Source: an uncultured Sphaerobacteraceae bacterium
GTDB lineage: Bacteria; Chloroflexota; Chloroflexia; Thermomicrobiales; UBA6265
Direction: 5' to 3'
NCBI GenBank assembly: GCA_964434995.1
Contig: CAYSXO010000010.1
Span: 1-37,058, forward strand
DNA length: 37,058 nt
The notes under the pieces are model-generated. The model was not told the DNA's origin, did not search any database, and saw nothing but the letters and a program-made list of their open reading frames with translations. A program made the translations under genes and the position numbers. Position 1 is the first letter of the stretch, and the number at the start of each line of letters is the position of its first letter. Positions 1-37,058 of this stretch are shown piece after piece.

Positions 1-1484
1 CCCTGGACGCGGGTACGTCTTCGGTTCGCGCATTGGCTTTCGACCGCGACGGCAACCCGATTCTCGATAGTGAGGTTCAATCCCAGTATTCGATCGACAC
101 GACGATCGACGGAGGGGCGACGTTCGCGGCCTCGACGCTTTTCGACCTGACCGTGGCGACGATCGACGGAATCGTGGCGCGGCTCGATAGCCGGGCGAGT
201 GACGTCCGCGCTGTTGGCACAACGTCATTCTGGCACAGCCTGCTTGGTCTCGACAGGAACGGCCAGCCGACAACGCCGATTCTCTACTGGGCTGACACTC
301 GCTCCGGCGACGCCGCCGCCGCGCTGCGTGATGCGCTTGATCCAGAGGCCATCTGGCAGAGGACTGGGTGCCGGCTCCATCCTTCGTATTGGCCAGCAAA
401 GCTCCAGTGGCTGCGGGTTTCTGACCCGGTTGCATTCGAACACACCGCTCGGTGGCTGTCGTTTCCCGAATATGCGCTCGACAGACTGTGCGGGCCTCGG
501 GCCGGTGCAGTCACGATTTGCATGGCATCGGGAACGGGACTCCTGGACGTCCACAACAACACCTGGGACGAGGAGATTCTCCACGCGAGCGGTGTTTCAC
601 GCGACCAACTCTCGCCTCTGGTGGATCTCGGGCCACCAGGCAAGCTCCGGGAAACCTACGCGGCCCGCTGGCCCGGCTTGCATGATGCGGCGTGGTTTCC
701 GGCCCTCGGCGACGGTGCCTGCGCCAACGTTGGCAGCGGCGCGATTGGGCCTGAGTGCTGCGCGCTGACCATTGGCACGTCGGCGGCGATGCGGCTGATT
801 CTGCCTCGACCGTCAGGATCCGAATGGTCCGTGCCGCATGGGCTCTGGGCTTATCGCCTCGATAGCGAGCGAGCGGTGCTTGGAGGAGCCCTGTCAAATG
901 GAGGGAACCTGCTGCGCTGGATCTGGGAGACAACTGGTACCGCGCCCGATGATGCGGCGACGACTGCCGCGGCAAAACTCTCAGCCGACTCGACGGGACT
1001 GACCGTCTTACCATTCCTGGCGGGAGAACGCTCTCCCGGTTGGTACGATGATGCCAGTGGTGTCTTTGCCGGCCTGACATTGTCTACCCGCCCGGAGCAT
1101 CTGATTCGCGCGGGGTGGGAATCGGTTGCCTATCGCCTCTCGGTGATCTACGATGCCCTCTCGCCGCTGGCTGAAACGCCCCACCAGATCGTGGCCAGCG
1201 GGGGAGCAATTCTCTCGATGGCGCCTTGGTTGCAGATCACGGCCGACGTTCTCGGACACGACCTCGCCGCGCTGGAACCAGCAGATGAAACGACCGCGCG
1301 AGGCGCGGCCCTGATGGCGATGGCCGCCAGCGGCATCATTCGATCACTTGCCGATGCCGAGCGCAACAAGGCATACGAGGCATCATACCGGTCCAGCCCG
1401 GCCGCGCATGCGGTCTACCGGGACGGCCGGGCACGGCAGGCTCGCCTGGAATCGATTCTTGTTCAAGCGGGAGCATTTGTTTGA
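1..1484 (+). CDS. FGGY-family carbohydrate kinase (gluconokinase/xylulokinase-like), 5' end outside window
   Basis: The frame is open from nt 3. The codons upstream of the track's TTG at 33 read LDAGTSSVRALAFD, which is the FGGY N-terminal DxGTSxxR motif, so the gene starts before the window. Length (483+ aa) and overall sequence are typical of FGGY kinases. Confidence 0.8.
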   Translation, partial: LDAGTSSVRALAFDRDGNPILDSEVQSQYSIDTTIDGGATFAASTLFDLTVATIDGIVARLDSRASDVRAVGTTSFWHSLLGLDRNGQPTTPILYWADTRSGDAAAALRDALDPEAIWQRTGCRLHPSYWPAKLQWLRVSDPVAFEHTARWLSFPEYALDRLCGPRAGAVTICMASGTGLLDVHNNTWDEEILHASGVSRDQLSPLVDLGPPGKLRETYAARWPGLHDAAWFPALGDGACANVGSGAIGPECCALTIGTSAAMRLILPRPSGSEWSVPHGLWAYRLDSERAVLGGALSNGGNLLRWIWETTGTAPDDAATTAAAKLSADSTGLTVLPFLAGERSPGWYDDASGVFAGLTLSTRPEHLIRAGWESVAYRLSVIYDALSPLAETPHQIVASGGAILSMAPWLQITADVLGHDLAALEPADETTARGAALMAMAASGIIRSLADAERNKAYEASYRSSPAAHAVYRDGRARQARLESILVQAGAFV

Positions 1485-2314
1485 CTGGTCCACTCCTCGC
1501 CATTTTTCCGCATCCGGACGACGAGACGTTTTCCGCGGGCGGGTTGCTTGCCGCGGCATCCGAACGAGGCATTCCTGTCACGCTGATTTGCGCGACACGA
1601 GGGGAAGCCGGAGAAAGCGCGATTCCTGGGCTGGACGATCCCAATCGGCTCGGCGCCATTCGCGAAGGTGAACTCCGCGAGGCGATGCGCCACCTCGGCG
1701 TCAGCGACGTCCGGTTTCTGGGATACCGGGATTCGGGAATGGAGGGGTCTGAAGAGGCGTTGCACCCGCGTGCGTTCGTCCGGGCCCCGGTCGATGACGC
1801 TGCCAGTCGCCTCGCCGCCTCGATCCGCTCCCTCAGACCGCGACTCATCGTGTCGTTCGGCCCGGAAGGCGTTTATGGACACCCCGATCACCTGCATCTG
1901 CACCGGGCAGTTGTGCGCGCGGTCGAACTGGCCGCCGAGGGGCAACCATCAGACGGCTCAACATGGCAAACACCGTCGCTCTATTTTGCAACGGCCCCGC
2001 GCGAGGAGATGTTAGCCCTCTTCAACCGGCCAAACAGCCCGTTGTCGTCCCTTTCCGAAACGGCGCGGGCCAACCTTGGCACCCCTCGCGCCGAGATTAC
2101 GCACGTGATCGATGTGCGCCGGTGGGAGACGTCAAAGCGGGAGGCGATTCGCGCGCACTTCACCCAGACTGGGGAAGGCGGTCCCTTGAGCGGCATGCCA
2201 ACCGAAGCGCTTGATGCGCGAATCTCCCGCGAGCATTTCGTCCGCGCTTCGCTCCCATGGATCAATTCCGGAAGCGAGCGCGATGTGATTGAGCAGCTCT
2301 CGACATCGGATTAG
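1481..2314 (+). CDS. PIG-L/LmbE-family N-acetylglucosaminyl deacetylase
   Basis: N-terminal PHPDDE motif (AIFPHPDDETFSAGG) and HPDH motif (YGHPDHLHLH) are typical of PIG-L/LmbE zinc deacetylases. The TTG start overlaps the kinase stop (TTGA). Confidence 0.8.
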   Translation: MTGPLLAIFPHPDDETFSAGGLLAAASERGIPVTLICATRGEAGESAIPGLDDPNRLGAIREGELREAMRHLGVSDVRFLGYRDSGMEGSEEALHPRAFVRAPVDDAASRLAASIRSLRPRLIVSFGPEGVYGHPDHLHLHRAVVRAVELAAEGQPSDGSTWQTPSLYFATAPREEMLALFNRPNSPLSSLSETARANLGTPRAEITHVIDVRRWETSKREAIRAHFTQTGEGGPLSGMPTEALDARISREHFVRASLPWINSGSERDVIEQLSTSD

Positions 2315-2464
2315 GCAGAAGTCTGGCCCAAAGTTCCCGTACCGCACTTGGTGCGGCGCGCCCAACGACGCGCCGTTCGTCCGCGCATACCATAAGTAAC
2401 AAGCTGGGAGTTCGCGTCTGGACGACCAGCCTCCGCAATCCTCGCTCGCCGCGGAGTGGAGACT

Positions 2465-2767
2465 ATGCCGGACGAGATTATGAACCTGGCTCCTGCTCCC
2501 GCACCAAACGGGACGGCGTCCGAACTCTTTATGTGGCGCGCCGGGTGTATTCTTCTCCTCGGTGAACGCGAAGACGAGCATTTCATCCTGGCTCGTTCGT
2601 GGCTTCACGGCGACTGCCTGGCCCACGTGAGGCGCTGGAGATTCGCCGCGCCTGTTCCCTTTTCGGGACAAGTTCGCCGGCTCGTCATGGAGGCCTGTGG
2701 CGACCCCGCGCTCGCTCGTGATCAGGGCCTGCGGGCGCGCGATTGGGCCGAATCGCTCGCCGGATAA
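2465..2767 (+). CDS. hypothetical small protein (about 100 aa)
   Basis: ATG at 2465 is preceded by GGAGTGGAG. Codon third positions are GC-rich like the neighbouring genes. No recognisable family, and it lies in an otherwise unassigned 750-nt gap. Confidence 0.3.
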   Translation: MPDEIMNLAPAPAPNGTASELFMWRAGCILLLGEREDEHFILARSWLHGDCLAHVRRWRFAAPVPFSGQVRRLVMEACGDPALARDQGLRARDWAESLAG

Positions 2768-3070
2768 CCGATCGCGTGGCGTCACGGCTCTGCCAGGACA
2801 CCTGGTTCCTCATCTGATCAGATCTGGATTCTGGATGCCGGCGAACTCAACGCCCAATCACGGTGCCAGCGCATCTCAATCACGTTTTCATGCCGAGCGC
2901 GGCGAGGACTTTCTTTGACTCCGCGAACGAACACGACGTCGCGCCGATCTCCTTCGTTCCTCAAAATGACAGCCGACCTGCATGCTGCCCAGAACACGGC
3001 CATGACACCCCGCGCGGCCAGATGAACTGGTACGCTTTCCGCGTTCGTTCAGTTCTTCGCCGGAGGATTC

Positions 3071-3781
3071 ATGCGGATTGCTGCCGGTTCGATGCGCTTC
3101 ACTCTGGCAGTGTTCATGTCTGTAGCGATCGCGACCGGCGCGCCAGGTTCTGCATTCGCGCAATCCCAGGAGTCGAAACCGTCCGCGGCGGCCACGCCGG
3201 CGGCCACCGCGGAGAGTCCGCAACAGACGCCTACGACGGGTGTCTTTGGCAACCGGTGGCTCGGACCACTTTGGGGTGTCGAAGTGGCATGGGATGCAGA
3301 TGCCTGGACCGTCGAGAACGAGCTGATCGAAGGCGCCTATGAGGGTCTTCAGATCGGGACATCGAACTCAACCGCGTTCATCGAAGCGTACGAGGGCTTC
3401 AAGGGCAACGCCGACGACTGTCTCGCGGCCGCCGAGCGCGAACTGGGTGAACGAAGCAACGTTTCCGAAGTCGTCCGGCTCTCCGGCAGGCCTCTTCCCG
3501 ACACCGGACTCGATCGAGGCTCGGCGTTGCTCTTTGGGGTGGTCGCCACGTTGCCCGACGGCGCGATCTACCGGGGCGTCGAGTACATCGAATGTCGAAC
3601 CCTCACCCCCGGCATCGCTGTTCTCGAACTGACCTGGCAGACAGCGGCAAGGAATTTCAATGCCGAACTGCCAGTTGTCAGCGACCTCTTCAGGAGCGTC
3701 ATCGCTCCTGTCGATGAACGAGCAGGGTCTGCCGAGCCAACGTCCACGCCACGGGCGACGCCGGTCGCGGCGAGCAGCTAG
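3071..3781 (+). CDS. hypothetical exported protein
   Basis: N-terminal hydrophobic signal-like segment ends in AFA-QS (FTLAVFMSVAIATGAPGSAFAQS). No family recognised. The stop shares CTAG with the convergent metH stop. Confidence 0.6.
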   Translation: MRIAAGSMRFTLAVFMSVAIATGAPGSAFAQSQESKPSAAATPAATAESPQQTPTTGVFGNRWLGPLWGVEVAWDADAWTVENELIEGAYEGLQIGTSNSTAFIEAYEGFKGNADDCLAAAERELGERSNVSEVVRLSGRPLPDTGLDRGSALLFGVVATLPDGAIYRGVEYIECRTLTPGIAVLELTWQTAARNFNAELPVVSDLFRSVIAPVDERAGSAEPTSTPRATPVAASS

Positions 3782-6700
3782 TCGTTGCCCGAAACCGCCA
3801 GTGCGAAGTAGCGCGCGTCCGGGTGAAGAACGACGAGCGCCGCGGTCGTTTGTTCTGGTTCGAACTGGAACCCATCGGTAACGGTGACGCCAATTTCGCC
3901 CGTCGTGAGCAGCAGGTCGACCAGGGCATGCTGGGCGAGATCAGGGCACGACGGATAGCCCCAGGAGTAGCGCTTCCCCTGGTCTGGAGCGGCGCCAACG
4001 TCGGCGCGGATCCGTGAGTGGGCGTAGTCGGCAAGGCCTTCGGCAGACTGCACGCTCAGGCCGTGCGCAAAGAAGCTCTCGCTGTACTCCCCTGCTGCCT
4101 GGAGGGTTTCGGTCCGAGCGCTTGCCTCGGCGCCAACCGTCACAATCTGAAAGGCGGCCACATCGCGCCGGCCCGACGAAATCGGCAAGTAGTAGTCTGC
4201 TAGACAAAGCCGATCGCGACGCGGCTGGCGAGGAAACGAGAATCTTGCGATCTCGCGCTCCTCTTCGTCCGGACTGAAGACAACCAGGTCATTGCCGTCG
4301 CGGTTCGCGGGAAAGTACCCATATCGTACGCGAGGGCGCAGCCACCTCTGCTCCACCGCCTCGCGCTGCATGCGCTCGAGCCGGGGCAGGAACTCGTCTC
4401 GCTGCATTGATTCCCACGCATCGTCCCTCAGCCCCTTGCCGCCCCAGTGAAGCCGAAAGAGCGTCTTGAGGTCGAGATGGGGCCAGACGTTCGAGAGCTC
4501 GACGTCGTGCATCTCCCGCGCGCCCCAGAATGGCGGGGAAGTTGGCTCGACCTCGCGCACGGTCGACGTCACGACCGCGCCAGCCTCGGCTGGCACGCTG
4601 AAAGCCTGGCGGCCGGGCTTGCTGAGCGAAGTGCGAGCTTCGTCGATGGTCGTCACTACCAAAGACGCGCGGGCGTCCGAGTCAACCAGGCGGTCCATCA
4701 ACGAGAGGCCCTCAAAGGCATCCTTCGCGTAGAAGACCCCGGGCGCATATGGCGTCGCATCATCGACAAAGAGCGTCCGGTGCGCGTATCCGCGGTTGAT
4801 CGCCGCGCCGCCGATAATGACCGGGAAGTCGTGGCCGGCCCGGTGCAGTTCCTGCACGCAGAGCGGCATCTGCTTGCTCGTTGAGACGAGCAATGCCGAA
4901 AGACCTATGGCCGTCGCCTCGACCTCGATCGCTTTGTCGATGATGCGATTCACTGGAACCTGCTTGCCCAGGTCATGCACGGTATATCCATTATTCGTCA
5001 GAATGGTGTTGACCAGGTTCTTGCCGATGTCATGGACGTCGCCGTACACCGTTGCCAGGACAACCGTTCCTTTCGTCACACCCTCTTGCCGTTCGAGATA
5101 GGTTTCGAGCCGGGCCACGGCGCGTTTCATCGCCTCGGCGGACTGCAGCACGAACGGCAGGATCAGTTCGCCCGCGCCGAACTTGTCCCCAACTTCCTTC
5201 ATCGCTGGCAGAAGGACGTTGTTCAGAACGTCCACCGGATCGCGTCCGCTCACGGCCAGGTCGATCTGCTCCTCGATCCCCTCCTTCTTGCGGTGCACGA
5301 TCTGGTAGTGGAGCTTTTCTTCGGGCGTCATCCCGAGCATCGGATCAGGTCCGGTTTCCCATGTCTCTTCTCGGCCCTCGAAATGCTCGATCAGCCTCGC
5401 GAGCGCGTCGGGCCGGCGTGCCAGCACCAGGTCTTCGGCCAGCTCGCGCTCGACCTGCGGAATCTCGGCGAACGGCACAACGTGCGATGGGTGGACGATG
5501 GCCAGATCGAGCCCTGCCTCGACCGCGTGATAGAGAAAGACGGCGTTGACGGTCTTCCTCGCCACGGGGTTCAGGCCAAACGAGACGTTCGAAATGCCGA
5601 GGATGGTCATCACGCCGGGCATGTCCGCTTCGATGCGACGAATGCCTTCCAGCGTTTCCAGCGCTGAGGTCGTGAACTCTTCATCTCCGGTTGAGAGGGG
5701 AAACGTCAGCGGATCGAAGATGAGCGCCTCGGGCGACAGTCCAAACTCATCCACAACGATGTCATGAATCTTGCGCGCGGCCTCGACCTTGCGAGCCGCG
5801 GTCTTTGCCATCCCGTCTTCGTCGATGGTCATCGCGACCACGGCGGCTCCATGGGCCACGGCCAGCGGCAGGACCGCGTCAATTCGGGTCCGGCCATTCT
5901 CCATGTTGATCGAGTTGATGATGGCGCGACCCGGATATTGCTCGAGCGCATCTTTGAGCACGTCCGCTTCAGTTGAATCGAGCACGAGCGGCGACTCGAC
6001 ATTGAGGGCCAACTTCTTCACCAGCGCGCGCAACATGTCGCGCTCGTCGGTGCGCTCCGTCATCGCCACGCAGACGTCGAGAGCATGCGCGCCGATGTCA
6101 ACCTGCTCGCGTGCAACAACGACCATGCCATCGTAGTCGTCTGCCAGGGCCAGTCGTTTAACCTTGCGAGAACCAAGCGTGTTGACCCGCTCGCCGACGA
6201 TCAGCGGGGCAGGATCCTGCCGGAGGTCGACCGCGCGGACCATCGAAGCCGTCAACGGGAGCGGCTTCGCTGGCCTCTGGCTTGTCGCGCGGGAGCCGAT
6301 GGCCTTGACCAGTTCGCCAAGATGTTCCGGGGTTGTTCCGCAACAGCCGCCAACGATGCCGATTCCGAACTGTTCCACCATCTCGCGCAGGTCCCGCGCC
6401 ATGGTGTCCGGATCGAGCGGGTAGACCGCTCGGCCGTTGACGTTCAGCGGCAAGCCCGCGTTGGGAATGATGGCCACTGGCCTGGTGGAGTACTCGCCCA
6501 GGTAGCGCGCGGGCTCACGCATGTGCTCAGGCCCGGTAGAGCAGTTCAGGCCGACGACGTCGACCCGTAACGCCTCCAGCACGGCCAAGGCAGCCGCTAT
6601 GTCGGTTCCCAGTAACATCCGGCCACTGGTGTCGAGCGTGACCTGCGCCTGGATGGGAATACACCGGCCGCTCTCTTCACGGACACGGAGGATGGCATGG

Positions 6701-7242
6701 ACGGCGGCCTTGAGTTCCAGAATGTCTTGAGTTGTTTCAATGATGAAAAGATCGACTCCCCCGTCCGCGAGCCCTCTCACCTGATCGAGGAAGAGATCGA
6801 CCACCTCGGAAAAGCGGTGATTGCCGAGCAACGGATCCTCCGACGCGGGCAATAGTCCCGTCGGGCCTATGGACCCGGCGACGAACCGGGGATGCGCCGC
6901 GGTGTTGTATGCCGTGGCAACGCGCCTGGCAAGCTCAGCCGCCGCCCGGTTCTGCTCGTACGTCCGGTCGCCTAGTCCGTACTCCTCGAGCTTGAGCTTG
7001 CTCCCGCCGAAGGTGTCTGTTTCCAGAACATCGACCCCAACTTCAAGAAACGACGCGTGGACTTCTTCGATGAGGCCAGGATTGTGGAAAATGAGATACT
7101 CATTGCATCCCTCGATGCCGCCATATCCATCCGCATCGAGCTCGTGGCGCTGGATCGATGTCCCCATCGCGCCATCAAAGATGACAACACGCTCGCGGAC
7201 GAGATCGAGGTAAGAGGTTTCGCTCGTTTTTCTGGAACTCAT
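3778..7242 (-). CDS. metH: cobalamin-dependent methionine synthase
   Basis: 1154 aa with all modules: N-terminal homocysteine S-methyltransferase domain, pterin-binding domain, B12-binding DxHxxG motif (DVHDIGKN) and a C-terminal AdoMet-activation domain. Confidence 0.95.
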   Translation of the reverse strand: MSSRKTSETSYLDLVRERVVIFDGAMGTSIQRHELDADGYGGIEGCNEYLIFHNPGLIEEVHASFLEVGVDVLETDTFGGSKLKLEEYGLGDRTYEQNRAAAELARRVATAYNTAAHPRFVAGSIGPTGLLPASEDPLLGNHRFSEVVDLFLDQVRGLADGGVDLFIIETTQDILELKAAVHAILRVREESGRCIPIQAQVTLDTSGRMLLGTDIAAALAVLEALRVDVVGLNCSTGPEHMREPARYLGEYSTRPVAIIPNAGLPLNVNGRAVYPLDPDTMARDLREMVEQFGIGIVGGCCGTTPEHLGELVKAIGSRATSQRPAKPLPLTASMVRAVDLRQDPAPLIVGERVNTLGSRKVKRLALADDYDGMVVVAREQVDIGAHALDVCVAMTERTDERDMLRALVKKLALNVESPLVLDSTEADVLKDALEQYPGRAIINSINMENGRTRIDAVLPLAVAHGAAVVAMTIDEDGMAKTAARKVEAARKIHDIVVDEFGLSPEALIFDPLTFPLSTGDEEFTTSALETLEGIRRIEADMPGVMTILGISNVSFGLNPVARKTVNAVFLYHAVEAGLDLAIVHPSHVVPFAEIPQVERELAEDLVLARRPDALARLIEHFEGREETWETGPDPMLGMTPEEKLHYQIVHRKKEGIEEQIDLAVSGRDPVDVLNNVLLPAMKEVGDKFGAGELILPFVLQSAEAMKRAVARLETYLERQEGVTKGTVVLATVYGDVHDIGKNLVNTILTNNGYTVHDLGKQVPVNRIIDKAIEVEATAIGLSALLVSTSKQMPLCVQELHRAGHDFPVIIGGAAINRGYAHRTLFVDDATPYAPGVFYAKDAFEGLSLMDRLVDSDARASLVVTTIDEARTSLSKPGRQAFSVPAEAGAVVTSTVREVEPTSPPFWGAREMHDVELSNVWPHLDLKTLFRLHWGGKGLRDDAWESMQRDEFLPRLERMQREAVEQRWLRPRVRYGYFPANRDGNDLVVFSPDEEEREIARFSFPRQPRRDRLCLADYYLPISSGRRDVAAFQIVTVGAEASARTETLQAAGEYSESFFAHGLSVQSAEGLADYAHSRIRADVGAAPDQGKRYSWGYPSCPDLAQHALVDLLLTTGEIGVTVTDGFQFEPEQTTAALVVLHPDARYFALAVSGND

Positions 7243-7469
7243 GCCTGCGGACTGCTCCTTGTTGCTGGTGCCTCGATTATAGACATGCGACGCTTCCCTG
7301 AGTCGCCTGCAATCGGCTCAAAATGCCCCGGTTCTTCGAACCGCGAGCGCTCCCTGTGGCCCGCGCGGGCAGCCGGAGACGACTGTTCATCATCTGCCTG
7401 AGCATCTAGACTGGGCTGTGCAGCCGGGAGGGTTGACCACGCTGCATATGAAGCGGAAAGGGGTTCTGC

Positions 7470-8066
7470 ATGTTCCATCGTCTTGCGTTCGCGGTCGCCA
7501 TCGTCCTGACGCTTTTGGCGCCATCCGTGGCACGCGCGCAATCGACAGCGGAGCTGATAGCCGCCGATATCGACGCCTTCTGGGCAGCGCAGTTTGCCGA
7601 GCGAGGCCTGACCTATACCTCCCCGAGGTTCCAGCTCATCGATGCGCCGGGCGTGCAGTTCTGCGGTGGCATTGACGTTTTCTATGCCGTGGCTGGCTAC
7701 TGCTCAACAAACAACACCGTCACCGTCTCGACCGGAATCGCGAATCCCGACGCGGTCAACGTCGTTCTGACGCTCCTGAGTCACGAATGGGGCCATCACA
7801 TCCAGAACCTGACCGACACGGGCATCACGTCCGCGCTCGAGTCGGAACTTCAGGCGGACTGCTTTGCAGGGGCATTCATTTCCTACGCGAAGGACGCCGA
7901 CTGGATCAGTCCAGTCATCGGCGCGATGGCCCTCCAGTTGACGCAATCCGCGGGCGACGTCTGGTGGATGGTTCCATACGACGAGGCAATCCACGGCACG
8001 CAGTCAGACCGCGCCATTGCTTTCATGACGGGCCAATCCGGCGGCGTTGAGGCGTGTGGCTTCTGA
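7470..8066 (+). CDS. YpfJ-like neutral zinc metallopeptidase, exported
   Basis: Signal-like N-terminus (AIVLTLLAPSVARAQS), HExxH motif (SHEWGHHIQN) and ELQADCFAGAF segment, as in the PF04228-type putative zinc peptidases. Confidence 0.75.
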   Translation: MFHRLAFAVAIVLTLLAPSVARAQSTAELIAADIDAFWAAQFAERGLTYTSPRFQLIDAPGVQFCGGIDVFYAVAGYCSTNNTVTVSTGIANPDAVNVVLTLLSHEWGHHIQNLTDTGITSALESELQADCFAGAFISYAKDADWISPVIGAMALQLTQSAGDVWWMVPYDEAIHGTQSDRAIAFMTGQSGGVEACGF

Positions 8067-8090
8067 GTTTCAGTCTATGAGTCGACAAAC

Positions 8091-8127
8091 GAGAATGCCC
8101 GGCGGGACCAACCCGCCGGGCATTCTC
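8091..8127. terminator. bidirectional stem-loop between convergent genes
   Basis: Perfect 16-bp stem gagaatgcccggcggg / cccgccgggcattctc with a 5-nt loop. It lies between the ends of 7470..8066(+) and 8147..8419(-). The U-tract is weak. Confidence 0.7.
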
Positions 8128-8146
8128 GTTCGGGTCGTTCGCTCAA

Positions 8147-8419
8147 TCAGCGATTGGTGAAGAGCCGGAGGACGAAGAGGAGGATGATTGCGCCGATAAC
8201 GGCCGCGATAAAGCTCCCGATGCTCCAGCCCAGGGTAAACGTTCCTCCACCAATGAAAGAGAAGATCAAGCCGCCAACAAACGCACCGATAATGCCGACA
8301 ATGATGTTGCCGAGCCAGCCTTGTTGCGCGTTGTCTCCAGCAATCATGCTAGCCACCCAGCCAGCAAGAGCGCCGAAGACGATCCAGGAGATAATGCCGA
8401 AGCTGCTGTTCACATCCAT
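8147..8419 (-). CDS. GlsB/YeaQ/YmgE-family small membrane protein
   Basis: Sequence from the internal ATG (MDVNSSFGIISWIVFGALAGWVA...GNIIVGIIGAFVGG) matches the transglycosylase-associated/GlsB pattern of about 90 aa. GGGAGG RBS upstream of 8419. The track's longer 130-aa start is unlikely. Confidence 0.8.
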   Translation of the reverse strand: MDVNSSFGIISWIVFGALAGWVASMIAGDNAQQGWLGNIIVGIIGAFVGGLIFSFIGGGTFTLGWSIGSFIAAVIGAIILLFVLRLFTNR

Positions 8420-8493
8420 CGCGTGACCTCCCGTCCCCTCTGACCGGACACCCCGGCTGTCTCCAAGTTTAACAGCGTGTCCGGCGACGGAGA

Positions 8494-8892
8494 CTACCGT
8501 TCGTGCGCGTTCTGCTCCCCATTCGACGCCGCTAGCCATCGTTCGGCCCAGGATGACACCGCGACAATGACTTCGCTCAGGTCCTCGCCCTTCTCCGTCA
8601 GCGCATAGTCAACCCGGACGGGTGTGGATGGCACGACGGTCCGAACGACGATTCCCTCTGCCTCCAGTTCCTTCAGCCGTTCGGACAGGAGTCTGTCACT
8701 GAGCCCCGGAACCGAGGCGGTGATGTCGCTGAAACGCGCCTCGCCTGAGAGCAACGCCCGCAATATCGCGCCCGTCCACCGCCTGCCTAGCAGCTCGATT
8801 GCGCGATGGTAGGCGGGACAGAAGGGCGAAATAGCGTCAGTGTCAATGTGAGTCTGGAGATCGTTTTGCATGGCAGCCCCATCATACAGCAA
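8494..8892 (-). CDS. HxlR/DUF24-family (YodB-like) transcriptional regulator
   Basis: CPAYHRAIELLGRRWTGAILRAL...FSD is the canonical HxlR winged-helix N-terminus and includes the conserved N-terminal Cys. The start is ambiguous (TTG 8892 or ATG 8871). Confidence 0.85.
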   Translation of the reverse strand: MLYDGAAMQNDLQTHIDTDAISPFCPAYHRAIELLGRRWTGAILRALLSGEARFSDITASVPGLSDRLLSERLKELEAEGIVVRTVVPSTPVRVDYALTEKGEDLSEVIVAVSSWAERWLAASNGEQNAHER

Positions 8893-8925
8893 CGGAGGAT
8901 GATTGTATTACGAATAATAAGTTTC

Positions 8926-8954
8926 TTGACATTGGTAAGTCTATGCCTTAGAGT
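8926..8954 (+). promoter_or_regulatory. sigma70-like promoter for the YceI gene
   Basis: TTGACA (8926-8931), 17-nt spacer, TAGAGT (8949-8954), in the AT-rich divergent intergenic region. Confidence 0.5.
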
Positions 8955-9032
8955 AAGCACAGTCGATCGCTGAGGCTGCCATGGGGCATGTGCGAGCAGC
9001 GAATTGAGACGTGAAGCACGGGAGGATAGTGC

Positions 9033-9575
9033 GTGAGCGCGACCGAAACCAAGACCGTTTGGCAGATCGATCCCAGTCACTCGGGTATTTCATTCACCGT
9101 TCGGCATATGTTCACGAAGGTGCGTGGCCGGTTCACCGGGTTTAGCGGGGCGATCGAAACGGAAGGCGACAACTTCACCAACGGAAGCGTCAAGGTCGTC
9201 ATTCAGGCCGACTCGGTGGACACCAACGACGCGCAGCGCGATGGCCACTTGCGCACGAACGATTTCTTCGGCAGTGATGAGAACCCGACGATCGTCTTCG
9301 AATCGACGTCCATCGTTCCCAGGGGCGGCAACGATTTTCTCGTCAACGGAGATCTGACCATCCGTGGCGTAACTCGCCCCGTAACGCTCGAGGCCGAGTA
9401 CGAGGGCGGCGGCAAGACCCCCTTTGGCACGGAAGCGGCGTCGTGGTCGGCGCAGACGCGGATTGACCGCAAAGACTTCGACTTGGCCTGGAACGCTCCG
9501 CTCGAAGCTGGTGGCTTTCTGGTCGGCGATGACGTCAAGATTCAACTCGACGTCGAAGCAATCCGGAAATCCTGA
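9033..9575 (+). CDS. YceI-family (polyisoprenoid-binding-like) protein
   Basis: WQIDPSHSGISFTVRHMFTKVRGRF and the later RDGHL..DFF segment are typical YceI motifs. GTG start with a GGAGGA RBS 6 nt upstream. Confidence 0.85.
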   Translation: MSATETKTVWQIDPSHSGISFTVRHMFTKVRGRFTGFSGAIETEGDNFTNGSVKVVIQADSVDTNDAQRDGHLRTNDFFGSDENPTIVFESTSIVPRGGNDFLVNGDLTIRGVTRPVTLEAEYEGGGKTPFGTEAASWSAQTRIDRKDFDLAWNAPLEAGGFLVGDDVKIQLDVEAIRKS

Positions 9576-9587
9576 CGGCGCACGAGC

Positions 9588-9617
9588 GACCCCTGGACGC
9601 GGTGGCGTCCAGGGGTC
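9588..9617. terminator. bidirectional stem-loop between convergent genes
   Basis: Perfect 13-bp stem gacccctggacgc / gcgtccaggggtc with loop ggtg. It lies between the YceI stop and the carboxylesterase stop. Confidence 0.65.
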
Positions 9618-9623
9618 ACGGCA

Positions 9624-10289
9624 TCAGGATTCCGGAGTCAACGCCCTCGCGAGCAAGGCCCGAGTCGCGTCAATCTCGTCGCGATTGATGGTGTGCCCCA
9701 TTCCTGGGTAAATTCGGGCGTCTACGCTCGCCCCAAGTCGACCCAATGCTTCGGCGGTCTCTTCAACTCGCGAGACGGGAATATGGGCATCGATGTCACT
9801 GCAACCGAGGAATACCGGCGTTCCCTGGAGTGAGCCTGGGTAGTCGAACCTCGTGACGGGAGGGCCAATCAGTCCGCCACTGAACCCGATGGCAGCCGCG
9901 TACAGGCGCGGATTTCTCGCGATGGACTCAAGAGCCAGGCACGCTCCCTGCGAGAAACCCACGACCGCGATGTGGTCGGCGGGAATCCCCGATTCATTCA
10001 TCTCTTTCAGTAAACTCGCGATCCGCTTCAACGCCGAGGAGAGATATGGCTCGTTGCGCTCGAACGGCTCAGTGAAGCGATACGGATACCAGGTGTTATC
10101 CGCCGCCTCTGGAGCCACGATAGCAACCCCCGCGGGGGTTATTTCTTTCGCGAGGCCCAGGATATCTTCGGCAGAAGCTCCCCGGCCATGGATGGCGATG
10201 AGCGCGCTATGTGCTCGATCGAGCGGCACGCCTGACGCAAGGGTTCGGGTTTCGCCGTGCGGGTCAGGCCCCACAAGGTGCCGCGACAT
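9624..10289 (-). CDS. alpha/beta hydrolase, phospholipase/carboxylesterase family (MhqD-like)
   Basis: 221 aa with the GFSQGA nucleophile elbow and downstream Asp and His (DIDAHIP, GMGHTI). Size and pattern fit the carboxylesterase family. Confidence 0.8.
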   Translation of the reverse strand: MSRHLVGPDPHGETRTLASGVPLDRAHSALIAIHGRGASAEDILGLAKEITPAGVAIVAPEAADNTWYPYRFTEPFERNEPYLSSALKRIASLLKEMNESGIPADHIAVVGFSQGACLALESIARNPRLYAAAIGFSGGLIGPPVTRFDYPGSLQGTPVFLGCSDIDAHIPVSRVEETAEALGRLGASVDARIYPGMGHTINRDEIDATRALLARALTPES

Positions 10290-10350
10290 ATGCGATGCTC
10301 CCTTTGATTGCGACTATCTTGCTGACTCAAAACTTCGACTCAATGGCTGA

Positions 10351-11451
10351 TTGGGAATGTACATGACAGACAACGTATGCGCCCTCAGCGGGATCCATCA
10401 TCTCAGCGCAATTTCCTCAGATGCGCAACGAACCGTCAACTTCTACACCGGCATCCTCGGACTTCGCCTGGTCAAGCAGACGGTCAACTTCGACGATCCC
10501 TCGTCATATCATCTCTATTTTGCGGACGAAGCGTCTGGTCCAGGCGCATTGAGCTTTTTCGTATGGCCCGGCGCCTATCGCGGTGCATACGGCATTGGCG
10601 GCACGCATCACCTTGCCTTCGAGACGGCCAGCCGCGACACGCTTCTGCAATGGAAGCGGTGGCTCGTGGACAACGGCGTCACCGTATCCGGGCCATACGA
10701 CAGGGTCTACTTCGAAAGCATCTACTTCACCGATCCGGACGGCCTGATCCTCGAAATCGCCACCCGAGGGCCCGGCTGGACTGTCGACGAAACGGCCGAA
10801 GCGTTGGGATCGTCCGTGCAGCTTCCTCCGGACGGCCTCACCGCGGGTCGCCGGGACGAAGCAGCGATTGCCTCGGCCATCTGGTGCGAACCAATCTTGG
10901 AGCCGACGCCCCAGATGCGCCTCAAGCGCATGCATCACGTTACCGCCATCGGATCCGATATCGGTCAAACGGAGGAGTTCTTCACCCGGCGTCTTGGCCT
11001 CCGAACGGTGAAACGAACGATAAACTTCGACAGTCCTTCGATTCCCCATCATTACTATGTGGCCGGCGACGGCGAGCCTGGCACGATCATTACCTACTTT
11101 GCGTTTCGGCCCGGCGCCTTGCGTCCGTTCCGGCTCGGCGCGGGCATGACGCACCATTTCGCGCTAGGCGTCCCTGACGACGCAGCACTCACCACCTGGC
11201 GTGATCGCCTCAACGACGCCGGAGTGCCAACCACGGACGTCAAGGATCGCGCCTACTTCAAGAGCATCTACTTTCGCGATCCCGACGGCCACGTACTCGA
11301 GATCGCGACTGAGACACCAGGCTTTGCGACAGACGAGCCGGTATCAGAGCTTGGCCGCCGGCTGCAGCTACCGCCGCGGCTGGAAGATCAGCGCGACGAA
11401 ATTTCGAGCAATCTGCAGCCACTGACGGTTCCCGATCCAGTTGGCCGCTAG
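10351..11451 (+). CDS. two-domain VOC-superfamily ring-cleaving dioxygenase (MhqA/MhqO-like)
   Basis: Two repeats of the glyoxalase/dioxygenase module (HHLSAISSD..FYTGILGLRLVK and HHVTAIGSD..FFTRRLGLRTVK). The start may be ATG 10357 or 10363 instead. Confidence 0.8.
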   Translation: MGMYMTDNVCALSGIHHLSAISSDAQRTVNFYTGILGLRLVKQTVNFDDPSSYHLYFADEASGPGALSFFVWPGAYRGAYGIGGTHHLAFETASRDTLLQWKRWLVDNGVTVSGPYDRVYFESIYFTDPDGLILEIATRGPGWTVDETAEALGSSVQLPPDGLTAGRRDEAAIASAIWCEPILEPTPQMRLKRMHHVTAIGSDIGQTEEFFTRRLGLRTVKRTINFDSPSIPHHYYVAGDGEPGTIITYFAFRPGALRPFRLGAGMTHHFALGVPDDAALTTWRDRLNDAGVPTTDVKDRAYFKSIYFRDPDGHVLEIATETPGFATDEPVSELGRRLQLPPRLEDQRDEISSNLQPLTVPDPVGR

Positions 11452-11470
11452 CAAACAGAGGAGCATCGTT

Positions 11471-12019
11471 ATGACATCGTCAGGAAACCCAGGCTTTGGC
11501 AAGGCAGAGCCAAACGTCCATCCAGAAACGCGGATTGGGCACGTGCACTTGAAGGTATCCGACCTCGAACGGAGCATCGACTTCTATCGGGATGCGTTTG
11601 GATTTGAAGTCATGGACCGCTTCGGGGATAGCGCCGCATTCCTCTCGGCCGGGGGATACCACCATCATCTCGGTCTGAACACCTGGGAAAGCAGGGGCGG
11701 GAGTCCCCCAGCAGGTCGAACAACGGGCCTCTACCACTTCGCAATCCTCTATCCCGACCGGCTGGAGCTCGCGCGTGCTCTCAAGCGTCTGGTCGACCAT
11801 GGAGTTGCCATCGATGGCGCCTCGGATCACGGAGTCAGTGAGGCAATCTATCTCCACGACCCCGATGGCAACGGCATCGAGATCTATCGTGACCGGCCCC
11901 GGGCCGAGTGGCCGCGCGAGGCAGACGGCAGTATTGCAATGGTGACCGAGCGGCTCGATCTCCGGGGCTTGCTCGCCGAGCTCGACAGGGAGAAGATCAC
12001 CATGCCGAAACCGTCGTAG
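11471..12019 (+). CDS. VOC-family protein, catechol-2,3-dioxygenase-like (CatE/COG2514-like)
   Basis: IGHVHLKVSDLERSIDFYRDAFGFEV, GYHHHLGLNTW and LHDPDGNGIEIY motifs. ATG 11471 follows an AGAGGAG RBS. Confidence 0.8.
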   Translation: MTSSGNPGFGKAEPNVHPETRIGHVHLKVSDLERSIDFYRDAFGFEVMDRFGDSAAFLSAGGYHHHLGLNTWESRGGSPPAGRTTGLYHFAILYPDRLELARALKRLVDHGVAIDGASDHGVSEAIYLHDPDGNGIEIYRDRPRAEWPREADGSIAMVTERLDLRGLLAELDREKITMPKPS

Positions 12020-12105
12020 GCTTTCGCGAATCCCGTCCGTCGGTCACCGAATTGACGCGGCTCTGGCCGGCATGAACAGGTTCGCAATGCGTGAGGTAGC
12101 GTGAG

Positions 12106-13800
12106 GTGGGTCGAGATCTTCTGATTCAGAACGGGGCCGTCTGGACGGCCGACATGGGCAATCCTCGCGCGGATGCGATCGCCATTTCCGGCGATCGCAT
12201 CATCCTTGCGGGCGCCAGAGAGCAAGCGCTTGGCGCGCTCTCGCGCGATGTCGAAGTCATCGACGCCGGCGGACGCACCGTGCTGCCGGGGCTGATCGAC
12301 GCGCATAATCACTATCTGGCCACGGCAGAGGCGCTGGCTTCAGTCAATGTTCGCTTTCCTCACGTTGGTTCTCGCGCGGACTTGACCCGAGTTATCGGCG
12401 AAGCCGCCGAGCTGACTCCCCCCGGCCGCTGGATACGTGCCGTCGGCCTCGACTGGTCGAAGTTCCCCGATGGCCAACCGCCGACACGCGCCGACATCGA
12501 TGAAGCCACCCTCGGCCACCCGGTGATCGTCTACCATGTCTCGGTTCACCACGCGCTCGTCAACACGCCAGCGATGCGCGAACGCGGCATCAGCGATTCC
12601 GCGCCGGATCCTCCCGGCGGCCGTTTCGTCCGTGACGAGGCAGGACGCATGACCGGCCTTTGCCTTGACACGGCCACCGATCTTATCCTCCCCGTCGTTG
12701 TCGACATAGGCTGCCACGGCCCGAACTTTCACACGCTCCTCCCCGGGGAAGATACGGTGGGGCTCCTTGAGGATGCCGCGCGCGTCTATTTCGCGGCGGG
12801 CCTCACGACCGTCTGCGATCCTCAGGTTACGCGCCGAGAGCTTCGCATCTATCGCGAAGCTGCCGCGCGCGGCGTGCCCGGGCCTCGCGTTGCCCTCATG
12901 CCCCTCTCGAACCATCTCGACGATTACGAGGCGATCGGGCTTTCTGGGCCCTTTGGCGACGATCGCTTGCGCATCGCCGCCATGAAGCTCTATGCGGATG
13001 GGACCCTGATCGGCGGGACCGCCTGGTTTTCCGAGCCGTATGGCCCGAAGAGTGAATTCACTGGTTCGACATACTGGCAGCCGAACCAGCTTCGCGACCT
13101 GGTTGTCCGGGCACACCGCAATGGCTGGCGAGTTGGCATCCATACCCAGGGAGACCTTGCGATGGCCATGTCACTTGACGCCATCGAGGCCGCCATGCGC
13201 GCTGATCCTCGTCATGAGCCACGTCACCGCATCGAACACTGCGGATTTCCTACGCCAGATCAGATTGGCCGCATGGCCAGCCTCGGGGTAATCCCCGTCA
13301 ATCAGCCAAACTTCCTGGTCGACTCCGGCGATGATTTCATCCGGCACCTGGGCCAGCGCGCACACCGTCTTCAGCCGATGCGCGAGGAGCTCGATGCGGG
13401 TATCCAGCCGGTCCTCTCCAGCGATGCGTTCGTCTCAAGTTTGCGGCCGCTCGATACCATCTCCGCGGCGATGACACGAGCCACGCGGAGCGGAGCGCCG
13501 ATCGGCGAGGCTCAACGCCTGACACTTGACGAGGCATTGCGTGCTCACACGATCGACGCGGCGGTGGCGATCGGCATGGAGGACCGGCTCGGCTCAATCG
13601 AACCTGGCAAGCTCGCTGACATTGCGATCGTCGACGGCTCCCTGGAGGAAACGCCTTCCCATGAGATCGCAAGCCTGCAGATGTGGATGACTATTCTCTC
13701 CGGCGAACGGGTCTGGCCAAGTCCGTCAGCGATCGCCAGTACAAGGTCAAATGGAGCCAACGGAAGTTCCGGACCATCGGTGAGGCCCTTGCACGACTGA
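12106..13800 (+). CDS. amidohydrolase-family metal-dependent hydrolase (Amidohydro_3-like)
   Basis: 564 aa. N-terminal PGLIDAHNH metal-binding motif, and length typical of the YtcJ-like amidohydrolases. Confidence 0.8.
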   Translation: MGRDLLIQNGAVWTADMGNPRADAIAISGDRIILAGAREQALGALSRDVEVIDAGGRTVLPGLIDAHNHYLATAEALASVNVRFPHVGSRADLTRVIGEAAELTPPGRWIRAVGLDWSKFPDGQPPTRADIDEATLGHPVIVYHVSVHHALVNTPAMRERGISDSAPDPPGGRFVRDEAGRMTGLCLDTATDLILPVVVDIGCHGPNFHTLLPGEDTVGLLEDAARVYFAAGLTTVCDPQVTRRELRIYREAAARGVPGPRVALMPLSNHLDDYEAIGLSGPFGDDRLRIAAMKLYADGTLIGGTAWFSEPYGPKSEFTGSTYWQPNQLRDLVVRAHRNGWRVGIHTQGDLAMAMSLDAIEAAMRADPRHEPRHRIEHCGFPTPDQIGRMASLGVIPVNQPNFLVDSGDDFIRHLGQRAHRLQPMREELDAGIQPVLSSDAFVSSLRPLDTISAAMTRATRSGAPIGEAQRLTLDEALRAHTIDAAVAIGMEDRLGSIEPGKLADIAIVDGSLEETPSHEIASLQMWMTILSGERVWPSPSAIASTRSNGANGSSGPSVRPLHD

Positions 13801-13844
13801 CAGAGTCCGTGAGGGCGTGTCGTGGAGGAGAGAGATCGAGCCGA

Positions 13845-14612
13845 CTAGTGGGAGACGGGCGGCCCCGGCGACGGCGGATGCGATCGCCCCATGCCCGCGA
13901 AAGACCCGACGGCGATGCCCAGCGCGGCCCCAATGAAGGCCACGCCAATCGCCGTTTCCGGCTGGCCCGCAAGGCTGGAAATAGACGGAGCCACGATCCA
14001 TCCCACAATGAACCCGGGCGGTAGCCGAATCGCCACGCCGATTGCCGCGCCTCGTTCGGCCGCATCGGCGTTTGCCCGATCGGCAGCGGTGTCGTCAAGC
14101 CAATCGACGGCCGGTTCCGCATAGGCCGCGCCGAGCACCGCGCCGTAGACGAAATGCAGAATCAGATTGCCGAGGATTGGCAATGGTCCAGCGCCGATCG
14201 CGAACCCGAGGAATCCCCCGCCCATGAGCGGAAGGAAGACCAGCAAGGAGAGAATCCATGGCAGGAGCGAAAATTGCATTCCCCGCTTCCAGCCCGGCCC
14301 TGACAGCATCGGCTCGAAGACCCGCGCGTAGGCAAGCGCTAGCAGAAGTCCCACCGCCAGGTTTGCGCCAACTGCCAGCACAACCCGATCAGAGGCCCGC
14401 TCCGCGACCGGGTTGTGGACCAATGCCCAGCACCAGCGCTGGAGGACGTTGCCATTTTCGACACCAACTCCCCGCGCGAATCCATAGGCGATCAAAAGTG
14501 CAATCGTCATTGCGAAGGTGCCGAGAAGGCCTGCCAGGACACCTCCACGGAGCCAATCGCCGCGAGCCTGGCCGGTGCTTCGCCGGGAGCTGAGAAGCGA
14601 CGTGCGGTCCAT
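13845..14612 (-). CDS. hypothetical multi-pass membrane protein
   Basis: 255 aa with several long hydrophobic segments rich in G/A/L. No family recognised. Confidence 0.55.
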   Translation of the reverse strand: MDRTSLLSSRRSTGQARGDWLRGGVLAGLLGTFAMTIALLIAYGFARGVGVENGNVLQRWCWALVHNPVAERASDRVVLAVGANLAVGLLLALAYARVFEPMLSGPGWKRGMQFSLLPWILSLLVFLPLMGGGFLGFAIGAGPLPILGNLILHFVYGAVLGAAYAEPAVDWLDDTAADRANADAAERGAAIGVAIRLPPGFIVGWIVAPSISSLAGQPETAIGVAFIGAALGIAVGSFAGMGRSHPPSPGPPVSH

Positions 14613-14754
14613 CTTGACTTCCCCTGGGATGAGCGGCGACGAGCCTGATGAGTCGAAGATCCCGACGCGAGGAGAGGGGTCTTTATCAAGTTTACGGCTC
14701 TGGTGGAAGCATGGATGTTCTGCGCGCTACGTGAACGGGGGGTGAAACACGAGG

Positions 14755-14837
14755 TGCCGGGAGCGGGATTCGAACCCGCACGGCCTTGCGGCCACCAGCT
14801 CCTAAGGCTGGCGTGTCTGCCATTTCACCACCCCGGC
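14755..14837 (-). tRNA. tRNA-Leu (anticodon UAG)
   Basis: Manual fold: acceptor GCCGGGG/TCCCGGC, anticodon stem CCAGC/GCTGG with loop CTTAGGA, long variable arm TGGCCGCAAGGCCGT, T-arm GCGGG-TTCGAATC-CCCGC, discriminator A. CCA is not encoded. Confidence 0.9.
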
Positions 14838-14949
14838 AATAGGTGACTGGCCAAGTGTAGTCGGGATGGCGAGCCGTTGCCCGGCTTCACTTGCTCGGAT
14901 TAGCATCCTCCCGTCAGGGTCAGAATTCGTAGATATGGAGGCACGTTCA

Positions 14950-15918
14950 ATGTCATCAACCACGGATCCGCTCGCACGAAGGCCGTTCGGCAAGACCGGA
15001 CTGATGGTTCCGCCGATTGCCGTGGGCTGCGCGCCACTCGGGAACATGGGGACCACGTTTGGCTACGACGTTGCCGAAGAAGATGCCGTCGCCACGATCC
15101 TCGCCGCGCTCGATAGCCCAATTCCGTACATCGACACGGCCGCGCACTACGGCGATGGCGAGAGCGAGCGGCGCGTGGGCCTCGCACTCCGGAAGCGCGG
15201 TGGACTTCCCAAGAACGCCATCCTCCAGACGAAGGAAGGCAGAGATGGCCAGAACGATTATTCCGGCGACACGGTCAAGCGGCGCATGGAGCGATCCCTG
15301 AAGCTTCTCGGCGTCGACCGAATCGATATTGTCTATCTGCACGACCAGGAATGGACAACGTTTGACGCCGCGATGGCCCCCGGTGGTCCGGTGGACGTCC
15401 TCCAGAGATTCCGAGACGAGGGAGTCGTTGGGCATTTGGGCGTCGCTGGCGGGCCGGTTCCTGTCCAGATGCAGTACGTGGAGACCGGCCTCTTCGATGC
15501 GCTGATTCACCACAACCGGTACACGCTGCTCAACCGGTCAGCCAACCCGCTGATCGATGCCGCGGCCGCGAGGGGAATGGCCGTTCTGAACGCCGCGCCG
15601 TACGGCAGCGGGATGCTGGTGAAGGGTCCCGATGCCTACCCACGCTATGCGTATCAGAAAGCCTCGCCTGAAATGATCGATCGCGTCCGGCAGTTCGCGG
15701 CGATTGCTGACCGGTATGGCGTCCCCTTGGCCGCCGTCGCGCTGCAATTTTCAACACGGGATCCGCGCATGACCGCCACTATCGTCGGCATGAGCCGTCC
15801 AGACAGGATTGCCGATACGATTCGCTATGTGACGACGCCGATACCGGAAGACCTATGGACCGAGATCAGCACGATCCCCTTCGATGTCGACGACCCCGAG
15901 GCAAACCGCTTTGCCTGA
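14950..15918 (+). CDS. aldo/keto reductase
   Basis: RPFGKTGLMVPPIAVGCAPLG N-terminus, DTAAHYGDGESE and later AKR segments. ATG 14950 sits 8 nt after GGAGG. The track's upstream starts (14866, 14935) are less likely. Confidence 0.85.
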   Translation: MSSTTDPLARRPFGKTGLMVPPIAVGCAPLGNMGTTFGYDVAEEDAVATILAALDSPIPYIDTAAHYGDGESERRVGLALRKRGGLPKNAILQTKEGRDGQNDYSGDTVKRRMERSLKLLGVDRIDIVYLHDQEWTTFDAAMAPGGPVDVLQRFRDEGVVGHLGVAGGPVPVQMQYVETGLFDALIHHNRYTLLNRSANPLIDAAAARGMAVLNAAPYGSGMLVKGPDAYPRYAYQKASPEMIDRVRQFAAIADRYGVPLAAVALQFSTRDPRMTATIVGMSRPDRIADTIRYVTTPIPEDLWTEISTIPFDVDDPEANRFA

Positions 15919-15920
15919 CG

Positions 15921-15947
15921 GCTGCCTGTCGAGACTCGACGGGCAGC
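15921..15947 (+). terminator. stem-loop just downstream of the aldo/keto reductase gene
   Basis: 11-bp stem (gctgcctgtcg / cgacgggcagc, one G-U pair) with a 5-nt loop, starting 3 nt after the stop. No U-tract. Confidence 0.4.
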
Positions 15948-16047
15948 ACAAGGAACACCCGACCGTGCCGACCGAGCATGTTTCGCTCGGCACAGGTCGT
16001 GGACTCGGACCGTTAACGGCGGATCTGACCGCGCCAACCTGGTGCCC

Positions 16048-16077
16048 TTGACAAGGCTGCCAGGGATTCCGTAGATT
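16048..16077 (+). promoter_or_regulatory. sigma70-like promoter for the metX-metY leader
   Basis: TTGACA (16048-16053), 18-nt spacer, TAGATT (16072-16077), about 25 nt upstream of the riboswitch P1 helix. Confidence 0.55.
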
Positions 16078-16099
16078 CTTGCTCCACAACTGAAGAGTG

Positions 16100-16207
16100 C
16101 TGCCTTATCGAGATGGGTGGAGGGACTCGGCCCTGTGAAGCCCGGCAGCCTGCGTTCACGTGAACGCAAGGTGCCAAATCCGGCAGAGCGATCTGCGAGA
16201 TAAGGGA
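16100..16207 (+). ncRNA. SAM-I (S-box) riboswitch
   Basis: P1 CCUUAUC (16103-16109) pairs with GAUAAGG (16199-16205). Core motifs are present in order: GAGAUGGGUGGAGGGACUCGGCCCUGUGAAGCCCGGCAGCC, a P3 hairpin (GCGUUCAC/GUGAACGC), GGUGCCAAAUCC and a P4 hairpin (GCAGA-GCGA-UCUGC). It lies upstream of methionine biosynthesis genes. Confidence 0.9.
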
Positions 16208-16221
16208 TACGCGTGAAAACG

Positions 16222-16251
16222 CACCCCTGCCTCGGCGGGGGTTTTGTTTTT
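16222..16251 (+). terminator. intrinsic terminator, expression platform of the SAM-I riboswitch
   Basis: GC-rich stem CCCCUGC / GCGGGGG followed by UUUUGUUUUU, 17 nt after the riboswitch P1 3' strand. Confidence 0.8.
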
Positions 16252-16339
16252 GCGCCTGGTCTCCCACTCGAAGACGATCCGTGGCAAGCCTGCAGGGCCC
16301 GGGTGTGGCCCATTCTGGGGATGGTGGAGACCGCGAGGA

Positions 16340-17533
16340 ATGGCCGAAGAATCAGTGAACCGTGAAGGCCAGAGCGAGGAGATCAAGGACCAACGCGGGA
16401 GGCTGCGCGTCGTCCGCCGCCGACCGGATACGCCGGCGACATTCGATTCACCACGCTTGAGCGTGGATATTGGCAGTCTCAACCTCGAGCTCGGCGGCCA
16501 CCTGAGCAGTGTCACGCAGGCCTACCGCACCTGGGGACGCCTGAATGACGCGGGCGACAATGCCGTCCTGGTGCTGCATGCGCTGACGGGTGACAGCAAT
16601 GCTGGCGGGGCGGGCGGCTGGTGGGAGCCCCTGATCGGGCCAGGCCGCGCCCTCGACACAGATCACACGTTCGTTATTTGCGCCAACGTCCTGGGAGGAT
16701 GCCAGGGGAGTACAGGTCCCGCATCTGATGACCCCCTCACCGGCCGGCCTTATGGCATGCGTTTTCCGCTGATCACGATTGGTGACATCGTCAACGCTCA
16801 GCGAAAGCTGGTCGAGCGGCTTGGCGTGCGAAAACTTGTCGCCATCGGCGGCTCGATTGGCGGCTTCCAGGCGTTCGAGTGGGCCACACGGCATTCGGAT
16901 CTCGTTTCAGCCGTTGTTCCGGTCGCGGCCACGGGCGCGCTCGATGCGCAGGGCGTCGCCATGAACGAGATTGGCCGGCGCGCAATCATGGCCGATCCCG
17001 ATTGGCGCGGCGGCGCTTATGCGGCCGAAGGGGTCTTTCCATCTCGCGGACTCGCCATCGCCCGCATGGCCGGCATGGTGACCTATCACTCGAAGGAGAG
17101 TATGGACGCGCGCTTTGCGCGGAATCCGGCTACCCGGCCCGTACTCTATCCCTCCTTCGGCCCAACGTTCGATGTGGAAGGCTACCTGCACTATCACGGT
17201 GATGCGCTCGTCAAGCGGTTTGACGCCAACAGTTATCTCTACCTGACCCGCGCCATGGACCTGTATGACGTGGGCCGCGGCGGCGGCGAGTCAGAATGGT
17301 TGCGTCGCATCTCCGCCCCAATCCTGCTTGTTGGCATTCGGTCTGACTGGCTCTTCGCCCCGGCTGGGATCAGAGATCTCACCGGCCGACTCGCGGGACT
17401 CGGCAAAGACGTGGAATACCGGGAGCTCGATTCGCCTCACGGTCACGATGCCTTCCTGAAGGAATGGGATCAGATGACCGAAACGCTTGGCCCCTTCATT
17501 TCAGCCAAGGCAGGAAAGGGAACCGCGTCATGA
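16340..17533 (+). CDS. metX: homoserine O-acetyltransferase
   Basis: Alpha/beta-fold MetX pattern (VLVLHALTGDS, GGSIGGFQAFEWA nucleophile elbow, C-terminal SPHGHDAFL). ATG 16340 follows GGAGA/GAGGA. The track's start at 16244 lies inside the terminator, so I rejected it. Confidence 0.9.
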   Translation: MAEESVNREGQSEEIKDQRGRLRVVRRRPDTPATFDSPRLSVDIGSLNLELGGHLSSVTQAYRTWGRLNDAGDNAVLVLHALTGDSNAGGAGGWWEPLIGPGRALDTDHTFVICANVLGGCQGSTGPASDDPLTGRPYGMRFPLITIGDIVNAQRKLVERLGVRKLVAIGGSIGGFQAFEWATRHSDLVSAVVPVAATGALDAQGVAMNEIGRRAIMADPDWRGGAYAAEGVFPSRGLAIARMAGMVTYHSKESMDARFARNPATRPVLYPSFGPTFDVEGYLHYHGDALVKRFDANSYLYLTRAMDLYDVGRGGGESEWLRRISAPILLVGIRSDWLFAPAGIRDLTGRLAGLGKDVEYRELDSPHGHDAFLKEWDQMTETLGPFISAKAGKGTAS

Positions 17534-18991
<1,458 letters not shown>

Positions 18992-19011
18992 GCATCGAGG
19001 CAAATCAAGAG

Positions 19012-19040
19012 AAGGGAGCCGGACTCGGTCCGGCTTCCTT
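19012..19040. terminator. stem-loop between convergent metY and the 19076..19444 gene
   Basis: 13-bp stem aagggagccggac / gtccggcttcctt (one G-U pair) with a 3-nt loop, 20 nt after the metY stop. Confidence 0.5.
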
Positions 19041-19075
19041 CATGTCAAGACGTCAAGAAGGCGAACAGATAGTCC

Positions 19076-19444
19076 CTACGATGATCCCTCGATCGTCGTC
19101 TGGCCCTGGCCCACCGCCGCCATGAGTGCGCCCTCCGTGGCAACGGGCCGCGGCGCGCGGTCGGCTACTGACACGATCCACTCCTGTCGGAACCACTGCC
19201 GCTGCCAGGGGATGGCTGTTCGATTCTTGTGCTGGGAAAAATCGACCAGATAAAGCGGAATGCCATAGCGGCTACGCGGCTCGATCTCGATCACCGTTCC
19301 TGTCGCGCCGTCAAAGCGCGCCTCGGGCCAGGTGGTATAAAGAACGCTGATCCCCGCGATGCCGCGTTTATTCACGCCGCGCGGCATCTCAACCCGAACG
19401 TCCTCACCCAGTCTGAAGTCACTCATCTCATCAGTCTCCGTCAT
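19076..19444 (-). CDS. hypothetical protein (122 aa)
   Basis: Clean ORF 38 nt downstream of the membrane-protein gene on the same strand. No family recognised. Confidence 0.55.
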   Translation of the reverse strand: MTETDEMSDFRLGEDVRVEMPRGVNKRGIAGISVLYTTWPEARFDGATGTVIEIEPRSRYGIPLYLVDFSQHKNRTAIPWQRQWFRQEWIVSVADRAPRPVATEGALMAAVGQGQTTIEGSS

Positions 19445-19482
19445 TCCCCAATGCCGCGAGTATAGCGAACGAGCATGGCCAG

Positions 19483-20526
19483 TCAGGCGTGGAGCTCGCT
19501 TCGCGCCTCGGTTGGCACATTCGACCAGACTTCTGCATAGAGCTCGCCGAGCTGAGCTTGCATAGACATTGGCAATCGATCGAATCGGGTTCGATCATCG
19601 CCCCCCAACACCAGCCGCAATGCCCAAACACGCGAGGCCAGCTCTCTGGAAAGTGGCTCGTCACCGAGTGGAGTCGCTCCCCAGGCAATACAGGTCCGAG
19701 CAAGTTCCGCCTCGCCAAGCGGCAAGAGCATGTCCGAGACAAACGCGGCGCCCTCATTTCGTGATGTGATTGTGCCGGAGGCGGCCTTTCGAGTTGGCAA
19801 TGCGGTCAAACGGCTCTGAGCCGGCGCGCCGATTTCCCTCGAATGCGTGCCGCTGGCGGTCGTGGCACGGGCTCCAGGCGATCGGGTCAACATGACGCCC
19901 AGGAAGATGATGGAGATCCCCACGGTCATCGCCAGATAGAGGTAGTCACGGTGTCCAAACCTGGTCAGTGTTCCTCCGGTTGCCACGACAATCGTGCCCA
20001 GAGCGATCAGCACACACCCTGCCGATCGCCGCCGAAGCTCAGGGGAGCCCCGCATCCGCCAGGCAGAGTAGAGCGCCCCACCTACAAGAACCGCTGTACC
20101 GGCGGCGTTGATCGACGCGGCCAATGCGACGAGCGGTGGACCACGCTCAATCGCGGTCCACCCGGCAGTCTCGAGGAGGGCGGCGTTGATCGGCGCGCTC
20201 CAGACCACCGTCGCCGAGACTGCCGTTACGAGCAATGCGACACCCGGCGTAATCGACGGCATCCGCGTGCCGAGCAGCAAGTAGAGCTCCCCCAGAGCCA
20301 GGATGCCGACGACCAGGACAGCGCCGGAGAGGTAGTAGACGCGAGCCAGCATTGGCGACCAGCCGAACATCGATCCGGCGACTTCTGACGCCGCCGCGAC
20401 GGCGAACACGAGAAATGCAAGACTCCAGGCATTACGGTCGGGCCGTGGCCTTCGAATGGCATCTGATCCGATGACGATCATGCAGACGGCGCTGACGATT
20501 GCCGCGGCGGCGGGAAACGCGATCAT
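19483..20526 (-). CDS. hypothetical membrane protein: about 7 TM segments plus a C-terminal soluble domain of about 110 aa
   Basis: Repeated long hydrophobic stretches in the first roughly 215 aa, then a hydrophilic tail. No family recognised. Confidence 0.6.
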   Translation of the reverse strand: MIAFPAAAAIVSAVCMIVIGSDAIRRPRPDRNAWSLAFLVFAVAAASEVAGSMFGWSPMLARVYYLSGAVLVVGILALGELYLLLGTRMPSITPGVALLVTAVSATVVWSAPINAALLETAGWTAIERGPPLVALAASINAAGTAVLVGGALYSAWRMRGSPELRRRSAGCVLIALGTIVVATGGTLTRFGHRDYLYLAMTVGISIIFLGVMLTRSPGARATTASGTHSREIGAPAQSRLTALPTRKAASGTITSRNEGAAFVSDMLLPLGEAELARTCIAWGATPLGDEPLSRELASRVWALRLVLGGDDRTRFDRLPMSMQAQLGELYAEVWSNVPTEARSELHA

Positions 20527-20588
20527 TGCATCCAGACAGAAATAGCACTACGTATCATCGCGGCGAGTCTACCGCCGTGAGGAAGGCA

Positions 20589-20951
20589 ATGGCGATGTTG
20601 TTCATGGTAATTGAGCGATTCCCGCCAGGAAGCGTACCGGCGATCTATCGCCGGTTGCGCGAAGAGGGAAGGTCTCTGCCTGATGGGCTCTCGAATGTGA
20701 ACAGTTTGATCGAGGCAAACCTCGGCCGCTGCTTCCAACTGATGGAGTGCGACGACGCTCGACTGTTGCAGGAATGGGTCCTCAGATGGAATGGCAAGAT
20801 TGATGCGGAGATCGTCCCGGTGGTGCCATCCAGAGAGACGCAAGCTGTCGTCCAGCCGTTCCTCTCGCCTGCGCCGGGGAAAAAAGGAAGCGCAATGAGT
20901 CAACCGGCGTGGTACCCCAGGCAGGATTCGAACCTGCGGCCTGCCGCTTAG
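20589..20951 (+). CDS. DUF3303-family protein with a 3' extension running into tRNA-Arg
   Basis: MLFMVIERF...YRRLREEGRSLPDGL...CFQLMECDD...VPVVPS matches my recollection of the DUF3303 pattern. ATG 20589 follows GAGGAAGG. There is no stop until 20949-20951, which is inside the antisense tRNA. Confidence 0.65.
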   Translation: MAMLFMVIERFPPGSVPAIYRRLREEGRSLPDGLSNVNSLIEANLGRCFQLMECDDARLLQEWVLRWNGKIDAEIVPVVPSRETQAVVQPFLSPAPGKKGSAMSQPAWYPRQDSNLRPAA

Positions 20952-20985
20952 AAGGCGGATGCTCTATCCACTGAGCTACTGGGGC
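20910..20985 (-). tRNA. tRNA-Arg (anticodon UCU), CCA encoded
   Basis: Manual fold: acceptor GCCCCAG/CTGGGGT, D-arm GCTC-AGTGGATA-GAGC, anticodon loop CTTCTAA, T-arm GCAGG-TTCGAAT-CCTGC, then discriminator A + CCA. Confidence 0.9.
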
Positions 20986-21911
20986 GCCCGCGCCCCAGTA
21001 TAAACGCCCCGATCGCCTTCTACTCCCACCATTGGCGTTGCCTGCCCCTGGACCATGCAGTCGTCCGGATACGTCCTGATTCTGGCTCTCCGGTCAGTCA
21101 GGAAGTCCAGAATCCCGCACCTCCCGCCAGTCGCGCGCAGTTGATCGCACCGTTGAATTCGCTGGGCAGTGGCCCGCGCCTGCTCGATGCGGCCAAACTG
21201 GATGAGCGCGAAAATCAGGAAGTACCTGCTGACGACATTCAGAATTCCTCGTTCCTGATAGCGTCTGGCGCTGGTAAGAAGCCGTGGTTCGCGGACAAAC
21301 CAGACTTCGCCTTGGGTGTGAAGCCGCTGAGCAATCATGGAATCTTCGCCATAGAACTGAAACCTGAGATCGACGCCTCCAGCGCAACGCAGGGCTTCTG
21401 TGCGCACGGCCATGGTCGAACCAATCAGCACTTCCGGCTTCGCCATGGCGCGTAGCGCGAAATTGGCAATCGGATTGAGAATTCCCTGGAAGAGTCGGTT
21501 TCCGATAGCATCGACCAGGCGGCCATCATGGAAGTCGAAAGCCGCTGAGAGTCCGACAAGGCGGGGATTTCGGTCGAACAGCCGGACGATCTGCAAGGCG
21601 CCGGCAGGCGGGATTCTCGAGTCCGCGTCGACGAAGATCAGGATCTCGCCCCGCGCGGCGTCGAGCCCAGCTTGCCGCGCATGGGCCAGGCCAGCCCGTT
21701 CTTCAAGCACGACGAATGCGCCGTGCTCAGCGGCGCGCTCAGCCGTTTGGTCGGTCGATCCGTTGTCGACCACGATAATCTCGCACGGTACGTCAAGACA
21801 CTGGATTTGCAGTGACTCGATGCACGCGGCGATCATCGCTTCTTCGTTCCTCGCGGGAACGACAAACGACACCTTCGGCATTGCCAGGTGGTGGTGGCAG
21901 TCGGTGCTCAA
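20976..21911 (-). CDS. family-2 glycosyltransferase
   Basis: VSFVVPARNEE...VVDNGSTDQT...DAD motifs of the GT-A/GT2 fold. The start is ambiguous (TTG 21911 or ATG 21881). The last 10 nt overlap the 5' end of tRNA-Arg on the same strand. Confidence 0.8.
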   Translation of the reverse strand: MSTDCHHHLAMPKVSFVVPARNEEAMIAACIESLQIQCLDVPCEIIVVDNGSTDQTAERAAEHGAFVVLEERAGLAHARQAGLDAARGEILIFVDADSRIPPAGALQIVRLFDRNPRLVGLSAAFDFHDGRLVDAIGNRLFQGILNPIANFALRAMAKPEVLIGSTMAVRTEALRCAGGVDLRFQFYGEDSMIAQRLHTQGEVWFVREPRLLTSARRYQERGILNVVSRYFLIFALIQFGRIEQARATAQRIQRCDQLRATGGRCGILDFLTDRRARIRTYPDDCMVQGQATPMVGVEGDRGVYTGARAPQ

Positions 21912-21980
21912 TCGACATTCACGCTGGCCGGAGCCCGACCAGCCCGATGTCGATCCTCAGAAATCTGTCGCACCGAATCG

Positions 21981-23171
21981 TCAGACAACGGCCGATGCGG
22001 ATGCGGCAAGCTCAGCGACTTCCTGGCCGAGCCGGTCGACTTCGTCCTCGGTGTTCCACCAGCCAATTGACGCGCGAGCAGAAACAGTGCACGGCCGCGA
22101 GTCAACATAGCGAATGGTGTATCCCCTCTCAAAGAGCGAAGAGGCGACCTCCTGTGGCAGCATGTTTTCAACCGTGAAGTTCACGATACCGGCCATGGCT
22201 GAGGCAGGTGTCAGGACCGAGACGGCCGGAACGTTCTCTATCCCCCGACGAAATCGTGACCCCAGTTCGCGAATGCGCGCATAAGCCCAGTCCAGCCCCA
22301 CCTCGTCTCTGAGCCAGCGTAGCGAAGCCTCCTGCGCGGCGACGGCAGCACCCGAAAACTCGCCGATCTCAAATCGACTGGCCCCGGCGCCGGGCATGAA
22401 AAACCCTGCCGGATCGAATTGCCCGTATCGCGCAAATGTCGGCAAGAAGTCGACCATCCGCTCCCGGCGGAAATAGACGAGTCCAGTGCCTTCCGGACCA
22501 CATAGCCATTTCTGGCCTGCAATGGCATAGACGTCAACACCGGAACAATGCAGATCGATCGGGACATGGCCGGCCGACTGCGCCGCGTCAACAATCACCA
22601 GAAGCTCGTGTTCACGAGCCAGATCGCTGATCTCACGCAATGGCAAGATCGCACCTGTTGACCACAGCACGTGGGACACGGCGATTGCGCGTGTCCTTGA
22701 GGTGATTTGACTCGACAACGCGCCAACCACATCCTCCGCGCCGCCGCCAATGTCGGCGTATCGGGTCCGAACGCCATAGCGATGCGCCAGCAACGACAGT
22801 GGAAGGAGAAGGCCCGGATGCTCCTCCGAGGTCGTCACCACTTCATCGCCGGGATGCCACTGCATGCCCATGAGGGCGGAGTTCAGCCCCTCACTCGCGC
22901 TGTGCGTCAAGGCAATTTCGTCCGCGTCCGCGCCGAACATGTCCGCGGCCAATGCGGCGACCCGGCGGTTGCGATCCCGGTTCTCGACGTATGCCCCCGG
23001 CGTGATTCGCCCGCGTTCGAATTCACGCTGGCTGACCGCCCTCGCGGCGTCCAGGGCAACCCGAGGCAGAGGCCCGAACGTGCCGACGTTGAAGTATCCC
23101 GTCGCTTCCAACGCCGGCATGTTCGCCCGGAGAATTTCAACCTTTGGATCCGTCAATACCTCGGCAACCAT
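21981..23171 (-). CDS. class-V aminotransferase-fold PLP enzyme (cysteine desulfurase / C-S lyase-like)
   Basis: 396 aa. THSASEGLN, IVDAAQSAGH and AGQKWLCGPEGTG (PLP-lysine region) are typical of the class V family. The exact activity cannot be called from sequence alone. Confidence 0.75.
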   Translation of the reverse strand: MVAEVLTDPKVEILRANMPALEATGYFNVGTFGPLPRVALDAARAVSQREFERGRITPGAYVENRDRNRRVAALAADMFGADADEIALTHSASEGLNSALMGMQWHPGDEVVTTSEEHPGLLLPLSLLAHRYGVRTRYADIGGGAEDVVGALSSQITSRTRAIAVSHVLWSTGAILPLREISDLAREHELLVIVDAAQSAGHVPIDLHCSGVDVYAIAGQKWLCGPEGTGLVYFRRERMVDFLPTFARYGQFDPAGFFMPGAGASRFEIGEFSGAAVAAQEASLRWLRDEVGLDWAYARIRELGSRFRRGIENVPAVSVLTPASAMAGIVNFTVENMLPQEVASSLFERGYTIRYVDSRPCTVSARASIGWWNTEDEVDRLGQEVAELAASASAVV

Positions 23172-23194
23172 GTCGCGCGCAACCCTCTCCTTGC

Positions 23195-24424
23195 TTATCT
23201 GGAGGCTCCCACCGCCGCCAGCCCACGGTCCAGGTCGGCAATGATGTCTTGCACATCTTCGATCCCGACTGACAGGCGCACCAGTGCATCCGAAATGCCG
23301 ATACGTGCCCGCTCTTCTGGCGGCACGGCGCGATGTGATGAGATGGCGGGGTAAAGCACGAGGCTGTACACATCTCCGAGCGTGGTCGCGGGTACGACCA
23401 TTTGCAGCGCCTCCAGAAAGGCGAACACCTCCTGACGGCCGGCGCCTGCAATCTCGAACGACAGCATGCCGCCCCGCTCGGGCCGATTGAACATGCGTGC
23501 CGCATCACCAGAATCAGCGAGACCCGGATAGTTGACTCGAGAGATCCGCTCGTCGGCTTCTAGCCACCGCGCAATCGTGCTGGCATTGTCACTTTGCTGC
23601 TTCAATCGCAGTGGCAACGTCTTAAGACCGCGCATGGCAAGCCAGGAATCGAATGGGCTGGCCACGGACCCGATGAGCTTGTTGATCTCGCGCAGCTCGG
23701 CAGCGCGCTCAGCACTCGTCGCCACAATGCCGCCGGTCACGTCGCCATGGCCGCCGAGATACTTGGTCGTCGAGTGAACGACGGTGTCAACGCCAAATCT
23801 GGCCGGATTGACCAGCCATGGGCTGGCGAACGTGTTGTCGACCGCGAGCCGCGAGCCATGGCGATGCGCCAGGTCGACGAGCGCGGGGATGTCCGCGACG
23901 CGGATCAATGGGTTCGACATGGTTTCCAAATAAAGCAGCGCGGGCTTTGCTTTCGCGAGGATGGATTCAACAGCGGCGAGATCGAGAAGATCGATGAATA
24001 CGGTTTCAATCCCAAGCGTGGGCATCAATCGAGAGAGGATCGCGTAACTCGCGCCATAAATGTCCGGAGCCGCCACGATGCAATTACCGGCTCGGGCATC
24101 AAGAAGCATCGCCGCGTAAACAGCCCCCATTCCGGACGCAAAGGCGACCGCATCTTCCGTTTCTTCCAGGGAGGCAACCGCGGCCTCAAATGCGCTGGTT
24201 GTCGGATTGGCGTAGCGGGTATACACATAGCCAGGCCGCTCGTTGCCGAAGACCGCGTCGAGCGTGTCCGTGTCGTCGTAGACAAAGGCCGTGGCTGGAT
24301 AGATCGGTGTCACCGTTGGGGTAAAGTCAGGACGAGGCCCACGCTCGCCAGAATGGACGGCGCGGCTACCAAATCCGAGCGCCGTGGCGCTCGGTGCGGG
24401 CTTAGCCCGTTTTGGGAAACTCAA
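23195..24424 (-). CDS. Cys/Met-metabolism PLP enzyme (cystathionine gamma-synthase / gamma-lyase / methionine gamma-lyase family)
   Basis: YTRYANPTT, AFASGMGA and HSTTKYLGGHGDVTGG (PLP lysine) motifs. 409 aa. Confidence 0.85.
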   Translation of the reverse strand: MSFPKRAKPAPSATALGFGSRAVHSGERGPRPDFTPTVTPIYPATAFVYDDTDTLDAVFGNERPGYVYTRYANPTTSAFEAAVASLEETEDAVAFASGMGAVYAAMLLDARAGNCIVAAPDIYGASYAILSRLMPTLGIETVFIDLLDLAAVESILAKAKPALLYLETMSNPLIRVADIPALVDLAHRHGSRLAVDNTFASPWLVNPARFGVDTVVHSTTKYLGGHGDVTGGIVATSAERAAELREINKLIGSVASPFDSWLAMRGLKTLPLRLKQQSDNASTIARWLEADERISRVNYPGLADSGDAARMFNRPERGGMLSFEIAGAGRQEVFAFLEALQMVVPATTLGDVYSLVLYPAISSHRAVPPEERARIGISDALVRLSVGIEDVQDIIADLDRGLAAVGASR

Positions 24425-24544
24425 GAAAACGCTCCTGGTTAACGGGTCAGTGCATCCTCTAGGACAGGCAGTCTATGGCGCGCGCATGAAGCCGTCAACG
24501 TTCGCTTCATGCGTGCATGGATTCTCCGGGAAAAGAGCAATGTG

Positions 24545-25555
24545 ATGTCAAACGCAACGGAAAACGCTTTCCTCGGCGCGCTACTTGGCATGGCAATCGG
24601 CGACGCCCTTGGCGCCCCCGCTAGCGGTCTCGATCGCGAACAGATCGCGGAACGGTTCGGCATCATCGATCGCTATTACCCGGCGCTCTCTCCGGATCGC
24701 GAGGACGCCCAGCCAGGAGAGTTCACGGATGAGACAGAGTTCGCCTTGTGTATCGCCGAATCGATGACGGCGAACCGCGGGGAATTCGATCGTGAAACGG
24801 CAGGGTATCGGATGGTGCGCCTGGCATCAGGTCCGTCCCGCCACTGGATGCGCGACGCGACCCGAAATGCGCTTGACGTTGCTGGCGAGACCCTGGAGTT
24901 CATCGTCCGCATTGACGAAGACGGACTTGCCACGGGCGACGTCGCCGCGCGCGGTGTTCCCGTCGGACTGATCCACGCGATTGGACAGTTCAAACCCGGC
25001 CAACTACGCGTCGATTCGGAAGCCGTCGCGCGCGTTACGCACGGAGGTCCGGCGGCGTTCAATGCCGTCGCGGCGGTCGCGTTCGCGATTCGCCTGGCGG
25101 CAACCGGCGTTCCTCGCGAAGATTGGGCAAGGTCGACCTCGGACTTCCTCGGAGGAGGACAACTTGCCGACGCACTTGCGCGGCTCGACCACCTTCGACA
25201 CGGCAGAACCCTGGAGGAGACGCTGCTGCTCGTGGGAACGGGGCTCGGCGCCTCCGAGTCGATTCCTGCCTCGTTCGCGGCTGCCACGGCATGCGAGTCA
25301 TTTGAGGACGCGGTCTTTGCGGTTGTCAACGCGGGCGGAGCCACCGATACCATCGGCGCATTGACTGGAGCGCTGGCCGGCGCCGCCGGCGGTGCGTCCT
25401 CCATTCCGCAAGAGCTGATCGATGGGCTTGAGGGCCGAATCTCCATCTCGCTGGCCGCCCCTTGGCTGCACAAGGCAGCGCGCCAGCGCGCCGGTCAGTT
25501 GATCGACCTCCGGCCGGTCCACGGGCCTCGTCCGGAGATGCCACCTCGCCACTAG
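24545..25555 (+). CDS. ADP-ribosylglycohydrolase-family protein
   Basis: N-terminal FLGALLGMAIGDALGAP and C-terminal GGATDTIGALTGALAGA motifs. ATG 24545 chosen. The stop overlaps the convergent monooxygenase stop (CTAG). Confidence 0.8.
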   Translation: MSNATENAFLGALLGMAIGDALGAPASGLDREQIAERFGIIDRYYPALSPDREDAQPGEFTDETEFALCIAESMTANRGEFDRETAGYRMVRLASGPSRHWMRDATRNALDVAGETLEFIVRIDEDGLATGDVAARGVPVGLIHAIGQFKPGQLRVDSEAVARVTHGGPAAFNAVAAVAFAIRLAATGVPREDWARSTSDFLGGGQLADALARLDHLRHGRTLEETLLLVGTGLGASESIPASFAAATACESFEDAVFAVVNAGGATDTIGALTGALAGAAGGASSIPQELIDGLEGRISISLAAPWLHKAARQRAGQLIDLRPVHGPRPEMPPRH

Positions 25556-26811
25556 TCGTCGTGGCCGTCACGCGCGGCTGTCAATGCTGGCTCGAGTTCT
25601 TCGCCAAGGTACCGGCGCCGGGCGCCCTCAGTCACGGGCAAGCCCTCCGGCCCCAGCGCGAAGATCGGCCCATAGCCAAGCCGAAAAGGATCGGCTTCGG
25701 CCGCGCGCTTCGCCCGCTCACGCGCCGCGTCCGCCTCCCTTCCGATATCGGTCACCAGTGGTCCCCGCCACATCGCGTAGGCGCGAAGCGGCTCGTACCA
25801 GGTCGGCCTCCGGGCGGCAAACGCGGTTGGCGCGTTTTTCCAATCACCTTCGGCTGTCAGAAGGTCGCTCAGCGCACGCACGTCTCTGAATGCCAGAGAG
25901 AGCCCCTGTCCCAGCGCCGGGTCGTTCGCGCCGGCCGCATCACCGATCAGGACCACACCGTCGCCAGCAAGGCGGTCAGAGACAATATCGGCAGCCGGGA
26001 AAAACGCCGCTGGCCCCACGGCCTGAGCGCGTTCAAACGCGCCGCCCGAAAACGCGGTAGCGCAATGCGCGATGAACCGCTCAGCCGCGCCAGGACCTCG
26101 CACCGCCCTGGCGACTTCTGGCTGGACGACGAGGTAGGCCCGTGCCCGGCCGCTGCCATGCCGAAAGACAAGGGCCATGCCGCCGTCAAACCGGCTCACG
26201 TGCGATGCGTCCGGATCGAGTGCAACGCCTTCCACCAGGCAGCCACCGAGCAGATGGTGAACGGGATCGCGCATGGTTCGCGCGCCGATCCAGCGCCGAA
26301 CGCCCGACTCTTTCCCGTCCGCGCCAACAACCAGCCTCGCCGTGACTCTCTGGAAATCGGAGATGCCCGTAACGCGAACTCGCATCGCTCCCGAGGCATC
26401 TCGACCGAGCGCCGTGGTTTTTGCAGGCCGGATGACACGGGCGCCAGCAGCCGATGCCTCCTGAATCAGGGCTTCCTGAAGCTTGGGATGATCGACGCCC
26501 CACAGGACATCACCGCTCGGGACATCGCTTCGCCAATCGTATGGCGCTGCCGGCTCCCGATCCTCATAGCTTTGCCAGATCGGTAGGGCGCGGGCCCCGG
26601 CGGCAGGCAATATGCTCGCAATGCCGAGGCGTGAGGCTTCAACAGCGCCCCAAGGAAACAGTGCATCTCCTCGGACACGGTCGCGAAACCGAGCTTCTCG
26701 CTCGATGACGGCGACCGAGAGACCTGCCCGCCGCAAGACAATGGCAAGTGTCGAGCCAGCAACGCCTCCGCCAACAATGGCGACATCGGCCACAATCGTG
26801 CTGGAGGTCAT
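25552..26811 (-). CDS. FAD-dependent (PHBH-fold) monooxygenase/oxidoreductase
   Basis: GxGxxG dinucleotide fold (VAIVGGGVAGS), DGKESGVRR and IGDAAGANDPALGQG motifs. The ATG overlaps the upstream permease stop (ATGA). Confidence 0.8.
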   Translation of the reverse strand: MTSSTIVADVAIVGGGVAGSTLAIVLRRAGLSVAVIEREARFRDRVRGDALFPWGAVEASRLGIASILPAAGARALPIWQSYEDREPAAPYDWRSDVPSGDVLWGVDHPKLQEALIQEASAAGARVIRPAKTTALGRDASGAMRVRVTGISDFQRVTARLVVGADGKESGVRRWIGARTMRDPVHHLLGGCLVEGVALDPDASHVSRFDGGMALVFRHGSGRARAYLVVQPEVARAVRGPGAAERFIAHCATAFSGGAFERAQAVGPAAFFPAADIVSDRLAGDGVVLIGDAAGANDPALGQGLSLAFRDVRALSDLLTAEGDWKNAPTAFAARRPTWYEPLRAYAMWRGPLVTDIGREADAARERAKRAAEADPFRLGYGPIFALGPEGLPVTEGARRRYLGEELEPALTAARDGHDD

Positions 26812-27731
26812 CGCATGCGGGGATCGAGAACGTCGCGCAGACCGTCGCCAAGCAAGTTCAACCCCAGAACGACAGTAACAATAGCCAGTCCAGGGACCGT
26901 ACTCGACCAGTGGTTCTGCAGCATGTAGTTCCGGCCCTCGGCGATCATGACCCCGAGACTCGGCAAAGGCGGCTGCGCGCCCATGCCAATGAACGAGAGT
27001 CCAGCCTCGACGATGATCCCCAGGGCAACGTAGTACGAAGCCATCACCAGCGCCGGCGCAAGCACATTTGGCACAACATGGCGAATGAGGATGCGGCCCT
27101 CAGGCAAGCCACACGCTCGCGCGGCCTGGACGAACTCAGCCTCACGCAGGCTCAATACCTCGCCTCGAACGATGCGGGCGAAGCCCGCCCAGTTGATCAG
27201 CCCAACCGCCAGTACCGTCGCCACCAACCCGGGACCGAGCGTGCCCGCCAGAATGACGGCCAACAGGATCAGCGGAAAGCCCCACGTGAACTCAACGATC
27301 GCGCTGATCAGACTATCGACCCACCCCCGGCGAAAGCCCGCGATCGATCCGGCAGCCATGCCAATGGCCATCGAGATGGCGGTGACCCCGAAGCCCACGA
27401 TTAGGGAGATTCGAATGCCCGTGAGGAGCCGGGAAAAGACGTCTCGCCCAACCTGATCCGTTCCGAAAAGGTGTCCGTCGGTGAGTGGCGGCAAATTGGC
27501 CTGAAGCAGATTCTGCTTGGCGTAGTCGAACGGCGCGAACATCGGCCCGAAAATGCCGAGAAGGATGTAGATGAGCGCGACAACAGAACCCAGCAGCGCG
27601 AGCCGATTTCTCGCCAGACGGCGCCAGGCGAGCATGAGTTGGCTTGTCCCATGCATTGCCTGAACAGGCATGTCCCCAGGCAACGTGGACACGTCGGAGG
27701 CGGCTACGGCCATTGGCGCGGACTCTCGCAA
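26808..27731 (-). CDS. ABC transporter permease, DppC/OppC-like
   Basis: Multi-TM protein with the binding-protein-dependent transport signature region (REAEFVQAARACGLPEGRILIRHVVPN). The start is uncertain: TTG 27731, or a downstream ATG. Confidence 0.85.
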   Translation of the reverse strand: MRESAPMAVAASDVSTLPGDMPVQAMHGTSQLMLAWRRLARNRLALLGSVVALIYILLGIFGPMFAPFDYAKQNLLQANLPPLTDGHLFGTDQVGRDVFSRLLTGIRISLIVGFGVTAISMAIGMAAGSIAGFRRGWVDSLISAIVEFTWGFPLILLAVILAGTLGPGLVATVLAVGLINWAGFARIVRGEVLSLREAEFVQAARACGLPEGRILIRHVVPNVLAPALVMASYYVALGIIVEAGLSFIGMGAQPPLPSLGVMIAEGRNYMLQNHWSSTVPGLAIVTVVLGLNLLGDGLRDVLDPRMR

Positions 27732-28652
27732 TCAGGCATGCCGGATTCGCGGATCCGCCAGACCATAGGCGATGTCGGCGAGAAGGTTTGCGCCGATCAC
27801 GATCGCCACCAGTAGAAGCGAGAAAAACTGGGCTACCGGGTAGTCGCGGCGGACAACCGCATCAACCAGCAGATACCCCATGCCTGGCCACTGGAAGATG
27901 GTTTCGACGATGAGTGAATAGCCGATGAGCCAGCCCAGCCGCAACCCGGCAAGTGAGATGACCGGGATGAGCGCGGTGCGAAAGACGCGCCCGTAAACAA
28001 CCGTTGACTCGGCAAGCCCTTTGGCGCGATGGGTGCGCACGAAATCCTGCCCGAGTTGCTCCAGCATGGACGAACGGGTCATACGGATCGTGACCGCCGT
28101 TCCCTCCGCGGCGAGAACCACCGCGGGCAAAATGAGCTGATTTGGCGCGCAGCAACCACCCGACGGAAGCCAATGCAGTCGCTGCGCGAAGAGGAAGATC
28201 AGCAACAGCGCCAGCCAGAAATTCGGCATCCCCATCCCGGCGATGCTGATACCGGAGATGACCTGGTCGATCGTACTGTTGCGTTTCGCCGCGGCCAAGG
28301 CGCCGAGCGGCAGGCCAACCGCATAGGTCAGGAAGGTCGCGGCCAATCCGAGGATGACACTATTGCGGCCATAGACCGCCAACAACTCGCCAATCGTCTG
28401 GCCTGTGACGAACGATGCACCGAAGTCACCTTGCGAAATGCTCTTGAGATACGCGCCGTACTGGGCCCAGACCGGAAGGTTGAGCCCGAGCTGCTCGCGA
28501 TAGGCCTCGCGGACTTCCTCTAGCGCGGTAGGACTGAGAACACCGGCGGTTGGATCGCCAGGCGCAAGTCGAAGGCCGTAAAACACGGCGATCGACGCCA
28601 CGATAAGAACGATCGCCGTGCGTAAACCTCGGCGGAAGAGATAGGATCCCAC
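27732..28652 (-). CDS. ABC transporter permease, DppB/OppB-like
   Basis: N-terminus YLFRRGLRTAIVLIVASIAVFYGLRLAPGDP and the EAA-like region (QDFVRTHRAKGLAESTVVYGRVFR). GTG start. Confidence 0.85.
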   Translation of the reverse strand: MGSYLFRRGLRTAIVLIVASIAVFYGLRLAPGDPTAGVLSPTALEEVREAYREQLGLNLPVWAQYGAYLKSISQGDFGASFVTGQTIGELLAVYGRNSVILGLAATFLTYAVGLPLGALAAAKRNSTIDQVISGISIAGMGMPNFWLALLLIFLFAQRLHWLPSGGCCAPNQLILPAVVLAAEGTAVTIRMTRSSMLEQLGQDFVRTHRAKGLAESTVVYGRVFRTALIPVISLAGLRLGWLIGYSLIVETIFQWPGMGYLLVDAVVRRDYPVAQFFSLLLVAIVIGANLLADIAYGLADPRIRHA

Positions 28653-28670
28653 GCGTCTTGTTGACCTGCC

Positions 28671-29681
28671 TTACCGCTTCCGCTTCTTCGACTTCTGGCT
28701 CTGTCCATTTGCCTTGTTGCGCTGGCGCGCGCGCTGCTTTCGCTTGCGCTTCCTTCGGTTGCCGATCGTATCTGGGACTTCTCGTTCCGGCGCCGGCGTA
28801 AAGAGTGTATCGCAAAAGAACTTGTACTCGCGGTTGGGCGCATTCACCGAAAATGAGACGTTGACAAGAAACCCGGCACCTGTTCCTGGCAAACCGCCAC
28901 AAACAGGCTGATTCCTCCAGATGAGTCTTTCTGAACCGGGCTCGTAATCGACGGGTGGCGCACCGGATTCGAATAGGAAGGACTCACCAACCGCCAATTG
29001 TGGCTGGGAAGAATCGGGAAACTTGTGGACATCGTTCGGGAAGAGAATCGGTTCGACGCTATTGACAATGATGGTCCCGATATCGCGATTGGTTATTTTC
29101 AGCGCCTCAATCCCAGACGACTCGCCTGCCTTCTGTCCTGGGTTGAAAATTTCGCCCTCGATCAACGGCCCAGCGGCGATCCGGTCTGCTTCCTCTTGTT
29201 GGTCTTGCTCATTTCTTCGTGTGGTGCGCCGGCTGTCGATGTTGCTGCGGCGAGTTGAGCGCCGCGACGACCGCCGGGACTGGCGGGCATCTCGTCTCGC
29301 CTGGATCTCGGCCTTCTTCTGCTCTGGCGTCAATGCCGTCGACGTCGCGGTCAGTGCCGGGTCCGCCTGCAGCATGGCGATCTCCTGATCGAGATCTTCG
29401 CTGAAGGGCGAGATCAGGCCGGTTCCGGTTGATACGGTGCCGCCGCTGCCTCCTGAAACGCAGATACCGTAGTTCACGTTGATGGCCGAGGTGACGCAGG
29501 TGAATCCGCTGCAACAACCAATGAGCCTCGTGCAGACATCGCCTGACTGGCCGCAGGTCGCCGGCCCCGGTTGCGAGGCGTTCGCGCCGCGCGCGACGAA
29601 GGCAGCGATCCCACCGGCAGCGGCGAAGAAACCGCGCCGGGTAATCAGTCTCGTGAGATTGTCGAACCTGCGACCGTCCAT
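28671..29681 (-). CDS. hypothetical Tat-signal protein with a 6-Cys knottin-like module, an Arg/Ser-rich segment and a polybasic C-terminal tail
   Basis: ATG 29681 follows GTGAGGA (the track's GTG at 29693 is possible). Features in order: MDGRRFDNLTRLITRRGFFAAAGGIAAFVARGANA signal; C-x6-C-x5-CC-x4-C-x11-C module; RRDARQSRRSSRRSTRRS... segment; tail RRKRKRKQRARQRNK...KSKKRKR. The ORF ends 18 nt before the permease start. Confidence 0.7.
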   Translation of the reverse strand: MDGRRFDNLTRLITRRGFFAAAGGIAAFVARGANASQPGPATCGQSGDVCTRLIGCCSGFTCVTSAINVNYGICVSGGSGGTVSTGTGLISPFSEDLDQEIAMLQADPALTATSTALTPEQKKAEIQARRDARQSRRSSRRSTRRSNIDSRRTTRRNEQDQQEEADRIAAGPLIEGEIFNPGQKAGESSGIEALKITNRDIGTIIVNSVEPILFPNDVHKFPDSSQPQLAVGESFLFESGAPPVDYEPGSERLIWRNQPVCGGLPGTGAGFLVNVSFSVNAPNREYKFFCDTLFTPAPEREVPDTIGNRRKRKRKQRARQRNKANGQSQKSKKRKR

Positions 29682-30178
29682 TTGCGTCCTCACCGCGTTG
29701 TGATTGCCATGTTCGTTCGCTCGGCGGGTTCTTCACATTTTACGCGAGGTTGCCGGAATTGAGAACTCCTCTCGGCAGGTCCGTCAAAGACTTTACACCC
29801 GTCCGGAAGAGTCAGATCCATGCGTCACGTATTTCCGCTAGACATTCCCCCAATTCATCGCCAGATCTTGGGACGTTCGGGCGTCGCCGAGGAGGTGTCC
29901 TGACCAGTGATCGCTTTGGCCTTGCGGTGAGTCACACGTTTCGAGTGCTGGGCAATGGCGTGAGGGATAAGGAACTCAGCTCGGGTGGGCTCCAATTCGG
30001 TTCAATTTCGGCTCCAACTGGTCGAGGGTGAATCTGGAGCTGCCGCGTTTGGAGGTCTCCGACCGCGCTAATTACGGACGCCGCGAGCGAGACCCGGCAT
30101 GGCGTCGTCGCCACATCAGGTCTCGTCGCTCCTCTACCCTCTCGTCAAGTCGTCATGGCGAAGCCGCCGCGATTCCTC

Positions 30179-31249
30179 TCAGGAGGATGGCTCAAAGTTG
30201 AAAACCGTGGTTGCAGAGTCGTTCGTGGACTTGACTGTCACGGCATCGACATTGGCATTCACGGCGCCTTCGCCGCTTCCGACCTTCATGCCGATGATGC
30301 CCCAGCCAGCGCCATCATTATCGGGAGACGGTCCGGTTGGGTTGATGCGGAGGCCAGGGAAGATTCCGAGGATTTCCTCGAGGCTGCACCATTCGGTTCC
30401 GAGCCGGCACCGGTCATCATCCACATTGTTAAAGTCTTTCGTCAGGCCCCAGGCCTGACCATGAGCAGGGTCGAGAAGGTTCCAATTCTGCCACTCATCG
30501 ACATCGATGGGCTGAGTGGAACTCTGGCCTGGGACAAAAACGAGTCTGCCCTGATATTCAGGCGGAAACGGGTCTGTTCCGGTTCGGTCAACACCGATCT
30601 GGAAGGATGGCGCTGTGTTCGCGCCGGCGCTCGTTACGAACGTGCTGTACGCCAGCGTCTGCAGATCACCGATCGGGGTCCCTTTGAACGCGCGCGTGGA
30701 GAGGAGTTTCCCTTCGGAACTGCCTCCGATCTGCAGCAATGCGCTTCCGTTGCCATAGGGCGGCGTACCAGGCCCGGTTGAAAACTCCGGCCCAATTGGC
30801 TCATCGTCCTGATCGTTATAGAACTGCCAACCAGACATGTCATCTGGCGTTACTCTTTGCACACAAACGCCATTCGGGCAAACACAGGCGCCCGCGTTGC
30901 ACACCAGTCCATCACCGCAGGAATCGCCATCAGCCAGGACCTCGGTCACGCACTTGTGCTTCTGGCAGACCGCCCTCTCGCAGGGGTTCAGCGGCGCCTC
31001 GCAGACTTTGCCCTTGTCGTTGCACTCTTCGTTTCGCTTCTTCTTTTTCTCCTGTCGCTCCTTTCTTCGATCCCTTCTCTTATTACGGCGGCTCTTGGCA
31101 TCGGCCTCGTCCAGCCCACCCTGGCCGGCAAGGCCGATCAGACCCAGGATGCCGCCAACCGCGCCCGCCGTGGCGCCTCGCACTACCGTGCGCCGTGACG
31201 TCATGTCGGAGACGCTTTTGACAAATCGGTCGAATCGTTCGCTATCCAC
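30179..31249 (-). CDS. hypothetical Tat-signal protein with a polybasic segment, a 10-Cys module and a C-terminal beta-rich domain of about 225 aa
   Basis: GTG start with an AGAGGTGA RBS. Features in order: MDSERFDRFVKSVSDMTSRRTVVRGATAGAVGG signal; KSRRNKRRDRRKERQEKKKKR segment; Cys module CNDKGKVCEAPLNPCERAVCQKHKC...CGDGLVCNAGACVCPNGVC. No family recognised. Confidence 0.7.
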   Translation of the reverse strand: MDSERFDRFVKSVSDMTSRRTVVRGATAGAVGGILGLIGLAGQGGLDEADAKSRRNKRRDRRKERQEKKKKRNEECNDKGKVCEAPLNPCERAVCQKHKCVTEVLADGDSCGDGLVCNAGACVCPNGVCVQRVTPDDMSGWQFYNDQDDEPIGPEFSTGPGTPPYGNGSALLQIGGSSEGKLLSTRAFKGTPIGDLQTLAYSTFVTSAGANTAPSFQIGVDRTGTDPFPPEYQGRLVFVPGQSSTQPIDVDEWQNWNLLDPAHGQAWGLTKDFNNVDDDRCRLGTEWCSLEEILGIFPGLRINPTGPSPDNDGAGWGIIGMKVGSGEGAVNANVDAVTVKSTNDSATTVFNFEPSS

Positions 31250-31421
31250 TTGCAGTCACCTCTTCTTCGAGACACGATTTAGCGAGTTCGGATCAGCGTT
31301 CTGGCGTTAGGCCTCCCTTCGGCATTGCGCAGCCCCCTGGCAAACGCGCCAATTCCGCGGAAGAACACGTTCTTCTGCTCTTTATTCCGAACTCGAACCG
31401 CAAGTGCGACAGACATGAAGA

Positions 31422-31449
31422 GAGGAGGCGGCCAACCGGCCGCCTCCTC
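31422..31449. terminator. strong stem-loop downstream of the ABC substrate-binding gene
   Basis: Perfect 12-bp stem gaggaggcggcc / ggccgcctcctc with loop aacc, about 65 nt after the SBP stop on the minus strand. No clear U-tract. Confidence 0.5.
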
Positions 31450-31512
31450 CAGATTGCGAGATGATGTTGTCGAGTCTACCTCGACATGTCAGGTTCTTGA
31501 TTCGTCAATCAC

Positions 31513-33189
31513 TTATCCCTGGTCAACCCAGACGTCGTTGTAATGCGGATAGATGTCGTACTGATGCGGCAGCCACCCGTGAACGTTCGGACGCTGCACC
31601 CAGACGCTATTGCGGACCACCAGCGGAATGGTGGGCAAATTTTCGGCGATTGCGAGCTGGAACTGATTCCCGGCAGCCTTCAGCTCTTCCTCGTTCGCCG
31701 CGTTCTTCCACGCTGTAACCGCCTCGTCGACAGCAGGGACACTGGCGCGGCTCCAGTTCGACCCACCGATCGTGTCGGTGCTCACGAACAGAATCACGAC
31801 GTCGATCGGCACAGGCCAGAGGTAGTAGAAGATCGAGCTATCGGCCCCTTCTCCGAGCTTCGCGAAGTAGGAGCCTCGATCCAGGGCCTCGAGGGTGACT
31901 TCCATCCCAAGCTCGGCGAGCGACCCCTGAATCACCGAACCGAGATCACGGTTGAAGGACTCCGCCTGCACGACCAGGTTGAATGCGTGGCGAACGCCAT
32001 TCTTGGTCAGAATCCCGTCGTCACCCGGCGTCCAACCGAGTTCAGCCACCATCGACTTCGCCAGGTCGAGGTCGAACTGATTGAATGCATCCACTTCGGG
32101 GGTGAAGAAGATATCGGCCGGCGTGATTGGCCCATACAGCGGGCTGCCCAGATTCGAAAGTAACGCGGTCACAATCGCCTGACGGTCGATCGCGTGCGAG
32201 ATCGCCTGTCGCATCGCCAACTCATGGAAGTCGAGATCGGTGCGCTCGAAGTTGGTGTTGAAGATGTAGCCAGAAGGCTCGCTGAACGACGAAACGGCAA
32301 GATTGGCATTCTGCTCCAGCCGCGCCACATCCTGCAGAAGCGGATTCCGCAGTGTGTCAATCTCGCCATTCTCGATCTTGATTGCGCGCTGGGCGCCTTC
32401 CAGAATCGGCTCCCAACGGATGCCGTCCAGATATGCCTTGCCCTTGTTGGTGAAGTACGGCACGATCGAGCCGGGATAGTCTTCCCAGCGGGTAACCGTG
32501 GCGTAACTGCCGGGCACCCACTCGTCAAGAAGAAACGGACCAGTGCCGTCGACAACGCTCTTGCCATACGCTTCGGCTTCGGCGACGCGCGTAGCATTGT
32601 TCGCAATCGCCCAGTACCCCGTCTTGACCACGTTCAGCACCTCGTAGTACGGGTGCGCCATGTTCAGCACGAGCGTCCGCTCGTCGAGTGCCTCAATCGA
32701 CTCTACGGGCGTAAAGAGCGTCGACAGGGGCGATCCGCTCGCCGGATCCTGAATCGTCTCGTACAGCTCCTTGACCGCCTCGGCCGTTAACGGAGCACCA
32801 GAGTGGAATAGGCCACCCTCCTTCAACACGAAGGTAACCGACGTTCCGTCTTCAGAAACCTCCCATGACTCGGCCAGGTTTGGTTGGAGCGTCCCGTCTG
32901 GCGCATCGATGAGCAGCGAATCGTATAGCGCGTGAAACACGGGGTCATACCAGTTTGTCGCTACGGGATCGAGCAGTGAAAAGTCGAGGTCATAGCCTTC
33001 GCGCAATGTGCCGCCGGAGACCGGCTCCTCCTGAAGCGAGGGCATGGCCGCGGCTTCGCGTACCAGCGCCTGATTCAACGCGGAAGCGCTGAGTCCCAGT
33101 GCGGCCGCTCCAGCCAGCAAGCCACGCCGCGACAGTTTTCGCGCTCGATAGTCCTCCAGAAGCGGCTTCAGCCCCGATTCCTCGTTCAT
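31513..33189 (-). CDS. ABC transporter substrate-binding protein, family 5 (peptide/nickel type), Tat-type signal
   Basis: 558 aa. SRRGLLAGAAALGLSASAL signal. Length and sequence are typical of DppA/OppA-like SBPs. GGAGGAG RBS. Confidence 0.85.
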   Translation of the reverse strand: MNEESGLKPLLEDYRARKLSRRGLLAGAAALGLSASALNQALVREAAAMPSLQEEPVSGGTLREGYDLDFSLLDPVATNWYDPVFHALYDSLLIDAPDGTLQPNLAESWEVSEDGTSVTFVLKEGGLFHSGAPLTAEAVKELYETIQDPASGSPLSTLFTPVESIEALDERTLVLNMAHPYYEVLNVVKTGYWAIANNATRVAEAEAYGKSVVDGTGPFLLDEWVPGSYATVTRWEDYPGSIVPYFTNKGKAYLDGIRWEPILEGAQRAIKIENGEIDTLRNPLLQDVARLEQNANLAVSSFSEPSGYIFNTNFERTDLDFHELAMRQAISHAIDRQAIVTALLSNLGSPLYGPITPADIFFTPEVDAFNQFDLDLAKSMVAELGWTPGDDGILTKNGVRHAFNLVVQAESFNRDLGSVIQGSLAELGMEVTLEALDRGSYFAKLGEGADSSIFYYLWPVPIDVVILFVSTDTIGGSNWSRASVPAVDEAVTAWKNAANEEELKAAGNQFQLAIAENLPTIPLVVRNSVWVQRPNVHGWLPHQYDIYPHYNDVWVDQG

Positions 33190-33378
33190 GGGATCTCCTC
33201 CTGACGGCTCACCACACGCCGAGCCTGTTTCACAGACGACCGCACAATCACATGCAACCCAAGGATCATATCAGCGAACGACAGCCCGCGACACGGGGCG
33301 AACCAGCCAGTTCGGCCCAGGTTCCAGTCCGTCTGGCCATCCAGGTTCGCGAGGCCCTATGGACTTCCAGGATTTTCT

Positions 33379-34674
33379 CTACATCATAGAGCGGACCGCT
33401 CCTGCCAGGTCATCGAATAGCCTGCGCTTAGGCAAGCTCATGATCATTTTCGTCATCTTCTGTTGCTTCACGTTTTTCGCGGCGCCATCAACGCGCAGAT
33501 ATTCTTCGGCCACCGATTCAAGAACCCTGGGATAGTCACGAAGCAGGTGCGGCCGATCGTGCGCGAAATCTGTCACGTTGCGGATCTTGTACAGATCCTT
33601 CATAACGATGCTCTCGTCCAGCAGCTCACGGTACCGGGAAAGGCTCATCGCGGAAAAATCGTCTCTTGCCTTTGCTTCGATGATTGCCCGCGCCGCCAGC
33701 TTGCCCGAGAGCATCGCCAGGTTCCCACCCTCTCGGTTCAGGGGATTGACCAATTGCGCCGCATCGCCCACAACCACCGCGCCGTCCGTGAAGAGCCTGG
33801 GCAAGCGGTTGTATCCCCCTTCCGGGATGAGATGTCCCGAATACTCGATCGTCTCACCGCCCGCGATGAGCGGTGCAATGGCCGGGTGCGCCTTGAACCG
33901 ATCGAGAATGTCATTGACGTTGAGACCAGACTGAATCAGATCCTCCAGAAGTGCGCCGGTGCCAATTGAAAGGCTCTCTTTGTTCGTATAGATGAAGCCA
34001 TATCCCAGGAGACCCGATGTCGACTCACCAAAGATCTCCAGTGCGGTCCCCAGACCCTCCGGCAGCGCGAACCGCGCCTCGATCGTTTCCGGTGGCAGCG
34101 CAATCAGCTCCTTCGCGACGAGAGCTTGCTCGATCGGCTCCCATTCGCGGTGCAGGCCAATTCGCTGGGCCAGGAGCGAATTCGCGCCATCCGCGATCAC
34201 CACGCAGCGGGCCAGAAGCTCGCCGTCGGCGTCGCCCGTGGTAATTCCAGCCACTGCCCCGTCTTCCCACAAGAGGTCGACGACCGTGAATTCGGAATAG
34301 ACCTCCGCGCCAGCTTCCTCTGCTTTGCCCGCAAACCACTGGTCGAAAGGCGCGCGAAGCACGGAGTAGGCATTGAATGGCGGCGTCGCGAGACGCTCCG
34401 AGCGAAATGTCGCGCCCATCATGGCGCTTTCGGTCAGCAGGAGATAGCGCTGTTCGACGATTGGCCGCTCGAGCGGCGCATCCTCCTCGAATCCCGGCGC
34501 CATCGCCTCTGTTGGCTCACGATAGAGGATGCCGCCCCAAACGTTCTTGGCGCCCGGGTATTGCCCTCGCTCGAGCACAACAACCGAAAGCCCAGCCTCC
34601 GCCATGGCCTTCGCCGCGGCTATGCCAGCCGGTCCAGCCCCAACCACGATCGCGTCAAATCGTTCGTCGTCCAT
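33379..34674 (-). CDS. fixC: FixC-like FAD-dependent electron-transfer-flavoprotein:quinone oxidoreductase
   Basis: FDAIVVGAGPAGIAAA...VVVLERGQYPGAKNVWGGILY N-terminus and VVGDAAQLVNPLNREG motif. 431 aa, the typical FixC size. Confidence 0.8.
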   Translation of the reverse strand: MDDERFDAIVVGAGPAGIAAAKAMAEAGLSVVVLERGQYPGAKNVWGGILYREPTEAMAPGFEEDAPLERPIVEQRYLLLTESAMMGATFRSERLATPPFNAYSVLRAPFDQWFAGKAEEAGAEVYSEFTVVDLLWEDGAVAGITTGDADGELLARCVVIADGANSLLAQRIGLHREWEPIEQALVAKELIALPPETIEARFALPEGLGTALEIFGESTSGLLGYGFIYTNKESLSIGTGALLEDLIQSGLNVNDILDRFKAHPAIAPLIAGGETIEYSGHLIPEGGYNRLPRLFTDGAVVVGDAAQLVNPLNREGGNLAMLSGKLAARAIIEAKARDDFSAMSLSRYRELLDESIVMKDLYKIRNVTDFAHDRPHLLRDYPRVLESVAEEYLRVDGAAKNVKQQKMTKMIMSLPKRRLFDDLAGAVRSMM

Positions 34675-34902
34675 CGCATGTTCCCTTTACCATCAGGATG
34701 GCACGACGGGCTCGGGCCTGTCGCCTCGCTCCGTCCGAGAATTGCCAGTGTCGCGCTCCAGATAACCAGCGCTCGTAGAGACGCCCTTACTTCGGTCTGT
34801 GAACTCGTTATACTTGGCGCCGCATTTTGTGAGCATACGGCAGCTTGCCGCATGCGCGTCGCCCCGCTCGCGCGGTCATGATTGAAGAGAGCTGCACACG
34901 CC

Positions 34903-36129
34903 ATGGACTTCTCGCTCACTCCCGAACAAATCCAGATCCGCGATACCGTCCGCGAATTCGCGGCGCGCGAGGTCGCGCCATATATTCAGGAGTGGGATGC
35001 CAAAGGCGAGTTTCATCCGGAAGTCCTTTACCAGATGGGAGAGCTGGGCCTACTTGGCCTGCCGATCCCTGAAGAGTATGGCGGCTCCGGCTTCGACTAC
35101 GTTGCGTTGGCGCTCGCCTGCGAAGAACTGGAATACGTCGACACCTTCCTCCGCGTGGCCATGAGCGTCCACGTCGGCCTGAACAGCCTTGCGCTCCTGC
35201 AATGGGCGAACGAGGAGCAGAAGCAGCGATTCCTCGTTCCGCAGGCCCAGGGTGAAAAGCTCGGCACGTTCGGCCTGACCGAGCCGAATGCCGGGACCGA
35301 CGCGGGTTCCATCGAATCGTCCTACGTTCGCGATGGCGATGCTTATGTCCTCAACGGCTCGAAGATGTGGATCTCCCTTGCCGACGTCGCCGATCACTTC
35401 CTCGTCTTCGCCTCGTTCGACCGATCGCTGAAGCACAATGGGCTGACCGCGTTCATGCTCGAGCGTGGCATGCCTGGCCTCACGACTGGCACGATCAAGG
35501 GGAAGCTCGGCGTTCGCGCCGGGAACACTGGCGAGCTTGCCTTCAACAATGTCCGCATCCCCATCGAGAATCGCATCGGCGAGGAAGGCGAAGGCTTCAA
35601 GATCGCCATGAGCTGCATCGACCAGGGCCGGTTCACGGTCGGCGCGGGCGCTGTTGGTCTCATTCGCGCTTGCCTGGATGCCAGCGTCAAGTATGCCAAT
35701 GAGCGCTACGCGTTCGGCCAGGAGATCGGCCGCTTCGAACTCGTCAAGCAGATGATCGCGAAGATGGTCGCGAGCTCGGAGGCCTCTCGGCTCCTGACCA
35801 TGCAGGCAGCCGAGCTGAAGAATCGTGGCATCCGCAACACGCGCGAAACGTCGCTGATGAAGTGGTTTGCCTGCGACGCCGCGCTCGAAGCCGCGAACGA
35901 TGCCATTCAGGTCCATGGCTCGTACGGCTACTCGAACGAGTACCCCGTCGAGCGATTCTGGCGAAACGCCCGGGGCGCGGTCATCTACGAGGGTACGCGC
36001 GAGATTCATACGATCGTCCAGGCCGACTACGCGCTTGGTTATCGACAGGACAAACCGCTCCGCTGCCCGCAGCCGCCGGCACAAGGCTTCGAGCGCGAGG
36101 ACGACAAGATACCGGCACTCGCGCTGTAG
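34903..36129 (+). CDS. acyl-CoA dehydrogenase
   Basis: MDFSLTPEQ...EWD N-terminus, GLTEPNAGTDAGS, and C-terminal IYEGTREIH motif. An alternative TTG start lies at 34882. Confidence 0.9.
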   Translation: MDFSLTPEQIQIRDTVREFAAREVAPYIQEWDAKGEFHPEVLYQMGELGLLGLPIPEEYGGSGFDYVALALACEELEYVDTFLRVAMSVHVGLNSLALLQWANEEQKQRFLVPQAQGEKLGTFGLTEPNAGTDAGSIESSYVRDGDAYVLNGSKMWISLADVADHFLVFASFDRSLKHNGLTAFMLERGMPGLTTGTIKGKLGVRAGNTGELAFNNVRIPIENRIGEEGEGFKIAMSCIDQGRFTVGAGAVGLIRACLDASVKYANERYAFGQEIGRFELVKQMIAKMVASSEASRLLTMQAAELKNRGIRNTRETSLMKWFACDAALEAANDAIQVHGSYGYSNEYPVERFWRNARGAVIYEGTREIHTIVQADYALGYRQDKPLRCPQPPAQGFEREDDKIPALAL

Positions 36130-36294
36130 CTCGCGTCCAACCTGAGAGTTCCCGACGCGGGAGCATCCGCTCCAGATCCTGAGGATCGCCTCGGTTCGGG
36201 CGCAACCTCGGGGACGCGCCGCGCCGCGCGATTCGTCGGTGGCTGTATTCACCTCGCGGTGATCGCATCTGGAGGTGGGAACTTGCGCGGCAGA

Positions 36295-37058
36295 ATGAAT
36301 CCGTCAGCTGCAACGGCATCCCCGCGGCATTCGCGTCGTTCAGTTTCTCTTGCGCTCGCGGGGGCAGGCGCGATGGTGATCATGGGAGGCTCGCTCCCGC
36401 TACGTCCGCTCGGCAGTGAGGCACAGGACGACGATAGCTCCGGGCGAGGCCGGGGGCGTGGCCGCGGACACGGCGGCAATGGCCACGGTGACCGGGATGC
36501 CGAAGCCGGCCCGGAGATCACGGAACTAGTCCCTGAAGGCGCGATCGAGGTCCGAATCGTCAGTGACGACGCGGGCGGGTTCATCCCAGGCGAATTGATA
36601 GTCGATGCAGGCCAGGTCACCGCCTTCATCAACAGTCATAGTGACGAACACACCGCTACAGGTTCAGGCTTCGATACAGGTGTCATTGCTTCGGGTTCTA
36701 TCGCCACAGTGACCCTAGATTCCGCTGGGGTCTACTACTATGCCTGCCTAATCCACCCGGAAATGACCGGAGTGATCCGGGTTCGGGACGGCAGCGGAAA
36801 TGTTCCTGACACGGCGCCCGAGGTGCTTGCGACTTCGCGGGATGGGCCGACAATTGCCATCGAGAACCTGAGCTTTTCTCCGGCCGTCACACGGGTCGCT
36901 CCGGGAACCACCGTAACCTGGCGCAATGCCGATTCGGTTCCGCATACCGTGACATCAACGACGGGCGAATTCGACTCCGGCATATTCGACCCGGGTTCGT
37001 CATTTCAGTTCACCTTCCAGGAACCTGGCGTATTCGACTTCGTTTGCCAGCTTCATCC
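36295..37058 (+). CDS. exported tandem cupredoxin (amicyanin/plastocyanin-like) protein, 3' end outside window
   Basis: Not in the ORF track because there is no stop before the window ends. My frame-1 translation gives: Tat-like signal (SPRHSRRSVSLALAGAGA); GRGRGRGRGHGGNGHGD linker; domain 1 ending YYYACLIHPEMTGVIRV (C-x2-H-x2-M type-1 Cu ligands); domain 2 NLSFSPAVTRVAPGTTVTWRNADSVPHTV...FDFVCQLHP. An alternative TTG start lies at 36283, after GGAGGTG. Confidence 0.8.
   Translation, partial: MNPSAATASPRHSRRSVSLALAGAGAMVIMGGSLPLRPLGSEAQDDDSSGRGRGRGRGHGGNGHGDRDAEAGPEITELVPEGAIEVRIVSDDAGGFIPGELIVDAGQVTAFINSHSDEHTATGSGFDTGVIASGSIATVTLDSAGVYYYACLIHPEMTGVIRVRDGSGNVPDTAPEVLATSRDGPTIAIENLSFSPAVTRVAPGTTVTWRNADSVPHTVTSTTGEFDSGIFDPGSSFQFTFQEPGVFDFVCQLH

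Follow-up and report, generated by a model that had tools for sequence, protein, structure and literature searches.

Predicted exported proteins encoded between the genes for the binding protein and the permeases in an Opp/Dpp/Nik-type importer locus of Thermomicrobiales: a possibly old, lineage-specific elaboration

The Opp/Dpp/Nik importer operons of the PepT family (TC 3.A.1.5) combine an SBP_bac_5 substrate-binding protein (SBP) gene with OppB/OppC-type permease genes on one strand, and many importer operons that over-express the SBP have a hairpin after its gene. In an unrelated setting, the kin-recognition receptor TraA of Myxococcus is a surface protein with an allelic hypervariable domain that is maintained by recombination. 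Proposed roles for the lamin-tail domains (LTDs) of bacteria are targeting to the envelope or membrane and the binding of DNA (PMC6085458, PMC4486849). The locus described here lies on the minus strand of a 37,058-nucleotide stretch of DNA from an uncultured Sphaerobacteraceae bacterium (hereafter, the window; Table 1). It shares with the PepT-family operons the SBP_bac_5 gene, the two permease genes on the same strand and a hairpin after the SBP gene. However, it differs from them in that one or two unrelated genes for exported proteins stand between the SBP gene and the first permease gene (PermB), the permeases are apparently driven by the promoter of the inserted gene, ATPase genes are missing in cis, and a UbiH-like FAD monooxygenase gene (FADmo) is translationally coupled to the second permease gene (PermC).

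Table 1. Features of the importer locus, in window coordinates
Feature	Position	Strand	Remarks
SBP_bac_5 substrate-binding protein gene	31513-33189	-	Pfam PF00496, E = 3e-69
SBP/ORF-B spacer, 263 nt	31250-31512	-	55.1% GC
Putative terminator or attenuator hairpin	31422-31449	-	12-bp perfect stem, GGUU loop, then UCUCUUCAU
ORF-B, 356 aa	30179-31249	-	between SBP and ORF-A
ORF-B/ORF-A spacer, 497 nt	29682-30178	-	last ~65 nt conserved
Promoter-like element	29737-29765	-	TTCTCA-17-TAAAAT, upstream of ORF-A
ORF-A, 336 aa	28671-29681	-	between ORF-B and PermB
Cystine-knot-like motif, C43-x6-C50-x5-C56C57-x4-C62-x11-C74	29460-29555	-	invariant in 28 aligned sequences
Hypervariable cassette, lamin-tail-like Ig beta-sandwich, aa ~165-290	28812-29189	-	holds the low-GC lines of the earlier note
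PermB, Opp/Dpp/Nik-type permease	27732-28652	-	Pfam and NCBIfam
PermC, Opp/Dpp/Nik-type permease	26808-27731	-	Pfam and NCBIfam
UbiH-like FAD monooxygenase (FADmo) gene	25552-26811	-	start overlaps PermC stop (ATGA)

An earlier note on this DNA had described an SBP gene and two permease genes separated by a 2.84-kb block with two open reading frames for exported, Cys-rich, polybasic proteins of unknown family. This layout was borne out: the coordinates hold, the permease genes are of the BPD_transp_1 type, both frames (ORF-A and ORF-B) are conserved genes with predicted export signals, and neither has a match in Pfam, NCBIfam, PADLOC or PHROGs. The spacers, given there as 263 and about 490 nt, measure 263 and 497 nt, and the distance from the ORF-A stop codon (TAA, 28671-28673) to the PermB start (GTG at 28652) is 18 nt, as claimed. 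The SBP/ORF-B spacer shows no similarity to its counterpart in a related locus (L001), and the conservation of the ORF-B/ORF-A spacer with L001 and L002 is limited to its promoter-proximal end. Neither blastx nor blastn revealed remnants of a pseudogene in these spacers, and all Rfam matches there were below threshold, at chance level.

The importer genes are of familiar types. The SBP carries a Tat-type signal (LSRRGLLAGAAALG) and resembles NikA, CntA and GsiB, with nickel, opine and glutathione SBPs as the best NCBIfam matches, all below the curated cut-off. The permeases match PF00528, PF19300 and PF12911, as well as the Opp2B/NikB and Opp4C/NikC families of NCBIfam, again below the curated cut-offs. 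Compared with the L001 orthologues, the SBP is 86% identical (pN/pS 0.13) and the permeases are 88-89% identical (pN/pS 0.11-0.12). No ATPase reading frame with Walker A and LSGGQ motifs was detected in the window or in nine loci of the same clade (clade I).

We compared the locus with about 100 related loci on metagenomic contigs. The expectation that the SBP gene is normally adjacent to the permease genes proved correct: in ~40 orthologous loci that are more remote, with PermB 59-65% identical, the SBP gene abuts PermB and only 3-160 nt lie between them. The separation in the window thus represents the derived state. The canonical order in the more distant orthologous operons is SBP-PermB-PermC-ATPase, and ATPase genes directly follow PermC in five of the 13 outgroup operons examined. 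By contrast, in all of the ~17 Thermomicrobiales loci with close permease orthologues, ORF-A immediately precedes PermB, at a distance of 15-35 nt. In L012, L021, L026 and L062, it comes directly after the SBP gene, with no ORF-B, and in L034 and L035 (PermB 72% identical), a 242-aa gene coding for a leader, a knot and a beta domain occupies the place between SBP and PermB. A sister clade (clade II, ~9 loci) has kept ORF-A at the syntenic position in the absence of any ABC genes; there, FADmo is located directly downstream of ORF-A, either 8 nt away or overlapping. ORF-A is present in all the relatives, and ORF-B is confined at this locus to L001, L105 and the window itself.

These observations are compatible with a simple scenario. 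Early in this Thermomicrobiales lineage, ORF-A, which codes for a "knot-LTD" protein with a predicted export signal, would have come between the SBP and permease genes, bringing along or acquiring its own promoter; the ATPase genes would have dropped out of the importer locus, and ORF-B would have joined later, only in the sub-lineage of the window. Whether genes were inserted or lost, and in which order, is judged by parsimony over metagenomic contigs rather than from a species tree. On balance, we favour, with some reserve, the view of the block as a long-established elaboration, specific to this lineage, of an Opp/Dpp/Nik-type importer locus; it would contribute an exported, allele-exchanging protein and would not be a recent island.

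An alternative view of its origin, namely that the 2.84-kb block was recently acquired from a donor with a lower GC content and landed in an intact SBP-permease operon, derives from the base composition. The hand counts of the earlier note (0.55, 0.433 and 0.517 within the block vs 0.65 in the permease gene) reproduce exactly, but the lines were selected and the contrast is weak. In a sliding-window analysis, the block, at 58.9% GC vs 61.8% for the window, falls at the 1.5th percentile of same-size windows, although the difference is only ~3 points. Like the sliding GC, the per-gene values carry no foreign signature: the GC contents of ORF-A (59.6%) and ORF-B (59.1%) are essentially equal to those of the neighbouring SBP (59.9%) and FixC (60.3%) genes, and the respective GC3 values of 0.691 and 0.672 compare with 0.710 +/- 0.029 across 24 window genes. 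The sole clearly low-GC patch (0.51-0.54, ~28750-29200) lies within the variable domain of ORF-A, and only this ~380-nt cassette looks imported. Mobility genes, integrases, tRNA genes and flanking repeats were found neither in nor beside the block; the only tRNA genes of the window are at 14753 and 20910. The confinement of ORF-B to the immediate relatives of the window would fit a recent arrival, as would the imported appearance of the segment within ORF-A. However, ORF-A keeps its syntenic place across more than 25 loci, a set that covers PermB identities of 79-90% as well as a second clade, and all taxon-labelled homologues of both ORFs come from the same order. Taken together, these findings largely refute the recent acquisition of ORF-A, and a recent lateral origin of the block appears very unlikely.

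The SBP and permease genes are likely to belong to separate transcription units. The hairpin that had been noticed after the SBP gene was confirmed: its 12-bp stem is perfect and closes on a loop of 4 nt (-29.8 kcal/mol; z = -3.7 vs shuffled sequences), and a strong hairpin of a different sequence is found at the same place after the SBP stop codon in five related loci (L001, L012, L021, L026 and L062). In 12 loci of clade I, a -10-like GTA(c/a)AAT box is aligned ~55 nt before the ORF-A ATG; in seven loci of clade II, TTGACAG-N17-TATACT occurs upstream of ORF-A. Because the gap between ORF-A and PermB is 15-35 nt throughout the relatives, and because the promoter-like element is conserved, the co-transcription of ORF-A and the permeases that had been proposed is very probable. 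The sequence features likely define three transcription units: SBP, which would end at the position-conserved hairpin; ORF-B, as a unit of its own; and ORF-A-PermB-PermC-FADmo, which would be transcribed from the promoter upstream of ORF-A. A strong stem downstream of ORF-B was also considered as a terminator but was rejected, given that it has no U-tract and that the z-score of the region is not significant.

Both proteins belong to small families that so far include only members from Thermomicrobiales or from metagenomic contigs without a taxon label. For ORF-A, 41 homologues were collected, and a search of 1.84 billion representatives gave 68 clusters at E <= 1e-30; a look-up of clusters returned no taxon names for the distant knot proteins. 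The 21 homologues of ORF-B (alignment A2) are from Thermomicrobiales or carry no taxon name. The family alignment of ORF-A (A1) places its start at the ATG at 29681 (336 aa, MDGRRFD), whereas the mechanically delimited frame (28671-29693) begins with a GTG at 29693. By inspection, both ORF-A (TRRGFFAAAGGIAAFVARGANA/S) and ORF-B (SRRTVVRGATAG...ADA/K) carry the elements of a Tat signal, that is, S/T-R-R-x-F/L, a moderately hydrophobic h-region and an AxA cleavage site, and conservation of the twin-arginine pair is 90% or higher in either family. Beyond the leader, BLASTP detects no similarity between the two proteins, so they do not qualify as paralogues. Literature searches on Tat, Cys-rich and knottin proteins, covering Thermomicrobiales and bacteria, yielded nothing relevant.

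Following the Tat-type leader, ORF-A consists of a six-Cys knot, a basic helix, an LTD-like Ig domain and a polybasic tail. The knot is the most conserved part of the protein (mean pairwise identity of 0.76 vs 0.35 for the beta domain; dN/dS of 0.01). The AF2 model has an overall pLDDT of 75, with ~90 for the beta domain and ~72 for the knot region. In Foldseek searches, the top matches are the Ig-folds of lamins A/C and B1 (probability 0.97-0.99, E ~0.02), with TM-scores on target of 0.46-0.55. In addition, the A1 profile retrieves a protein with ten LTDs (10xLTD) at E = 1.4e-7, and hhalign against its repeats gives a 75% probability and E = 2.6e-5; the Pfam LTD family (PF00932) does not match ORF-A at E <= 0.01. 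We therefore treat the lamin-tail-like assignment of the predicted Ig domain as moderately supported. From its composition and evolutionary pattern, we propose that ORF-A is an envelope-associated recognition protein: it would be exported by the Tat pathway and stabilised by the conserved, predicted three-disulfide knot, the two polybasic helices may tether it to anionic envelope material, and the putative lamin-tail-like domain would be displayed.

The Cys spacing, which is of the inhibitor-cystine-knot type, together with the long basic runs and the fast allelic turnover typical of antagonistic factors, also brings to mind a secreted polycationic knottin-type toxin or bacteriocin whose target specificity is set by the variable domain. 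However, the knot is invariant rather than diversifying, there is neither an adjacent immunity gene nor a dedicated exporter, and similarity to toxin families is not significant: Pfam gives no match, and the PDB sequence search returned only non-significant matches, the best for ORF-A being a theraphotoxin at E = 2. Such a toxin seems to us a most improbable identity for ORF-A.

The low-GC segment of ORF-A coincides with a hypervariable allelic cassette. Between the window and L105, the cassette is only 36-72% identical at the nucleotide level, with sharp boundaries to flanks that are 98-100% identical, and pS reaches 0.73 in the cassette vs 0.055 in the N-terminal part of the gene, that is, synonymous sites are saturated. 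The same pattern recurs between L106 and L107 and in four independent protein pairs, and the cassette alleles are decoupled from the phylogeny of the backbone. The predicted Ig domain thus appears to be replaced between strains through recombination with very divergent alleles. A diversity-generating retroelement (DGR) was considered and rejected: the window contains no repeat of 28791-29200 and no reverse transcriptase, the substitution spectrum is unbiased, with no excess at adenines, and indels are present. Gene conversion from a local silent cassette was likewise dismissed, with no second copy of the beta domain within reach.

Patterns of this kind are typically seen in surface determinants that experience balancing or diversifying selection, for example the targets of phages and competitors or kin-recognition proteins. 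Tentatively, and with considerable doubt, we suggest that ORF-A represents an undescribed class of exported "knot-LTD" proteins in which the LTD-like domain is a strain-specific, exchanged recognition cassette, and that its gene, as the promoter-bearing leader of the permease operon, couples its expression to that of the transporter. The role of such a cassette might be that of a phage or competitor target or of a self/non-self determinant.

ORF-B combines its Tat-type leader (MDSERFD...SRR) with a polybasic helix (aa 48-72), a Cys-rich module (aa 75-130), which weakly resembles the disintegrin-like module of ADAMTS (E = 0.11), and a C-terminal domain (aa 133-356) predicted to be a jelly-roll of the lectin/CBM type. 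The AF2 model (pLDDT 76, pTM 0.69) gave Foldseek matches to CBM, laminin-IV and ConA-like domains, with E-values of 0.02-0.1 in the PDB and 5e-5 to 0.05 in BFVD. The PDB matches are to CBM22, CBM16, CBM11, CBM30 and a porphyran CBM, with TM-scores on target of about 0.5, and those in BFVD are lectin and tail-fibre accessory domains. Judging by these models, the domain that ORF-B would display, in the manner of ORF-A, is probably a jelly-roll that binds glycans.

Under a different functional reading, the inserted genes form an accessory module of the importer, in which ORF-A, alone or together with ORF-B, would act at the cell surface to capture, concentrate or release the transported ligand and pass it to the SBP and permeases. 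ORF-A or a knot/beta protein like it is found between SBP and PermB wherever PermB is at least 72% identical, ORF-A is apparently co-transcribed with the permeases, the jelly-roll of ORF-B resembles carbohydrate-binding modules, and anionic substrates could bind to the polybasic segments. The constant co-operonic position, which extends to the distant L034 form, could reflect a real transport-related role. Nevertheless, clade II retains a syntenic ORF-A without ABC genes, ORF-B is missing from most loci, and neither protein has a catalytic or SBP-like fold; transport as such would need neither of them. Moreover, hypervariability affects the very domain in which partner binding is most to be expected, whereas the SBP is 86% conserved, so that a ligand shared by ORF-A and the SBP is hard to reconcile with the data. 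We consider such a module rather unlikely.

The association with FADmo raises yet another possibility, that ORF-A is a substrate of this cytoplasmic flavoenzyme, which would hydroxylate the folded precursor before Tat export. An analogy is provided by QhpG, which acts on the Cys-cross-linked QhpC peptide, and the Tat pathway exports pre-folded or modified proteins. The close spacing or overlap of ORF-A and FADmo in clade II, as well as their placement in one operon in clade I, is in line with this idea. However, the similarity of FADmo to QhpG is generic (E = 6e-24, below the curated cut-off), with a score no better than that for UbiH-type hydroxylases, radical-SAM or other maturation genes are absent, and in L002, L021, L030 and L034, FADmo does not adjoin ORF-A or the ORF-A-like gene. 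That ORF-A serves as such a substrate is, in our assessment, very improbable.

If the elaboration of the importer locus that we favour is correct, a canonical ABC importer operon has been durably rewired by the insertion of an unrelated exported-protein gene that apparently controls the transcription of the permeases, and this insertion outlives the later loss of the transporter. The analysis adds two uncharacterised protein families from a poorly studied, mostly uncultured order, and a new context for bacterial lamin-tail-like domains, a sharply bounded hypervariable allele system. It also calls for caution: a few low-GC lines within a gene can stem from the exchange of an allelic segment and need not point to a foreign island.

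Several described systems resemble parts of this arrangement. Like the targets of DGRs, ORF-A is hypervariable in one confined region of a C-terminal domain that is Ig/lectin-like; unlike them, it shows no template repeat, no reverse transcriptase in the window and no adenine bias, and has indels and saturated synonymous sites. [quoted passage not shown] However, this likeness comes from the Cys spacing, with no significant match to any knottin family, and the knot, instead of being a free peptide, is one domain of a predicted bacterial Tat substrate of 336 aa. Bacterial LTD (PF00932) proteins, such as the extracellular nuclease ExeM, are likewise exported and have the Ig-like LTD fold, whereas ORF-A stays below the Pfam LTD threshold, lacks a hydrolase domain, and adds the six-Cys knot and polybasic helices to an LTD-like domain that is hypervariable between strains. 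Finally, although ORF-A is not homologous to TraA and has neither a gene for a TraB-equivalent partner nor a sorting tag, the two proteins have in common a conserved, partly Cys-rich backbone that flanks a sharply bounded, highly polymorphic, extracellular beta-rich domain.

The two genes that separate the binding-protein (SBP) gene from the permease genes are arranged as the earlier note described, all on the minus strand, with long spacers (263 nt and 497 nt), an 18-nt gap between the ORF-A stop and the PermB start, and a perfect 12-bp hairpin that turns out to be unusually stable (see the table). The proposal that this block is a low-GC, laterally acquired cassette fares differently. Although the four hand counts behind it are correct, the contrast is marginal, the lines were selectively sampled and the inference drawn from them is wrong. 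The window has 61.8% GC over its 37,058 nt and the block 58.9% (ORF-A 59.6%, ORF-B 59.1%), with 59.9% and 60.3% in the flanking SBP and FixC genes, respectively. Third-position GC is 0.691 in ORF-A and 0.672 in ORF-B, compared to a mean of 0.710 ± 0.029 over 24 genes, that is, within about 1.3 SD. The GC deficit of the block is located in the non-coding spacers and in the first codon positions, the latter because the encoded proteins are rich in K, N, S and T. Thus, the composition of the block is native and, given that no tRNA, repeat or mobility gene was found at its borders, the lateral reading is not supported for the block as a whole.

Features of the window and of related loci (L numbers) discussed in the text
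Feature	Locus	Position	Strand	Remark
SBP_bac_5 gene	window	31513-33189	minus	
Perfect 12-bp hairpin	window	31422-31449		-29.8 kcal/mol, z = -3.7
ORF-B	window	30179-31249	minus	356 aa, N-terminus MDSERFD
Long GC-rich hairpin	window	30078-30125	minus	GCGACGAGACC...GGUCUCGCUCGC, inner 7-bp stem
Promoter-like element	window	29765-29737	minus	TTCTCA-17-TAAAAT, upstream of ORF-A
ORF-A	window	28671-29681	minus	336 aa, N-terminus MDGRRFD; mechanical start GTG 29693
Hypervariable cassette	window	28812-29189		within ORF-A
PermB, OppB/OppC-type permease gene	window	27732-28652	minus	
PermC, OppB/OppC-type permease gene	window	26808-27731	minus	
ATGA overlap	window	26808-26811		PermC stop codon, FAD monooxygenase ATG
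UbiH-like FAD monooxygenase gene	window	25552-26811	minus	
GT2 ORF	window	20976-21911		mechanical call
tRNA-Arg(TCT)	window	20910-20985		overlaps 5' end of GT2 ORF by 10 nt
Decaying locus copy	L024	9992-11572		
Split or truncated FAD monooxygenase gene	L107	4154-5227		
Split or truncated ORF-A	L021	10001-10840		
Split or truncated ORF-A	L019	784-1494		
Stig1-like Cys-rich protein gene	L034	831-2168		445 aa
Short knot and beta-domain protein gene	L034	7200-7928		242 aa, no polybasic segments
Leader-sharing tandem array	L008	1861-17428		at least 7 genes

What does appear to have been exchanged is a single domain of ORF-A. The independent contig L105, which derives from a near-identical strain, is 98-100% identical to the window from the 3' end of ORF-B through the entire spacer to ORF-A codon 165, and 90-100% identical across the ORF-A tail and the start of PermB, but only 36-72% identical, with indels, at about 29190-28810, which corresponds to a lamin-tail domain (LTD)-like segment. 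Synonymous divergence is saturated in this segment (pS 0.73 versus 0.055 in the N-terminal part), which implies an ancestry much older than that of the flanks. Judged from these alignments, the segment is an imported allele and not a local burst of mutation. In a sister-clade pair (L106 and L107), identity is about 88% in the background against about 65% in the LTD-like domain, with a dN/dS of 0.01 in the leader and knot; in four independent protein pairs, the N-terminal parts are at least 94% identical and the beta domains only 24-45%. The beta allele of the window is about as similar to those of proteins with 66-78% backbone identity as to that of the near-identical strain. The only clearly low-GC patch of the block (0.51-0.54 at about 28750-29200) is explained by the cassette, inside which the hand-counted lines 28981 and 29041 fall; GC across the cassette region is 0.47-0.55 in the window allele and 0.52-0.62 in the L105 allele. 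An origin by a diversity-generating retroelement was rejected, with neither a template repeat nor an adenine bias detected, and no locus had a second copy of the cassette within 10 kb, nor did the window contain one.

The earlier note had called the two proteins of unknown family, and neither has a match in Pfam, NCBIfam, PADLOC or PHROGs. We found 41 homologues of ORF-A and 21 of ORF-B, and all that carry a taxon name come from Thermomicrobiales or Chloroflexota, as do 13 of 13 matches (MAGs) in a set of 185,579 genomes that each represent a species; when 1.84 billion representatives were searched exhaustively with a profile, only 68 clusters reached E <= 1e-30. Because all homologues begin at the position of ATG 29681, this codon is taken as the start of ORF-A instead of the GTG. 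Both proteins open with the leader M-D/E-x-x-R-F-D-x-L-x-R...S/T-R-R, which runs into a mildly hydrophobic stretch, the RR pair being at least 90% conserved in both families; by inspection, this leader is a twin-arginine signal, and it also starts many further Cys-rich proteins encoded on related contigs. Paralogy between ORF-A and ORF-B was considered and rejected.

In ORF-A, the leader, with a probable cleavage site between ANA and S, is followed by an invariant motif with the spacing of an inhibitor cystine knot (C43-x6-C50-x5-C56C57-x4-C62-x11-C74), a conserved segment (GGSGGTV..GT.LISPFSE), a Thr-rich stretch leading into a long basic helix at aa 119-170, then a beta-sandwich at aa 174-297, modelled with a pLDDT of about 90, and a polybasic C-terminal helix. 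Several comparisons indicate that the predicted sandwich is a divergent lamin-tail domain: its top Foldseek matches are the Ig-folds of lamins A/C and B1 (probability 0.97-0.99, E about 0.02), the family profile matches a protein of 1603 aa in which Pfam recognizes ten LTDs, and hhalign aligns the family with these repeats at 75% probability (E = 2.6e-5). Five relatives (P0136, P0150, P0152, P0158 and P0177) have only the leader and knot in common with ORF-A; in these, a Pro/Thr-rich linker leads to two beta domains in tandem, each Cys-terminated. The knot is thus a module joined to different C-terminal parts.

In ORF-B, the leader precedes a polybasic helix and a Cys-rich module, which resembles the disintegrin-like module of ADAMTS proteins only weakly and below significance. 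Next comes a jelly-roll of about 225 aa; the folds nearest to it, at marginal E-values, are those of carbohydrate-binding modules, of ConA-like lectins and of accessory domains of phage tail fibres. The L001 homologue of ORF-B is longer (458 aa, with extra Cys repeats), and other homologues lie 3' of FixC where no SBP gene is present (L009, L011) or within arrays of paralogues that share the leader. In one such array (L008), the proteins start with MDRxRFDxL...SRR and then combine polybasic runs with modules that are Cys-rich, Stig1-like or of the pentapeptide-repeat type. One member carries the ORF-B jelly-roll; this array points to a large, leader-united family of predicted exported proteins with members here in Thermomicrobiales-type contigs.

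Comparison with 107 related loci revealed four arrangements. The window, L001 and L105 share the order FixC > SBP > ORF-B > ORF-A > PermB > PermC > FAD monooxygenase, beyond which the window and L001 have a reverse-strand ADP-ribosylglycohydrolase gene and then CysMet-PLP > AT5 > GT2. ORF-B is missing from SBP > ORF-A > PermB > PermC in L012, L021, L026 and L062, and ten loci (L002, L013-L015, L017, L019, L025, L027, L028, L030) show ORF-A > PermB > PermC; in L002, L014 and L015, the upstream sequence within reach contains no SBP gene. In the sister clade (about nine distinct loci, CysMet only 56% identical), the order is UDG > ORF-A > FAD monooxygenase, followed by the reverse-strand ADP-ribosylglycohydrolase gene; ABC genes are absent at the site, and ORF-A and the monooxygenase gene are 8 nt apart or overlap. 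Some genes are split or truncated in L107, L021 and L019, which may reflect sequencing-error frameshifts or real pseudogenes. For the mechanically called GT2 ORF of the window at 20976-21911, which a tRNA gene overlaps, the true start probably lies further downstream.

With PermB as the anchor in metagenomes, ORF-A lies directly upstream in every locus with at least 79% PermB identity and enough upstream sequence. At 72% (L034 and L035), the SBP/PermB slot holds a 242-aa leader, knot and beta-domain gene (in L034, a Stig1-like protein is encoded about 2.6 kb 5' of SBP); a few loci at 66-71% show gaps of 350-2000 nt or a slot filled otherwise, and at 59-65%, SBP abuts PermB in about 40 loci. 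No ABC ATPase ORF (Walker A and LSGGQ) was found in the window or in nine permease-bearing loci (L001, L002, L012, L014, L015, L017, L021, L026, L028), whereas 5 of the 13 orthologous outgroup operons that were examined have one or two directly 3' of PermC. The transporter must therefore use ATPases encoded elsewhere or be non-canonical. From the synteny as a whole, we conclude that the contiguous operon is ancestral and that a knot-protein gene entered the SBP/PermB junction long ago, ORF-B being a later, facultative addition. Most parsimoniously, the sister clade would have lost the ABC genes and kept ORF-A; L024, with ORF-A broken across two frames and an N-terminal PermB fragment fused to a C-terminal PermC fragment 5' of an intact monooxygenase gene, may be a snapshot of that loss.

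These observations bear on the suggestion of the earlier note that the two proteins form a functional module serving the transporter. This is the main rival of the scheme set out below, and the invariable operon position of the genes supports it; however, ORF-A is kept where the transporter is gone, and its putative binding domain is hypervariable beside a conserved SBP, so that we do not favor this explanation. The ABC genes are under strong constraint (pN/pS 0.11-0.13 versus L001, with 0.44 for ORF-A and 0.54 for ORF-B). The ATGA overlap suggests translational coupling of the flavoenzyme to the importer permease. Judging by adjacency, the monooxygenase might modify ORF-A before export, and the two genes are coupled in both clades, although several loci lack this adjacency.

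A -10-like GTA(c/a)AAT box about 55 nt 5' of the ORF-A ATG aligns across 12 permease-bearing loci; its counterpart in the window is TTCTCA-17-TAAAAT, and a textbook TTGACAG-N17-TATACT occupies the equivalent position in the sister clade. Within the 497-nt spacer, conservation with L001 and L002 is confined to roughly the final 65 nt, the promoter-like end. Behind the SBP stop codon, L001, L012, L021, L026 and L062 all have a strong hairpin, with different sequences at the same position, which indicates a conserved structure. From these elements, the most likely transcription units are SBP, ORF-B and ORF-A-PermB-PermC-FAD monooxygenase. The GC-rich hairpin about 55 nt past the ORF-B stop lacks a U-tract, and folding of the region around it is not significantly better than that of shuffled controls.

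Taken together, these results describe unexpected content: a new family of predicted exported proteins, so far found only in Thermomicrobiales, whose lamin-tail-like cassette is exchanged by recombination and whose gene acts as the leader gene in a rewired permease operon lacking ATPase genes at the locus. For bacterial LTDs, both envelope targeting and DNA binding have been proposed (PMC6085458, PMC4486849). Under the scheme that we favor, ORF-B would display a glycan-binding jelly-roll, and ORF-A would be exported by the Tat pathway, stabilized by its disulfide knot and held on anionic envelope material by its polybasic helices, exposing a lamin-tail-like domain under balancing or diversifying selection. 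Such selection would be akin to that on surface determinants recognized by phages, competitors or kin.
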